From: a candidate division WOR-3 bacterium
GTDB lineage: Bacteria; Hydrothermota; Tepidihabitantia; Tepidihabitantales; DTDR01
NCBI GenBank assembly: GCA_025060715.1
Contig: JANXBG010000001.1
Span: forward strand, 30,345 to 94,344
Reading direction: 5' to 3'
DNA: 64,000 nt
The position numbers were made by a program, and so were the translations under genes. The notes under the pieces were generated by a model. That model saw nothing but the letters and a program-made list of their open reading frames with translations, was not told where the DNA came from and did no database searches. Shown piece after piece: positions 1 to 64,000 of this stretch. How positions within the stretch are numbered: position 1 is the first letter of the stretch; each line of letters starts with the position of its first letter.

Positions 1-1548
1 TAATTTTATTTTTAAAATAAGAAAATCGGTTTTCAAATAATGATTGGCTCTTTCAATTATTTCTTTTTTCATTCCGATTACTTGAGCAATTTCTAAAGCA
101 CTAGACTCCCCCGGAATGCCGATAATTAGACGATAAGTTGGTTTTTCTTTATATTCCATTGCTGCATTCAAAAGCTTTGGTGAATTATGGGCAAAAATTT
201 TTAATCTGGGGGAATGGGTAGTAACAAAAACAAAAGAATTTCTTTTAGATAATTCTTCTAAAATTGCCATTGCCAATGCATCTCCTTCTTCGGGTGAAGT
301 GTCTTTTCCTAATTCATCTAATAAAATTAATGAATTCTCATCAGCTTCATCAAGAAAGTCTTTTATTTTTTTTATATGAGCATGAAAAGAAGAAAGTCCT
401 TTTTCTAAAGATTGTTCGTCGCCTATGTCAGCAAAAATTTTTTTAAAAAAGGGAATTTTGCTATTTCTACCTACTGGTGGAAATACTCCTGATTGGGTTA
501 AAAGAGAAATTATGCCGATAGTTTTTAAAACCACCGTTTTTCCACCAGCATTTGGCCCAGAGATTAAAAGAATTCTCACTTCTTTTGGCAATTGAAAAGA
601 GAGAGGAGTTACTTCACTTTTTATCTTTAATAAAAGAGGATGACGAGCAAAATTTATTTGAAATTCGTTATCTTTAGAAATTTCAATCTTTTGACAATTA
701 TATTCTTCTACGAATTTTGCTTTAGCATTTAAGGCATCTAAATAAGCAATAGTATCGCAAATTTTGCAGATTTCCCGATACTTTTTAATTATTTCTTGCG
801 TAAGACTTTTTAAGATTTTTTTCTTTTCTTCAATTAATTGACAATTAGCTTTTATTAATAAATTATTCTCTTCAACAATTTCTAAGGGTTCACAAAAAGC
901 AGTTTTTTCCGTTTCTGAATAATCATGGATAATTCCTGGAAATTTACTTATGAGATTAACCTTTATTGGTAACACGTATCTTTCACCGCATAAAGTATAA
1001 TTAGGAATTGTTAAAAAACTTGTTTTCTCTTTGATTATTTTATTTAATTTGCTGATAATTTTTTCTCGTAAATTTCTTATTTCCAAAATAATTTCCAAAA
1101 GATGAGGAAATGCTTCATATTTAACTTCGCCGTCTTCGCTAATTTTTTCTTCAATAAGGGAAATTAATTGCTGATCGCCGTTTAGATTATTTAAATAAAA
1201 GGAAAAAGATGGTGGTAAATTTTTGAGGGGAAAATATTTCTTCAATTTTTCAGCATCTTTTAAAAAATTTTTTATAGAAATTAAAGTTTTACCGTCGAAA
1301 TATCGTTCTTTTTTTAATTTTTCTTTTAAGAATTCTTTTAAATTAAAAAAGTTTCGATAAGAAGGTTTTTCTTTTAGTGAAAGGTAATATTCTAAATGAT
1401 TAAGTTCTCTTTTTATCGTTTCTTCTTCTGAAGAAGGCAAAAGGTTTAGGATTAATTCCCTCCCCATTGATGTTTCACAATAAATAGCGATTAAATTAAG
1501 AACTTTATGATATTCTAAATTTAAAAGAGTTTCCTGATTACAAATCAC
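1..1548 (-). CDS. mutS2: Endonuclease MutS2, N-terminal ~515 aa; C-terminus lies beyond the window start
   Basis: Continuous minus-strand frame from ~1548 to the window edge. It is absent from the ORF track because it runs off the window. My translation gives an N-terminus ...LEYHKVLNLIAIYCETSMGRELILNLLP... and a Walker A LLISGPNAGGKTVVLKTIG near nt 540-600, typical of MutS-family ATPases. Start is uncertain (GTG 1548 abutting the rpsU stop, or ATG 1467). Confidence 0.7.
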   Translation of the reverse strand, partial: MICNQETLLNLEYHKVLNLIAIYCETSMGRELILNLLPSSEEETIKRELNHLEYYLSLKEKPSYRNFFNLKEFLKEKLKKERYFDGKTLISIKNFLKDAEKLKKYFPLKNLPPSFSFYLNNLNGDQQLISLIEEKISEDGEVKYEAFPHLLEIILEIRNLREKIISKLNKIIKEKTSFLTIPNYTLCGERYVLPIKVNLISKFPGIIHDYSETEKTAFCEPLEIVEENNLLIKANCQLIEEKKKILKSLTQEIIKKYREICKICDTIAYLDALNAKAKFVEEYNCQKIEISKDNEFQINFARHPLLLKIKSEVTPLSFQLPKEVRILLISGPNAGGKTVVLKTIGIISLLTQSGVFPPVGRNSKIPFFKKIFADIGDEQSLEKGLSSFHAHIKKIKDFLDEADENSLILLDELGKDTSPEEGDALAMAILEELSKRNSFVFVTTHSPRLKIFAHNSPKLLNAAMEYKEKPTYRLIIGIPGESSALEIAQVIGMKKEIIERANHYLKTDFLILKIKL

Positions 1549-1549
1549 T

Positions 1550-1741
1550 TTACATTTGTTGCATTTTTTTTCGCCATCTTCTTATTGCTTCTGCCAGGCG
1601 TTTCCTTTTTTTCTCGCTGGGTTTTTCATAGTATTCCTTTCTTTTAATATCTTGTAAAATCCCAGCTTTTTCAACTGCCCGGCGAAAACGGCGAATAAAA
1701 CTTTCAAAGGGTTCACCGTCTCGAACTTCAATTTTTGTCAT
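1550..1741 (-). CDS. rpsU: 30S ribosomal protein S21
   Basis: 63-aa basic protein MTKIEVRDGEPFESFIRRFRRAVEKAGIL... is a classic S21 sequence. Confidence 0.9.
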   Translation of the reverse strand: MTKIEVRDGEPFESFIRRFRRAVEKAGILQDIKRKEYYEKPSEKKRKRLAEAIRRWRKKMQQM

Positions 1742-1767
1742 ATTTTCACCTCCTTGTAAATTAATTA

Positions 1768-2511
1768 TTAAATATTATTAAACTCATACAAAACTAAACT
1801 CACCGCTACAATTCCCGCTGTTTCGCTTCTCAATCTTCTTTTTCCTAAAGTAAAAAATTTTGCGCCTCCCTCTTCTGCTTTCTTTACTTCTTTTACAGTA
1901 AAACCGCCTTCCGGACCAATTATCAGTAAGATATTTTTAGCTTTTTTATTGACAACATTGGTTAATTTGGTTTCACAATTTTCGTAGGCTAAAAGAACTA
2001 AATCAAAAGATGGAAAGAGATTAATTAATTCATCAAAAGTTAAAGGATTATAAATTTTTGGTAAAATAGTTCCAGCAGAAGTTTTTAAAGAAGAAATGGC
2101 GATTTTTTTTAATCGATTCAGTTTATTTTCGTTTATTTTAGTAATAGTATTTTGAAAATAAACAGGTAAAAAACCGCTGATTCCTAATTCTGTAGTTTTT
2201 GCCAACATTATTTCAGTATTTTCTCCTTTTAATGGAGAGCTCGCTAAAGTAATTGTAATGTTAGGTTCTCGGGGTAAAAATTTTTTATTTAAAACCTCTC
2301 CTTCTAATTTTTCCCTTTTTATATTTATATTAGTAATTAAAAATTCATATTCATAACCGTAACCATCGGTTAATTTTATTTTATCACCAACTTTATGTCT
2401 CATCACTTTTAAAATATGTGCTGCCTCTTCATTTTCTATTATTATCTTCTCGCCGATTTCTAATTTTTGAGGATAATAATAAATTTCGCAGGATAAAAAA
2501 TTTTTTCCCAT
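1768..2511 (-). CDS. rsmE: 16S rRNA (uracil1498-N3)-methyltransferase RsmE
   Basis: 247 aa with an IIGPEGGFT...LGKRRLRSETAG C-terminal motif. Position after dnaJ matches Firmicute-like synteny. Confidence 0.8.
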   Translation of the reverse strand: MGKNFLSCEIYYYPQKLEIGEKIIIENEEAAHILKVMRHKVGDKIKLTDGYGYEYEFLITNINIKREKLEGEVLNKKFLPREPNITITLASSPLKGENTEIMLAKTTELGISGFLPVYFQNTITKINENKLNRLKKIAISSLKTSAGTILPKIYNPLTFDELINLFPSFDLVLLAYENCETKLTNVVNKKAKNILLIIGPEGGFTVKEVKKAEEGGAKFFTLGKRRLRSETAGIVAVSLVLYEFNNI

Positions 2512-3657
2512 TTAATCTTCCTGAGGACGGTGGGGTCTAGGTGGATGTTCGTGGGATATTTTCTGGAGCTCTTTTAATAAATTTTTCTCTTCTTCTGATA
2601 AATTGGTGGGGAAAAATATTTTGATTTTTACCAATAAATCACCGCGGCCCTTTGAAGTTTTTAATCCTAATTCTTTAATTCTTATTATTTGTCCATCCCG
2701 AATACCCGGATTAATTTTAATTTTCTTATTACCCTCTAAAGTAGGTACCTCAATTTCGCCACCAATTAAAGCAGTAGTATAATGAATAGGAACTTCTACC
2801 ATTAAATTTGCTCCTTTTCTTAAAAAAAGGGGATGGGGGATTTCTTCAAATTCAATAATTATATCTCCTTTTCCACCTTCATTATAATGTCCTTCCCCTT
2901 TTAAAACCAAATAATTGTTTTCTACAATTTCTTGAGGAATTCTAATTTTAAATATCTTTCTTTTTTTAATGCGCCCTTCTCCTCCACAGCTTTTACAAGT
3001 TTCTTTTATTACTTTACCACTTCCACCACAATTGGGGCAAGTAGTAATTTTAATCATTTGAGTAAAAGCACTTCTTTGGATTTGTTGAATTTCTCCTTTA
3101 CCTTTGCATAGGGAACAAGTTATTTTCCCTTTACCGCCACTTCCTTCACAAATTGGACATTTTTCATAACGTTCTAATTCAAAAGTTTTTTCTTTACCTT
3201 CTGCAATATCTTCTAAAGTTAATTTCATTTTTACCCTTATATTTCCGCCAACAACCTTTCTCTTTTTTTCTCTAAATGGTCTTTCCCAAATATCAAAAAT
3301 TGTTTCTTCTTCAAAAAATCTTTTAAGAAAATCAAAGGGATCAAAAGAACTGCCAAAAATATCCCGCCATTCATCGGCATGGGTAAAATGTTCCCAACTA
3401 AAACCACCGGGACCAAATTTTTGAGAAACTCCTTCATGGCCATATAAGTCGTATAATCTTCTTTTCTCATCATCCATTAATACTTCGTAAGCTTCAGAAA
3501 TTTCTTTAAATTTTTCTTCCGCTTCTTTTCTATTTTCGGGATTCATATCCGGATGGTATTTTTTGGCTAAACGCCGATAAGCCTGTTTTATTTCTTCTTT
3601 TGTAGCATTCCGGGAAACTCCTAAAATTTCGTAATAATCTTTTTTAGTCTTTTCCAT
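2512..3657 (-). CDS. dnaJ: Molecular chaperone DnaJ
   Basis: J-domain (YYEILGV...HPD), G/F-rich linker and four CxxCxGxG zinc-finger repeats. Confidence 0.95.
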
Positions 3658-3719
3658 AAAAACAAAGAAATATCTTTAATTCTTTATATTATTTAATAAA
3701 AACTTTAAAATTAATTTTA

Positions 3720-4172
3720 TTAACTTACTTTTACCTTTTTCACCTTTAATAACGGTTTGGCGGCTTCTTCTAACTCTTTTATTGCAGTGTTAATCGCTTT
3801 TTTGTCTTTTTTAATTAATGCCTTCTTTAGTTTTTCTAATTTACTTTCTACTTGTTTCTTTTCTTTGGAAGTTAAAGTATCACCATATTTTTTTAATTTT
3901 TCTTGGATAGTAAAGTATTTAATCCGACCGCGCATCAAGGGTTTTTTAAGTTCCTTAAGAGCAGTAATCAATTCTTTGCTTCCGAATCTTCTTAAAATTC
4001 TCTCTTCAATTTGTCTCACTCTTTCCCGTGTGATGTTAAGTTTGTTACCAATCGCTTGTAAAGTATAGGGAATTTCGCCGCCCAAACCGTATCTTAATCT
4101 GATAACTTCTTCCTCTCTTTTTGTTAAAGATTTAAGTATCTTTTCAAGTTTTCCATCTAAATTACTTACCAT
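3720..4172 (-). CDS. Small chimeric protein: N-terminal sigma-70 region 4 HTH fused to a C-terminal DnaK lid-like helical segment
   Basis: Good SD (AAAGGAGAAATT-ATG) immediately downstream of the dnaK stop. Residues 1-85 (LTKREEEVIRLRYGL...ITRERVRQIEERILRRFGSKELITALKEL) match the extreme C-terminus (region 4.2) of RpoD. Residues ~95-145 (LKKYGDTLTSKEKKQVESKLEKLKKALIKKDKKAINTAIKELEEAAKPL) align with the DnaK C-terminal subdomain (GDKLxxxDKxxIExxLxxLxxALxxxDKxAIExxxxELxxxxxKL). Confidence 0.6.
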   Translation of the reverse strand: MVSNLDGKLEKILKSLTKREEEVIRLRYGLGGEIPYTLQAIGNKLNITRERVRQIEERILRRFGSKELITALKELKKPLMRGRIKYFTIQEKLKKYGDTLTSKEKKQVESKLEKLKKALIKKDKKAINTAIKELEEAAKPLLKVKKVKVS

Positions 4173-4184
4173 AATTTCTCCTTT

Positions 4185-6044
4185 TTAAGATTTACTATCT
4201 TCATCATAAACTTCATAATCTTTTTTATCTTTTTCTTCTTTAGTTCGAGCCTGTTGATACATTGCTTCGGCCAAACGGTGGCTTGCTCTTTGTAATTCAT
4301 CAATCGCTTTTTCTATTTCTTCTTTACTATCTCCTTTCATTACTTCTTTCAATCGGTTTAGTTTTTCTTCAATTTCTCTTCTATCACTTTCTGATATTTT
4401 ATCTCCAAACTCTTTTAAATTTTTTTCAATTGTGTAGGCTAAGGTATCAGCTTTATTTCTCGCTTCCACTAATTCTTTTTTCTTCCGGTCTTCTTCCCGA
4501 TGCATTTCTGCTTCTTTAATCATTCTTTCAATTTCTTCTTTTGTTAATCCAGAAGAAGGAATAATTCTCATACTCTGTTCTTTTTTGGTGGCTAAATCGC
4601 GAGCAGTAACATGTAAAATACCATCCGCATCAATGTCAAAGATAACTTCAATTTGGGGTACTCCTCGAGGAGCCGGAGGAATACCATGCAATTCAAATCT
4701 TCCTAAACTTTTATTATCAGCCGCCATTGGTCTTTCTCCTTGAAGCACATGAATAGTAACAGCGGTTTGATTATCTTCAGCAGTAGTAAAAATCTGGCTT
4801 TTTCTTACCGGAATAGTAGTATTTCTTTCAATTATTTTGGTAAAAACACCACCAAGAGTCTCAATGCCTAAGGAAAGAGGAGTAACATCTAAAAGAACGA
4901 TATCTTTAATTTCCCCAGCCAACACTGCTCCTTGAATAGCAGCTCCGATCGCTACCACTTCATCAGGATTAATTCCTTTGTGAGGTTCTTTACCAAAAAA
5001 GTCTCTCACTACCTCCTGAACCCTAGGCATTCTAGTTTGTCCACCTACTAAAATAACTTCGTCAATATCTTCCGGTTTTAATTTAGCGTCCGATAAACAA
5101 TTCCTTACTGGTTCTAAAGTTTTTTGAATTAAATCTTCTACCATTGCTTCTAAACGTGCCCGGGTTAATTTTAATTCCAAATGGATTGGGCCTCTTTCGG
5201 GATCAGAATAAATAAAAGGCAAACTTATTAAAGTTTCATATTTAGTAGAAAGCTCTCTTTTTGCTTTTTCTGCTGCTTCTCTGATTCTTTGTAAAGCAGT
5301 ACGGTCTTTAGAAAGATCAATCTTAAACTCTCTTCTTGCTTCTTCTAAAATCCATTCAACAATTCGGGCATCAAAATCATCTCCTCCTAAATGGGTATTA
5401 CCATTAGTAGCGATTACTTCAAAAACACCTTCTCCGATTTCTAAGATAGAAATATCAAAGGTACCACCACCTAAATCATATACCGCAATTTTTTCGTTTT
5501 TTTTCTTATCTAACCCATAAGCCAACGCAGCAGCAGTAGGTTCATTGATAATTCTTAACACTTCTAAACCAGCAATCTTACCAGCATCTTTTGTGGCTTG
5601 CCTTTGGGCATCGTTAAAATAAGCAGGAACAGTAATAACTGCCTTTTCGATTTTTTCGCCTAAATATTGTTCTGCAGCATTTTTTAAATACTCTAAAATC
5701 ATCGCCGAAATCTGAGGTGGCGAATATTTTTTCCCTTCCACTTCTACCCAGGCATCTCCATTATCAGCCGGCACCACTTTATAAGGAACTAATTTTATCT
5801 CTTCCGTTACTTCTGAATATTTTCTTCCCATAAATCGTTTGATTGAGTAAATTGTTTTATCAGGATTGATTATTGCTTGCCTTTTTGCTAGAGTCCCAAC
5901 AAGCCTTTCTTTTCCAAAAGCAACAACCGAAGGAGTGGTCCTTTCTCCTTCCGGATTTGGAATAACTACCGGTTGACCTTTTTCCATTACTGCCACTACA
6001 GAAAAAGTTGTTCCCAAATCTATCCCAATTACTCTTTTTCCCAT
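4185..6044 (-). CDS. dnaK: Molecular chaperone DnaK (Hsp70)
   Basis: 619 aa with [22 protein letters not shown] and the full Hsp70 architecture. Confidence 0.95.
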
Positions 6045-6082
6045 ATCACCTCCTTTGTATCTTCCATATTTATTAGACTCAT

Positions 6083-6550
6083 TTATTCCTCCGAAGGATT
6101 TTGTTTTTCTTTACTAACTATTACCTGAGCAGGCTTTAATACACAATCTTTATAGATATAACCTTTACTAACCTCTTCAACAATTGTGTTCGGTGGAACT
6201 TTATCAGTTTCTACATAACCCACAGCTTCAGCATATTTTGGGTCAAAGTCTTTTTCTAATAAAGAGTATTCTTTTAATCCATGCTTTTCTAAAATACTTT
6301 TTATTTGATTATAGATTATTTCCAAACCCCTTTTTAAACTTTGAAAATTATTGTTTAATTGAGAATGAAATAGGGCCCGATTAAAATTCTCTAAGACCGG
6401 AATAATATCCATAAAGAATTCTTTCAAACTTAATTCTTTTGCCATCAATACTTCCCTTTCTTTTCTTTTTCGGAAATTATCAAATTCTGCTAATAAACGT
6501 AAATAGCTATCTTTTAATAAACTTACTGGTCCTACTTTCTTTTTTTCCAT
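6083..6550 (-). CDS. grpE: Nucleotide exchange factor GrpE
   Basis: 155 aa with [18 protein letters not shown]; sits directly upstream of dnaK. Confidence 0.9.
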
Positions 6551-6551
6551 C

Positions 6552-6580
6552 TTGACTTTATATTATTTTAATATTATAAT
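6552..6580 (+). promoter_or_regulatory. Sigma-70-type promoter TTGACT-N17-TATAAT in the divergent grpE / PF04008 intergenic region
   Basis: Perfect -35 at 6552-6557 and -10 at 6575-6580. It lies 49 nt upstream of the 6629 ATG, which has an AAGGAGG SD. Confidence 0.5.
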
Positions 6581-6628
6581 ATACCAAAAAATTAATGATT
6601 TGTCAACAAGTAAAGCTAAGGAGGAAAT

Positions 6629-7111
6629 ATGGAAATAAAAATAGTTGAGATAAAAAAACCAACTGATGTAAATATCATTTTAGGTCAAAGCCATTTTATC
6701 AAAACGGTGGAAGATTTGTACGAAGTAATTGTTAGCACTAATCCTAGTGCTAAATTTGGTATTGCTTTTTGTGAGTCTTCCGGTCCCTGTTTGGTTCGTT
6801 GTGAAGGAAATGATGAGGATTTAAAAAGTTTAGCTGTTGAAAATGCTTTAAATGTTGGTGCTGGTCATTTTTTTATTATCTTTTTAAGAGATGCTTATCC
6901 AATAAATATTTTAAACGGAATAAAGCAAGTTTGTGAAGTTTGTTCGATATATGCGGCCACGGCTAATCCATTAAAAGTGATTGTTGCTGATGATGGAGAG
7001 GGTCGAGGAATTTTAGGAGTGATTGATGGCTTAAAACCAAAGGGAGTAGAAAAACTAGAAGATATTGAAAAGAGAAAAAAATTTCTGCGAGATATTAAGT
7101 ATAAATTATGA
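6629..7111 (+). CDS. PF04008 (adenosine-specific kinase / DUF355-like) family protein
   Basis: 160 aa with [20 protein letters not shown]...[19 protein letters not shown]...[10 protein letters not shown] recognise this as the small archaeal/bacterial family annotated as adenosine-specific kinase. Recalled from memory, so moderate confidence. Confidence 0.5.
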
Positions 7112-8394
7112 TTTGGATTGAAAATATTGGCAATTACGAAGGAAAAGAAGTTGTTTTAAAAGGTTGGGTATATAATAAAAGGTCTTCGGGTAAAGTAAGA
7201 TTTGTGTTAATTAGAGATGGTACGGGCATACTTCAGGCGGTCTTTTCCGCTCAAGAAGTAGATGAAAATTCTTTTGATTTAGCTGATAAGGTGACTCAAG
7301 AATCTTTAGTAGAACTTAAAGGAATAGTGCGAAAGGATGAAAGAGCACCCGGAGGTTTTGAATTGGTTGCTAAGGAATTGAAACTTTTAAGTTCCTCAGA
7401 AAATTATCCGATTACTAAGAAAGAACATGGTGTTGATTTTCTTTTGCAACACCGTCATCTCTGGATTCGTTCAAGAAAGCAGTTTGCTATTTTAAGAATT
7501 CGTGCTGAAGTAATAAAAGCTTGTCGCGATTTTTTAGATAACAAAGGGTTTATTCTTATTGACGCACCAATTTTAACACCCACCTCTTGTGAAGGAACTA
7601 CAACTCTTTTTGAGGTTAACTACTTTGATAGAAAAGCTTATCTTTCTCAAAGTGGACAACTTTATAATGAAGCAGCGGCAGCAGCTTTTGGAAGAGTTTA
7701 TTGTTTTGGTCCAACTTTTCGGGCAGAAAAATCGAAGACGAGAAGACATTTGACAGAATTTTGGATGGTTGAACCAGAAGCAAGTTTTATGGAACTTTTT
7801 GATATTATTGAGTTAGCAGAAGAGATGATTGTTTATATTGTAGAAAGGGTTTTAGAGAAAAGAAAAAAAGAATTAGAAATTTTAGAGAGAGATGTAAGTT
7901 TATTATCAAATATTAAAAGGCCCTTTCCTAGAATAACTTATGATGAAGCAATAAAGAGATTACAAGAAAAGGGTTTTAAGATAAATTGGGGAGATGATTT
8001 TGGCGGAGATGAAGAGACCTTTTTATCTAATCTTTATGAGAAACCGTTGGTAATTTATTATTATCCAGCAAAATGTAAAGCCTTTTATATGAAGAGATTA
8101 AAAGAAAATCCCGAGATTTCTTTATCGGTTGATATTTTGGCACCCGAAGGATATGGTGAAATCGTTGGTGGTGGACAAAGAGAAGATGATTTAAAAGAAT
8201 TGGAAAAAAGGTTAATAGAATATAATCTACCAAGAGAACCTTTTGAATGGTATTTAGATTTAAGAAAGTATGGTAGTTTTATCCATTCTGGTTTTGGTTT
8301 AGGAATAGAAAGAACCGTTGCTTGGATATGCAAGATTAAACATATTAGAGAAGCGATACCTTTTCCCAGAATGTTAGATAGAATTTATCCTTAA
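7108..8394 (+). CDS. asnS: Asparagine--tRNA ligase
   Basis: 428 aa class IIb aaRS. The C-terminal block [13 protein letters not shown]...[18 protein letters not shown]...[15 protein letters not shown]...IPFPR matches AsnRS (QREERL, KAFYM). An archaeal-type AspRS is the alternative. Confidence 0.75.
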
Positions 8395-8397
8395 AAA

Positions 8398-8994
8398 CTA
8401 AGAAATAAGCTCTTTGAGAAATTTTTTTAATTGAAAAAGGGCTTTTGCCCGATGGCTTATTTTGTTTTTCTCTTCTCCAAGAAGAGCAAAAGTTTTGTTA
8501 TAACCTTTTGGAATAAAAATTGGGTCGTAACCAAAACCTTTATCTCCCATTTTCTTTTCACTGATATAACCCTCGCACTCGCCTTCAAAAAATTTTACTT
8601 TCTTTAAGGATAGAGATAAGGCAATCACACATTTGAATTTTGCTTTTCTTTTTTCCTTTTCAACTCCTTTTAATAGTCTTAGGACTTTTTTTATATTTTC
8701 TTCATCATTTTTCTTTTTGGCAAAGTGAGAGGATTTTATACCCGGTGCGCCATTTAAGTAATCAATCATTAAACCTGAATCTTCACCAATGCTAATATAG
8801 CCTGTTTGTAATAAACCGGTGATCGCTTTTTTGTAGGCATTTTCATAGAAACTATCACCATCCTCTTTGCAAACAAATTTAATCTTTAAATCCTTTGGGG
8901 TTAGAAGTTCAATATTTAAATCAGAAAGAATTTCTTTTATTTCTTTTATCTTTCCTTTATTATTAGTGGCTAAAAAGATTTTCATGATTTTCAT
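8398..8994 (-). CDS. rdgB: dITP/XTP pyrophosphatase (RdgB/Ham1 family)
   Basis: 198 aa; FLATNNKGKIKE...GFGYDPIF...SHRAKA are the Ham1 signature. Confidence 0.85.
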   Translation of the reverse strand: MKIMKIFLATNNKGKIKEIKEILSDLNIELLTPKDLKIKFVCKEDGDSFYENAYKKAITGLLQTGYISIGEDSGLMIDYLNGAPGIKSSHFAKKKNDEENIKKVLRLLKGVEKEKRKAKFKCVIALSLSLKKVKFFEGECEGYISEKKMGDKGFGYDPIFIPKGYNKTFALLGEEKNKISHRAKALFQLKKFLKELIS

Positions 8995-10073
8995 AAATAT
9001 TTTTGATACCTTTTATTTTCTTTTAATATTTTTAAGAAATTTTTTATTTTATCAAACTCTTTTTTATTACAGGCAAAGATAAGGTCTTTATCTTTTATCA
9101 AAATCAAATCTTTTATTCCTAAAGAAAAGATGGGTAAATCCTTGGTATAAAATATAGAATTTTCTGTATCCCAGGTAAAAATATCTCCAATTTTTACATT
9201 CTTTCCTTCGTCTTTATCATAATATCTTTCTAAGGCTAAAATTGAGCCTACATCGTCCCAGTCAAAGTTACTTTTTATTACTGCAATCCTTTCTGCCTTT
9301 TCCATAATCGCATAATCAACCGAAATATTTTCTGCTCTTTGGTAAATATCCTCCAATAATTTTCTTTCTTTTTTTGTTCCCAAATATTTTTCTAATAATT
9401 TTAAATCTTCATAAAAAGAAGGCATAAATCTTTCTACCTGTGTTAAAAAATAACTCACTTTCCAAACAAACATTCCACTATTCCAAAGAAATCTTTTACT
9501 TTCTAAAAATTCTTTCGCTTTTTCATAATTAGGTTTCTCAATAAACCTTTTTACTAAATAACTTTTTAAATTGTTTTCTTCTTTTATTAAATTATCAATC
9601 TCAATATAGCCATAGCCCGTAGCGGGATAGGTGGGTGGTATACCAAAGGTTAATAAATAATCCTCTTGGGCTATTTGGAAAGCAAAATTAACACATTTGT
9701 GAAATTCATTAAAATTTTTAATCAGATGGTCAGCAGGTAAAACAATTGTTAAGGCATCTTCTACTTCTTTTTTTATATAAAGAGAAGCCAAAGCAATGGC
9801 AATGGCAGTATTTTTTGATTGGGGTTCAATTATTAAATTATTTTCTTTTAATTTTAATAAATTTCTTGTAATTTTTGCCAAATCTTTAGGGATAACATAT
9901 TTTTGATATTTTAAAGGAATAATTTTGCTAATTCTTTCTTTAGTTAGTTTTAAAAGGGATTTATTATAAAAAAGTTTTAAAAATTGCTTTGGTTTTTTAA
10001 ATCGACTTAAAGGCCAAAATCTTTCTCCTCGCCCACCAGCAATTATTATGGCGTATTTTTTAAAATCTTTCAT
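8991..10073 (-). CDS. Mannose-1-phosphate guanylyltransferase (GDP-mannose pyrophosphorylase)
   Basis: N-terminal IIAGGRGERFWPLS...PKQFL nucleotidyltransferase motif; 360 aa. Confidence 0.8.
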   Translation of the reverse strand: MKDFKKYAIIIAGGRGERFWPLSRFKKPKQFLKLFYNKSLLKLTKERISKIIPLKYQKYVIPKDLAKITRNLLKLKENNLIIEPQSKNTAIAIALASLYIKKEVEDALTIVLPADHLIKNFNEFHKCVNFAFQIAQEDYLLTFGIPPTYPATGYGYIEIDNLIKEENNLKSYLVKRFIEKPNYEKAKEFLESKRFLWNSGMFVWKVSYFLTQVERFMPSFYEDLKLLEKYLGTKKERKLLEDIYQRAENISVDYAIMEKAERIAVIKSNFDWDDVGSILALERYYDKDEGKNVKIGDIFTWDTENSIFYTKDLPIFSLGIKDLILIKDKDLIFACNKKEFDKIKNFLKILKENKRYQKYL

Positions 10074-10716
10074 AGCTTCTAATTACTGCTTTCAAAAGAC
10101 CGCCTAAAAAATTTGTTTTAATAATTAAGGGCAAATAATCTTTTCCTTCCTGAATATAAATACTTCCCAAAATTTTCGCTTTTGGTTTAGTTTGGGGACA
10201 AATTTCATAGACATAAAAAGAACCAATTTTAGTATTAATAAATAATCTTCTCTTTTTTTCTAAAATTACTTCATAATTTTTTTTATTATGATGGAGAAAA
10301 CAATTTTTTACCATTTCTTTTTTGGCAATAATTTTACGAATATAAAACCAAAAAGTCAATATATCTTTTATTTCATTAATTAGCGGAAAAGAGGAGTTGT
10401 CATTATAAATAATTTTACTATTTTTGTAATCAAAATAAATACTACACTGCTCTTTGTAATTTTTTTCATTAATACTTTTATAAGTAAATAAAGTCTTAAA
10501 ATCAGTATCGGCATAACTTATTAAAGTATCATTAATTTCAAAAAATAGAGATAAATTTTTATCGGAATTTAAATAAGAAGAGAATTGATAGACTTCCTTT
10601 TCTTGATAAATTAATTTTTTACATTCTAATTTTAGAGAGCCAACTTTAATAAATCCTAAATAGAGGTCGTAATTAATTATCTCATTAAAAAAATTAAAAA
10701 GAAAGAAAAAAAACAT
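10060..10716 (-). CDS. Hypothetical protein (possible DUF3108-like beta-rich protein)
   Basis: 218-aa ORF overlapping the downstream gene start by 14 nt. The ATG abuts the T-run of the upstream terminator with no SD, so start or reality is uncertain. Confidence 0.45.
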   Translation of the reverse strand: MFFFFLFNFFNEIINYDLYLGFIKVGSLKLECKKLIYQEKEVYQFSSYLNSDKNLSLFFEINDTLISYADTDFKTLFTYKSINEKNYKEQCSIYFDYKNSKIIYNDNSSFPLINEIKDILTFWFYIRKIIAKKEMVKNCFLHHNKKNYEVILEKKRRLFINTKIGSFYVYEICPQTKPKAKILGSIYIQEGKDYLPLIIKTNFLGGLLKAVIRSYERF

Positions 10717-10721
10717 AAAAT

Positions 10722-10752
10722 AAAAAGCCCCGAGAGTTTAATCTCGGGGCTT
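10722..10752 (-). terminator. Rho-independent terminator (GC hairpin + T-run) for the lipoprotein gene
   Basis: Minus-strand read GGAAGCCCCGAGATTAAACTCTCGGGGCTTTTTATTTT: 9-bp GC stem, 7-nt loop, U-tract. Confidence 0.7.
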
Positions 10753-10772
10753 CCTCATAGGATTTTCAATTG

Positions 10773-11552
10773 TTATTGAGTTTTTACCCAACGAAGTCCT
10801 TTAATTTTTTGATAGGCTACTTTGATATCAACTCGGGCTCCGCTAATAGATTTAATCAAAATTTTACCAAAATTATCGTCCAAGGAATATCCATTATTGT
10901 CTCGGTCAAGCCAAAGATAATATACTCCATTTATTTCAATATTTTTTCTTTGGGTTGAATAATTGTTTGGTGGAGGTGCCATATTTTCATTATCAAAATT
11001 ACCGGAAGCCACTGAAGAGATAGCATTTCCTTTATCATTATAATTAGGGGATATATAATCGCCAGGGTTAACAATAGACATAGGAGCAAATTCCCCACGG
11101 TCATCAAAAATATAATCTAAATTTGGCCAATTTGCTTGATTGCCGATTGCTAAAGGAATTGCTCCATTATCAGTTAATTGTAAACCACTTGGATGATTAG
11201 GGTCTGGGTCACTGGCACCATAAACAGTGACTTCACTTACTACCGGTGTTAAATCTAAACTCCATTTTTCGCTTTCCTCTTTTTTTCTATAAGCAGATAC
11301 TTCAATTAATTTAGCCGGACCGCTAACATCATAAGTAGTGACTGTTGAAGGAAGGGTGGTATCTTTTTTCCCATCCACATAGATATAATAACCATCAGCA
11401 TTAGCTACTTGTGTCCAAGTTAAACGAAGTTTAGCACCATTGTCAATTGGCTGATAAGAAACTTCTGGTTTTTCTGGTGTTAATACCTCTTCACAACCAA
11501 TAAAAAGAATAAATAACAAAACTAAAAATATAAGTTTGATATACTTCTTCAT
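10773..11552 (-). CDS. Hypothetical lipoprotein with FN3-like N-terminal region
   Basis: Signal peptide plus lipobox (LFILFIGC), a strong SD, and a 259-aa product with no recognisable enzymatic motif. Confidence 0.6.
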   Translation of the reverse strand: MKKYIKLIFLVLLFILFIGCEEVLTPEKPEVSYQPIDNGAKLRLTWTQVANADGYYIYVDGKKDTTLPSTVTTYDVSGPAKLIEVSAYRKKEESEKWSLDLTPVVSEVTVYGASDPDPNHPSGLQLTDNGAIPLAIGNQANWPNLDYIFDDRGEFAPMSIVNPGDYISPNYNDKGNAISSVASGNFDNENMAPPPNNYSTQRKNIEINGVYYLWLDRDNNGYSLDDNFGKILIKSISGARVDIKVAYQKIKGLRWVKTQ

Positions 11553-11564
11553 TTTTTCCTCCTT

Positions 11565-11837
11565 TTACTTTCTTGTTGGTGGTTTTACTTTTGGTGTTGG
11601 TGGCTTTGGTGCTTCTGGTTTTGGTGCTACTGGTTTTTTGATATGGAATTGTTGATAGTGTTCTTCATAAGTTGCCTTTAAAGAATCTAAGGTTGCTGTT
11701 AAAGTATTTATTTTTGCTTTCAACTCGGTTATTTCGCTGTTTAACTTATCCATCTGCTGAGTAATCTGTTGTCCTGGTTGACAATTTAAAAATAATAATA
11801 TGCTAAAAAATAAAAAGAGAGTGATTAAATATCTCAT
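11565..11837 (-). CDS. Small coiled-coil lipoprotein with proline/lysine-rich tail
   Basis: Best start is M13 (ATG 11837, preceded by AAGGAGG). The product is MRYLITLFLFFSILLFLNC (lipobox), a heptad coiled coil, then a PAPKPEAPKPPTPKVKPP tail. Confidence 0.55.
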   Translation of the reverse strand: MRYLITLFLFFSILLFLNCQPGQQITQQMDKLNSEITELKAKINTLTATLDSLKATYEEHYQQFHIKKPVAPKPEAPKPPTPKVKPPTRK

Positions 11838-11874
11838 TTTATTTCCTCCTTTTAAATAATTATTTTTAACCATT

Positions 11875-11955
11875 AATATAGAATAACAAATTTTTCTGAT
11901 TTGTCAAATAGTAAAGTAGAAGTGAGATATATAGAAATGCCTTGAAATTAAAGGA
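11875..11955 (-). promoter_or_regulatory. Promoter module copy 1: TTGACA-N16-TGTTATTCT (extended -10) with a conserved ~35-bp upstream element
   Basis: Minus-strand read ATTTCAAGGCATTTCTATATATCTCACTTCTAC...TTGACA...TTGTTATTCT. A near-identical copy is at 12614-12700. Confidence 0.45.
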
Positions 11956-12055
11956 AAAGAGCCTTTTTAAAGAAAGCACAAAATGGTAATTATATTATAA
12001 TTTGATTACTGCCACCTTATACTGGCAATGATGTCTTAGTCAAATATATCTTTCT

Positions 12056-12610
12056 TTAAAACTCTTTAAAACCAATCGGATTAAAACCAGCAATAAAGGA
12101 AATTCCTATATTTACAAAAAGGGTAGTAATTTTTTCTTTATCTAAGCCGGTCTCTCCATAAAAAGATAAAAAAGGATGCCAAAGAGAATAATATACGCCC
12201 ATTCCTATTTTGGTATATTTCTCAGAAAAAGACCATTTATTAAACCTAAAAAATAGATAGAAAACTTGCGAAGCAAAAATATTATTCTCTTTCTTTGTCC
12301 AATTGATAAAAGGTAGCCAATAAAAATATAAAGCACCCATATCTTTCGCTATCCATCTTTCACTTTCCATAACTGCTTCTACCATTTCCACTCCAACTCC
12401 AAAACTGATTGGTGGTGAAAAACCAAAAGCAACTTTGCCTCCTCTTATTTCCACCAAAGATAAAGGAGCACTCCAACCAAAATCTAAACCCTCAAAATAC
12501 CACCATCCTTTTATTTTAAATTTCTCAGCCCTATTTACATTGGGTAAAAAGAAAATAGTAAAAATAGTAATTATTATAAAAAATATCTTTTTTTTATTAA
12601 AAAAGCCCAT
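12056..12610 (-). CDS. Small outer-membrane beta-barrel-like protein
   Basis: Likely start is ATG 12610 (MGFFNKKKIFFIIITIFTIFFLP signal-like); the track's TTG 12628 is probably too long. Aromatic-rich alternating pattern and C-terminal ...GFKEF. Confidence 0.5.
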   Translation of the reverse strand: MGFFNKKKIFFIIITIFTIFFLPNVNRAEKFKIKGWWYFEGLDFGWSAPLSLVEIRGGKVAFGFSPPISFGVGVEMVEAVMESERWIAKDMGALYFYWLPFINWTKKENNIFASQVFYLFFRFNKWSFSEKYTKIGMGVYYSLWHPFLSFYGETGLDKEKITTLFVNIGISFIAGFNPIGFKEF

Positions 12611-12613
12611 TCT

Positions 12614-12700
12614 TTTTAAGTATAACAAGTTTTATAGAAATGTCAATTATTCTTAGTAGAGGAAGTATATAAAAGTGCTTGAAATATAAGTTTTTTAAAA
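12614..12700 (-). promoter_or_regulatory. Promoter module copy 2: TTGACA-N16-TGTTATACT (extended -10) with the same upstream element
   Basis: Minus-strand read ATTTCAAGCACTTTTATATACTTCCTCTAC...TTGACA...TTGTTATACTT. It would start a near-leaderless transcript for the 12610 gene. Confidence 0.45.
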
Positions 12701-12720
12701 TAATAGACCCCATTCTAGCT

Positions 12721-12750
12721 ATTGTATGAATAATTATTGTATGAATAATT
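12721..12750. repeat. Perfect tandem duplication of the 15-mer ATTGTATGAATAATT
   Basis: Read directly: attgtatgaataatt attgtatgaataatt. Confidence 0.9.
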
Positions 12751-13284
12751 TCACTTACAAATCCTTAGGTTTAACCCATTTGAATTAGAACTTAGATAAC
12801 GATGTCTTAACCAAGTATAAATATAAAGAAGATAGTTTAAAAACCTAAAAAAAGGATATCAGATAGTATACCATATACTATACTGCCCCCTTTTTATTTG
12901 AAAGAAAAATCCCCTGGCTTAATTAGAGTAGCATTTAAGAGATATTTAAAAGGATTATCTATTTACCCTTTAATACCCCCTTATTTAGTCTTTTTCTTAA
13001 TAACTTCTCTTTATTTGAATTCCTACGCTTATAAATATTCCTTTTCTTTATCATTTCTTAATACCTCTTCTAAATATACCCTTCTATATATATAACGAAA
13101 AAGTAGCCCCTTAGGTTAGTATTTTTTTAAAGAAAAATAAATTGCTTATTTTAATTTATTTCCAAGGTTCCCATTTTTTCAATAAGAAATGGGATAGAAA
13201 AATGGCAATTACAAAGACTTCATTCTTTGTATATTTTAGATATTGTGCTTCTCGTTATTTGCTATTTTATGAGTGATAATAATT

Positions 13285-14520
13285 TTATATTTTTGATAAA
13301 ATAGAATAAAGGATATTTGGATAACTTAAAACTTTTATTTGGTATTCTTTTTCGTTTTCTTTAAAGTTAATTACATAGGTTTTTTGATAGATTTCCTTTA
13401 ATAGATAACCTTTTTCTTTTGGAATTTTTAATGTTTTTCTTTTTAGAAATTTTCTTATTCTTTTTTTAATAAGATTTTTTAAAGAGTTTAAATTTGTTCC
13501 TTTTAAAGCAGAAATAAAAATAGCATTTGGGTATTCTCTTTTTAATCTTAATAATTGGGCTTTTTCAAAAATAAGGTCTATTTTGTTAAAAACTAAAACA
13601 ATCTTTTCTTCGTCACAACCAATCTCTTTTAGAGTTTCTTTTACAATATTAATCTTTTCGTGCAAATTTTCCGCAGTAGCATCAACTAGATGGATAATTA
13701 AATCACTCCTTTTAATATCTTCTAAGGTAGCATGAAAAGCAGAAATTAGTTGAGGAGGTAGGTTTTTGATAAAACCGATAGTATCAGTAATTAAAACTTT
13801 GATATTAGGAAAAATCTCAAAAGCTTTAGTATTGGCATCTAAAGTGGCGAAAAGTTCATCAGAAATATAAACATCTTCTTTTGTCAATGTTTTAAAAAGG
13901 GTTGATTTTCCTGAATTGGTATAACCAGCCAAAGCAATTTTAAAGAAATACTCCCTTTGCTGTCTTTGGATTTCTTTAGTTTTTTTTAACTTTTCTAAAC
14001 TTTTCTTTAAGAAATGAATTCTTTCTCTTATTTTTCTTTTATCAACTTCTAATTGTTTCTCACCGGGCCCTCGGGTTCCGATACCACCGCCCAATTGAGA
14101 AAGGGTCGTACCTTTGCCCGTAAGCATAGTCAGTTGATAATAAAGTTGGGCAAGTTCTACCTGTAACATTGCTTCAGCGGTATGAGCGTGGCGAGCAAAA
14201 ATATCCAAAATCAAAGCACGGCGGTCGATAGTTCGCACCTTAATTATTTCTTCAATATTTCTTATCTGAGAAGGGGTAAGTTGATTATCAAAGATTAATA
14301 AATCCACTTTGTGTTGTTGGCAGATTCTTTTTAATTCTTCGATCTTACCTTTTCCTAATAGAGTTTTTGGTGAAGGGTGTTCTTTTACTTGAATAAAGCT
14401 GCCTAAGGTTTCGCCTCCAGCAGTTTCAGTGAGAGCTTTTAACTCTTCTAAATCGCTGATTTTCTTATATTTTTCTTTGCTATTCTTTACTAAAGCAACT
14501 AAGATTACCCTTTCTTTCAT
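13285..14520 (-). CDS. hflX: GTPase HflX
   Basis: 411 aa with the HflX N-terminal domain, G1 motif GYTNSGKSTLF and DTIGF; other G motifs follow. Confidence 0.85.
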   Translation of the reverse strand: MKERVILVALVKNSKEKYKKISDLEELKALTETAGGETLGSFIQVKEHPSPKTLLGKGKIEELKRICQQHKVDLLIFDNQLTPSQIRNIEEIIKVRTIDRRALILDIFARHAHTAEAMLQVELAQLYYQLTMLTGKGTTLSQLGGGIGTRGPGEKQLEVDKRKIRERIHFLKKSLEKLKKTKEIQRQQREYFFKIALAGYTNSGKSTLFKTLTKEDVYISDELFATLDANTKAFEIFPNIKVLITDTIGFIKNLPPQLISAFHATLEDIKRSDLIIHLVDATAENLHEKINIVKETLKEIGCDEEKIVLVFNKIDLIFEKAQLLRLKREYPNAIFISALKGTNLNSLKNLIKKRIRKFLKRKTLKIPKEKGYLLKEIYQKTYVINFKENEKEYQIKVLSYPNILYSILSKI

Positions 14521-15083
14521 AGTTTTTTTAAGGAGAAAAGTATTCTTTGCAAAAAAGTAGAGAGATTACCAATTATTAAAATTATTAAAAGATAATTAAA
14601 ATATTTTTTCAATATAAAAGAACCGATTATTAAAAATAACATTCTTATTGGTCTCTCAAAGATACCAACTTTACATTCAATACCCACTCCTTCGGCCCGG
14701 GCTCGAGCATAGCTTACAAAAAAAGACGTAGCAAAAGTCAAAAAAGGAAGGATAGCTACTTCTGATTTTTGGTAATAAAGAAAAATGCCCAAAAAGATGA
14801 AAAATTCGGTCAAGCGGTCAATAACAGAATCTAAAAAGGCGCCTTTTTTACTTACCTTTTCTCTTTTTCGGGCAATTTCACCGTCTAAAGTATCGGCTAA
14901 AGCAATAAAAATTAGAAAAATGCCGGCAATAAAAAAATTTCCTCTAAAATAAAAATAACCAGCGAAAAGAGAAAAAAATAAACCACTAAGAGTAATTAAG
15001 GTTGGCGATACTTTTAGATAGGTTAAAAATTTAACAAAAAAATAAAGAAAATTTACTAATCTTCTTTTTGTTTCCTCTTTCAC
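14517..15083 (-). CDS. CDP-alcohol phosphatidyltransferase family protein (PgsA-like)
   Basis: DTLDGEIARKREKVSKKGAFLDSVIDRLTE matches DG(x)2AR(x)8G(x)3D(x)3D; multi-TM; 188 aa. Confidence 0.7.
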   Translation of the reverse strand: MKEETKRRLVNFLYFFVKFLTYLKVSPTLITLSGLFFSLFAGYFYFRGNFFIAGIFLIFIALADTLDGEIARKREKVSKKGAFLDSVIDRLTEFFIFLGIFLYYQKSEVAILPFLTFATSFFVSYARARAEGVGIECKVGIFERPIRMLFLIIGSFILKKYFNYLLIILIIGNLSTFLQRILFSLKKL

Positions 15084-15772
15084 TCCTCTTTTCCTTTCAC
15101 AATGAGAACAATTTCACCTTTTATTCTCTTTTCTTTTTCTAATCTTTTTTTTAAAATTTCAATTATTTCACTGATCTTTCCTCTTAAAACTTCTTCAAAT
15201 TTTTTTGTTAATTCCCGACAGAGGGCAATTTCTCTATCACCTAAAATCTCTAAGAGAGTATTAAGGGTTTTCATTATTCGATAAGGAGATTCATAAAAAA
15301 TTATTGTTCTTTCTTCATTTATTAAATTTAATAATTTTTTTCTTTTTCTACCTTCTCTTTTTGGTAGAAATCCTTCAAAGACGAAGCGGTCGGAAGGTAA
15401 GCCAGAAACAATTAAACCAGCAATCATTGCTACTGGCCCCGGGATAGGACTAACTTTTATTCCTTCTTTGATAGCTTCTCTTACTAGATAATAACCTGGG
15501 TCAGATATAACCGGTGTTCCGGCATCCGAAACGAAAGCCAAATCCTTTTCTTCTTTTAAAAGTTGAATAAGCTTTGGTGTTTTTGTAAATTTATTATACT
15601 CATTATAGGAAATCAAAGGTTTTTTAATCTGATAATGGTCAAGTAAAATTTTTGTTTGTTGGGTATCTTCACAAACAATATAAGAAACTTCTTTTAATAT
15701 TTCTAAGGCTCTTAATGTTATATCTTTTAGATTACCAATAGGGGTGGCAACTAAATATAAGGTTCCGCTCAT
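15080..15772 (-). CDS. rsmI: 16S rRNA (cytidine1402-2'-O)-methyltransferase RsmI
   Basis: LYLVATPIGNLKDITLRALEIL...CEDTQQTK is the tetrapyrrole-methylase-like RsmI N-terminus. Confidence 0.85.
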   Translation of the reverse strand: MSGTLYLVATPIGNLKDITLRALEILKEVSYIVCEDTQQTKILLDHYQIKKPLISYNEYNKFTKTPKLIQLLKEEKDLAFVSDAGTPVISDPGYYLVREAIKEGIKVSPIPGPVAMIAGLIVSGLPSDRFVFEGFLPKREGRKRKKLLNLINEERTIIFYESPYRIMKTLNTLLEILGDREIALCRELTKKFEEVLRGKISEIIEILKKRLEKEKRIKGEIVLIVKGKEE

Positions 15773-17100
15773 TTTTTGTTATAGTGGATTAGCCTTAAGA
15801 TATCACCTGCGAGATAGAAAGAACCAGTTACTACTAATAACTTTTTTTCTTTGTTGGCTTTTTTAAAAATATAATTAAAGGCTTTTTTTACTGAAGAGAA
15901 GGCCCGGTGTTTTAATTTTAATTGTTGAGCAATTTTTTTTAATCTATTTAAAGGAGTTGCTCTTTTTGTTTTGGCTTTTGTAAATACTATCTCCTCACAA
16001 ATAGGTTTTAAATGTTTTAACATTTTATAACTATCTTTATCTTTAGCAACTCCAAAAAGAAAATAATATCTTCTTAAATTATTCATTTTTATTAAAGTCT
16101 CTTTCAACGATTTAATAGAGATTGGATTATGAGCGGTATCAATAATAAAAAAATTGCCATTGTAAGGAATGTAAGAAATTCTTCCTAGAAGAGGAACATT
16201 ACTGATTCCTTTTTTTATACTTGAATAGTTGATTAATTTATGTTCTTTACTTAAAAGGAAAAGGGCAGTAAGGGCTAAGCCGATATTCTCTTTTTGAAAT
16301 TCGCCAATTAAGTTAGTGTGAATAATATCACTTTTTAAATTCTCTTCGAAGGTCTTCTTTAAAAAATTAACACAAAAAGATGTACCTTGTGGAGAAATAT
16401 TTACTAATTGAAAAGAAAAATAATCATCCGAATAAAAGATAGGAGAATTTCTTTCGCTACAAACTCTTTGAAATACTTTGTCAACCGATTTTTTTTGGCG
16501 AAAGGTCACTAAGGGTACCTCTTTATGAATTATTCCTGCTTTTTCATAAGCAATTTTTGCTAAAGTATTTCCCAAAATCTCAGTGTGGTCATAATCAATG
16601 CGAGCGATTATTGAAATAATTGGATTTACTACATTGGTGGCATCTAAACGTCCTCCTAAACCTACTTCTAAAACGATAAAATCATGTTCTTTTCTTAAGA
16701 AGAATAAGAAAGCAATAGCAGTTAAGGATTCAAAAAAGGTTAATTTATGTTTTTTTATCATTTTTTTTAATTGAAAAGTTAATTCGGTAAATTCTTCTTT
16801 ATCGATTAGATTATTTTGAAACTGAATTCTTTCCCGAAAGCTTACTAAATGGGGAGAGGTATAAATTCCAACTTTATAACCACACTCTTTCAAACAATTT
16901 CCCAACAACATAGTAGTAGAACCTTTTCCTTTTGTGCCCGCAATTAAAATCGGATTTTTTAAAAAAAGGTGAGGATTGCCAATTTCCGCAAGAAAATTTA
17001 GAAAACGAATTAGTTTGAAATCATTATAATTTGCCTTTTTTCTTTCATAATTAATTAAAGACGATAAAAAATTAATTGCTTTTTTATAAGAGTTCATCAT
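15769..17100 (-). CDS. folC: Bifunctional folylpolyglutamate synthase / dihydrofolate synthase
   Basis: AGTKGKGSTTMLL...SPHLVSFRERI Mur-ligase-family motifs. Confidence 0.85.
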   Translation of the reverse strand: MMNSYKKAINFLSSLINYERKKANYNDFKLIRFLNFLAEIGNPHLFLKNPILIAGTKGKGSTTMLLGNCLKECGYKVGIYTSPHLVSFRERIQFQNNLIDKEEFTELTFQLKKMIKKHKLTFFESLTAIAFLFFLRKEHDFIVLEVGLGGRLDATNVVNPIISIIARIDYDHTEILGNTLAKIAYEKAGIIHKEVPLVTFRQKKSVDKVFQRVCSERNSPIFYSDDYFSFQLVNISPQGTSFCVNFLKKTFEENLKSDIIHTNLIGEFQKENIGLALTALFLLSKEHKLINYSSIKKGISNVPLLGRISYIPYNGNFFIIDTAHNPISIKSLKETLIKMNNLRRYYFLFGVAKDKDSYKMLKHLKPICEEIVFTKAKTKRATPLNRLKKIAQQLKLKHRAFSSVKKAFNYIFKKANKEKKLLVVTGSFYLAGDILRLIHYNKK

Positions 17101-17283
17101 ATTTGAAGTTTAAAAAATAATACCAATTTTTTGAAAAATTTCAATAATTATTAAAAAATTTTTTAAACAAAAATTTACCTCCTTAAATTTTTAATAAAAA
17201 ATTTTTTTAAAAAACTTTTTAAATGTTTATAAGTTATTAAATTTCAATGACTTATTAAATAATAATTAAAATAAAAAAATCGC

Positions 17284-17310
17284 TTGACATTTCGTTTAAT
17301 TTTATTATAT
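17284..17310 (+). promoter_or_regulatory. Candidate dcw-cluster promoter (TTGACA ... TATTAT/TATATT)
   Basis: TTGACA at 17284-17289 and an AT-rich -10 at ~17303-17310, immediately before the mraZ start (TTG 17312 / ATG 17318). Implies a near-leaderless transcript. Confidence 0.4.
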
Positions 17311-17311
17311 T

Positions 17312-17836
17312 TTGGTTATGAATGGTGATAATGTTAATGAAATAGGCACAAAAATAAATTTTAGTGGGGAAGAAAGGGGTTATGATTTTATAAGTGTTTA
17401 TTTTCATACTATTGATGAAAAGGGCAGGATTGCAATTCCGTTATCTTTCCGTTTAGCCCTTCCACAAGAATCAAAAGATAAATTATTTATCAGCCCAGGC
17501 CTCAGTAAAACAATCTTTTGTTATCCCACCCCTGAATGGAAAAGATTTCGGAATTGCGTCCTGTCCTTTCTTTCTCATTTTGAAGAAAGTGAAAGAAAAA
17601 TTTTATGGTGGATAAGTCTAAATACTTATGAGGTTTTTTTAGATAATCAAGGTCGGATTTTTTTACCGGAAGAATTAAGGAAATGGGCAAATCTATCAAA
17701 GGTAGGGGTAATCTTTGGAGCAGCTTGGTATTTGGTAATTTGTAATGAAGAAAAGTTTGAAGAGATAAAAAAACATGGAGAAAACAATTTTGAGGGTTTT
17801 ATTAAAAAGTTATACGAAGATGGGAAGATTCGTTGA
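17312..17836 (+). CDS. mraZ: Transcriptional regulator MraZ
   Basis: Two DxxGR(I/V)xxP repeats (DEKGRIAIP, DNQGRIFLP); first gene of the dcw cluster. N-terminus ~20 aa longer than typical MraZ; start uncertain. Confidence 0.8.
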   Translation: MVMNGDNVNEIGTKINFSGEERGYDFISVYFHTIDEKGRIAIPLSFRLALPQESKDKLFISPGLSKTIFCYPTPEWKRFRNCVLSFLSHFEESERKILWWISLNTYEVFLDNQGRIFLPEELRKWANLSKVGVIFGAAWYLVICNEEKFEEIKKHGENNFEGFIKKLYEDGKIR

Positions 17837-18797
17837 AGAAAATTTTCATATTCCAGTTATGTTGAGAGAGATAGTTGATTTTTTCTTTCTTAATCCACAA
17901 GAATTAACAAATAAGTATTTTCCTAAAAAGAAAGTAACTTTTGTTATAAAAGAGACTCCGGAGGTTTTTTTAGATGCCACAGCTGGTGGTGGGGGACATT
18001 TATTTTCTTTAATTAATTATTATCAACAAATTTTCCCAAAAAATTTTAGAAAGGCAATTTTTATTGGGTTAGATATTGATAAAGAAGCGATTGATTATTT
18101 AGAGGAAAAGAGGAAAAAATTTGGATTAGATAATCTTTTTATTCATTGGGAAAATTATAGAAATATAAAAAGATTATTTAGTGAGGTTTATCAGAGAAAA
18201 GAAGTTTGTCGGATTTTATTTGATTTAGGTATCTCTTATTATCAAGCAAAAAGTTCAAAGAGAGGATTTTCTTATGATACCGATGGAGTAATTGATATGC
18301 GTTTTGATCCTATTCGCCAAGAAAAGAGTGCTCTAGATGTTATTAGGGAATCAAATTTAGAAAGGTTAAAAAAAATTTTAAAAGAATTTGGTGAAGAGGT
18401 TAAAGCCGAAAAGATTGCAAAAAGAATTTTTCAGAATAAAGATAAAATTGAAACTACCAACGATTTAAAAAAAATAATCCTTTTAACAAGTGGAAAAAGA
18501 AGTGTTCCCCGCGTCTTTCAAGCATTGAGAATATTTGTTAATAACGAATTAGAAAATTTAAAAATTGGTTTAAGAGAGGCTTTTTTAATTTTAAAGAATG
18601 GCGGCCGATTGGCAGTAATTGCCTATCATTCTTTAGAAGATCGTATCGTTAAGAGATTTTTTAATGAGTGGGAAAAAGAAGGAAAAGGAAAAATTCTTAC
18701 TCCTAAACCAATAATTCCTTCTTTTTTTGAAATTGAAAATAATAAATCAGCTCGTAGTGGAAAATTAAGAGTATTTTTGAAATATGAAAAAGTTTAA
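17820..18797 (+). CDS. rsmH: 16S rRNA (cytosine1402-N4)-methyltransferase RsmH (MraW)
   Basis: HIPVML...DATAGGGGH...; likely start is ATG 17820 (MGRFVEENFHIPVM) rather than the track's 17775. Confidence 0.85.
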   Translation: MGRFVEENFHIPVMLREIVDFFFLNPQELTNKYFPKKKVTFVIKETPEVFLDATAGGGGHLFSLINYYQQIFPKNFRKAIFIGLDIDKEAIDYLEEKRKKFGLDNLFIHWENYRNIKRLFSEVYQRKEVCRILFDLGISYYQAKSSKRGFSYDTDGVIDMRFDPIRQEKSALDVIRESNLERLKKILKEFGEEVKAEKIAKRIFQNKDKIETTNDLKKIILLTSGKRSVPRVFQALRIFVNNELENLKIGLREAFLILKNGGRLAVIAYHSLEDRIVKRFFNEWEKEGKGKILTPKPIIPSFFEIENNKSARSGKLRVFLKYEKV

Positions 18798-19092
18798 TTT
18801 AATTATTTCTCTCTTTTTTTTATTCGGTTTTTTTCAATTGATTTTGGTTTATAAAAATTTTCAACTGATGAATAAAATAACTCATTTAGAAGATGAAAAA
18901 AAATTGCTAATGGTAAAAATTAAGAAAGAAGATATATATTTAGATAGTTTATCTACTCTTTTCTATTCTTTTGTGATAAAAGAAAGTTTAGAAATAGAGC
19001 CGATAAGTGGTTTTTTCCCCAAAAAGGATAAAGATTCTTTTAATCTATTATTTTTAACGCCGGTGGCTAATAAAGAAAATGGTGAAGAATGA
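18784..19092 (+). CDS. ftsL: Cell division protein FtsL-like (TM + coiled coil)
   Basis: 102 aa with an N-terminal TM helix then a coiled coil, positioned between rsmH and ftsI. Confidence 0.5.
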   Translation: MKKFNLIISLFFLFGFFQLILVYKNFQLMNKITHLEDEKKLLMVKIKKEDIYLDSLSTLFYSFVIKESLEIEPISGFFPKKDKDSFNLLFLTPVANKENGEE

Positions 19093-20770
19093 TTTATGGA
19101 AATTTAAATTAGCAAAAATTTATTTTTCAGTAGTTTTTTTTATTATAGTTGGCTTATTAGTAAAACATCAAATCTTTGATTTTCAAAAATATCAATCAGA
19201 AGCTAAGATTTATCATTTAAAAAAATCAATCCTTTTTCCCAAAAGAGGTGAAATATTTGATAGAAAAAAGAGGATTTTAGCATATACTTCCTCGATTTTT
19301 GAATTAGAAGTTTATCCTCAATATTTAAGTGAAAGAAAATTATCTATTGCTTGTTCTTTACTTTTAAAATTTTTCCCCCAGTATTCTTTTTCGCAGATTG
19401 CTCAGCGCCTGACAAAAAAGCATTTTCTTTATTTCACAAAAACTCTGGATTACGAAATAGGAAAACTTTTACAAAAAGAAATATATAAAAAGGGTTTACA
19501 TAATGTCTTATATCTCAAAGAAAATTTTAAGAGGGTTTATCCTTATGAAGAAGTTATTAATTTGTTAGGATTTCTGAATAATAAAAAAGAGGGAGTATTT
19601 GGTATTGAAAAAAAATTTAATCAATTCTTAAAAGGAAAAGAGGGTTATTGGTATTTACAAAAAGATGCTTTTGCTAATCTTTATTCTTATCCTGATTATC
19701 CTAAAGTGGCTCCTATTGATGGAGAAGATCTATATCTAACTATTGATTTAGATGTTCAGAGATTAGCATATGAAGAATTAAAAAAGGGGGTAGAAAAAGA
19801 GAAAGCAAAAAAAGGGGGGTGTTTAATTATTGATTGTGAGAGTTTAGAAGTTTTAGCTTTAGTTGATTATCCTAACATAAACCCGGATTTTTTTTATTTA
19901 ACTCCAGCTAGTATGTGTGAATCCTTTGAACCAGGTTCAATTTTTAAATTAGTAATCTTAGCGACTATTTTGTCTTTTTATGAAAAAGAAGACTTTTTGA
20001 AGAAAAGTTACGATTTACGAAGAGGATATTTAGAGGTCGGAAAAAAAAGAATTTATGATGCCGAAAGAAAAAAATTAGGTATTGTTGATTTTTCTGATAT
20101 TTTTATTTATTCTTCTAATATTGGTGTTTCTCAATTAGCTTTGAAAATAAAAAAAGAAGATTTTTATAAAATGGTTAAAAAATTAAGATTTGGTCAAAAA
20201 GTGGACATTGGTATTCCTAATGAAAATAGTGGTTTTATTCCCTATTTTAAAAAGAAGCATTTTCCAGATATAGATTTTTGTAATAATGTTTTTGGGCAAG
20301 GAATTAAGACAAATTTATTGCAAATTGCTTTAGCTTACCTCGCTATTGCTCAAAACGGTTATTTTGTAAAGCCAATTCTTGTTAAAAAAATAGGTAAAAA
20401 AGTTTTCAAACCAGAAACATTAGAGAAAGTCATTGATGAAGAAAATGTTAAGTTAATAAAAGAAATTTTACATAATGTATGCGTTAAAGGTACAGGGAGA
20501 CTTGCTCTTTTTTCTGAAGAGGTGAAGGTTTGCGGAAAGACGGGCACAGCCCAGAAATTTGATGAAAAGTTAAGAAATTATTCTAATACAAAATCAATAA
20601 TCTCTTTTGTTGGTTTTTTCCCCATGGAAAAACCAAAATATTTAATTGCTCTTTTTCTTGACGAACCTAAAAAAAGTAGATTTGCTTCCGAAGGGGTTTG
20701 CCCAATTTTTAGAAATATTGCTTATAAACTCTGGTATATAAGAAATGATTTAGCTTACTTTAAAAAATGA
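19079..20770 (+). CDS. ftsI: Peptidoglycan D,D-transpeptidase FtsI (PBP3 class)
   Basis: SxxK (SIFK), SSN (YSSNIG) and KTGTAQ motifs; N-terminal TM. Confidence 0.85.
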   Translation: MVKNDLWKFKLAKIYFSVVFFIIVGLLVKHQIFDFQKYQSEAKIYHLKKSILFPKRGEIFDRKKRILAYTSSIFELEVYPQYLSERKLSIACSLLLKFFPQYSFSQIAQRLTKKHFLYFTKTLDYEIGKLLQKEIYKKGLHNVLYLKENFKRVYPYEEVINLLGFLNNKKEGVFGIEKKFNQFLKGKEGYWYLQKDAFANLYSYPDYPKVAPIDGEDLYLTIDLDVQRLAYEELKKGVEKEKAKKGGCLIIDCESLEVLALVDYPNINPDFFYLTPASMCESFEPGSIFKLVILATILSFYEKEDFLKKSYDLRRGYLEVGKKRIYDAERKKLGIVDFSDIFIYSSNIGVSQLALKIKKEDFYKMVKKLRFGQKVDIGIPNENSGFIPYFKKKHFPDIDFCNNVFGQGIKTNLLQIALAYLAIAQNGYFVKPILVKKIGKKVFKPETLEKVIDEENVKLIKEILHNVCVKGTGRLALFSEEVKVCGKTGTAQKFDEKLRNYSNTKSIISFVGFFPMEKPKYLIALFLDEPKKSRFASEGVCPIFRNIAYKLWYIRNDLAYFKK

Positions 20771-22236
20771 AATTAATAGATTTAATTGAAGGAATAAATA
20801 ATTTAGAAATAATTGGAAAAAAGGACATTCCAATTGAAGGGGTCACTTCTTTTTCTAAAAATGTAAAAAAAAACTATCTTTTTGCTGCGATTCCGGGATT
20901 TAAGACCGATGGTTTTCTTTATTTAGAAGAAGCGATAAAAAACGGCGCCACTGCTTTTTTATTACCAAAAAATAGAAGAAAAGATTTAGATAAAAAAAAC
21001 AACTTCACTTATCTTTTTGTTGACGAAATAAGGAAAGTTTATTCCCTTATTTGTAAAAATTTTTATGGTCAAGTAGATAATAATCTTATTTTAATTGGCA
21101 TCACTGGTACTCAAGGCAAAACTACCACCACTTATTTAGTTAAACATATTCTTAATTCTTTTGATATTCCTACTGGTTTAATAGGAACCATTAACCATTT
21201 TGATGGTGAAAATTGGATAAAATCTTTAAATACTACACCTGAAAGTGAATTTATTTATTCTTTACTTAGTAAACTTTATAAAAATAATATTAAATATTGT
21301 GTAATGGAAGTTTCTTCTCACGCTTTAGCATTAGATAGAGTATATGGTTTAAATTTTTCCGTTGCTGGATTAACCAATTTAGGTCATGACCATTTAGATT
21401 TTCATAAAAATATTGAAAATTACAAAAAAAGTAAAAGAAAATTGTTTGAATATTTAAAGATTAATGGTTGGGCAATAATTAATATAGATGATGACTTTGG
21501 GAAAGAATTAATTGATGAGTTAAATAAAAAAAGTATTAATGTGATCACTTATGGAATTGATTCTTCATCTTTAATAAAAGGTGAGATTTTGAAAACCGAT
21601 TTGAAAGGAATGGAATTTATCGTTAAGATTAATGATAAAGAGATAAAAGGAAAAACAAAGATTTTTGGTAAATTTAATTTATATAATATTTTATTAAGTT
21701 TAGGAATTGCTAAAGCGTTAGGATTTAAAGAAGAAGATATTTTGAAAAAGGTTGAAGAGTTTAAAGGAGTGCCGGGAAGATTAGAACGGGTTGAAAATGG
21801 TTTAGGAATTAATGCTTTTGTTGATTATGCTCACACACCCGAAAGCTTAAGGGAGGTGTTAAAAACTCTTCGTTCCTTTAGCAAAAAATTAATTTTAGTT
21901 TTTGGATGTGGCGGCGAAAGAGATAGAGAGAAAAGACCTTTGATGGGAAAGGTTGCGTGTGAGTTTGCTGATATTATAATTATTACTCAAGATAATAGTC
22001 GTTCAGAAGATTTTAAAAGTATTTTGAAAGATATTTTAAAAGGGGTAAATAAGGAAGTAATTGTAGAAGAAGATAGGAGAAAGGCAATTGAAAAAGGAAT
22101 TTCTTTAGCCAAAAAAGGAGACACTCTTTTAGTTGCGGGAAAAGGGCATGAGGATTATCAGATTATCGGCTGTGAAGTTTTTTATTTCAATGATCGAGAA
22201 GAATTAGAAAAAGCTTTTCAAAGATGTTGTATTTAA
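20767..22236 (+). CDS. murE: UDP-N-acetylmuramoyl-L-alanyl-D-glutamate--2,6-diaminopimelate ligase MurE
   Basis: GITGTQGKTTTTYL, a DNSRSED motif (DNPR variant) and the Mur ligase architecture. Confidence 0.9.
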   Translation: MKLIDLIEGINNLEIIGKKDIPIEGVTSFSKNVKKNYLFAAIPGFKTDGFLYLEEAIKNGATAFLLPKNRRKDLDKKNNFTYLFVDEIRKVYSLICKNFYGQVDNNLILIGITGTQGKTTTTYLVKHILNSFDIPTGLIGTINHFDGENWIKSLNTTPESEFIYSLLSKLYKNNIKYCVMEVSSHALALDRVYGLNFSVAGLTNLGHDHLDFHKNIENYKKSKRKLFEYLKINGWAIINIDDDFGKELIDELNKKSINVITYGIDSSSLIKGEILKTDLKGMEFIVKINDKEIKGKTKIFGKFNLYNILLSLGIAKALGFKEEDILKKVEEFKGVPGRLERVENGLGINAFVDYAHTPESLREVLKTLRSFSKKLILVFGCGGERDREKRPLMGKVACEFADIIIITQDNSRSEDFKSILKDILKGVNKEVIVEEDRRKAIEKGISLAKKGDTLLVAGKGHEDYQIIGCEVFYFNDREELEKAFQRCCI

Positions 22237-23303
22237 TTTTTTATCCTTTAAAAGATATTTGGATTGGTTTTAATCTTTTTCGGTACATAACTTTTCGTGC
22301 TTTTTGTGGTAGTGCCCTGGCAATTATTTTGGTATTATTATTAGGTAAAAAAACAATTAATTATTTAAAAAAGAAAAATTTTATTCAACCAATAAAAGAA
22401 TTTATGCCGGAAGGACATTTAAGAAAAAATATTCCCACAATGGGAGGAATTTTAATTGTTTTAGCCAGTTTGGTTTCTTTTCTTCTTTTTGCTGATATTA
22501 CCAATCGGTATATAATTTTAGGTATTTTATTTTTCCTGGCTTTTGCTCTTTTAGGCTTTTTTGATGACTATTATAAAGTAAAAAGGAAAAAAGGATTAGA
22601 TATCAAAACAAAATTGATTTTACAAAGTATAATAAGTTTTCTATTAATTATTTTACTTTATTTCTGGGCAGAGGATAGGAGTTTAAGAGGCATAACCCAA
22701 GTTCTCTTTTTTAAAAATATTCTTCTTAATTTTAAAAGTTTTTACCCAATAATTGCTTTTATTTTTATGTTGATAGTAAGTAACGGAATAAATTTTACCG
22801 ATGGTTTAGATGGTTTAGCTGCTGGGTTGATTGCTATTTGCAGTGGAGTTTATGCGGTTCTTACTTATTGTGGCGGTAATTTTAAAATTGCCAATTATTT
22901 AAATTTGCTTTACATTAAAGAGGTGGGAGAATTAAGTATCTTTGCTTTAATCTTAATGGGCGCCTGTTTAGGGTTTTTGTGGTTTAACGCTCATCCAGCA
23001 CAAATTTTTATGGGCGATGTTGGTTCTTTACCTTTAGGAATGATGTTGGGTTACTTAGCATTAGCTAGTAAACAAGAAATATTATTCATTTTTGCTGGTG
23101 GAGTATTTCTTTTAGAGTTTTTATCGGTTTTTTTACAGGTAATTTATTTTCGTATAACCAAAGGTAAAAGAATTTTCCAAATGGCACCTCTTCATCACCA
23201 CTATGAAATGAAAGGAGAAAAAGAAGAAAAGATTGTGATAAGATTTTGGATTATTGGTGTTCTTTTAGGAATGATTGCTTTAGCAACTTTAAAGATAAGA
23301 TGA
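22224..23303 (+). CDS. mraY: Phospho-N-acetylmuramoyl-pentapeptide transferase MraY
   Basis: Ten-TM protein with NFTDGLDGLA and PAQIFMGDVGSL motifs. Confidence 0.9.
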   Translation: MLYLIFYPLKDIWIGFNLFRYITFRAFCGSALAIILVLLLGKKTINYLKKKNFIQPIKEFMPEGHLRKNIPTMGGILIVLASLVSFLLFADITNRYIILGILFFLAFALLGFFDDYYKVKRKKGLDIKTKLILQSIISFLLIILLYFWAEDRSLRGITQVLFFKNILLNFKSFYPIIAFIFMLIVSNGINFTDGLDGLAAGLIAICSGVYAVLTYCGGNFKIANYLNLLYIKEVGELSIFALILMGACLGFLWFNAHPAQIFMGDVGSLPLGMMLGYLALASKQEILFIFAGGVFLLEFLSVFLQVIYFRITKGKRIFQMAPLHHHYEMKGEKEEKIVIRFWIIGVLLGMIALATLKIR

Positions 23304-24643
23304 GATATTTAATGTTAGGATTAGGAAGACAAGGTAAGGGAATTGTAGAATTTCTTTTAGAAAATAATGAAATTGTGTATGGATATGATAGAGATGAGGA
23401 AAAAAAGAAGGAGTTTTTAAAATATAAAAATTTTCAATGGGTAAAAGAGCAAGAGATTAAGAAACTAAGAAATAGGAAAGATTTAATTGTAATAGTAAGT
23501 GCCGGAATTAACGATGAAAATCCGGTAGTGAAAATGGTGAAGGAATTTCATCAAATAATCTCTGATATTGAATTTGTTTATTCTTTCATAAAAGATAGCA
23601 TAATTATTGCTATTACTGGAACTAATGGAAAATCAACCACTACTTATTTAATTGGTGAGATCTTATTAAGAGACAAAAAAGATGTTTTTTACGGAGGTAA
23701 TTTGGCACCAGGAAAACCTGCGATTGAAGCGGTGCGACTTAAGAAAAAGTTTAATGTATTAGAAGTTTCTTCTTTTCAGTTAGCGCGAATCAAAGATTTT
23801 AAACCTTATATTGGTGTTTTGTTAAACATTAGTTATGAGCATTTAGATTGGCATAAAAGTTTTGAAGAGTATCAAAGAATTAAAATGAGGATTTTCGAAA
23901 ATCAAACAGAAAAAGATTATTGTGTAATTAATAAAAATTTAGTATTTAATCCTTATTTTAACGTTTTTAAACCCAAAATACTAACTTTTTCCGTTGAGGA
24001 TAAATCGGCAAATGCCTATTATGATAAAGTGGAAAAAAAGTTTTTTATAAACTTAGGTGATCATATCTACTCAATTTTAAATATAGAAGAATTGAAATTT
24101 ATTGGAAAAATTCACTACGAAAACATTTTAGCAGCTATTTTAGTTAGCAAAATTTTAGAAGTTAAAGAAGAAAATTTAATAGAAAGTTTAAAAAATTTTA
24201 AGGGGTTACCCCATCGTTTAGAACTGATTTTAGAAAAAAAGGGGAGAAAATATATAAACAACTCAATGTGTACTAATCCGGCAGCTGGTATCACTTCCTT
24301 ATCCTTTTTTGATAAAAAGGTAATTTTAATTACTGGAGGAAAAGAAAAAAATTTGCCTTTAGAAGAATATATTAAAGCAGTTTCCCAAAAAGCGAAATAT
24401 GTAATTTTGTTTGGTGAAAATAAAGAAAAATTAAAAGAGAAGCTTTTAGAGATAAATTATCACGAGTTTTTTTTAGCTGAAACACTTAAAGAGGCAGTAA
24501 TAAAAGCTAAGGAAGTAAGTAAAGAAGGGGATATTATTCTTTTTTCACCAGCTTTTGCTAGTTTTGATTATTTTCGAGATTTTATTGAACGAGGAGAAAA
24601 ATTTAAAGAAATTGTATATGAAATTGAAAAAGATAAAGATTGA
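23300..24643 (+). CDS. murD: UDP-N-acetylmuramoylalanine--D-glutamate ligase MurD
   Basis: Start ATG 23300 overlaps the mraY stop (ATGA). IAITGTNGKSTTTYL P-loop. Confidence 0.9.
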   Translation: MRYLMLGLGRQGKGIVEFLLENNEIVYGYDRDEEKKKEFLKYKNFQWVKEQEIKKLRNRKDLIVIVSAGINDENPVVKMVKEFHQIISDIEFVYSFIKDSIIIAITGTNGKSTTTYLIGEILLRDKKDVFYGGNLAPGKPAIEAVRLKKKFNVLEVSSFQLARIKDFKPYIGVLLNISYEHLDWHKSFEEYQRIKMRIFENQTEKDYCVINKNLVFNPYFNVFKPKILTFSVEDKSANAYYDKVEKKFFINLGDHIYSILNIEELKFIGKIHYENILAAILVSKILEVKEENLIESLKNFKGLPHRLELILEKKGRKYINNSMCTNPAAGITSLSFFDKKVILITGGKEKNLPLEEYIKAVSQKAKYVILFGENKEKLKEKLLEINYHEFFLAETLKEAVIKAKEVSKEGDIILFSPAFASFDYFRDFIERGEKFKEIVYEIEKDKD

Positions 24644-25688
24644 TTTAATCTTTTTAGAAATCCTTTTGCTTCTTACTCTTTTTTCTCTTTTAGCCATTTA
24701 TTCATCTACAATGATTGAAGGTTCAATTTATTTTAAAAAACATTTTTTAAGAATAATTCTTGGTATTTTAGCACTTTTTATCGGTATTCTTATTCCTTAT
24801 GAGTTTTGGAGTGGGAAGCGAGCAAAAATTTTGTATATTTTCTCTTTAGTTATTCTTTTTTTAACCATTCTTTTTTCTAAAATAATTAAATTTTCTGGAA
24901 CAATTAGAGAATTTTCTATCTTCTCTTTAAAATTTCAACCACAAGAATTTTGTAAAATCGTTTTGCTCTTTTTTGTTGCCGATTTTTTGGCTAAAATAAG
25001 AGAAAGAAAAGAGTTAGGTAAATTTCATTATGAATTTTTGTTAATAATTTTATTAATCTTCTTAATTTTAATCCAACCAGCTATTGGGACCACAATAATT
25101 TTATCCTTAACAGTTTTTACAATGTTATTATTTGCCGGAATAAAATTTTCTATTATTTTTTTCTATATTTTAATTATTTTTTCTTTTCTTTTTACAGGAA
25201 TAAATATTTTTCCGCATGCTAAAAGGAGATTTGAAGAATTTAAAAAAGGCAATATTTATCAACAATACCATTCTAAGATAGCAATTGGTTCTGGAGGTTT
25301 ACTGGGAAAAGGATTAGGTTGTGGTAAACAGAAATTTAAATTTATTCCTAAAATTCATACTGATTTTATTTTTGCTGGAATGGCAGAAGAGTTGGGATTT
25401 ATTATAATTTTATTTCTGTTATTAGGTTATTATTTTATTTTAATCAGAGGAATTACAATTGCCCAAAATGCTCCTACGGATTTTGGTAGATTTTTTGCCA
25501 TCGGTTTTATTTTTATGATTTCTTTTTATATCTTTATACATATTTTTTCTGCCTTTGGTTTAATTCCTGTAACAGGACAACCTTTACCCTTTATATCTTA
25601 TGGTGGCAGTGCTTTGATAAGCAATCTTTTTGGAATGGGAGTAATATTAAATATTTCACGAGAGGGAAGAACTTTTTATGAAATATAA
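24618..25688 (+). CDS. ftsW: Peptidoglycan glycosyltransferase FtsW (SEDS family)
   Basis: Start ATG 24618 (MKLKKIKIDLIF). Multi-TM SEDS protein, position in the dcw cluster, and C-terminal PFISYGGSAL motif. Confidence 0.85.
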   Translation: MKLKKIKIDLIFLEILLLLTLFSLLAIYSSTMIEGSIYFKKHFLRIILGILALFIGILIPYEFWSGKRAKILYIFSLVILFLTILFSKIIKFSGTIREFSIFSLKFQPQEFCKIVLLFFVADFLAKIRERKELGKFHYEFLLIILLIFLILIQPAIGTTIILSLTVFTMLLFAGIKFSIIFFYILIIFSFLFTGINIFPHAKRRFEEFKKGNIYQQYHSKIAIGSGGLLGKGLGCGKQKFKFIPKIHTDFIFAGMAEELGFIIILFLLLGYYFILIRGITIAQNAPTDFGRFFAIGFIFMISFYIFIHIFSAFGLIPVTGQPLPFISYGGSALISNLFGMGVILNISREGRTFYEI

Positions 25689-26724
25689 CATTTTTATTAG
25701 TGCAGCTGTCACGGGAGGTCATATAATGCCAGGAATAAGTATTTATGAAGAATTAAAAAAATTTGATTTTAATTGTATATTTTTAGGTAAAAAAGGTGGA
25801 ATTGAAGAAAAAATATATAAAGATTACAATGTATCTTATTATTTATTACCTATCTATCATCCTTTTAGTAAAGGCCTAAAAGAAACAATGTTATTTTTTG
25901 TTACGTTTTTTTATAATATATTTAAATTATTGTATCTTTACTTACGGTTCAAACCAAAAGCGTTGATTGCCACTGGAAATTATTTTTGTATACTACCAAT
26001 TTTAACCATGAAAATATTTTCCAAACCAATATATCTTTTAGAACAAAATACTGTTTTAGGGAGAACTGTAAAGTATTTTTCTATTTTTGCTGAAAAAGTT
26101 TTCTTAGGTTTCCCAATATTTAACGGTTATTTTTTAAAAAAATCAAAGTTTGTTTATACGGGTAATCCTTTAAGAAGAGAAATTAAAGAAGAGAGCTCAG
26201 AAAAAAGAGAAGAGAAATTTTGTTTAATTTTGGGAGGAAGTTTAGGAGCAAAAAAATTAGTGGAAATAGGTATAAGATTAGCTGAGGAATTTCCTAATGA
26301 ATATTTTTTAATTCAAGGGGGGAAAAAAGAAGATAAAATAATTATAGAAAAGAAAAATTTAAAAAATGTAGAAATATTTAATTTTAGATCAAATATTCAA
26401 GAATATTTAAAAAAGGCTAAGTTAGTAATTGCTCGGGCAGGTGGAATGACGATATCAGAGATTTTATATTTAAATATTCCAGCAATTTTTGTTCCCTATC
26501 CCTTTGCCAAAGACAACCATCAACGAAAAAATGCTCAGTATGTAGCTAAAAGAACGGGAAGTTTTCTTTGTGAAGAAAATTGGGAAGAGATGAAAAAGAT
26601 ATTTTCTTTGTTACTCAGCAATGAAGAATTGAGAGAGAAGATAAAAGAAAATATGAAAAAATTTATAAAAAAGGAAGGAGCAACTTTAATTGCTAAATTT
26701 ATTGCAGAAAAGGTAAAGAAATGA
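25678..26724 (+). CDS. murG: UDP-GlcNAc:undecaprenyl-PP-MurNAc-pentapeptide GlcNAc transferase MurG
   Basis: TGGHIMPGISI N-terminal motif; GT28 architecture. Confidence 0.85.
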   Translation: MKYNIFISAAVTGGHIMPGISIYEELKKFDFNCIFLGKKGGIEEKIYKDYNVSYYLLPIYHPFSKGLKETMLFFVTFFYNIFKLLYLYLRFKPKALIATGNYFCILPILTMKIFSKPIYLLEQNTVLGRTVKYFSIFAEKVFLGFPIFNGYFLKKSKFVYTGNPLRREIKEESSEKREEKFCLILGGSLGAKKLVEIGIRLAEEFPNEYFLIQGGKKEDKIIIEKKNLKNVEIFNFRSNIQEYLKKAKLVIARAGGMTISEILYLNIPAIFVPYPFAKDNHQRKNAQYVAKRTGSFLCEENWEEMKKIFSLLLSNEELREKIKENMKKFIKKEGATLIAKFIAEKVKK

Positions 26725-28118
26725 AAAAAAATGATTTGGTTTTTATTAAAAAAAGTTGGAAAGTTAAAAAGATTCATTTCGTAGGTATTGGTGGTAACGG
26801 AATGTCGGGTTTAGCGTTGGTTTTAAAAAATTTAGGTTTTGAAGTTTCTGGTTCAGATATTAAAAAAACTTCATTAACCGAATTTTTAGAAAAAAGTGGG
26901 ATAAAAGTATACTATTTCCATTCTAAAGAAAATATAAAAAATGCCGAATTGGTAGTTTTTTCTTCTGCAATTCCGCCTTCTAATCCTGAATTAGTTTATG
27001 CTAAAAGTTTGGGTATTCCGGTAATTCCTCGTGCAGAAATGTTAGGTGAATTAATGAGAATGAAGTATTCAATTGCTGTTTCGGGTACTCACGGAAAAAC
27101 AACCACTACTTCTTTAATTGCTCATATTTTAGAGTTTGCTAAAAAAGATCCCACAGTAATTATTGGTGGAAGAATATTAAGTATGAACAGCGGTGCTAAA
27201 CTTGGTAAAAGTGAGTATTTAGTTTGTGAAGCTGATGAATCTGATAAAAGCTTTTTATTGCTTTTTCCGACTATTAGTGTTGTTACTAATATTGAACCAG
27301 AACATATGGAGCATTATAAAGATTTAATATCTTTAAAAAATGCCTTTTTAGAATTTTTAAATAAGCCACCTTTTTTTGGGCTATGTATAATTAATGAAGA
27401 TGACATTAATTTAAGAGAAATGAAGAACTTAATAAAAAGAAGAGTTTTAAGTTATGGTCTTTCGGAAAAGGCCGATTTCCAGATTAAAAATGTAAATTTA
27501 AAAAGGAATTTTTCCTCTTTTGATGTATTTCATAAAAATCAAAAATTAATAACAGTAAAAATTCCTTTGTTAGGAATTCATAATGTGTATAATGCGACAG
27601 CTGCTATAATTGTGGCTAAGGAATTAGGGATAAAAGATGAAAAGATTAAAGAGGCGTTAAGGAGTTTTCAAGGTATTGAGCGAAGATTAGAAAAAAAGGG
27701 AGAAAGAGGGGGAGTAATTTTTTATGATGATTATGCTCATCACCCCACAGAAATAAAAGTCACCTTAAAAGCTTTACGACAAAAATATCCTAATAACCGG
27801 ATTATTGCTCTTTTTCAACCACATCGATATACCCGAACTTTTTATCTTTGGGAGAGTTTTGGTGAAGCTTTTGAAGAGGCTAATATTATTATAATAACAG
27901 AAATTTATCCAGCAAACGAAGCTCCTATACCCGGAGTGAGCGGAAGGTTGATATACGATGCTGTTATTTCTAAGGAAAAGGATAAAGAAGTTTATTATTT
28001 AGAAACTTTTGAAAAAATTTATAAAGTAATAAAGAAAAAAATGAAAAGAGGAGATATTGTAATAACTCTTGGTGCAGGAAATATTAAAGAATTATGCGAG
28101 AGATTTTTAAAGGAATAA
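26721..28118 (+). CDS. murC: UDP-N-acetylmuramate--L-alanine ligase MurC
   Basis: HFVGIGGNGMSGLA and VSGTHGKTTTTS motifs. Confidence 0.9.
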   Translation: MKKNDLVFIKKSWKVKKIHFVGIGGNGMSGLALVLKNLGFEVSGSDIKKTSLTEFLEKSGIKVYYFHSKENIKNAELVVFSSAIPPSNPELVYAKSLGIPVIPRAEMLGELMRMKYSIAVSGTHGKTTTTSLIAHILEFAKKDPTVIIGGRILSMNSGAKLGKSEYLVCEADESDKSFLLLFPTISVVTNIEPEHMEHYKDLISLKNAFLEFLNKPPFFGLCIINEDDINLREMKNLIKRRVLSYGLSEKADFQIKNVNLKRNFSSFDVFHKNQKLITVKIPLLGIHNVYNATAAIIVAKELGIKDEKIKEALRSFQGIERRLEKKGERGGVIFYDDYAHHPTEIKVTLKALRQKYPNNRIIALFQPHRYTRTFYLWESFGEAFEEANIIIITEIYPANEAPIPGVSGRLIYDAVISKEKDKEVYYLETFEKIYKVIKKKMKRGDIVITLGAGNIKELCERFLKE

Positions 28119-28975
28119 AAGGAGTTTTAATAGAAGAAAACTTTCCTCTAAGTAAAATTTCTTCAATTGGCATTGGAGGCAAAATTAGATATCTGATTAA
28201 AATTAAAAATAAAAATTCTTTACCTTTTGTAAAAGAAATTGTTGAAAAAGAAAAGATGAAATATGTCTTTATTGGGAAACTTACTAATATGCTTTTTCCC
28301 GAGGGGCTTTTAGAAGGAATGGCAATTCAATATCAAGAAGCTTATTTTGAACAATTAGAAAAAGATCCACCAATAATAAAAGTTGGTGCTGGTATAAGTT
28401 TGACAAATTTAATTTTGAAATTACAAAATCTTTCTATTTATGGATTAGAACCTTTAATTGGAATTCCTGGTAGTTTAGGCGGAGCTATTAAAATGAATGC
28501 AGGAGCCTTTGGAGTTTCTATATCCGATTTTTTAAGTGAAATAGAGGTATTTTCGTTTAAAGAAGGTTTTAAAATTTTAAAAAAAGAAGAGGTTAATTTT
28601 GGTTATCGCTATTCTTCTTTTAAAGATGAAGAGTTAATAGTGGGGGCAATCTTGATAGTTAAAAAAGAGAATCAAAAATATTTAATTGAAGAATACTTAA
28701 AAAAAAGAAATGAAAAATTTCCTAAAGGAAAATCTTTGGGATGTGTTTTTAAAAATCCTAATAATCTTTCTGCCGGAAAATTAATTGAAAAGGCTGGTTT
28801 AAAGAATTTTAATGTGGGTGATGCAGTCATTTCTGATAAACATGCTAATTTTATTATCAATAGAAAAAAAGCAAGATTTTTAGATGTTTATGAATTAATT
28901 CAAATTGTTAAAGAAAGGGTATATAAAAAATTTGGTGTTTTATTAGAAGAAGAGATAAAGATAGTAGATATTTAA
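28094..28975 (+). CDS. murB: UDP-N-acetylenolpyruvoylglucosamine reductase MurB
   Basis: FAD-binding fold (IGIGGKIRY...GIPGSLGGAIKMNAGA) and position after murC. Confidence 0.85.
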   Translation: MREIFKGIKGVLIEENFPLSKISSIGIGGKIRYLIKIKNKNSLPFVKEIVEKEKMKYVFIGKLTNMLFPEGLLEGMAIQYQEAYFEQLEKDPPIIKVGAGISLTNLILKLQNLSIYGLEPLIGIPGSLGGAIKMNAGAFGVSISDFLSEIEVFSFKEGFKILKKEEVNFGYRYSSFKDEELIVGAILIVKKENQKYLIEEYLKKRNEKFPKGKSLGCVFKNPNNLSAGKLIEKAGLKNFNVGDAVISDKHANFIINRKKARFLDVYELIQIVKERVYKKFGVLLEEEIKIVDI

Positions 28976-28976
28976 T

Positions 28977-30215
28977 ATGGAAAAGAAAATAATTACTGCC
29001 TTAGACCTCGGAATTACTACTATTAAATGTTTAATAAGTGAAATTGATCAACAAGAACGAATAAATATCTTAGGATTTGGTGAGGTAGAAGCAAAAGGTT
29101 TTAATAGAGGAGTAGTAGTGGATAGTGAAAAAGCTTTTAAATCATTAGAGTCAGTATTTACCGAAGTTGAACAAAAAACTAAAATCAAAGTTAAAAAAAC
29201 AAGAGTAATCATTGGTTTGCAAGGAGAATATATAAAAGAGCTACGAGGCGAAAGTAGTAAAGATGATTTTATTCGGCCAGTTCAAGAAGAGGATATAATG
29301 GAAGTGAAAAGAAAGGCTCAAAGAATTTCCCTACCTTCGGAATTAATGATTTGGCAATTAATTCCTTTAGAATACGTAATTGATGGAGTTGAGGGAATAA
29401 AACAGCCTCTAAAAAGGTCTGTTTATAATAAATTGACTTTAAAAGCATTACTTTTAACTATTCCCAGAAGTAGTTTAAAGACTTTTATTGAGATTTTTCA
29501 AGAATTAGAATTAAGAAAATTTGAATTGGTTTTTCAAAATGCGGTAATTGGTTTAGGAGTTTGTGAAGAAGAAGAATTAAATAGAGGAGTTGCAGTTTTA
29601 GATATCGGTGGAGGGGTAAATTTTGGAATTTATAAAAATGGCGAATATCAGACGGGTTTTAATTTGCCTTTTGGAGGAGTTTCTATAACCAATGATATTG
29701 CAATAGTATTTTTAACCCCTTTTCATTATGCTGAAAAAATTAAAAAAGAATATGGAATGGCTTCTCGCGATAGCGTAACGGACGACTTGCCAATAGAAAT
29801 AATCAATCACCAAGAAGAAAGAAAAAAACGAATTACTAAAAGTCAATTATCTCATGTGATTGAATGTCGATTAAAAGAAATTTTATATTTGGCTAAGCAA
29901 GAATATGAAAAGTTAAAAGAAGAAAAAATTTCTCTTTCAAGCATCGTAGTTACCGGGGGCGTAGCTAATACTCCAGGAATTACTAAATTGGTTGAAGAAT
30001 TTTTTTCCTTGCCAGCTAGAGTAGGTTTTCATCCGTTGATAAAAGAAAAAATTTCTCCTAGCGAGTTTGTTAATCCCAAATATGCTACTTTAATTGGATT
30101 AATTGAATATAAATTAAAAAAGAAAGATTATTTACCTGTAAAGGATACTGATTTTTTTGATAAAATAAAAAGTTGGATGAAAAAAAGATTTACTTTATTT
30201 TTGGGAGAAGAATAA
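28977..30215 (+). CDS. ftsA: Cell division protein FtsA
   Basis: Actin-like ATPase (ALDLGITTIKCLI..., DIGGGV...) immediately upstream of ftsZ. Confidence 0.85.
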   Translation: MEKKIITALDLGITTIKCLISEIDQQERINILGFGEVEAKGFNRGVVVDSEKAFKSLESVFTEVEQKTKIKVKKTRVIIGLQGEYIKELRGESSKDDFIRPVQEEDIMEVKRKAQRISLPSELMIWQLIPLEYVIDGVEGIKQPLKRSVYNKLTLKALLLTIPRSSLKTFIEIFQELELRKFELVFQNAVIGLGVCEEEELNRGVAVLDIGGGVNFGIYKNGEYQTGFNLPFGGVSITNDIAIVFLTPFHYAEKIKKEYGMASRDSVTDDLPIEIINHQEERKKRITKSQLSHVIECRLKEILYLAKQEYEKLKEEKISLSSIVVTGGVANTPGITKLVEEFFSLPARVGFHPLIKEKISPSEFVNPKYATLIGLIEYKLKKKDYLPVKDTDFFDKIKSWMKKRFTLFLGEE

Positions 30216-30227
30216 AAGGAGGGAAAG

Positions 30228-31337
30228 ATGATTTATCCTTGTGAAAGGATGAACAAATTAAAAATTAAGATCTTTGGAATTGGTGGAGGCGGTGGTAATA
30301 TTTTAAATACTTTAATAAACTACCATCGCCAACTAAATTTTCAACTTGATAATATTTGTTTTGAATATTGCGCTCTTAATACTGACATAATCTCTTTAAA
30401 AAACTCCTTGGCAATTAACAAAATTCAATTAGGTAAAAATTTGACTCAAGGATTTGGTTCGGGAGGGAAACCAGAAATTGGTGAAGAAGCAGCAATCGAG
30501 AGTGAAAAAGAGATAAGAGAAAAAATTAAAAATACCGATTTGTTAATACTAATCTCTTGTTTAGGAAAAGGTACCGGTAGCGGAGCTACTCCCAAAATTG
30601 CTGAATGGGCAAAAGAAGAAAACATTTTAACATTGATAATGGTTGTTAAACCTTTTAATTATGAAGGTAATATAATTAATAAAATTGCTAAAAATTCCTT
30701 AGAAAAAATTGAAAATTTCTTTTCTTCAATTATTGTGGTTTCTAATACTCAAATAAAAAATAAATTAGGGAACGTTAGAATGGAAGAGGCTTTTTCTTTT
30801 ATAAATGGGATGTTAGCAGTAGGTCTCACCGATCTGATGAAGGTAATTGATAATTCTCATTTAATTGGTATTGACTTTGCTGATATAAAAAATATGATTA
30901 ATGAAAAAGGAAGAGGTCTGATTACCTATGGCGAAGGAGAAGATGAAGAAAAAGTTTGTGAAGCATTATTTAATTCACCTTTGTTTGATAACAATATTAA
31001 GTATGCTAAAAATCTTCTTCTTTGGGTTTTCGGAAATGAGTGGGTAACCTTAGAAACAGTAAGTAGAATTTGTGAAAGGATTTCTAAAAAAGTGAACGGC
31101 AATACCAAAATTCAGTTCACTTTTTTGAAAGATAAGAAGATGAGTAAAAAAATCAGAGCAGGATTTTTTGCCACTGGACTTTTTAAAGAAGCGATTGATG
31201 AGTGGGAAAAGGATGTAATTTTAGAAAAATTACAAGAAGATAAGATAGAAAAGGCATTAGAATTGCCTAATCCGATAAAAAAAGAGATAGATAAGAATAA
31301 TATGAGTTTACCAACAATATTAAGAATGTTATTTTAA
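30228..31337 (+). CDS. ftsZ: Cell division protein FtsZ
   Basis: IKIFGIGGGGGN and GKGTGSGATPKIAE tubulin signature; SD AAGGAGGG upstream. Confidence 0.9.
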   Translation: MIYPCERMNKLKIKIFGIGGGGGNILNTLINYHRQLNFQLDNICFEYCALNTDIISLKNSLAINKIQLGKNLTQGFGSGGKPEIGEEAAIESEKEIREKIKNTDLLILISCLGKGTGSGATPKIAEWAKEENILTLIMVVKPFNYEGNIINKIAKNSLEKIENFFSSIIVVSNTQIKNKLGNVRMEEAFSFINGMLAVGLTDLMKVIDNSHLIGIDFADIKNMINEKGRGLITYGEGEDEEKVCEALFNSPLFDNNIKYAKNLLLWVFGNEWVTLETVSRICERISKKVNGNTKIQFTFLKDKKMSKKIRAGFFATGLFKEAIDEWEKDVILEKLQEDKIEKALELPNPIKKEIDKNNMSLPTILRMLF

Positions 31338-31343
31338 TTTAAT

Positions 31344-31568
31344 CTATTTATAACGATAAATAATTCGGCCACGGTTTAAATCATAGGGTGAAAGTTCCAC
31401 TGTCACCCGATCACCTTTTACTACTTTAATAAAATGGATTCTCATTTTTCCAGAAAGATGGGCTAAAACAATATGGCCATTATCTAATTGGACACGAAAG
31501 AAAGCATTGGGCAAAGCTTCAATAACTGTTCCATCCATTTGAATAGTATTCTTTTTTTCTTTACTCAT
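31344..31568 (-). CDS. infA: Translation initiation factor IF-1
   Basis: 74 aa, [21 protein letters not shown]...; S1-like IF-1. Confidence 0.9.
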
Positions 31569-32316
31569 CGATCGTTAAAATTTCTGCTTTATTTTTGCCA
31601 ATTAAAACGGTGTGTTCAAAATGGGCTGAACAACTATTGTCAGCTGTTACGATAGTCCAACCATTTTCTTTGGTGAAAACTTTTTCGGTACCTAAATTTA
31701 CCATTGGTTCAATTGCCAAAGTCATTCCTGCTTTTAAAATAACTCCATTCATCTGAGGAGAATAATAATTAGGAACAATTGGGTCTTCATGAAGTTGTAA
31801 GCCCACTCCGTGTCCTGATAATTCTCGTACAACAAAAAAACCATTTTTTTCTACATAATTTTGAATTGCTTTACTAATCGCGGAAAGAAAATTATTTTCA
31901 TAGGCTTCTTCAATTCCTAAATAAAGTGCTTTTTCAGTCACTTCGATCAATTTTTTTATTTTTGGCGAAACTTTCTTGCAGATAAAAGTTTTAGCCCCAT
32001 CCGCATAATATCCATCTTTTTTTACACCAATATCAATTTTTACTACATCTCCTTCCTTTAGAACCCGCTCATCAGGGATACCATGTACTACTTCTTCATT
32101 TAAACTGATACATATTGCTGAGGGAAAACCTTTATAACCTAAAAAAGCTGGATAGGCATTTTGGGAATAGATAAAATCCGCACAGATTTTTTCTATTTCC
32201 TTTAAACTTATTTTGGGTTTTATTTCTTTTTCAATTAATTTGAAAACCCTTGCCACAATCCTTCCCGCTTCTCTTATTTTATCAATTTCCTTTTTTGATT
32301 TAATATAAATTGCCAT
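31561..32316 (-). CDS. map: Type I methionine aminopeptidase
   Basis: 251 aa with conserved metal-ligand blocks ([23 protein letters not shown]). Confidence 0.9.
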
Positions 32317-32956
32317 AGTTTTTAATCTTTTTTATAATTTCGGAATAAACATAATCTTTTCCTAAATCTCCTTTTATCCGATATAAATTATTCTTTTTTT
32401 CATAATAATCAATCAATGGTAAAGTATCTTTATAATAAATATTAATTCTTTCTTTTATTACTTCTTCTTTATCATCATCTCTCTGGATTAATTCACTGTT
32501 ACAAAGATCGCATAATCCTTCTATTTTCGGTTTTTTAAAATTTAAATTATAAATGGCCCCACAATTTTTGCAAACTCGTCGAGAAGTCAATCTTTTTATA
32601 ATCTCTTCCTCACTTAGTTCAATAAGAAAACAAAAATTTATCTTTTCATTTCTTTGTAAAAGAAATTGGTCTAAGGAAAAGGCTTGGGGAAGGGTACGGG
32701 GATAGCCATCAAAAACTATTTTTTTATTATAATTTTCTTTTAAAAAATTTTCTACAATTTCGATTACAATTTCATCAGGAACTAATAACCCCTTTTCTAA
32801 ATAATATTGAACCTTTTTACCTAAAGAAGTCTCTTTAGCAATTTCTTGGCGGAAAAAATCACCGGTGGAAAAATGGAGAAACCCTTCTTTCTCTTTTAAT
32901 AATTCCGCTTGGGTTCCCTTACCACTACCCGGTGGACCAAAAAGGATTATTTTCAT
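32300..32956 (-). CDS. adk: Adenylate kinase (zinc-lid type)
   Basis: ILFGPPGSGKGTQAE P-loop; CxxC...CxxC lid (CKNCG...CDLC). Confidence 0.9.
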   Translation of the reverse strand: MKIILFGPPGSGKGTQAELLKEKEGFLHFSTGDFFRQEIAKETSLGKKVQYYLEKGLLVPDEIVIEIVENFLKENYNKKIVFDGYPRTLPQAFSLDQFLLQRNEKINFCFLIELSEEEIIKRLTSRRVCKNCGAIYNLNFKKPKIEGLCDLCNSELIQRDDDKEEVIKERINIYYKDTLPLIDYYEKKNNLYRIKGDLGKDYVYSEIIKKIKNYGNLY

Positions 32957-33039
32957 AAGATAAGTTTAACCAAAATTGAAGGTTTTATCAAGATATATTA
33001 ATTTGAATTTTAACAAAGTTAATATAGAATTAATTTAGT

Positions 33040-33477
33040 ATGGAGGTAAAAATTAGATGGATGAAAAATAAAGATTTAGATGAAGTTTTAAGGATTGAGA
33101 AGGAAAATTTTAAATTTCCTTGGAAAAGAAGCTATTTTGATTATGATTTGAGAAGGCCAAATACTTATTGTTTAGTTGCTGAAGTAGATAATAAAGTAGT
33201 TGGTTATCTGGTTGCCTGGGAGATAGCCGAAGAATTACATTTGGCAAATATTTCTGTAGATAAAAATTATCAAAAAAAGGGAATTGGTACAAAATTAATG
33301 AATGAGATAATTACTATTGCTCGTTTAAGAGATATTAAAAGGATTTATCTAGAAACCCGAGTTTCCAATATTATAGCCCAAAATTTTTATCAAAAATTAG
33401 GCTTTAAATATAGTTATTTAAGAAAAGGTTATTATAGTGACGGTGAAGATGCTTGGGTAATGGAAAAAGAATTATAG
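33040..33477 (+). CDS. rimI: GNAT N-acetyltransferase, RimI-like (ribosomal-protein-alanine acetyltransferase)
   Basis: 145 aa GNAT with a QKKGIGTKLM acetyl-CoA motif; RimI-like length and pattern. Confidence 0.7.
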   Translation: MEVKIRWMKNKDLDEVLRIEKENFKFPWKRSYFDYDLRRPNTYCLVAEVDNKVVGYLVAWEIAEELHLANISVDKNYQKKGIGTKLMNEIITIARLRDIKRIYLETRVSNIIAQNFYQKLGFKYSYLRKGYYSDGEDAWVMEKEL

Positions 33478-33480
33478 TTA

Positions 33481-33999
33481 TTATTGATATTGATTATAGC
33501 AAACAATTTCCGAAAGAGGCTTTCTGCTTCTTGTAGGAGGATCCTCATTGGGATAGCCTAAGGGAGTCAAAGCAATAATTTTTACATCTTCCGGACATTT
33601 TAGAATTTTTTTAACTTCTTTTTCATCGTAGGCACCAATCCAACAAGTTCCTAAACCTTCATTAGTGGCAGCAAGCACAATATGTTCCATAGCAATGGCA
33701 CAATCAACTGGATAAGAACTCCAATAACCACCCATTCTTCCCCAGGCAATCTTTTCTAAGGCAACAACACAAATAATAATTGGTGCTTCGGCAATAAATT
33801 TTTGGTTACGACAAGCAGAAACTAATTTTTCTTTTATCTCTTGATCATCTATTACGATAAATTTCCAAGGTTGAATATTTTTGGCTGAAGGTGCCAATCG
33901 GCCAGCTTCTAAAATCCTTTCCAGAACTTCCTGTGGAATTGGGTCAGGTTTATAACTTCTAATACTTTTCCTTTTTTTGATTACTTCGTAAAATTCCAT
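33481..33999 (-). CDS. Nitroreductase family protein
   Basis: KRKSIRSY...PSAKNIQPWKFIVI are classic nitroreductase motifs. Confidence 0.8.
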   Translation of the reverse strand: MEFYEVIKKRKSIRSYKPDPIPQEVLERILEAGRLAPSAKNIQPWKFIVIDDQEIKEKLVSACRNQKFIAEAPIIICVVALEKIAWGRMGGYWSSYPVDCAIAMEHIVLAATNEGLGTCWIGAYDEKEVKKILKCPEDVKIIALTPLGYPNEDPPTRSRKPLSEIVCYNQYQ

Positions 34000-34014
34000 A
34001 ATCTTTAATCTTTA

Positions 34015-34087
34015 AGCGCCTGACGCGATTTGAACGCGCGACCTGCGGATCCGGAGTCCGCCGCTCTATCCACTGAGCTACAGGCGC
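34015..34087 (-). tRNA. tRNA-Arg (anticodon CCG)
   Basis: Minus-strand read GCGCCTG-TA-GCTCAGTGGATAGAGC-G-GCGGA-CTCCGGA-TCCGC-AGGTC-GCGCG-TTCAAAT-CGCGT-CAGGCGC-T. I folded the cloverleaf by hand. Acceptor 7 bp, D-arm, anticodon loop CU-CCG-GA, T-loop TTCAAAT. No encoded CCA. Confidence 0.85.
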
Positions 34088-34138
34088 CTTTTTAATAATT
34101 TTAATAGTAACCCTTTAAAAGTCAAATTTATAACGATA

Positions 34139-37111
34139 TTAAAAATAAATTCGGGAAGAAAAGTTTAATTTTATCTCTTTTTCTTTAAACCCTTCTTTTA
34201 AATAGTTAAACTCCCAATTGAAAGCGAGATTTTGGTTTATATTTTTAGTAATGAGAAAAGTAATATTATAAGAAAAGCCTTTTGGTTCATAATAATTTAA
34301 TTCTAAGGGCAAATCCTCTTGGGGATAAATTCGGTAGATTATTTCTAAAAGGGTATTTAAGTAAAAGTCTTTTAGGATTTTGCTATTTTTTTCTAAATTT
34401 AGAGAAATTTTTTTAATTAGGTAATCTTCTCTAAAAGGTAAAAGATATTGATAATAAAGAAAGGAAATGCCCGGTTTTAAATTTAAATTATAATTCTCTT
34501 TAAATTCTAAAAGATTATAAAATCCATAATTTTTCTCTTTTTGGAAATAATTTTCTCTCTTTTTCTTTTCTCCTTTTTCTAATTGAAAAATTCCTGTCAA
34601 GGTTAATAATTCTGATAATTCTTTTTTGAGAGAGAGAAAATTTTCTATTCTTTTATTTTTGTAGTTTTCAAATATTAAATTCTCCTCTTCTTGTTGAGAA
34701 TAATTTATTTTATAATTTATTGTTAAATTTTCTTTAAAATGATAGTCGGTTAAAAATTGGCATTCTAAGGTTTTTGGAGAAGCGAAAGTGGAAAAGAAAT
34801 TTAGTTTTAATTTTTTTATTGGCTGCCAAAGAAGATTACCTTTTGTTTCCATTTTTAAAACCCTTTTGCCCTTTCTTAAAGGAAGGATTTCTTTCAAATA
34901 TTCACCAGAAGGGTCGAGATAATATTCATTGGTTATGGTATCTTTTGAATAATTACCTTCTCCTTTTTTCACTTTGATAAATCTTATCTCATAGGAGACC
35001 TCTTCTTCATTAATAAGCCTTTTTAAAAAGTTAAGTTGAAAAATGTTTTTGAAAGAATAATTGAAATTAAAATCAGAAAAGAGTGAGTTTTCTAAAAAGC
35101 CAATGAGAAAGGAAGTATAAGGGTTATTTTCATTGGTAATCCCAAATTTGGTGATTTTCCTTTTTTTGATTAAGGGTTTTCTTTCTTTTTCTATCTCATA
35201 ATTTAGGAAAGTTTTACTTTTCTTAAAATAAAAATTGATACCAAAAGTGTGAATAAGAAAATGTTTATCATTATCAATCTGGGAGATAAAAGAATAACTG
35301 GGAGCAAAAAAACGATAAGTTGGTGAGGTGGAAAAATTGAAGATTTTTTTGTTAGGATAATCCTTTTTAAAAGAAAGTTCATTAAAAAGAAAGTTAAATT
35401 TATTGAAACCAAAATAATTTAAGCCCTTTTCTTTTTTTATTATATTTAATTGGTTTAAAAAATTTAAATATCTATTAGGAGAAAGATTTATTTGAAAGGT
35501 TGTTTTATTTTTTAAAGGAAAGTTGATAAATTCTTCATTTTTAAGTTGATTAAGCAAATACTGATTTCTAAAAAGGGTAAGGTTTTTGAAAATAAAGGAA
35601 AATTTTTCTTTCTCATAAGAAAGAGAGAAATCGGTTCCATAACCATAAGGGTTGGTATCGCCATAAGGAGAGAATAGATTTTCATCTCGCTTATTAACAA
35701 TTCCACCAAACTGAAATTTTAAATTCTCCTTTAAAGGTATTTCCAAATTTATAGAGGTAAAGAGGTTTTCTTTTGGTAGTTTTATTTTGGAATAGGGGAG
35801 ATATCTTCCTTTATTTTTGCCAACATAATAATAACAATTTTTTATATTATCATAATTATAATCTCCCAAACTTTCGCCAACAAAGGTAAAATCTACTAAA
35901 TAACTTCCCTTATTTTCGCCAACATAAAAAAATATCTCACCAATTTTTTCATAATCCCCTTTATTTTTACCAACATATTTGGCGGAAGTTAAATAAGCCT
36001 TTGTGGTATCATTACCAATTTTTTTTAGATAATTCTTTGTTTCCTCATCAAAGAGCTCTTTTTTATTTTTATCCTTTTCCCAATGCCAATTAAGATTAGT
36101 TTTTATTGGCAAGCGAGAACTTGAAAGATTTATATAATAATTATCTTTTTCATAAATTTCTTCTTCATATAAAAAATCTATCTCAATAAAATTGCGGGAA
36201 GTAATAATTCGGCGATTGGTGAAGATTATAAAACCAAGCTCATAATCAATTAAATAATCTTCATTATCTCCCCTTTTTAATAAATTGCCATCTAAATAAA
36301 CCCTTTCACTATTTTTTAGAATTTTGATTGATTTATCCTTTTTTAGATAATAAGGTCCTTGAATAAAATCTTTACCATAAAACCCAATCTTTTCATATTT
36401 AAAAGGAGTTGTTAAATAATGGAAATAAAGTGTTTCATAAATATTTGTTTGAGAAAGAGAAAGACCAATACCATAAGAACTAACCTTTCCAAAATTAAAA
36501 AAATCGGCCTCCTTTTTCTGGTTGCCAAAAGTGAAAGAGATACTTTTGGTTTTCATCTTTAAATAAGAATTGTCCAATTCTTTTAATAAAAACCCTTCTT
36601 CACTATTTTCCTTACCATTAAAGGAGCCTTCAAAATTTATTTCATTAATATTGCCTTGGAGAGAAAAATTTGTCTGTTGAGAAAAATTTACCCCTTCCTT
36701 GGTATGATAATTCACCTTAAACTCCTTTTCTCCTTCAAAGATAATATCCGAAGAGACATTTTGAGAAATAGTATCATCATCTTTTTCTAAAAGAGAAAAA
36801 GAATCGTTTTCTATTTTTCTTACAACAATAGGGGATAAAGGATAATAAGAAAAGGGAAGATAAAAATAGGTAACTTTAAGAAAAGAAGAAAGCAAATTGG
36901 GCAATCTTTTAATTTCAATAATTCCTTTTTCATAATCAATAGAATAATCATCCTTTTTTAAAAAATTTTCTTGAAAATAAAGAGTTTCCGAATTTTTAAT
37001 AATGGGATAATCTTTAAGATAAATTATTAAAGAACTATCATTTATTACAAAAGTTTCTTCTCTTCTCAAATTAGGAGGGAGAAAAAAACAGAGGAAAATA
37101 AGAAGACTCAT
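34139..37111 (-). CDS. Large (990 aa) hypothetical outer-membrane beta-barrel-type protein with internal YVGKNKG repeats
   Basis: N/Y/F/K-rich; C-terminal ...NFSSRIYF (aromatic terminus typical of OMPs); three YVG(K/E)NKG(D/S/R)Y repeats near residues 380-440. No family recognised. Confidence 0.5.
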   Translation of the reverse strand: MSLLIFLCFFLPPNLRREETFVINDSSLIIYLKDYPIIKNSETLYFQENFLKKDDYSIDYEKGIIEIKRLPNLLSSFLKVTYFYLPFSYYPLSPIVVRKIENDSFSLLEKDDDTISQNVSSDIIFEGEKEFKVNYHTKEGVNFSQQTNFSLQGNINEINFEGSFNGKENSEEGFLLKELDNSYLKMKTKSISFTFGNQKKEADFFNFGKVSSYGIGLSLSQTNIYETLYFHYLTTPFKYEKIGFYGKDFIQGPYYLKKDKSIKILKNSERVYLDGNLLKRGDNEDYLIDYELGFIIFTNRRIITSRNFIEIDFLYEEEIYEKDNYYINLSSSRLPIKTNLNWHWEKDKNKKELFDEETKNYLKKIGNDTTKAYLTSAKYVGKNKGDYEKIGEIFFYVGENKGSYLVDFTFVGESLGDYNYDNIKNCYYYVGKNKGRYLPYSKIKLPKENLFTSINLEIPLKENLKFQFGGIVNKRDENLFSPYGDTNPYGYGTDFSLSYEKEKFSFIFKNLTLFRNQYLLNQLKNEEFINFPLKNKTTFQINLSPNRYLNFLNQLNIIKKEKGLNYFGFNKFNFLFNELSFKKDYPNKKIFNFSTSPTYRFFAPSYSFISQIDNDKHFLIHTFGINFYFKKSKTFLNYEIEKERKPLIKKRKITKFGITNENNPYTSFLIGFLENSLFSDFNFNYSFKNIFQLNFLKRLINEEEVSYEIRFIKVKKGEGNYSKDTITNEYYLDPSGEYLKEILPLRKGKRVLKMETKGNLLWQPIKKLKLNFFSTFASPKTLECQFLTDYHFKENLTINYKINYSQQEEENLIFENYKNKRIENFLSLKKELSELLTLTGIFQLEKGEKKKRENYFQKEKNYGFYNLLEFKENYNLNLKPGISFLYYQYLLPFREDYLIKKISLNLEKNSKILKDFYLNTLLEIIYRIYPQEDLPLELNYYEPKGFSYNITFLITKNINQNLAFNWEFNYLKEGFKEKEIKLNFSSRIYF

Positions 37112-37502
37112 TAATAAATTTTAATTTTAAGAAATTTAAAATCAATTAAAAATCTCTTTTTATGAGAAGTGCGACTTGAAAGAGTAATTTGGTAAATAAA
37201 AATATTCTTCTTTAAAGACTACAAAAACCATTTTTTGAGGATAAGAAAATATTTATTTTAAAGGCCTCTAGAGTTCTTCTTCTATTTAGATATATTTTGG
37301 CAATGGAGAATTTGGTTTTGATAAATATCTTCTTTTTTCTCTTTTACTGTAAATTAACTTATGAACCTAGTTATGTTAAAAGAGAAAGCAAACTTATTAG
37401 ATTTTGATAATTTTAGCCAAAAAAGAAGGGATATTTTCTCATTATATCAGGATCAAAGAGTTCCAAGGGTAGGATTTTTATTAATACCTCTACTTTCTTT
37501 GT

Positions 37503-37530
37503 TTGACTTTTAGAAAGATTTTATTATAAT
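37503..37530 (+). promoter_or_regulatory. Sigma-70-type promoter TTGACT-N16-TATAAT for the rplM operon
   Basis: -35 at 37503-37508 and -10 at 37525-37530, 16 nt upstream of the rplM ATG with no SD (short leader or leaderless). Confidence 0.5.
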
Positions 37531-37546
37531 TTATGAAATTTAATCT

Positions 37547-37984
37547 ATGAAGACGACGATTATTACTGATAAGAATAAAGTAGAAAGGAAATGGTGGTTG
37601 GTAGATGCCAAAGGGAAAATCTTAGGCAGATTGGCTTCAAGGATTGCTTTTCTTTTGATGGGAAAACATAAACCTTATTACACTCCTCATATTGATTGTG
37701 GCGATTTTGTGATTGTTATCAATGCCTCTCAGATTAGAGTAACAGGCAAGAAGGAGAGAAAGAAAATATATTATTGGCATACTGGTTATCCTGGTGGATT
37801 AAAATCAATGAGCTTTGAAGAAATGATGAAAAAAAATCCTAAAAAAGTAATTGAATTAGCGGTGAAGAGAATGTTACCTAAAAATCGTCTAAGAAAATTT
37901 AGACTTAAAAGGTTAAAAGTTTATTTGGATGAAAAACATCCTCATGAAGCACAAAGAAATTTAATTGTGGAGGCAAAAATATGA
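37547..37984 (+). CDS. rplM: 50S ribosomal protein L13
   Basis: [17 protein letters not shown]... is a textbook L13 sequence. Confidence 0.95.
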
Positions 37985-38382
37985 GCCAATTTTATTTTGC
38001 TTCAGGAAGTAGAAAAGAAGGAGTAGCAAAAGTATGGCTTTATCCAAAAAGAGATAATGAGAATTGGAAATTTATTGTTAATAATCAGCCAATAGAAAAA
38101 TATTTTGGTCGTTTTGATTTGGTATTATTGGCTCAACAACCTTTAAAAGTTACCAATCTTCTTGGGCATTTTGATGTGAAATGTGAGGTGAAAGGTGGTG
38201 GGAAATCAGGACAGGCTGGTGCTATTTCATTAGGAATTGCTCGGGCATTAGTAAGTTACCAACCAGAGTTAAGAAAAATCCTTTCTGAAGCCGGATTGTT
38301 AAAAAGAGATCCAAGAGAGAAAGAGAGATGTAAATATGGTTTAGCAAAAAGGAGGAAGAGTTTCCAATGGACCAAACGTTAA
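37981..38382 (+). CDS. rpsI: 30S ribosomal protein S9
   Basis: [19 protein letters not shown]...[26 protein letters not shown]. Confidence 0.95.
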
Positions 38383-39080
38383 CTGTTAAAGAATTATTGG
38401 AAGCTGGGGTTCATTTTGGCCATTTATCCAAAAGATGGAATCCAAAGATGGCGCCCTATATTTATGGAAAAAAGAACGGAGTTTATATAATCAATGTAGA
38501 AAAAACCTTAGAAAGATTAAAAATTGCCTGTGAAGCTGTAAGAAAGGTGGCAGAAAAAGGAGAGGATGTTTTATTTATTGGCCGAAAGCAACAAGCAAAA
38601 CCAATAATCGAAGAAGAAGCTAATAGATGTAAGGCTCTCTATGTGAACGAAAGATGGGTGGGTGGACTTTTGACCAATTTTTCAGTGATAAGCTCTCGGA
38701 TTGCTCGTTACCTGGAGTTAGAAAAAATGTTTCAAGAAAAGGACTTCAAAAATTTAGGAAATAAGGAAATAAGAAAATTAGAAAGGGAATTTATTAAATT
38801 AGAAAAGGTGTATAAAGGACTAAGAGAGATGGAAAGACTTCCGGGAATTATTTATATTGTTGATGTACAAATGGAGAGAACACCAATTTCAGAGGCAAGG
38901 AGAGTCGGTATTCCAATAGTTGCTTTAGTGGATACTGATGGTGATCCAACCTTAGTAGATTATCCAATACCAGGAAATGATGATGCAATGCGTTCTATAA
39001 AATTGATTACTTCTAAAATTGCTGATGCAATAATTGAAGGTAGAAAAATTTTTGAACAAGATTTAAGGGAGGAAATATGA
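38367..39080 (+). CDS. rpsB: 30S ribosomal protein S2
   Basis: [19 protein letters not shown]... Confidence 0.95.
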
Positions 39081-39673
39081 AAGAAGTCCCTATTGAAAAA
39101 ATTAAAGAATTACGACAAAGAACCGGTTCAGGCATTTTGGACTGTAAGCAAGCTTTGATAGAAGCCAATGGTGATGTAGATAAGGCGATTGAAATTTTAA
39201 GAAAAAAGGGAATTGCGAAGGCGGAAAAGAAATTAGAAAGACCAACTACCGAAGGAGTGATTGAGGCTTATATTCATCCAGGAGAAAGACTAGGAGTGTT
39301 AGTAGAAGTAAATTGTGAAACTGATTTTGTTGCTCGCAATCCCGAATTTAGAAGATTTGTAAGAGATATAGCAATGCAGATTGCTGCTACCGATCCTTTG
39401 GCAATTACTCCAGAAGATTTACCTCCACAGATTATTGAGCGCGAGAGAAAGATTTATGAGGAGCAGTTAAAAGATAGTGGCAAACCTAAAGAGGTGATTG
39501 AGAAGATAATTCAAGGAAAATTACAAAAATTTTATGAAGAAGTTTGTCTTCTAAAGCAGGCTTTTATTAAAAATCCTGAGAAGACAGTAGAGGTATATTT
39601 GAAAGAACAGATAGCCAAATTTGGTGAGAATATAAAGATAAAAAGATTTGCCCGTTTTAAAATTGGTGAATAG
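39077..39673 (+). CDS. tsf: Elongation factor Ts
   Basis: [22 protein letters not shown]-like N-terminus plus the dimerisation domain. Confidence 0.95.
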
Positions 39674-40355
39674 CCCGTCTCCTTATCAACGAATTCTCTT
39701 AAAATTAACTGGCGAAATTTGGGAGGATAAAAAACTTTTAAAAGATATAAGTGAAGAGATAATTGAAGCAATAGAAAATTTTTTAATAAAAATTGCTATT
39801 GTAACGGGCGGAGGGAACTTTGTGCGAGGAACAATAAACGATATGGGAAATAGACTTCTTGCTGATAGGATAGGAATGTTAGGAACGATAATAAACGCCT
39901 TGATAATTGAGGATTACTTAAAAAAGAAATTACCCTGCGTTATTTTCTCCTCTTTCTCTTGTATGCCTATAGTGGAGCATTATAGTGTAGAAAAAGCAAA
40001 GGAGGCTTTAGAAAATGGAAAGATTGTTATTTTAGCAGGCGGAACTGGTAATCCTTATTTTTCTACCGATACTGCCTGTGCTTTGAGAGGAAGAGAATTG
40101 AAGGTAGATGTGATTTTAAAAGGGACAAAAGTTGAGGGAGTTTATTCCGAGGATCCTCTTAAAAATAAAAAGGCTAAATTTTATAAGAAAATTACTTACG
40201 AAGAAGTAATTAAAAAAGGATTAAAAATAATGGATGAGGCTGCTTTCTATATTTTAAAAGAAGTGAGAATTCCCTTAATTATTTATAATGGAATGAAAAA
40301 AGGTAATTTGAAAAAGATTTTATTAGGAGAAGAAGTTGGGAGTTTGATATGTTAG
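39648..40355 (+). CDS. pyrH: UMP kinase
   Basis: YQRILLKLTGE...IAIVTGGGNFVRG; true start is probably GTG/TTG near 39660. Confidence 0.9.
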   Translation: MPVLKLVNSPSPYQRILLKLTGEIWEDKKLLKDISEEIIEAIENFLIKIAIVTGGGNFVRGTINDMGNRLLADRIGMLGTIINALIIEDYLKKKLPCVIFSSFSCMPIVEHYSVEKAKEALENGKIVILAGGTGNPYFSTDTACALRGRELKVDVILKGTKVEGVYSEDPLKNKKAKFYKKITYEEVIKKGLKIMDEAAFYILKEVRIPLIIYNGMKKGNLKKILLGEEVGSLIC

Positions 40356-40906
40356 AAGAGATATATAAAACAGCAAGAAATAAGATGCAGAAAACTTATG
40401 AATTACTTAGTCAAGAATTTGCTCGCATTAGAACCGGTAGGGCTAATCCAGCAATTTTAGATGGTATTAAAGTAGACTATTATGGCAACCCAACGCCTTT
40501 AAAACAGTTAGCAAATATTTACGCTCCGGAGCCAAGGATGTTAGTTGTTCAAGTATGGGATAAAAATGTTGTTGCCGAAGTGGAAAAGGCAATCTATAAG
40601 GCAGAATTGGGAATAACACCAAAAGTAGAAGGTTCCTTAATAAAAATTCCTATCCCACCCTTAACTGAAGAAAGAAGAAAAGAATTAATTAAATTATGTG
40701 CCAAACTTAGTGAAGATGCAAAGGTGGCAATAAGAAATATAAGAAGAGATGCTAATGAGGAGATTAAAAAATTAGAAAAAGATAAAAAAATTTCTGAAGA
40801 TGATAGTAGAATAGGAACTAAAAAAATTCAAGAAATTACCGATGAATTTACCGAAAAGATAGAAGAGCTTTTCAAAAAGAAAGAGAAAGAGATTTTAGAA
40901 GAATAA
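40349..40906 (+). CDS. frr: Ribosome recycling factor
   Basis: 185 aa, FARIRTGRANPAILDGIKVDYYG. Confidence 0.95.
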   Translation: MLEEIYKTARNKMQKTYELLSQEFARIRTGRANPAILDGIKVDYYGNPTPLKQLANIYAPEPRMLVVQVWDKNVVAEVEKAIYKAELGITPKVEGSLIKIPIPPLTEERRKELIKLCAKLSEDAKVAIRNIRRDANEEIKKLEKDKKISEDDSRIGTKKIQEITDEFTEKIEELFKKKEKEILEE

Positions 40907-41611
40907 GTGTCAGAGAATATTCCCACCCACATAGCAATTATTATGGATGGTAATGGTCGGTGGGCAAAGGAGAGAAATTTGCCTCGTTATTTTGGCCATC
41001 AAGCAGGCGTTGAATCGGTAAGAGAAGTTGTTAGAAGTTGTGCTAAATTAGGGGTAAAATATTTAACCCTTTTTGTTTTTTCTACAGAAAATTGGGAAAG
41101 ACCAAAAAAAGAAGTTAATGCTTTAATGAATTTATTAAAAAAATTATTAAAAAGTGAAGCGAAAGAGCTAAATGAGAATAATGTTCGGGTAAAGGCAATC
41201 GGTCAGATAGAAAGATTACCCGAGGAAGTGAGGAAAAATTTAGAGGAATTAATTGAATTGACAAAAAATAATACTGGTTTAACCTTAGTCCTCTCCTTAA
41301 GCTATGGTGGTCGGCAAGAGATTTTAGATGGCATAAAGAAAATTTTGGAAAGTAAATTGACACCGGAAAAGCTTGATGAAAAAGAATTTAGGAAGTTTCT
41401 TTATGACCCAGAGATTCCTGACCCTGATTTGATGATTAGGACGGGCGGCGAATACCGGATATCAAATTTCTTACTTTTCCAATCGGCTTATACTGAATTT
41501 TATTTTACTAAAACCCTTTGGCCCGATTTTCGGGAAAAAGATCTGTTGTTAGCTATTGAGGATTATAAAAAAAGAAAAAGAAAATTTGGACGAATTTCCG
41601 AATTTGAATAA
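40907..41611 (+). CDS. uppS: Undecaprenyl diphosphate synthase
   Basis: HIAIIMDGNGRWAKERNLPR... Confidence 0.9.
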   Translation: MSENIPTHIAIIMDGNGRWAKERNLPRYFGHQAGVESVREVVRSCAKLGVKYLTLFVFSTENWERPKKEVNALMNLLKKLLKSEAKELNENNVRVKAIGQIERLPEEVRKNLEELIELTKNNTGLTLVLSLSYGGRQEILDGIKKILESKLTPEKLDEKEFRKFLYDPEIPDPDLMIRTGGEYRISNFLLFQSAYTEFYFTKTLWPDFREKDLLLAIEDYKKRKRKFGRISEFE

Positions 41612-42392
41612 TCTTTTAAAAAGGATAATTGTTGCTTTAATTTTTGGTGGTTTATTAATTTTTTGTTCCTTTAACAATCTTTTACTTCTTCTTTATTTGC
41701 AGATTTTTCTTCTTATCGCCGGTTTAGAACTTATTAGAATCTACCGGTTAAGACTCACTAATTTTAGTTGGGTTTATTATTTTTATCCTTTTTTAAATGT
41801 TTTCTTATTAATATTTTTTAGTCTTCAAAAAAGGATTGAGTTATTATTATTTATTTATTTCAACATTCTTACAATTATTACATTATTAAGAAGACCAATT
41901 ACCACCGAGAATTTGGTTTTCGGTATTTTTTATTTTGTTTATTTAGGTATTTTACCGGCTCATATCTTTTTATTAAAACATTTAATTAACCAAAAAAACC
42001 TTTCCCATTGGATTTTCTTATTTCCTATATTTTTCACTTGGTTTAATGATACTATTGCCTATATTTTTGGGGGGCTTTTTGGAAAACACAAGATTGCTAA
42101 AGATATTAGTCCTAATAAAAGTGGGGAAGGTCTGGTTTTTAGCATAATTTTTTCTATTCCCTTTACTCTTTTATATTTAAAAAAATTTGATAATTTTATA
42201 AATCTTATTTTTTTAAGTTTCTCTCTAAGTCTTTTAGCCTTTCTTGGGGATTTATTAGAATCTTTAATAAAAAGAGAGGTAAAACTTAAAGATAGTTCTA
42301 ATTTATTACTTGCCCATGGTGGGTTTTTAGATCGGATTGATAGCTTACTCTTTACAATTCCCGGATTTTATTATTTTTTAATAAATAAATGA
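41556..42392 (+). CDS. cdsA: Phosphatidate cytidylyltransferase
   Basis: Multi-TM protein with C-terminal SLIKRE...KDSSNLLLAHGGFLDRIDSLLF. Start within 41556-41610 uncertain. Confidence 0.8.
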   Translation: MRIIKKEKENLDEFPNLNNLLKRIIVALIFGGLLIFCSFNNLLLLLYLQIFLLIAGLELIRIYRLRLTNFSWVYYFYPFLNVFLLIFFSLQKRIELLLFIYFNILTIITLLRRPITTENLVFGIFYFVYLGILPAHIFLLKHLINQKNLSHWIFLFPIFFTWFNDTIAYIFGGLFGKHKIAKDISPNKSGEGLVFSIIFSIPFTLLYLKKFDNFINLIFLSFSLSLLAFLGDLLESLIKREVKLKDSSNLLLAHGGFLDRIDSLLFTIPGFYYFLINK

Positions 42393-42565
42393 AAAAGAAA
42401 GTTAGTTTTCGGATTTCCCGACATCAAATAGTAAAATCTTTATCGCGCCAGAGAAAAATTGTTAAACCAACAAAAGTTTTTGAGAGTAAAAAATTATATA
42501 AAAGAAGTAAGGAAAAAGAAGAATTGAGAAAGATGATAAAAGAAGATGTTGAGAAAAATTATTAA
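42389..42565 (+). CDS. Unannotated 58-aa highly basic small protein, translationally coupled to cdsA
   Basis: My own translation (below the 60-aa track cutoff): MKKKVSFRISRHQIVKSLSRQRKIVKPTKVFESKKLYKRSKEKEELRKMIKEDVEKNY. Its ATG overlaps the cdsA stop as ATGA. Confidence 0.35.
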   Translation: MKKKVSFRISRHQIVKSLSRQRKIVKPTKVFESKKLYKRSKEKEELRKMIKEDVEKNY

Positions 42566-42583
42566 TTTTATTAAAATATCTAA

Positions 42584-43132
42584 ATGGAAAGAGAAGAAGC
42601 TTTAAAATTGGTATCTGAATATATTAAAAACGAGAATTTGAAAAAACATTCTCTTGCAGTAGAAGCTTGTATGCGAAAACTGGCAAGATATTTTAATGAG
42701 AATGAAGAAAAATGGGGGTTATGCGGACTTCTCCACGATTTAGATTATGAAGAAACTAATAAAAATCCAGAAAAGCATGGCATTAGAACTATAGAAATTT
42801 TGAAAGAAAAGAATTTTAATGATCCAGAGATTTTAAATGGAATTCTTGCCCATTGTGAAAAGAAGCAACCCGAAAATAATTTAGAAAAGGCAATATACGC
42901 AATTGACCCATTAACGGGTCTGATAGTGGCTGCCTGTTTAATGCATCCCGATAGAAAATTGAAAAGTTTAGATGTAAATTTTGTTTTACGGCGCTTTAAA
43001 GAGAAAAAATTTGCTAGTGGTGCCAACCGGGAACAGATAAAAAAATGTGAAGAACTGGGGCTAAGCTTAGAAAAATTTATTGAAATCTGCCTTTTAGCAA
43101 TGCAAGAAATAGATAACCAATTGGGTTTATGA
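42584..43132 (+). CDS. HD-domain phosphohydrolase
   Basis: H...HD...D metal-binding pattern ([17 protein letters not shown]). Confidence 0.7.
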
Positions 43133-43986
43133 AGAAAAAAAATTTTCAAGATATTGTGTTAACCTTACAAAATTTTTGGAAAAAGCAAGGTTGCTTAATT
43201 TACTCACCTTATAATTCTGAAGTGGGAGCAGGAACTTTTAATCCAGCAACATTTTTTAGAGTTTTGGATGATAAACCCTGGCGAGTCTGTTATATTGAGC
43301 CTTCTAAAAGACCAAGAGATGGAAGATACGGTAAAAACCCTTTAAGGGTCCAACAGTATTGGCAACTCCAAGTGATTTTAAAACCAGCACCAAAAGATAT
43401 TCAAAAGATTTATTTAAAAAGTTTGGAAGCGATTGGTGTTGATTTAAAGAAAAATGATATTAAATTTATTGAAGACGATTGGGAATCGCCAACTCTGGGA
43501 GCTTGGGGCGTCGGCTGGCAAGTGGAACTTAATGGTATTGAAATAACCCAATTTACCTACTTTCAACAAATGGGCGGTTTAGACTTAAAAATTATACCCG
43601 TAGAGATTACTTACGGATTAGAAAGAATCGCTATGTTCTTACAGAAAGTGTTTTCTATTTTCAAAATTGAATGGAATGGAACCTATACTTGGGGTGATTT
43701 ATATCTTCAAAATGAAGAGGAATTTTCCTATTTTAATTTTGAAGAGGTTATTCCCGAGGATTATTTAAAATTATTTAATTTTTATGAAAAAGAGGCAAAA
43801 AGATTATTAGAAAAAGGTTTAGTCTATCCGGGATATGATTATGTAATTAAATGTTCCCATATTTTTAATCTTTTGGAAGCAAGAGGAATTATTAGTGTTT
43901 CGGAAAGGGTAAATTATATTAAAAGGGTTAGAGATTTAGCAAGACTTTCAGCAATAAAATATTTAGAAAAAGTAACCTCCCTTTAA
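43129..43986 (+). CDS. glyQ: Glycine--tRNA ligase alpha subunit
   Basis: [41 protein letters not shown] is highly diagnostic. No glyS follows. Confidence 0.9.
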
Positions 43987-44018
43987 TCTCTTTCATTTAT
44001 TTATTTAAGTTTTTGAAT

Positions 44019-44075
44019 ATCAAGGATTTATCTTGATTTTCTATTATTGACATTTTTAAAATTAAATATAAAATA
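44019..44075 (+). promoter_or_regulatory. Inverted repeat ATCAAG-N7-CTTGAT followed by a TTGACA-N16-TAAAAT promoter for the EPS operon
   Basis: The IR at 44019-44037 may also terminate glyQ. The track's TTG 'start' at 44047 is actually the -35 hexamer; the real ATG is 44101, behind a GAGGA SD. Confidence 0.4.
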
Positions 44076-44100
44076 TTTTACTTCTATTGAGGACTGGGCT

Positions 44101-45123
44101 ATGGAAATGAATCTAATAAAGACCGGCATTGAAGAGGTTGACAATATTTGGGGTGGATTTAATCTTGGTTATGGTTATTTCTTAATTTCGGAAAAAGAAG
44201 AGATAAATAGAGAAATTCTTCTAAAATATGTCAATAGAGCTTTGAACAACAATCAGAAAGTTTTATATTTCACCTTTTTACCGTGCGAAGATTTTTTAAA
44301 AAAAGCAAAAGAAATTATTCTAAATATGGATGAATTTGTGAGAAGAGATTTATTTTTTATTCATTTTGTTAATCCGGAATTTTTAAAAATAAAGGATGAT
44401 AAAAAGATAATTCTTGCTTTAGCTTCTTTAAAAAAAATTTTAGTTAAGGAAAAAGCAAATCAAATAGTTGTTGATAATTTTAGTTTTTTAATTAGATTTG
44501 AAAATTTAGAAAAATTTTATAAGGAGCTTTTTGAGTTTTTTATGATGTTAAAAGAATATTCCTACATTGGCTTTTTTTCTTTAACAAAAGAATTTGTTGA
44601 AGAGAATAATTTGATTTTTTCTTATTTAAAAGAAATATCTGCCGGATTAATCTTTTATGAAAAAGATACTTATTTTTTATTTTCTCGTTTTTCTCATCGT
44701 GAAAGAATTTTTAGAAAAGAAGAATTTTCTATCCCTGAATTTCCGAAAGATTTAGCCGAACAAGATAGCTACACTGGACTCTACAATTATCAAGGATTTA
44801 AAAAGATTTTATCTAATTTGACTGAGAAAAAAATTAATTTTTCTCTCTTTGGTTATCAAATCTTAACCCCCTTAGAAGAGCATTTAAAAAGAATTTTTCT
44901 TTACCGGATAACCAAAATTTTAAAAGAAAAGGGGATAAGAGTGCCAGCAATGCGTTACCAAGATAAAGTTTATTTATTATTTTTAGATGACCAAGAGAAG
45001 TTGGAAGAGTGTAAAAGAGTCATTAATGAAGAAGAAATTAGCGGCGGGATAAAGATAGCAAATTTTATCTATCATTATCCAAAGGATTTTCAAACAAGTG
45101 AAGAGTTGGACAGGATTTTATGA
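44101..45123 (+). CDS. KaiC/RecA-like pseudo-ATPase domain fused to a degenerate GGDEF-like domain (BcsE-like candidate EPS regulator)
   Basis: N-terminus IKTGIEEVDNIWGGFNLGYGYFLISEKEE resembles the KaiC/RadA loop preceding Walker A, but GxxxxGK(T/S) is replaced. The C-terminus DSYTGLYNYQGFKKIL...FSLFGYQI...MRYQDKVYLLFLDD...ISGGIKIANFIYHYP follows a GGDEF domain, with GGDEF replaced by QDKVY. First gene of the EPS operon. Confidence 0.55.
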   Translation: MEMNLIKTGIEEVDNIWGGFNLGYGYFLISEKEEINREILLKYVNRALNNNQKVLYFTFLPCEDFLKKAKEIILNMDEFVRRDLFFIHFVNPEFLKIKDDKKIILALASLKKILVKEKANQIVVDNFSFLIRFENLEKFYKELFEFFMMLKEYSYIGFFSLTKEFVEENNLIFSYLKEISAGLIFYEKDTYFLFSRFSHRERIFRKEEFSIPEFPKDLAEQDSYTGLYNYQGFKKILSNLTEKKINFSLFGYQILTPLEEHLKRIFLYRITKILKEKGIRVPAMRYQDKVYLLFLDDQEKLEECKRVINEEEISGGIKIANFIYHYPKDFQTSEELDRIL

Positions 45124-46679
45124 AATTTCTTTTGATTATTTTTATGCTTTTTTCTAAAGATTTAGAAAAAGCAAGAGAATTATATGAGAAAGGAATATAT
45201 TTAGAAGCAATGTATTATTTAGATAAATACTTAAAAAAGAAACCAAATGATAAAGAAGCCCAAAATTTGAAAAGAAAAATTATTTCCCAATTGAATTCAA
45301 AAGATTTGATAAAAGGAATTGAGTCAGACCATAATTTTGTTAAACCCAAAAAAGTAGATAAAATAATTAAAAAGAAGAAAAAGAATCCTTCAGAAACATT
45401 ATTAAATGCTCAGAAGGCAAAAGAAGAGGGAGATTATTTTAAAAGCCTTACTCTTTATGAAAATATTTTTAAAAAGGATACTACTAATAAAAAAATTCTT
45501 TATGAAATTGCCCAACTGAGTAATTGGTTAGGATTTTTTAATAAGGCAATTTTTTATTATGAGAAATATTTAAGTTATTTTCCTAAGGATAAAAGGGCCC
45601 AGTATGAATTAGCCTTGGTTTATAGTTGGAAAGGTAACTATGAAAAGGCCTTACACATTTTAAAAGATTTAGAAAAGGAAACAAGTGATATTAGAATTGA
45701 TTTAGCTAAAGCAAGAATTTATAAATGGCAAAAGGATTATGAAGGTGCCTATAAAATTTATCAAAAATTAAAAAACTCTTATCCCGAAAATGAAGATATT
45801 TTAGTAGAATATGAAGAAGTAAAAGGAATAATTGAAAGAGAAAGAAAAAAAGAAGAAAAAGATAGAATACCTTATTCTTTCTTGCCAATATTTTCTTATC
45901 AACAGACCTCAGAGAATTGGCAAAGGTTTTTGTTAAAATCTTCTTTTCAATTTAATTGGGATAGATTGACTGCTACTCTTTTTTATGAATGGCAGCAATG
46001 TGAAGAGAAAGAAACTTTAAGGATGATAAATAAAATGGGCTTTAAAAATCGCATTAATCTTTTAGAAAATCTTTATTTTACCTTTAATACCTATTTTTTA
46101 GCGATAAAAGAAAGTGATGATTTGATTATTTATGGTGGTGGATTTAACTATCAAACCCCAAAATTAATGTTAAATTTAGAATATAACAAAAAGCCCCTGT
46201 GGGAAGAGGTTTATAAAATAAATACTTGTTATCGTTTAATAACAACCGATGCCCTTTTAGGATTAGCTTATTATCAACCCTTTAAATTTCTTGGTCTTGA
46301 AGGGAGTTATCAATATGGCATTTACAGTGATGAAAATGAATTGAATAATTTAAATTTCAAATTAATTTTTTTACCCTTGAATAATATGAGATGGGGTTAT
46401 CATTATTATTTTCTAAATTATCTTTTAGAAAAGGAAGAATATTGGTCACCAAAATTTTATGAAGTTCATTCAATATTTTTTAATGTTTTTGTTAGAGATT
46501 TTGAAATATTTTTTCAATTGGGAAAACCAACGGATTTTCACTTTTTAGAAAAAAATTTCTCAATGGCGCTAAGAATAAAATTAATAAAAGATTTTTCTCT
46601 TTTAATAATGGGTAGATACGGTGAAACTTATTATTACAAAATTGGAGAAGGAAGTATTGGTTTTGAATATTTATGGTAA
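45120..46679 (+). CDS. TPR-repeat + C-terminal beta-barrel outer-membrane export protein (PgaA/BcsC/PelB-like, miniaturised)
   Basis: N-terminal signal peptide. ~250 aa of TPR-like repeats (e.g. YELALVYSWKGNYEKALHIL), then an aromatic-rich beta region ending ...GSIGFEYLW. ATGA-coupled to the upstream gene. Confidence 0.55.
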   Translation: MKFLLIIFMLFSKDLEKARELYEKGIYLEAMYYLDKYLKKKPNDKEAQNLKRKIISQLNSKDLIKGIESDHNFVKPKKVDKIIKKKKKNPSETLLNAQKAKEEGDYFKSLTLYENIFKKDTTNKKILYEIAQLSNWLGFFNKAIFYYEKYLSYFPKDKRAQYELALVYSWKGNYEKALHILKDLEKETSDIRIDLAKARIYKWQKDYEGAYKIYQKLKNSYPENEDILVEYEEVKGIIERERKKEEKDRIPYSFLPIFSYQQTSENWQRFLLKSSFQFNWDRLTATLFYEWQQCEEKETLRMINKMGFKNRINLLENLYFTFNTYFLAIKESDDLIIYGGGFNYQTPKLMLNLEYNKKPLWEEVYKINTCYRLITTDALLGLAYYQPFKFLGLEGSYQYGIYSDENELNNLNFKLIFLPLNNMRWGYHYYFLNYLLEKEEYWSPKFYEVHSIFFNVFVRDFEIFFQLGKPTDFHFLEKNFSMALRIKLIKDFSLLIMGRYGETYYYKIGEGSIGFEYLW

Positions 46680-46680
46680 A

Positions 46681-48063
46681 ATGAAAGAAAGGAAGTTTTT
46701 TATCACCTTAATTCTTTTGATAATTATTATAATTGGTTGTATTTATCTTTTATCTTTTATTAAAGAGAAAATTAATTTAAGTTATCCTCACATTTTTATG
46801 TTAAGTTTAACAGTTCTCTTACTCTCTTTTTTTATCTTGCTACTTTTCCGTTATTTAATAATTCTTATTCTCTCCCTCTCTGCCCATTTTCGCTATAAAA
46901 ATAAATTACCTAAAATAGAGGATTTAAAAACTGTCTCAATCATTATCCCTGTTTATAATGAGGAAAAAATTTTGGCAACCGTGATTAATTCATTATTAAA
47001 TTTAAATTATCCAAAAGAGAAGTATGAAATTATTATTGTTGATGATGGTTCAAAGGATAATTCTTATCAAATTGCTTATCAATTTTTGAATAATAAAAAA
47101 GGGGTAAAATTAAAATTGTTAAGCCAGACGAATCAGGGAAAGGCAAAAGCATTAAACCGAGGAATTTCCGAAAGTAAAGGTGAGGTTATTGTTTGTATTG
47201 ATTCTGATTGTGTTTTAACAAAGGATTCTTTGATTTATGGAATAAGACATTTTCAAGATGAGAAAGTTGGAGCTGTTGCCGGAAATGTGAAGATTTGGAA
47301 TCAAGATAAAATTTTTATGAAATTACAAGCCTTAGAATATATGGAAGGTTTAAATTTTACCCGTCAGGCATTAAGTTTTCTAAACAAAGTTAATATCGTA
47401 CCTGGGGCAATTGGATTTTTTAAAAGAGAAATTTTCCAAAAGGTTGGTTTATATAACGAAAATATTTATGCCGAAGATTGTGATTTAACGTTGAGAATAT
47501 TAAAAGCTGGTTATAAAGTTGTTTATGAACCAAAGGCAGTAGTTTATACTGAAGCTCCCGAAAGCATAAGCTGTCTTTTTAAACAGAGATATCGTTGGAC
47601 CCGAGGTATTTTGCAAGCCGTAAGGAAAAATAATCATCTTCTTTATCATTCCCACTCTTCCTTTTCATTAATTTTAAGTTATCTCTTATTAATTTATGAA
47701 GCCTTTTTCTGGCCGGCAATGAATTTAATTGCCCATCTCTTTTTCACTCTCTTAGCCCTTCTTTATGGTTTTATCCCTTTTCTTTTTATTTGGTGGTTTT
47801 CTTTAACCCTCTTAGATTTCAGTTCTGCTTGCTTTGCTTATGTGAGTGATAAGAAAAGTGAAAATAATACTTATAAAAATAAAAAAATTATTTTCCTCTA
47901 TCTACCTTTTTTAGTTTTTCTTTATCGCCTTTTTTATCTTTTATTGATTGATACGATTAAGGTATTTGCTTTCTTAGAAGAAGCTTTAAATTTAGAAATG
48001 GGCTGGCAGAGAATAAGAATTACTGGTAAGCTTAATGGCTATTTAATAAAAGAAAAATTATGA
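46681..48063 (+). CDS. Family-2 processive glycosyltransferase, PgaC/IcaA/NodC-like polysaccharide synthase
   Basis: N-terminal TM helices; SIIIPVYNEE...DDGSKDNS...QTNQGKAKALN...IDSDC...EDCDLT...QRYRWTRG (QxxRW); C-terminal TM helices. No PilZ domain. Start ATG 46681, right after the upstream stop. Confidence 0.75.
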   Translation: MKERKFFITLILLIIIIIGCIYLLSFIKEKINLSYPHIFMLSLTVLLLSFFILLLFRYLIILILSLSAHFRYKNKLPKIEDLKTVSIIIPVYNEEKILATVINSLLNLNYPKEKYEIIIVDDGSKDNSYQIAYQFLNNKKGVKLKLLSQTNQGKAKALNRGISESKGEVIVCIDSDCVLTKDSLIYGIRHFQDEKVGAVAGNVKIWNQDKIFMKLQALEYMEGLNFTRQALSFLNKVNIVPGAIGFFKREIFQKVGLYNENIYAEDCDLTLRILKAGYKVVYEPKAVVYTEAPESISCLFKQRYRWTRGILQAVRKNNHLLYHSHSSFSLILSYLLLIYEAFFWPAMNLIAHLFFTLLALLYGFIPFLFIWWFSLTLLDFSSACFAYVSDKKSENNTYKNKKIIFLYLPFLVFLYRLFYLLLIDTIKVFAFLEEALNLEMGWQRIRITGKLNGYLIKEKL

Positions 48064-48254
48064 GAGAGATAATCACTATCCTTTCCGCAATTGTTTTGGG
48101 AGTTACTTTAATTACTTTGATATTTTCTTTAATAGTTTATATTTTATTTCGTTTAAAAATAAATAAAAGAGAAAATTTAAAAAGCGAAATAACAAAAGAG
48201 ACAGAAGAGGAGGTTTTTATTCGTTATCAACCAAAAGGAGATGAAAAAATTTAA
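48060..48254 (+). CDS. Small single-TM membrane protein (PgaD/IcaD-like accessory candidate)
   Basis: 64 aa with one TM then a charged tail. ATGA overlap with the synthase stop; overlapped by the next gene's start. Confidence 0.45.
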   Translation: MREIITILSAIVLGVTLITLIFSLIVYILFRLKINKRENLKSEITKETEEEVFIRYQPKGDEKI

Positions 48255-49926
48255 TTTCTGGTTTTTTCTTTTAATTCTCTTCTTTTTTTTATTATTTCTT
48301 CTAACAGCCTTAGGGATTACTAAATTAATAATAAAAAGACCCGATTTTTATCAAGTAGTCAAGGAAGAGGAAGGTTCTTTTTTCACTTATGATACTTTAG
48401 ATTTACCCTTTTTAAAAGAAGATTATTTACCATTAAAAGGTTATATAATTATTAATAAAAACTTTATTTTTGATAACGAAATAAAAATTTTGGAGAAAAT
48501 ATTAAAAGAACTTTTGGGGTTTGAGTATCAAATAATTGACGAAAAAGATTTTGAAAAATTGAATGAAAAAGGGATTATTATTTTGTTAGAAAAGACAGAG
48601 TATGATGTAAAGATAAGTGAAAAGATTAAAGAGCGAGTATATTTAGGCTGGGGAATTTTAATAATAAAAAATCCAAAGACAAAAGAAGGAATCTCTTTAT
48701 TAAGTCATATCGCTGGAGTTATTCCGATAGAAAATAGTAGAATAGAATACCAAGAAGTTTTTTTGAAAGGAAAGACTCCATTAACCTTTAATATGAAAGC
48801 AGGCGACTTTTTAGGCATTTTTGGTGAGAGGTCATATTTTTTAAAACCAGTAGAAAAAAGAGCAAATATTTGTGGTTATTATAAATTTAGTGATGAAGCA
48901 ATTGTTTATGGTTTTTATAACAAAGGAAGATATGTTGCTTTTGGTTTTTCTTTGAATAGTTTAACGAGCGATTCTTTTACCCAAAAAAATATTAAGATTT
49001 TATTTAAAAATATAATAAATTGGTTAACCAAAAGGCCGGTAGTGCTATTAAGTTATTGGCCCGAGAATAAAGAATATGCTTTTATTTTTAGTTGCGATGT
49101 AGAGCACCAGAGTGAAAATTGGCATAAAATTAGAGAAATAGTAAAGGATGGTACTTTTTTCTTTCTAACAACTGAGTTGAAAGAGTTTGATAAGGAAGAG
49201 ATAGAAAATATTGAAATTGCTCTTCACGGAGAAGAGCACGAACCTTTAAAAGGAAAGGATTATAAGAAGCAGGAAGAAATAATTTTTAAAGGAAAAAATT
49301 ATTTAGAAAAGAAGTTAAAGAAAAAAATATTTGGTTTCCATCCACCCCTTTTGATGTATGATAGTCTGACTTTGGCAGTTCTTAAAAAATTTCAATTTCT
49401 CTATTTACTTACCGAATACCAATTAGGACTTCCCTTTCTTCCCTATTTTTCTTCAATAATTTCCATTCCCCAAACAATCCCCGATGATTACGATTTGATG
49501 ATAAGGAACAGAATCAAAGATAAAGATAGCTTATTGATTTATTTTATGAAATATATTGAAGATTTGAAAAGAATAAATGGGCTAATTGTTTTTAGTATCC
49601 ATACCCATTTATTGGGAAGTAAGGATTATCAATCGGTAATTAAAGAGATTATTGATTTAATAGAGAGTGATAAAAATTGTTATTTCGCTAAAGCAAAGGA
49701 TATCGCCCAATGGTGGTTAAAAAGGTCAAAGATAAAAATTGAATTGAAAGAGAATGGTTTAGATGAGATAACGATAGAAAACTTAAATTCTGATAATATG
49801 GAAGAGATTATATTAATATATTACCCTCCAACTAATGAAGTATTTGAAAAAATAATTACCATTCCTATTAAAAATCTAAGAAGCAAGGAAAAAAGAAAAA
49901 TAATTATTACTTATAAAAATAGCTAA
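48241..49926 (+). CDS. Membrane-anchored polysaccharide deacetylase (CE4/NodB-like C-terminal domain, unknown N-terminal domain)
   Basis: N-terminal TM; CE4-like motifs in the C-terminal half: FIFSCDVEH (MT1-like), ALHGEEHEP (HxxxH, MT2), FGFHPP (MT3-like), DDYDLM (MT4-like), IHTHLL (MT5-like). Confidence 0.5.
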   Translation: MKKFNFWFFLLILFFFLLFLLTALGITKLIIKRPDFYQVVKEEEGSFFTYDTLDLPFLKEDYLPLKGYIIINKNFIFDNEIKILEKILKELLGFEYQIIDEKDFEKLNEKGIIILLEKTEYDVKISEKIKERVYLGWGILIIKNPKTKEGISLLSHIAGVIPIENSRIEYQEVFLKGKTPLTFNMKAGDFLGIFGERSYFLKPVEKRANICGYYKFSDEAIVYGFYNKGRYVAFGFSLNSLTSDSFTQKNIKILFKNIINWLTKRPVVLLSYWPENKEYAFIFSCDVEHQSENWHKIREIVKDGTFFFLTTELKEFDKEEIENIEIALHGEEHEPLKGKDYKKQEEIIFKGKNYLEKKLKKKIFGFHPPLLMYDSLTLAVLKKFQFLYLLTEYQLGLPFLPYFSSIISIPQTIPDDYDLMIRNRIKDKDSLLIYFMKYIEDLKRINGLIVFSIHTHLLGSKDYQSVIKEIIDLIESDKNCYFAKAKDIAQWWLKRSKIKIELKENGLDEITIENLNSDNMEEIILIYYPPTNEVFEKIITIPIKNLRSKEKRKIIITYKNS

Positions 49927-50026
49927 TATTGAAATCAAGAAATTAGAATAGATACCATATAGTATCCTATACAGTCCCCTATAATAATATAAATAATTTT
50001 TTATTATAATTGAATATAATAAAAAA

Positions 50027-50971
50027 TCAATATTCTTTCTCTTTCTTTTCTGAAATCTTTTGAATAAGTGTATAAGATTTTCTAACAAACCAGGGAAACT
50101 CTTTATATTTTTCATACCATTTATTTAGCCATTCCTTTGTTTCCTTATCGTTTAAATTACCACTACCAATTGTTAAATTCTCAATTTGGTATTCGGGATT
50201 ATTTCTAATTTGTGAAAAGAAAGTCTCTTTAAAAAATTTACCAATAAGGGCAGCAGTTTTTACTTCTAAATATTTTTCATCAGCCTTTCTCTTAACAACA
50301 ATTTCCACTCCTTTTTTTGCTAAATCAATTAAAAAATTTTTCAATTTTTTACCAACACCATAATCATCAATAGTAATACGCAGATTTTTTAAATCTTTAC
50401 CATCAGTCAATTTTTTTAAAATTGATAGATAACCAATATCCATTAAATGATTGATTTTATATTTATCAATTGATAAGGGCGGAATCTTTTTGCCAACAAA
50501 AATTAAACCATCTTTTTTATAAGATAAAATTCTTTTAAATATCTCCTGCCAATAAGAAAGATTATGATTCTTTTTGATATTAATACTATTAATAATTTCT
50601 TCCAAGGAAGAAAAAAGAGCTTTCGGAATTAAAACACCAATTAAAAATAATGGACCAAATACCTCCCCTTTGTTTGTTTCATCTAAACCTATCCCAAAAT
50701 CCTTGGTTAAAGGAACAAAAAAAGAGCCAGCAATCTTATTTATTTCTTCCCAGATATCAATAACTTCTTTTGACTCTTTTGTTAGTGTGGAATATAAAGT
50801 TCCGGTAGAATAGTAAGTAAAAATTATATCCTTTAATTTTATCCGCCAAATTTCATAAGGAGAATTAATTTTTTCCTCTTCGCCTCCTTTTTGAATTAAA
50901 AGGGATTTGATTTTTTCTGCCTTCTTTTTATTAACAAACCATTTTCTGCCAATTAGAATTCTTTTTATCAA
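50027..50971 (-). CDS. RNase HIII/HII-like fold protein (possibly divergent rnhC)
   Basis: GIGLDETNKGEVFGPL resembles the RNase H2/H3 G-x-DE-x-G-K/R-G motif; KRKADEKYLEVKTAALIGK resembles the conserved C-terminal KADSKxxxVAAASIIAK block. The third acidic catalytic residue (DSK) appears substituted (NHN). Confidence 0.4.
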   Translation of the reverse strand: MIKRILIGRKWFVNKKKAEKIKSLLIQKGGEEEKINSPYEIWRIKLKDIIFTYYSTGTLYSTLTKESKEVIDIWEEINKIAGSFFVPLTKDFGIGLDETNKGEVFGPLFLIGVLIPKALFSSLEEIINSINIKKNHNLSYWQEIFKRILSYKKDGLIFVGKKIPPLSIDKYKINHLMDIGYLSILKKLTDGKDLKNLRITIDDYGVGKKLKNFLIDLAKKGVEIVVKRKADEKYLEVKTAALIGKFFKETFFSQIRNNPEYQIENLTIGSGNLNDKETKEWLNKWYEKYKEFPWFVRKSYTLIQKISEKKEKEY

Positions 50972-52134
50972 TAATCGTAAATCCTTTTTTCTCCTTCAAT
51001 CTTTTTAATTTCGGTAATATCCTGAGTTACTTCCATACAGCCTAAATATTCACCTTTTTTATCACGGACAGCAAAATAGCGAATATGAACCAATTTTCCT
51101 TGATAGGAAATCCAAAATTCAGCAATATCCCTTTTTTTACTTTTAAAATCGCTCAAAATTCTTTCCACAATATGAATACTCTTTTGGGGATGGCATTGTT
51201 GAACCTTTCTACCCAAAACTGCTTTGGTGCGTAAAAATATCCTTTCCTTTGATTGATTAAAATATCTAACAATATCATCCTTATCAACAAAGGTAATGTC
51301 AAAAGGTAAAGTATTTAAAAGGGCCTCCAATTCTTCTAAGGAAAAAGAGCCAGTTTCAAAATTAATCGGTAAAATTTCTGAGATTTTCTTTTTCTCCTCT
51401 TTTATCTCTTCTTTTTTAATAATCTCTTGAGGGGTAAAACAGCAATAACCAATTTCATCAAATTCCTTTCTTATCTCTTGCCATTCTTCTTTTCTTATTA
51501 CTTGTAAAGCAGTTGGAAAAAGGATTTTATTCTCTTTATAAAAATGGGAATTTAGCATTTCAAAAAGCTCCTTTACCTTCTCTTTTAAAGGATTTAATTC
51601 TCTCTTTTCCCATAATTGATAAATCTCTTTTTTGATACTTCGGATTTTATCGTGTTCCATCCACATTATTGCTGGTGGCTGGGTTATCCCATGCTTTTCT
51701 AAATAGGGGAAAAGAACATTCTCTTCTCTTAAATAATGAGATTCCGAATCTTTAAAATGATGGATAATTTCTTCTAATTTTTCGTTTATTTTATTTTCCA
51801 AAAGGGCTTCGTAAAATTCTTTGGCATTTATTAAAAGAAATTTATGTTCGGTCATTAAAATATGAATTGGATGGCCCGCTTCGGTTAGAATCTCTTCCTT
51901 TTCCAATTCTTCTTCAAAAAGGGCTAAATGGAGAGCACAGAAACTTTGGATTTCCTCTCTACCCATTCCTTCCCTAATCAATTCTTCTTCAATCTCAGCA
52001 ATTGCTTTTGGTGTTAAGCCTTTTAAAGATTCCTTAAATTCTTCTTTCAATTTTTTAATATCTTCACCTTGGTGAATCCTTTTTATTATCTCTTTAATTA
52101 ACTCTTTTTTATTTTTTCCAAAAATTTCACTCAT
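50968..52134 (-). CDS. DUF438 / hemerythrin-like / PAS-domain sensor protein
   Basis: Hemerythrin HHE-type motifs (HPIHILMTEHKFLL; HYLREENVLFPYLEKHG) and a C-terminal PAS-like block (ITFVDKDDIVRYFNQ...VQQCHPQKS...). N-terminal region matches my memory of DUF438. Confidence 0.6.
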   Translation of the reverse strand: MSEIFGKNKKELIKEIIKRIHQGEDIKKLKEEFKESLKGLTPKAIAEIEEELIREGMGREEIQSFCALHLALFEEELEKEEILTEAGHPIHILMTEHKFLLINAKEFYEALLENKINEKLEEIIHHFKDSESHYLREENVLFPYLEKHGITQPPAIMWMEHDKIRSIKKEIYQLWEKRELNPLKEKVKELFEMLNSHFYKENKILFPTALQVIRKEEWQEIRKEFDEIGYCCFTPQEIIKKEEIKEEKKKISEILPINFETGSFSLEELEALLNTLPFDITFVDKDDIVRYFNQSKERIFLRTKAVLGRKVQQCHPQKSIHIVERILSDFKSKKRDIAEFWISYQGKLVHIRYFAVRDKKGEYLGCMEVTQDITEIKKIEGEKRIYDY

Positions 52135-52570
52135 TATTTTCTCCTTTCAGTTTTTTACATAATTCATCAATCTTCTCTTTTAATAATTCTCTAATTTCCC
52201 GATAAAAATTTAGAATCTCTTTTTCTTCACCTTTGGCTAATTTTGGGTTAGGAATGTCCCAAAATAATCTTTCTTTTACCTTCCCAACAAAATAGGGGCA
52301 GTTATTTTTGGCATCTTGGCCACAGAGCGTTATTACATAATCAAACTCTTGATTAAAAAACTCATCAACCAATTTACTTCTTTGTTGGGAAATATCAATA
52401 TTAATCTCTTTCATTATCAAAATAGCCTTAGGGTCAATCTCGGTAATTCTGCTACCGGCACTTTTTGCTTGACAACAATGGGAATAAAGATTATTCACAA
52501 TTCCTTCGGCAATTTGACTACGGCAGGAATTTTCTTCACAAAGAAAAAGAATTTTGATCTTCTTATTCAT
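52127..52570 (-). CDS. arsC: Arsenate reductase, thioredoxin-coupled LMW-PTP family
   Basis: ILFLCEENSCRSQIAEG P-loop CX5R with the Cys10/Cys82/Cys89 triad (LCGQDAKNNC). An LMW protein-tyrosine phosphatase is the alternative. Confidence 0.7.
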   Translation of the reverse strand: MNKKIKILFLCEENSCRSQIAEGIVNNLYSHCCQAKSAGSRITEIDPKAILIMKEINIDISQQRSKLVDEFFNQEFDYVITLCGQDAKNNCPYFVGKVKERLFWDIPNPKLAKGEEKEILNFYREIRELLKEKIDELCKKLKGENNE

Positions 52571-52582
52571 TGAGAATTATAC

Positions 52583-52611
52583 TTGATTTTTAAATAAATG
52601 TCAATTATAAT
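52583..52611 (+). promoter_or_regulatory. Sigma-70-type promoter TTGATT-N17-TATAAT for cmk (leaderless)
   Basis: -10 at 52606-52611, only 8 nt before the cmk ATG (52620), with no SD. Confidence 0.45.
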
Positions 52612-52619
52612 TTAAAACG

Positions 52620-53300
52620 ATGAAAAAAAATTTTATTGTTGCCATTGACGGCTATGCGGGTTCGGGGAAAAGCACAATTGCCAAGGAAGTTGCTAAAAGA
52701 TTAAATTTTTTCTATTTAGATACTGGAGCAATGTATCGGGCAATAACTTATAAGATTATTAAAGAAAGAATTAATTACCAAAATGAAGAGGAGTTAAAGA
52801 GATTACTTAAAAATATAAAAATTAATTTTAAGGAAGAAAAAGGTAAAATAAGAGTTTATTTAGATAGTGAAGATGTGACTGAAAAAATAAGGGAACCAGA
52901 AGTAGAAAAATTGGTTTCGCCCATTTCAGCAATAAAAATTGTGCGGGAAAAATTAGTAAAATTACAAAGAAATATTGCTCGTCAAAAAAATATAATTGCT
53001 GAAGGAAGGGATATTACCTCGGTGGTTTTTCCCAAAGCTGATGTGAAGATTTTTGTTGATTGCCAATTAAAAGAAAGGGCAAAGAGAAGATTTAAAGAAG
53101 CTAAAGAAAAAGGATATAAAATAAAATTTAGAGAGGTTTTAAAAAATCTTATTATTCGTGATAAGATTGATCAAGGGAGAAAGTATAGTCCTTTAAGAAA
53201 GACTGCTGACAGTATTTATTTAGATACTACTAATTTAACAATTGAGGAAGAGGTAGATTTAGTGAAATCTTTAATAGAATATCTAAAAGGAAAGAGATGA
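52620..53300 (+). CDS. cmk: Cytidylate kinase
   Basis: IVAIDGYAGSGKSTIAKEVAKRLNFFYLDTGAMYRA. Confidence 0.9.
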   Translation: MKKNFIVAIDGYAGSGKSTIAKEVAKRLNFFYLDTGAMYRAITYKIIKERINYQNEEELKRLLKNIKINFKEEKGKIRVYLDSEDVTEKIREPEVEKLVSPISAIKIVREKLVKLQRNIARQKNIIAEGRDITSVVFPKADVKIFVDCQLKERAKRRFKEAKEKGYKIKFREVLKNLIIRDKIDQGRKYSPLRKTADSIYLDTTNLTIEEEVDLVKSLIEYLKGKR

Positions 53301-53929
53301 AGTGGTATTGGAGATTGGGTTTTATTTTAACTTTACCAATTTCTTTTCTTTTTTTGAAAGTAAAAAATAGGCATTATTTACCAAAAGGAAAAGCCCTGAT
53401 TGTTTGTAATCACACTTCTAATTTTGACCCAATTTTAATAAGTTTAGCCAGTTTAGAAGAGTTATATTTTCTTGCCAAAAAAGAACTTTTTGAAGTTAAT
53501 CGGTTTTTTACCTGGTTGATAAAAGCTTTTAACGCCATTTCTTTGGATCGCCAAGGAATTGACCTAACTGCTTTAAAAAGGGTAAAAGAAGTTTTTGATA
53601 GAAATAAAAAATTAGTTCTCTTTCCAGAAGGCACCCGTTCCAAAAGTGGGGGGCTGGGGATTTTTAAGGATGGGGCCAGTTTTTTGGCTTTAAAGTTTGG
53701 GGTTCCGATTGTTCCTTGTTATATAAGAGGAGTAAGAGATTCTTTTATTCCTTGGATTGTTGATAGGGATTTAATAAAATTTGGTAGCGGAAAAAAAAGA
53801 TTTAGAAAAATTGAGATAACTTTTTTGAGGCCCTTAAAAATAGAAATTTCTTTGAAAGAAAATTTAGATAAAAATTTAATAAAGTATATAACTAAAAAGA
53901 TTGAAGAACGGTTTAAGAATAATGGCTAA
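53297..53929 (+). CDS. plsC: 1-acyl-sn-glycerol-3-phosphate acyltransferase
   Basis: HxxxxD (CNHTSNFD) and FPEGTRS motifs. Confidence 0.8.
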   Translation: MKWYWRLGFILTLPISFLFLKVKNRHYLPKGKALIVCNHTSNFDPILISLASLEELYFLAKKELFEVNRFFTWLIKAFNAISLDRQGIDLTALKRVKEVFDRNKKLVLFPEGTRSKSGGLGIFKDGASFLALKFGVPIVPCYIRGVRDSFIPWIVDRDLIKFGSGKKRFRKIEITFLRPLKIEISLKENLDKNLIKYITKKIEERFKNNG

Positions 53930-54791
53930 AATACATTTGATAAAACCCTATGGTTTTTGTAGTGGATTAAAAAGGGCATTATATTGGATTAAAAATTGTG
54001 AAAAAAAATATTCGCAAATTTTTTTACTTGGTGAATTACTTCATAATCCGATGGTTATAAAAGATTTAAAAGAGAAAGGGATTAAGATAATTAAAGAGAA
54101 AGAAATTGATTTTCTCAATAATCTAAAAGAAGAAAAAGATAAAACTGTGGTGGTGATTAGAACCCATGGAGTTTCGAAGGAAATATTGAAAAAAATACAA
54201 AATTTTGGTATAAATATAATTAACACTATATGTGGGTATATAAAAAAATCTTGTCTTATAGCAGAAAATTTAAAAAAGGAGGGTTATTGGGTTGTGATTG
54301 TTGGTGATTGGGGGCATCCCGAAGTTAAAACGATTAAAAGTTTTGCTGAAGAAAAAGGAATAATATATAAAAAAAATTTAAATCTAAAAAATAATCAAAA
54401 AATAGGTGTTATCTCCCAAACCACTTTAGATGAAACGACTTATAAAGAGGCAATTATTAACATTATAAACAATTTTCAACCTAAAGAATTGAGAATTTTT
54501 AATACCCTTTGTCCCGAGGTTATTGAACGACAGAAGAAAGTAAAAGAAATTGCTAAAAAAGTTGATTTGATGGTAATTGTTGGTGGTAAAAATAGTGCCA
54601 ATACTAAAAGATTAAAAGAGATTGCAGAAAGGGAAGGATGCGAAAGTTTTTGGGTTACTTCCCTTAAGGAGCTACCAAGTTTAAAAACTTTATCTAAAAA
54701 ATTTGCTAAAATTGGTATTGCTTCCGGAACCTCAACACCGGAAAGCTTTGTTGATTTAGTAGTAAAAAATCTTAAAAAAGGAGGTAACTAA
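53922..54791 (+). CDS. ispH: 4-hydroxy-3-methylbut-2-enyl diphosphate reductase
   Basis: Start ATG 53922 (MAKIHLIKPYGFCSGLKRA) rather than the track's 53901. Three-Cys IspH layout; classic ispH-rpsA linkage. Confidence 0.85.
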   Translation: MAKIHLIKPYGFCSGLKRALYWIKNCEKKYSQIFLLGELLHNPMVIKDLKEKGIKIIKEKEIDFLNNLKEEKDKTVVVIRTHGVSKEILKKIQNFGINIINTICGYIKKSCLIAENLKKEGYWVVIVGDWGHPEVKTIKSFAEEKGIIYKKNLNLKNNQKIGVISQTTLDETTYKEAIINIINNFQPKELRIFNTLCPEVIERQKKVKEIAKKVDLMVIVGGKNSANTKRLKEIAEREGCESFWVTSLKELPSLKTLSKKFAKIGIASGTSTPESFVDLVVKNLKKGGN

Positions 54792-54793
54792 AG

Positions 54794-56467
54794 ATGAAAT
54801 TTGAAGAGTTATTACCCCAATATACTGTTCCTTTAAAAGAAAAAGAAATTGTTAAAGGAAGGATTGTAAAGATTTTAAAGAATGTTGTTTTAGTAGATTT
54901 GGGTCTAAAATCGGAAGGCGAATTAAGCATTGATGAATTTTCCGACCCAAATGAGTTAAAAGAAGGGAATGAGATTTATGTTTATTTAGAAAAATTAGAA
55001 GACCGAGAGGGAAAGCCGGTGATTTCCAAAAAGCAGGCGGATTTTATCCTTTGCTGGGATAAAATAAAGGAAAAATATGAAAAAGGAGAAGCGGTAGAAA
55101 TGAAAGTAAAAAAGAAGGTTAAGGGCGGTTTAATAGTAGAGGTTTTTGGTTTGCCTGCTTTTCTGCCTGGTTCACAAATAGATATTAAACCAGTGCCTAA
55201 TCATGATGCTCTTATCGGTCAAGTCTTGAAAGGAAAGATTATTCAAGTAAATTATTCCAAACAGAATATTGTTGTTTCCCGACGCGAACTTTTAGAGGAA
55301 GAAATTCAGAAAAAGCGAGAGGCTTTGTTAAAAAAAGTGAAAGTTGGGGATGTGGTTACGGCCCGAGTAAAATCTCTTACTGATTTTGGTGCCTTTGTTG
55401 AAATTGAAGGGGTAGATGCCCTTTTACATGTTTCTGATATTTCTTGGAATAAAGTTGTCCATCCAAGTGAAGTATTATCTATTGACCAAGAAATAAAAGT
55501 AAAAATATTAGCAATAGATGAAAAATCTTATCGGATTACCGTAGGAATGAAACAGCTTCAACCCCATCCTTGGGATGTAATTGAAGAGAAATATCCAGTT
55601 GGTTCGCGAGTAAAGGGAAAAGTGACCTCTTTAGCGGAGTATGGTGCTTTTGTAGAATTAGAAAAAGGTGTTGAAGGTTTGATCCATGTTTCTGAAATGT
55701 CTTGGACAAGAACTATTCACCATCCTTCACAAATCTTAAAAGTAGGTCAAGAGGTAGAAGCGGTTGTTTTACATGTGGATAAAGAGAACCGAAGAATTTC
55801 CTTAGGTTTAAAACAGACAATGCCCGATCCCTGGTCAATGGTGGATGAGAAGTTTAAAGTTGGCGAAAAGGTTATTGCTAAAATTAGGTCTTATAAAGAA
55901 TTTGGTGCTTTTGTTGAATTAGAAGAAGGTATTGAAGGTTTAATTCCTACGAGTGAAATTTCTTGGACCAAAAAAATAAGACATCCCAAGGAGGTCTTTA
56001 AAAAAGGCCAAAAAGTAGAAGCAGTGATTACTGAGATTGATAAAATTAATCGGCAGATTACTTTAAGCGTGAAAAGATTAAAAGAAGACCCCTTAGAGAT
56101 TTTTGCTCAGGAATATAAGGTTGGTGATAATTTAAAAGTAAGAATTATTGATATTCCTAAGGCAGGGTTAGTGGTGAGTTTACCTTACGGATTAGAAGGG
56201 TTTATTCCTAATAGTTTAGTGGCGCGGGATGAAAAGGGAAAAAGAAAAGAACATAAAATTGGTGAAGAGATTGAAGTAAAGATTAGTGAGATTGATAAAG
56301 AAAAAAGAAGAATTGTTTTGAATGAAAGGGCGGTACAAAAAGAATTGATTAAGGTAGAAGCTGAGCAGGCAGCGGAGGACTCTATTAAAGGCTTTAAAAG
56401 TAAAGAAAAAAAGAGAAAATATACTATTGGTGAGAAAATAAAGCGAGAAAAAAAGGAAAATGAATAA
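54794..56467 (+). CDS. rpsA: 30S ribosomal protein S1
   Basis: 557 aa containing repeated S1 domains (G.V..i...GaFV.l..g..GLiH.Sei.W). Confidence 0.9.
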   Translation: MKFEELLPQYTVPLKEKEIVKGRIVKILKNVVLVDLGLKSEGELSIDEFSDPNELKEGNEIYVYLEKLEDREGKPVISKKQADFILCWDKIKEKYEKGEAVEMKVKKKVKGGLIVEVFGLPAFLPGSQIDIKPVPNHDALIGQVLKGKIIQVNYSKQNIVVSRRELLEEEIQKKREALLKKVKVGDVVTARVKSLTDFGAFVEIEGVDALLHVSDISWNKVVHPSEVLSIDQEIKVKILAIDEKSYRITVGMKQLQPHPWDVIEEKYPVGSRVKGKVTSLAEYGAFVELEKGVEGLIHVSEMSWTRTIHHPSQILKVGQEVEAVVLHVDKENRRISLGLKQTMPDPWSMVDEKFKVGEKVIAKIRSYKEFGAFVELEEGIEGLIPTSEISWTKKIRHPKEVFKKGQKVEAVITEIDKINRQITLSVKRLKEDPLEIFAQEYKVGDNLKVRIIDIPKAGLVVSLPYGLEGFIPNSLVARDEKGKRKEHKIGEEIEVKISEIDKEKRRIVLNERAVQKELIKVEAEQAAEDSIKGFKSKEKKRKYTIGEKIKREKKENE

Positions 56468-57674
56468 ACTATATATTAAAACCTTGGGATGTAAGGTGAA
56501 TTATGCTGAAAGTGATGGATTAGCAAATTTTTTTAAAAAACAAGGATACGAAATTGTAGAAGATGAAAAAAAGGCAGATACGATTTTACTCAATACCTGT
56601 GCTGTTACCAAAGAGGCAGAAAAAAATTCTTTCAAATGGCTCAATCGTTATAAGAAGAAGAATTATCAGATTCTTCTAACTGGTTGTTTAATTCCGCTTT
56701 TGAAGGAAAAACAATTTTCTGGAAATGGACAAATAAAAATTCTTTCTTTGGAAGAAAAACAAAAGATTGTAGAAAAAGAAGAAATTTTACCTTCCCGCCG
56801 TCGGGCTTTTTTAAAAATCGTTGATGGTTGTAATCGTTTTTGCCATTATTGCTTAGTGGGAAGAATTCGGGGAGAAATAAGAAGTGTTTGTGAGGATTGG
56901 GTAGTTAAAGAATGTAAAAGATTAAAAGAATTAGGAATTAAGGAAATTGTTCTTTGCGGAATAAATTTAGGACTTTATGGTAAAGATATTGGTAGTTCCT
57001 TAAAAAATTTACTTTTGCGTTTAGAAAAAGAAATTAGCGATATTCGTTTTAGACTCTCTTCTTTAGAAATAGATACTATTTCTGATGAACTTTTATCATT
57101 GATGATCAAACTTGTTAAAGATGGAATTTTATGTCCCCATTTTCATTTACCCCTTCAATCGGGTTCTGATAGAATTTTAGAAAAAATGGGAAGAAGATAT
57201 CGGATTAAAGAGTATGAGCAAATAATAACAAAAATTATTGAAAATCTTTCGGATGCTAATATTGGTTGTGATGTGATGGTGGGGTATTTAGGAGAAGAAG
57301 AGAAGGATTTTTTACTTACCTATCAATTTTTAGAGAAAGCTCCCTTTGGTTATTTTCATGTTTTTCCTTTTTCTAAAAGACCGTTGACACCGATTTACCA
57401 AGAGAAAGAGACTATTTCGGAAAAGGAGAAAAAAGTAAGATTAAAGATTTTGATGGATTTAAGAGAGAAGAAGATAGAAAAATATTGCCAAAAATTTTTA
57501 AATCAAATACGAAAGGGAATTTTGATTGAAGAAGATATCTATTTGACTGATAATTATCTAAATGTGAAAGTTTTTGGTAATTTAAGAGATATGCTTTATA
57601 TAAAAATTAAAGATTTTTATATAAAAAATAAGAATTTTCCTATTTTGTTAGGTGAAGAATTTAAAGGAGGGTAA
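56460..57674 (+). CDS. MiaB/MtaB-family radical-SAM methylthiotransferase
   Basis: MTTase N-domain with three Cys (LGCKVN, NTCAVT, TGCL) and a radical-SAM CNRFCHYC. No clear TRAM domain, so MtaB/RimO/MiaB subtype is unresolved. Confidence 0.7.
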   Translation: MNKLYIKTLGCKVNYAESDGLANFFKKQGYEIVEDEKKADTILLNTCAVTKEAEKNSFKWLNRYKKKNYQILLTGCLIPLLKEKQFSGNGQIKILSLEEKQKIVEKEEILPSRRRAFLKIVDGCNRFCHYCLVGRIRGEIRSVCEDWVVKECKRLKELGIKEIVLCGINLGLYGKDIGSSLKNLLLRLEKEISDIRFRLSSLEIDTISDELLSLMIKLVKDGILCPHFHLPLQSGSDRILEKMGRRYRIKEYEQIITKIIENLSDANIGCDVMVGYLGEEEKDFLLTYQFLEKAPFGYFHVFPFSKRPLTPIYQEKETISEKEKKVRLKILMDLREKKIEKYCQKFLNQIRKGILIEEDIYLTDNYLNVKVFGNLRDMLYIKIKDFYIKNKNFPILLGEEFKGG

Positions 57675-57675
57675 T

Positions 57676-58608
57676 ATGATTTATTTTTTAATTTTGCTAA
57701 ATTTTCTTTTTTTTAAAGAGATAAAAATTGGTTATGTGGATATGGATAGAATTTTAAAGGATTATGAAGAAGCCAAGGAAGTTTTAAACCAATTACAAAA
57801 AGACATTGATCAATGGGAAAAGGAAGCTGATTCACTAAAAGATCTTCTTAACAAATCAAAAGAAGAGTTAGAAGTAAAAAAATTAATGCTCACCGAGGAG
57901 GGTTTGAAAATAGAAATGGAGAAGATAAATAATATAAGTGAGAGGTATAATAATTTTCTTTATGAAATATGGGGAAAAGGGGGCCGATTAGAAAGGAGGC
58001 AGAATGAATTGATAATGCCCTTAGTAAAAAAAATTAATGAAGTCATCCAGAAGATTGCTGAAAGTGAGGGTTTTACAATTGTTTTTGATGCCAGCGTAAC
58101 AAAGGTCTTGTATGCTGAACCGGGTTTAGATATTACGGAGTTAGTGTTAACGGAATTGAATAAAGAGTATGCTAAGAAAGAGGGGAAAATAATAAAAGAG
58201 GTTTTAGTGGCGGTTTTGCCAATTTATGAAAGTGAAGCTAGGGCTAAAGAAGAAAAATTGGGGGAATATTTTTATAATAATTTAATAGCCTTTTTAAAAA
58301 GAAATCCTAATCTAAAATTAACTGATAAGGAAGATATTGAAAATGCTTTAGTAAGACACAATCTTAAAAAGGGTGATAAGATTGAAAGGAATACTGCTTT
58401 TTTAATTGGTCAAGAACTTTCTTTAGATTACATTGTTTATGGCAATGTTAGCGGAGCAGGGAAAAAGATTATTTGTGAAACAAAAATTATTGATATAAAA
58501 AACAATAATGATATTGCTATTGGTAAAGCCGAGGGGGGCAATAAAGAGGAGGCTTTAAGAAAATTAAACGACCTTATTGGGCGGGCTTTCTATCGGCTAA
58601 TAAAATAA
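57676..58608 (+). CDS. skp: Skp/OmpH periplasmic chaperone fused to a ~150-aa C-terminal domain of unknown function
   Basis: Start ATG 57676 behind AAGGAGGG. Signal peptide, then the OmpH-like part (IGYVDMDRILKDYEEAK...FTIVFDAS...VLYAEPGLDITELVLTELNK), then ...NTAFLIGQELSLDYIVYGNVSGAGKKIICETKIIDIKNNN.... Typical Skp is ~170 aa; this is 310. Confidence 0.6.
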   Translation: MIYFLILLNFLFFKEIKIGYVDMDRILKDYEEAKEVLNQLQKDIDQWEKEADSLKDLLNKSKEELEVKKLMLTEEGLKIEMEKINNISERYNNFLYEIWGKGGRLERRQNELIMPLVKKINEVIQKIAESEGFTIVFDASVTKVLYAEPGLDITELVLTELNKEYAKKEGKIIKEVLVAVLPIYESEARAKEEKLGEYFYNNLIAFLKRNPNLKLTDKEDIENALVRHNLKKGDKIERNTAFLIGQELSLDYIVYGNVSGAGKKIICETKIIDIKNNNDIAIGKAEGGNKEEALRKLNDLIGRAFYRLIK

Positions 58609-59238
58609 ATGTCAAATTCTTTTATTTCGGATAAAGCAAAAATTGCTGAGAATGTTTTAATTTATCCTTTTACCTATATTGGAGAAAATGTTTTTATTGA
58701 TAAAAATACAATAATCTATCCTTTTGTTTGTATTTTAAGAAATACAAAAATTGGTAAAAATTGTCGGATTTTCCCTGGTGCTTTGATTGGTTTTAATGGA
58801 TTTGGTTATGAAAAGAAGGGAGAGGAATATTTTCTTATCCCTCATAATGGTTGGGTGGTTATTGAAGATAATGTTGATATTGGTCCTAATGTAACGATCG
58901 CTTTGGCAAAAGAGGGAGAGACAAGAATTGGCAAAGGAACAAAAATTGATGCTTCCGTTCATATTGGACATAATGTGAAAATTGGAAAAAATTGTATTAT
59001 TATTGCCCAAGTAGGAATTGGGGGTAGTGCAAAGATTGGTGATAATTGTATTTTAGCAGGACAGGTTGGTGTAAGAGACCATTGTGAGATTGGTGATAAT
59101 AGTATTGTTTATGCTAAATCAGCAGTTTTTAAATCCATTCCGAAAAATAGTAAATATTCTGGTATTCCTGCCCGTCCCCATTTTTTAAATCTAAAATATT
59201 GGGCAAAACTTTTAAAAGATGTTCCAAAGAACGATTAA
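58609..59238 (+). CDS. lpxD: UDP-3-O-acylglucosamine N-acyltransferase LpxD, left-handed beta-helix domain only
   Basis: Hexapeptide repeats with the LpxD-typical ...GFGYEKKGEEYFLIPHNGWVVIEDNVDIGPNVTI...IGHNVKIG...AQVGIGGS.... Position between skp and fabZ. 209 aa; lacks the ~100-aa N-terminal uridine-binding domain. Confidence 0.7.
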   Translation: MSNSFISDKAKIAENVLIYPFTYIGENVFIDKNTIIYPFVCILRNTKIGKNCRIFPGALIGFNGFGYEKKGEEYFLIPHNGWVVIEDNVDIGPNVTIALAKEGETRIGKGTKIDASVHIGHNVKIGKNCIIIAQVGIGGSAKIGDNCILAGQVGVRDHCEIGDNSIVYAKSAVFKSIPKNSKYSGIPARPHFLNLKYWAKLLKDVPKND

Positions 59239-59974
59239 AAAGGAAGTTATTTTTGAAGGTTTTGGTATCTATTTTAAAGAAAAGGTCTTATTAAAATGTT
59301 ATCCAGCAGAAACAGATACGGGAATAATAATAAATAATAAAAAATTATTAACAGATAATATAACTATTGAAAACCACACAACTGTTTTTAATAATAATGG
59401 AAATAAAATTTTTCTTATAGAACATTTTTTAGCAGTTCTTTTTTTATTAGGAATAGATAATTTAATCATAGAACTTTTCGGCAAAGAATTTCCTTTTTTG
59501 GATGGTAGTGGAAAAGAATATTATTTAAAACTAAAAAATTTAGTAGTTGATTTATATCCTTATAAAAAGAAGGTTATTGAAATTAAAAAAAGTTTATTAG
59601 TTTTTGATAACAACAATTTTATTTTACTATTGCCGAATGAAGAATTTTCTTGTTTAGTAATTGCTAATTTTCCAAATTATTTTTCTTGGCAGATTTTTAA
59701 ATTAAATAATAATTTTTCTCATATAATTTTTTCTCAAACACCGATTTCCAAAGAAATTTTAAAAGAAGAAGATATAAGTCTTTTAAGGGATTTAGGCTAT
59801 TATTATTATCATAATTGGTTTATAGGTAAAGGTCAATTTGTTTGTCATAAAATCTTTGATTTATTAGGGAATTTAAAGATTTTGAATAGAGAGATAAAAG
59901 GCAAGATTATTGCCTTTCGGCCCTCACATAAATTAAATTTAAAATTGGTAAGAAAATTAGAAAAACTTAATTAA
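59219..59974 (+). CDS. lpxC: UDP-3-O-acyl-N-acetylglucosamine deacetylase LpxC (short form)
   Basis: MFQRTIKKEVIFEGFGIYF...; EHFLAVLFLLGIDNLIIE...FPFLDGSG; HK..D..G (VCHKIFDLLGNL); RPSHKLN. Catalytic E/H/H/D/H all present; 251 aa. Confidence 0.8.
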   Translation: MFQRTIKKEVIFEGFGIYFKEKVLLKCYPAETDTGIIINNKKLLTDNITIENHTTVFNNNGNKIFLIEHFLAVLFLLGIDNLIIELFGKEFPFLDGSGKEYYLKLKNLVVDLYPYKKKVIEIKKSLLVFDNNNFILLLPNEEFSCLVIANFPNYFSWQIFKLNNNFSHIIFSQTPISKEILKEEDISLLRDLGYYYYHNWFIGKGQFVCHKIFDLLGNLKILNREIKGKIIAFRPSHKLNLKLVRKLEKLN

Positions 59975-59983
59975 GGAGGAAAA

Positions 59984-60424
59984 ATGGACATTGAAAAGAT
60001 TAGAGAGATTTTGCCCCATCGTTATCCTTTTTTATTTATTGATAAAATATTAAATATAGAAGAAAGTAAGATTATTGCTTTAAAACAAGTTACTTATAAT
60101 GAATGGTTTTTTATTGGCCATTTCCCTGATTTTCCAATAATGCCAGGTGTTTTAATGGTAGAAGCAATGGCCCAAGCGAGTGGTATTTTGATTTGTAAGA
60201 ATTTGGAAATGAATGAGAAAGATCTTATCCCTTTATTTTTAGGTATTGAAAAAATAAGATTTCGGAAGGCGGTAAAGCCGGGAGACACATTAATTATTGA
60301 AGCAGAATTGAAAAACAAAATGGGGAATATTTTTAAAGTAAGTGGCAAAATTGAAGTCAATAAACAAGTTGTTTGTGAAGGTGATTTGCTTTTAGGATTT
60401 GAAAAAAAAGAGAAAATATTATAA
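59984..60424 (+). CDS. fabZ: 3-hydroxyacyl-ACP dehydratase FabZ
   Basis: LPHRYPFLFIDKIL...GHFPDFPIMPGVLMVEAMAQ. Confidence 0.9.
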   Translation: MDIEKIREILPHRYPFLFIDKILNIEESKIIALKQVTYNEWFFIGHFPDFPIMPGVLMVEAMAQASGILICKNLEMNEKDLIPLFLGIEKIRFRKAVKPGDTLIIEAELKNKMGNIFKVSGKIEVNKQVVCEGDLLLGFEKKEKIL

Positions 60425-60426
60425 AA

Positions 60427-61209
60427 TTGAGAAAAATCTCTTCTTGGGCAAAAATATCTAAAAAAGCAATAATTGAAGATGAGGTAATTATTTATCCTTT
60501 TGTGGTAATTGAAGATAATGTCAAAATTGGTAGAGGAACAGAAATTTTTTCTAATGTGATAATTTTAAAGGGAACGGAGATAGGTGAAAATAATAAAATC
60601 TATCCAGGTTGTGTTTTAGGAGTTTTACCTTTTGATTTGAAATATCAGGGAGAAGAGTCTTATTTAAAGATTGGCAATAATAATATTATCCATGAAGGTA
60701 CAACAATTTCTAAAGCGACAGGAAAGGGAGAAGCGACAATTATTGGTGATAATAATTTTATAATGGCATATATCCATATTGCTCATAATTGTAAAATAGG
60801 AAATAATAATATCATTACTAATCATACTCAAATCGGTGGTCATTGTGAGATTTTTGATTATGTGAATATTGGTGGTAATTGTGGAATTCACCAATATGTG
60901 AGAATAGGTAGTTATGCTTTTGTAGGTGCCTTTTCTTATTTAAAGAAAGATTTATTGCCTTTTATGATTGGTGAAGGCAATCCTTTTAGAGTGTATGGAA
61001 TAAACAGTATTGGGCTTTTAAGGGCAAACTTTGATAAAGAAAAGATAGCAATTTTAAAAAAGGTATATAAAATTATCTATTTTTCTAAATTTAACTTATC
61101 CCAAGCAATTAATTATATAAATGAGAATTTACCAAAAATTCCCGAAATAGAATTAATTATTGATTTTATCAAAAAGACAAAAAGAGGAATCTGTTTAAGA
61201 AGTCCTTGA
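60427..61209 (+). CDS. lpxA: Acyl-ACP--UDP-GlcNAc O-acyltransferase LpxA
   Basis: Hexapeptide LbH plus the C-terminal helical domain (...GINSIGLLRANFDKEKIAILKKVYK...). Confidence 0.85.
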   Translation: MRKISSWAKISKKAIIEDEVIIYPFVVIEDNVKIGRGTEIFSNVIILKGTEIGENNKIYPGCVLGVLPFDLKYQGEESYLKIGNNNIIHEGTTISKATGKGEATIIGDNNFIMAYIHIAHNCKIGNNNIITNHTQIGGHCEIFDYVNIGGNCGIHQYVRIGSYAFVGAFSYLKKDLLPFMIGEGNPFRVYGINSIGLLRANFDKEKIAILKKVYKIIYFSKFNLSQAINYINENLPKIPEIELIIDFIKKTKRGICLRSP

Positions 61210-61213
61210 TTAT

Positions 61214-61241
61214 TGACTTATAAAAATTTTTAATCTATAAT
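61214..61241 (+). promoter_or_regulatory. Sigma-70-type promoter TTGACT-N16-TATAAT for the C25 peptidase gene
   Basis: -35 at 61214-61219 and -10 at 61236-61241. AAAGGAGGT SD before ATG 61282. Confidence 0.5.
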
Positions 61242-61281
61242 ATTTCATATGTATTTCTTTTGAAATTAAAAGGAGGTAGAA

Positions 61282-64000
61282 ATGCGTGTAAAAAATATTT
61301 TAATTATATTATTTTTTGTTAATCTTATTTTTTCGGGAAGTATTATTAAAGAATTCTCTTTTGAGAAAATTGATTTCAAAAAAATTGATAATTACGATTT
61401 AATTAATGTAGAAGGATGCGATGCCCGATTAGAAGAAGTTGGTAAGCCAATAATTCCTTTTAAGAATATTAACATCTTAATTCCACCAAGTGCAGAAATA
61501 AGTTCAATTGAAATTTTAGAATTAGAAAGAAAAGAACTTCCTGGTAATTATTATCTCTATCCTGCCCAAATGCCCAGACCGATTTCTGAATATGAAAAAG
61601 ATTATCCTTTTATAATTGACCAAGAATTTTATGAGAGAGAAGAAGAATATCCAGAAGAGATATATAGAATTATACCAAGCGGTTGTAAATCAGGTTTTCG
61701 GATTGGTGGTATTTTTCTTTTTCCATTACATTATATTCCAAAAGAGAAAAAGTTAATTCTTTATTCCAAGATAAGAATAAAAATTAATTATGAGGAAGGC
61801 AAATATGATGTTATTTGGCTGACAAGAAGTCAAAAGGAACTATTTTCAAAGGATTTAAAATATTTGGTAATTAATCCTGAGGATATTGAAAGATTTTCGC
61901 CACCAATAAGATTAAGCGATAATCCTGATATTGACTATGTTATTTTAACCGATACCAATTTAGTTTCTGCTTTTATTCCATTAAGAGATTGGTTAAGAAA
62001 AACCGGTTTATGGACAGAAATAAGGACAACTCAATGGGTAAATAATAATTATTCAGGAAGGGATTTACCCGAAAAAATTAGAAACTTTATAAAAAATTAT
62101 TTTCAAACTCAGGGTTTGAAATATGTCTTATTAGGCGGGGATGGTGATTATAATAATCCGATTGTGCCAACAAGACAGGCAGGTCCTTTGTCATATGGAA
62201 TTGTTGAACGATATATTGCTTGCGATTTATATTATGCTGATTTAGATTGGTCCTGGGACGGAAATAACAATAACCTTTTTGGGGAATGGACAGATGCCGA
62301 TACTGTTGATTTATATCATGATGTTTATATTGGCAGAATTCCTGTTGAGAATGCTTCTCATATCAGTAATTTTATAACAAAATTATCTAAATACTTAAAA
62401 ACACCTGATACGACTTATCAGAAAAAACTTCTTTTACCAGGTGCTTATTTATTCCCGGGTTATAATTATATGCTATCGCAAGAATCTATTGCCAATTTAA
62501 GTCCAAGTGGTTGGATAGATAGATTGCTTGACCAAGGGACAAATGATGCAAGAACCTATGAAGTAAGGGATTCAATAAATCAAAAGTTTCATTTTGTCCA
62601 CTTGGTTGCCCACGGAAATTATGCGGCAAGTTGGATAAACTATCAACCACAATATCATAGAAATCATACAGGCCAGCAGACAAATACTAATGCTTTATGT
62701 ATTATTAATGCTATCTCTTGCTATACTGCTCAGTTAGATTCTCCACCGAGTTATCGGAGTTGTCTTGCTGAATCAGCAATTACCGCACCAAATGCAGCAA
62801 TCGGTGTAATAATGAATACAAGATTTGGTTGGGGAACTCCTCCTTCTGTCGGTCCTTCGGAACGTTTAGATATAAGATTTTATGAACATTTCTTTATAAG
62901 GGATTCGGTTAGATTTTCTCCATGTCATCAGTCATCAAAAGAGAGATATAGAGATTTAGCAATCGTCGGGGGACATCCTCAATCAGCTCCTACATGGCGC
63001 TGGTGCTATTTTGAGTTAACCTTGTTTGGTGAACCTTCAATGTTAATGTGGAAGGATTATCCACAAAAAATGGTTGCCTATTTTCCAAGGACAATAGGAA
63101 CAGGAAATCAGGTATTTCCTTGCACGGTAAAAGCATTAACAGGAAGTCCTATAAATCAGGCATTAGTCTGTTTATGGAAAGGAAATGAAGTTTATCAAAC
63201 AGGTTATACAAATACAAATGGAATTGTTACATTTAATATTAATCCGACAAGTGCTGGTTATATGTATGTTACCGTAACAAAACCAAATTATATTCCTTAT
63301 GAAGATTCCAGTCAAGTTATTTTAATCTCTTATGATGTGGCAGTTACTCAAATTATCCAACCGATAGGAATTGTTGATTCGGGTGCGACAATTACCCCTC
63401 AGGCAAAGGTTAAAAATTTTGGTTTATATCCAGCAAGTTTTCAAGCAATTTTTAGGATTGGCACATTTTATAATCAGAGTGTAAGTTATAATAATTTACC
63501 TCCTGGTGGCGAAGTAATTTTAAATTTTCCAAGTTGGCAGGCATTACAAAGAGGAAGCCATATAGTTAAATGCACAGTTGTTTATACTCTTGACCAAATG
63601 CCTAATAATAATTTTTTAATTGATTCAGTTTTTGTTAGAGTTTTAGATGTTGCCGTTTTAGAGATTATTGCACCAACTGGTATAGTTGATTCAGGAACAA
63701 ATGTTATTCCTCGCGCAAGAATAAAAAATTATGGTAATGTTTCTTCTTCCTTTATTACCCGATTTAGGATTGGCACATTTTATAATCAAGAGCAAAATGT
63801 AAATTTAGGTCCTAATGAAGAGATTACTGTGAATTTTCCTTTATGGCAGGCAAACCAAAGGGGAAGCCATTCGGTTAAATGCACAGTTGCTTTAAGTGGT
63901 GATAGGCTTCCTAATAATAATTTTCAAATAACCAATGTCTTTGTTGTGGTAAAAGATGTCGGTGTTACCCAAATTGTTTCTCCCCAAGGAAATATTGATT
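61282..64000 (+). CDS. Gingipain-like cysteine peptidase (family C25) with tandem CARDB-like repeats; C-terminus beyond window
   Basis: My translation (the ORF is not in the track because it runs off the window). Signal peptide MRVKNILIILFFVNLIFSG; C25 propeptide/catalytic hallmarks ...GGDGDYNNPIVP..., FHFVHLVAHGNY (catalytic His) and NAISCYTAQ (catalytic Cys); then >=3 ~104-aa CARDB-like repeats (DVAVTQIIQP..., DVAVLEIIAP..., DVGVTQIVSP...). Confidence 0.7.
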   Translation, partial: MRVKNILIILFFVNLIFSGSIIKEFSFEKIDFKKIDNYDLINVEGCDARLEEVGKPIIPFKNINILIPPSAEISSIEILELERKELPGNYYLYPAQMPRPISEYEKDYPFIIDQEFYEREEEYPEEIYRIIPSGCKSGFRIGGIFLFPLHYIPKEKKLILYSKIRIKINYEEGKYDVIWLTRSQKELFSKDLKYLVINPEDIERFSPPIRLSDNPDIDYVILTDTNLVSAFIPLRDWLRKTGLWTEIRTTQWVNNNYSGRDLPEKIRNFIKNYFQTQGLKYVLLGGDGDYNNPIVPTRQAGPLSYGIVERYIACDLYYADLDWSWDGNNNNLFGEWTDADTVDLYHDVYIGRIPVENASHISNFITKLSKYLKTPDTTYQKKLLLPGAYLFPGYNYMLSQESIANLSPSGWIDRLLDQGTNDARTYEVRDSINQKFHFVHLVAHGNYAASWINYQPQYHRNHTGQQTNTNALCIINAISCYTAQLDSPPSYRSCLAESAITAPNAAIGVIMNTRFGWGTPPSVGPSERLDIRFYEHFFIRDSVRFSPCHQSSKERYRDLAIVGGHPQSAPTWRWCYFELTLFGEPSMLMWKDYPQKMVAYFPRTIGTGNQVFPCTVKALTGSPINQALVCLWKGNEVYQTGYTNTNGIVTFNINPTSAGYMYVTVTKPNYIPYEDSSQVILISYDVAVTQIIQPIGIVDSGATITPQAKVKNFGLYPASFQAIFRIGTFYNQSVSYNNLPPGGEVILNFPSWQALQRGSHIVKCTVVYTLDQMPNNNFLIDSVFVRVLDVAVLEIIAPTGIVDSGTNVIPRARIKNYGNVSSSFITRFRIGTFYNQEQNVNLGPNEEITVNFPLWQANQRGSHSVKCTVALSGDRLPNNNFQITNVFVVVKDVGVTQIVSPQGNID
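63331..64000 (+). repeat. Tandem ~312-bp intragenic repeats encoding CARDB-like domains
   Basis: The 23-mer AGGATTGGCACATTTTATAATCA occurs at 63454 and 63766 (312 bp apart). Protein repeats RIGTFYNQ...NFP.WQA.QRGSH.VKCTV recur. Confidence 0.8.

Follow-up and report, generated by a model that had tools for sequence, protein, structure and literature searches.

At positions 44101 to 45123 on the forward strand of the window, by which we mean the whole 64-kb stretch of DNA that was analysed, lies an open reading frame, here called gene X, that runs from an ATG at 44101 to a stop codon at 45121–45123 and encodes a cytoplasmic protein of 340 amino acids. It is the first gene of a five-gene cassette (44101–49926, forward strand) in which it is followed by genes for a TPR protein, a GT2 synthase, a small transmembrane protein and a CE4-like protein, with overlapping stop and start codons along the series. 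The window as a whole is a housekeeping stretch with a low GC content (about 29%) from an uncultured diderm hot-spring bacterium of the candidate phylum WOR-3, and its genes include a dnaK operon, a dcw-like cluster, ribosomal genes and lpxC/fabZ/lpxA. The cassette and the signals in front of it are as follows.

44047–44074, forward strand: promoter-like site, TTGACA-16 nt-TAAAAT (11/12), the top score within 43800–50200
44089–44093, forward strand: Shine-Dalgarno-like GAGGA, 7 nt upstream of the ATG of gene X, read directly from the sequence
44101–45123, forward strand: gene X, KaiC-like pseudo-ATPase fused to a degenerate GGDEF-fold domain, 340 aa
45120–46679, forward strand: TPR protein, 519 aa, signal-like at its N-terminus and probably with an outer-membrane part at its C-terminus (predicted), PgaA-like role
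46621–48063, forward strand: membrane-embedded processive GT2, PgaC/IcaA-like, 480 aa (TIGR03937, Pfam GT2, PDB)
48060–48254, forward strand: 64-aa single-TM protein in the PgaD/IcaD position, no family match
48241–49926, forward strand: membrane-anchored CE4 polysaccharide-deacetylase-like protein, 561 aa, PgaB-like role (PF01522, 8.7e-5)

The promoter-like site, which is sigma-70-like and falls inside the 114-nt gap after glyQ (43129–43986), is a consensus match only, in AT-rich DNA where 48 such sites were found against 35 expected. The listed open reading frame for gene X starts at a TTG at 44047; this start was rejected, as the TTG belongs to the -35 hexamer of that best-scoring site, the ATG at 44101 is used by all close homologues, and GAGGA precedes that ATG at a distance of 7 nt. 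At the other end of the gene, the stop codon overlaps the start codon of the TPR gene by 4 bp (ATGA). In public databases the family is labelled only 'hypothetical' or 'ATPase domain-containing'; a protein identical to X is on record from a MAG of a 'candidate division WOR-3 bacterium'.

The partners of gene X point to a synthase-dependent exopolysaccharide (EPS) system. The TPR protein matches TPR families, including that of PgaA (1.3e-7). The top NCBIfam match of the GT2 is PgaC/IcaA (TIGR03937, 2.5e-62), with 211 bits, which is below the equivalog cut-off of 422; the scores against BcsA-type models are far lower, and its relatives in the PDB are processive membrane synthases, namely BcsA and hyaluronan synthases. 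The match of the fifth protein to the deacetylase family is weak in the window, while its orthologue at a related locus (L005) reaches 7.9e-19 against the same PF01522 profile. No PilZ domain and no BcsB were found in the cassette with Pfam or NCBIfam models. An initial annotation, made from the sequence alone, had described the gene as the head of an EPS operon and the machine as Pga-like rather than Bcs-like; the first description holds for the five-gene cassette, and the second, given these matches, is a reasonable label. Like PgaABCD and IcaADBC, the cassette combines a PgaC/IcaA-like GT2 with a small transmembrane partner, a CE4 deacetylase and a TPR outer-membrane protein, and the polymer is probably partly deacetylated and GlcNAc-like. 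Unlike them, it has a GT2 that stays below the PgaC equivalog threshold, a small protein without a PgaD match and, above all, a cytosolic KaiC-GGDEF-like subunit that is not known from any Pga/Ica system. The features of this subunit are listed below; the long forms mentioned there are distant homologues with a longer linker.

44116–44688, forward strand: KaiC/RecA-fold domain, residues about 6–196 (Pfam PF06745 over residues 6–188; AF2; Foldseek)
44188–44211, forward strand: former Walker A position, SEKEEINR against GATGTGKT (KaiC) and GPVNSGKT (long forms)
44278–44283, forward strand: former catalytic carboxylate pair, L60-P61, LP against EE (KaiC) and DE (long forms)
44473–44475, forward strand: Walker B Asp position, D125, D in X and N, S or E in its sisters
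44689–44742, forward strand: short linker, pLDDT <50 at residues 197–208, against an 80–110-aa Pro/Glu-rich linker in the long forms
44743–45120, forward strand: degenerate GGDEF-fold domain, residues 215–340 (family profiles, hhalign, AF2 model, Foldseek)
44764–44787, forward strand: DSYTGLYN, counterpart of the N-terminal GGDEF signature DxLTGLxN, its D, T, G and N unchanged across the whole family
44932–44943, forward strand: I-site position (RxxD in c-di-GMP-binding GGDEF domains), G278-I-R-V281, reading GIRV in the merged-profile register
44953–44973, forward strand: RYQDKVY opposite RYGGEEF of active cyclases, signature lost (merged-profile alignment)

The N-terminal domain is related to KaiC by sequence and by predicted structure. 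It matches the Pfam KaiC family (PF06745) with an E-value of 8.5e-7 and 29.0 bits against a cut-off of 26.6, the NCBIfam KaiC family at 1.1e-7, and KaiC chains of the PDB, in a sequence search, at 2e-6. In the AF2 model of the full-length protein (mean pLDDT 80.8) residues 25–195 form strands and helices, while the relative orientation of the two domains is of low confidence (pTM 0.55); the Foldseek matches of this model are KaiC, FlaH and the T7 gp4 helicase, with E-values from 6.6e-10 to 1e-7. The modelled N-terminal domain thus has a RecA-type fold, about 200 residues long, somewhat shorter than the approximately 230 originally proposed. The Walker A pattern GxxxxGK[T/S] is not matched; in the HMMER alignment to KaiC CII the segment LISEKEEINREILL of X is found opposite LVSGATGTGKTLLV, which puts N36 at the position of the Walker A lysine, and FLPC is found opposite FEES. 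A KaiC-like N-terminus that has lost its Walker A motif had been proposed from the outset, and is what these searches recover; the motif strings then quoted are all present in their places. The former P-loop is conserved rather than drifting: in the short forms (11 sequences, 63–100% identity) L28-I29-S30-E31, E33, N36 and E38-Y43 are invariant, and few parts of the protein vary as little as this segment. The domain shares its fold and family with KaiC and with single-domain KaiC-like ATPases (FlaH/ArlH, PDB 4YDS), of which FlaH is a regulatory partner of a membrane machine, the archaellum. KaiC and FlaH bind ATP via an intact Walker A motif, whereas X, without one, would be unable to do so.

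The C-terminal half is a more remote case. No Pfam family, GGDEF (PF00990) included, matches this part of X, even at E<10, and no GGDEF match comes from NCBIfam; the link came to light only with a profile of the family and a model of the structure. A profile that included the distant relatives matched, in the PDB, a degenerate GGDEF protein of Thermotoga maritima (6KHU) at 4.9e-5 and the degenerate GGDEF domain of FimX at 0.023, and hhalign of the X family against the Thermotoga GGDEF family gave a probability of 97% and an E-value of 1.1e-10. When merged with the Thermotoga family, the profile reached active cyclases (4WXO, 1.8e-4) and, with weaker E-values, GcbC, WspR, DosC and TM1788. The link from X to PF00990 itself is only transitive, via 6KHU (our sequence P0016), which matches that family at 1.5e-9; one distant relative of X (P0013) comes to an E-value of 0.01. 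As PDB searches with the full-length model were swamped by KaiC, the C-terminal domain was also modelled and searched separately: the model has a pLDDT of 91.8 and a pTM of 0.85, and GGDEF domains make up 21 of the 22 top Foldseek matches in the PDB (TM 0.60–0.73), led by 6KHU (1.2e-5) and continuing with CC_0091, XCC4471, LapD, DosP, TM1788, DgcZ, SiaD and others; rank 22 is the second chain of SiaD. On the evidence of these profiles and of the predicted structure, the assignment of the C-terminal half to the GGDEF fold is sound. Profile and Foldseek searches of both halves, which the initial annotation had proposed, have thus recovered a KaiC/RecA and a GGDEF relationship, the latter with the GG[DE]EF signature replaced as it had described.

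What remains of the GGDEF domain is its framework rather than its active site. The merged-profile alignment places DdfTGlyN opposite DELTGLFN and pvgRYsdkifllfl opposite LARYGGEEFVLLL, so that DxxTGLxN and the RY in front of the signature are kept, while QDKVY stands opposite GGEEF. The DxDhFKxiN substrate and metal loop of active cyclases corresponds to a six-residue gap, with FGYQI as its remainder. The metal-binding Asp region, the substrate loop, the GG[DE]EF signature and the RxxD I-site are all lost, and judged by these motifs the domain is dead as a cyclase. The closest solved structure, which is also the closest sequence relative of the C-terminal domain (25% identity), is 6KHU, a protein of 190 aa; the two share a GRYSD-type string where RYGGDEF would stand, and a YPED motif past the last strand. 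6KHU differs in having an N-terminal coiled coil, in being recognised by Pfam GGDEF and in being encoded at a locus that is not an EPS locus. Nothing was found in the literature about 6KHU, KaiC-GGDEF fusions, or EPS and c-di-GMP in WOR-3.

Homologues of X fall into two groups. The close ones (63–100% identity, 338–340 aa) come from WOR-3 where named and share the synteny of the window. The distant ones, found when JGI metagenomes and GTDB genomes were scanned for DxxTGLxN, comprise six distinct members (L005/L023, L013/L022, L014, L021, L024 and L025), which are 433–473 aa long, 28–33% identical to X and again from WOR-3 where named. An exhaustive search of 1.84 billion representatives with a profile of residues 205–340 built from the close clade only (E<=0.001, clustering at 50% identity) returned six clusters, namely its own representative (P0005), four real distant relatives (P0011–P0014) and one spurious hit, and by this estimate the family is small. 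The spurious cluster (P0015), a 646-aa repeat protein with an E-value of 1.2e-5, was rejected as an artefact of repeats or low complexity, its match consisting of four short stretches amid unrelated Pfam noise.

The order X, TPR protein, GT2, small protein and CE4 protein is kept at every related locus for which enough DNA is available, and the cassette recurs in at least five unrelated contexts (L005/L023, L013/L022, L014, L021 and L025, in addition to the close clade): its neighbours are ExbBD/TonB and a protease in L005, fumarase/TrpB-like genes and DnaE in L013, and GlgC and a cystathionine synthase in L014. Judging from this conservation and from the overlapping codons, X is translationally coupled to the cassette and found with the other four genes wherever the DNA sufficed. 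Between the short- and long-form groups the identity is 28% for X, 26–33% for the TPR and CE4 proteins and 45% for the GT2; X has therefore diverged about as fast as its TPR and CE4 partners, which is what one would expect if it were an integral component of the module.

The two groups differ most in their N-terminal domains. The long forms match PF06745 with E-values between 1.5e-21 and 5e-23 and have an intact Walker A motif (GP[VSA][NDS]SGKT), a Glu after strand 2 that does not vary ([DPN]-E-R, with a D-E pair in four of the six), an invariant D at the Walker B position, an additional hairpin at the C-terminal end of the RecA fold and the long Pro/Glu-rich linker; they probably bind ATP. 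The clade of the window is without the Walker A motif, the catalytic Glu, an invariant Walker B Asp, the RecA hairpin and the long linker. The motifs that were lost go back to the ancestor of the KaiC family, which makes the short form the derived one; by this comparison of sequences it is a pseudo-ATPase that evolved from an ATPase within one orthologous line. The initial description of X as a union of two dead domains thus applies to the clade of the window, but not to the deeper WOR-3 homologues, in which the ATPase motifs are all intact.

With the catalytic motifs of both domains gone in the window clade, X might be regarded as a decaying relic of the long-form ATPase, or as a gene functionally unrelated to the polysaccharide genes that follow it. 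This reading is largely refuted by the pattern of substitution. In comparisons with six orthologues dN/dS is about 0.1–0.2 overall, at a dS near saturation, and lies between 0.09 and 0.28 for residues 1–200 and between 0.07 and 0.15 for residues 215–340; both halves are under purifying selection. More than ten orthologues of 63–83% identity contain no frameshifts or stops, and neither the 4-bp overlap with the next gene nor the retention of the cassette in its several genomic settings is what such a reading would lead one to expect. We rejected it and consider it very improbable.

A closer parallel is BcsE, the GIL-domain protein of enterobacterial cellulose systems, whose architecture X had been said to resemble, and the parallel is real. 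The N-terminal domain of BcsE is predicted to adopt a RecA-like fold, from fold recognition and a model overlaid on KaiC, and its Walker A region has been compared with those of real ATPases (PMC7439463). Its gene is the leader of its operon, an accessory one for EPS, its GGDEF domain is catalytically dead, and the protein serves a GT2 synthase as a hub of assembly and regulation (PMC7439463). X, like BcsE a cytosolic leader of an EPS operon, combines a KaiC-like N-terminal domain with a dead C-terminal GGDEF domain. The differences are no less clear: BcsE contains an extra degenerate REC domain, binds c-di-GMP via RxxD (R415-D418), lacks the GGDEF alpha1/P-loop and works with BcsQ, BcsR, BcsF and a PilZ-bearing BcsA, whereas X has neither REC* nor RxxD, retains a fuller GGDEF core with DxxTGLxN and accompanies a Pga-type machine. 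No REC-like segment is seen in the structure model of X, hhalign of the X family against Escherichia coli BcsE gives a probability of 0.1%, and the 50 best structural matches of the C-terminal model in the PDB (Foldseek) include neither BcsE nor PelD. Inactive GGDEF domains encoded inside synthase-dependent EPS operons are also known from PelD, PssE and YdaK, which are needed to activate a GT2 and for which an intact RxxD is essential. YdaK depends on its membrane anchor as well, and PelD is likewise membrane-anchored, whereas X is soluble, fused to a KaiC-like domain and without an I-site.

These precedents bear directly on whether X could be a c-di-GMP receptor of the BcsE/PelD type, as had initially been proposed, in which the dead GGDEF domain would bind c-di-GMP and signal to the synthase while the pseudo-ATPase acts as a scaffold. 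Its architecture and operon position resemble those of BcsE, degenerate GGDEF receptors recur in EPS operons, and an external receptor would make sense for a GT2 that has no PilZ domain of its own. All four characterised receptors (BcsE, PelD, PssE and YdaK), however, bind c-di-GMP via RxxD at the I-site, which precedes the GGDEF position by five residues, and the inspection of this site that had been suggested was carried out: it reads GIRV in X and GRPV, SKPA or LEPT in the long forms, with no RxxD, and is followed by a Pro (P282) that is invariant throughout the family, where the Asp would be expected. The only conserved RxxD-like string, R285-Y-Q-D288 (RYSD in the long forms and in 6KHU), is located not at the I-site but in the active-site hairpin. 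A scan for GGDEF, EAL, HD-GYP and PilZ motifs, with Pfam models as well for the window, saw none in the 64-kb window and about 410 kb of WOR-3 loci, which counts for little as the window holds housekeeping genes and the loci are short and partly redundant. As the I-site is absent and BcsE homology undetectable, the function of BcsE is not transferable to X, and the proposed receptor function is unsupported; we regard a receptor of this kind as rather unlikely, and binding of c-di-GMP via a non-canonical site of X as similarly doubtful. A different ligand is conceivable, with polymer synthesis tuned to nucleotide status by a sensor that takes up GTP or a similar guanine nucleotide in its GGDEF pocket, or a ligand at its acidic former P-loop. 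The strong conservation of the former P-loop segment, which shows no decay, would fit such a role, as would the invariance of N229, R285 and Y286, which occupy what we take, from PleD, to be active-site positions of GGDEF domains. Against this, six residues are deleted at the DxDhFKxiN loop, the metal-binding Asp and the Glu of the motif are lost, and the second guanine-binding Asp, nine residues past the Asn, is not conserved; since the substrate loop is deleted, another nucleotide as the ligand is less likely, and we consider the proposal improbable.

The reading that we favour, with a probability of roughly 55%, is that X is a soluble, catalytically inert accessory subunit, a scaffold or regulator, of a Pga-type exopolysaccharide secretion module specific to WOR-3. 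It is supported by the overlapping stop and start codons together with the promoter-like site and Shine-Dalgarno element upstream, and by the precedent of BcsE as an EPS-operon leader and assembly and regulatory hub. As such a subunit, X might oligomerise via its RecA-fold domain, by analogy to KaiC, FlaH/ArlH and the N-terminal domain of BcsE, and dock on the GT2 synthase from the cytoplasmic side, possibly with the participation of the small transmembrane protein. Docked there, it would control assembly or activity of the synthase post-translationally. The ancestral control would have been ATP-driven, with X becoming a nucleotide-independent scaffold in the clade of the window. A signal could enter where the dead active site of the GGDEF domain presents a conserved face, rather than via an I-site, and a partner or ligand would probably bind at this face; its residues (N229, K263, R285, Y286 and D288) are placed by the GGDEF sequence register.

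Synthase-dependent polysaccharide systems, including those for cellulose, Pel, PNAG and alginate, are main targets of the post-translational control of biofilms. To our knowledge, the well-studied cases always use c-di-GMP, via PilZ, an I-site GGDEF domain or the PgaCD interface. In WOR-3, a deep uncultured phylum, a Pga-type machine is accompanied by a KaiC-GGDEF-like subunit that lacks the known c-di-GMP site. Either the GGDEF scaffold would then carry a ligand site of a new kind, or the synthase would be controlled by ATP. A bolder proposition, which we think unlikely, is that a KaiC-type ATPase combined with a dead GGDEF domain represents an unrecognised mode of control of synthase-dependent EPS production, gated by ATP or autophosphorylation and independent of c-di-GMP, and that the clade of the window, compared with the long forms, shows the transition from enzyme to pseudoenzyme within one orthologous lineage. 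If that were true, the KaiC-like N-terminal domain of BcsE may have arisen by the same route. The pairing of long, motif-intact with short, motif-dead orthologues amounts to a natural experiment in the conversion of an ATPase into a scaffold, and it may illuminate the origin of BcsE.

The five proteins of the exopolysaccharide cassette are all shorter in the window clade (window 44101-49926) than in the long-form WOR-3 loci L005 (10001-17281), L013 (3525-10324) and L014 (9980-16795), including X, the fusion of a KaiC-like pseudo-ATPase with a degenerate GGDEF-fold domain.

Protein lengths in the window and in the long-form loci
X: window, 340 aa; long-form loci, 433-473 aa
TPR protein: window, 519 aa; long-form loci, 618-655 aa
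Small TM protein: window, 64 aa; long-form loci, 102-123 aa
CE4 protein: window, 561 aa; long-form loci, 617-690 aa

The small TM protein of L013 carries a Pro/Glu/Lys-rich tail that recalls the X linker, and the remaining long-form copies are close to it in length. The difference between the clades could reflect general streamlining or, alternatively, co-evolution of two disordered regions. As for the start of X, the TTG at 44047 chosen by the ORF finder coincides with the -35 hexamer of the top-scoring promoter-like site. In the NCBI annotation an identical protein starts at the second Met and has 338 aa.

Other genes of the window
34139-37111, minus strand: ORF of 990 aa, for which Pfam gives no hit at E<1e-5
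42584-43132, plus strand: HD-domain protein, 182 aa, with weak HDOD similarity, two genes upstream of the cassette
50027-50971, minus strand: RNase HII with a ~90-aa N-terminal extension
50968-52134, minus strand: DUF438-hemerythrin-PAS sensor-like protein

The last two lie directly downstream of the cassette in convergent orientation, and are syntenic in close WOR-3 relatives but not in the long-form loci. Synteny of the HD-domain gene is restricted to the close clade, and a motif scan found no HD-GYP string.

Two proteins with related GGDEF-like domains are encoded elsewhere.

L016, 10001-10804: P0013, TIR-half/GGDEF-like fusion
L016, 11343-12512: following ORF, 389 aa
L015, 8001-8573: P0016 (PDB 6KHU), coiled-coil-GGDEF protein of T. 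maritima

In P0013 (267 aa) the C-terminal half of a TIR domain of CAP12/Pycsar type is fused to the GGDEF-like domain also found in X. Its gene at L016 lies outside any exopolysaccharide cassette and may have arisen by rearrangement or be chimeric. The neighboring ORF, with zero Pfam matches, begins with ILILEIRGFTKLS, a stretch that resembles the way class III nucleotidyl cyclases begin.

The P0016 gene adjoins one for an EPSP-synthase-fold (MurA-like) protein and is not part of an exopolysaccharide operon; a literature search found no publication on the 6KHU structure. Both 6KHU/P0016 and the WOR-3 family have GRYSD where RYGGDEF is expected, and they share a YPED motif, which suggests that degenerate GGDEF domains of thermophiles include a distinct subfamily.
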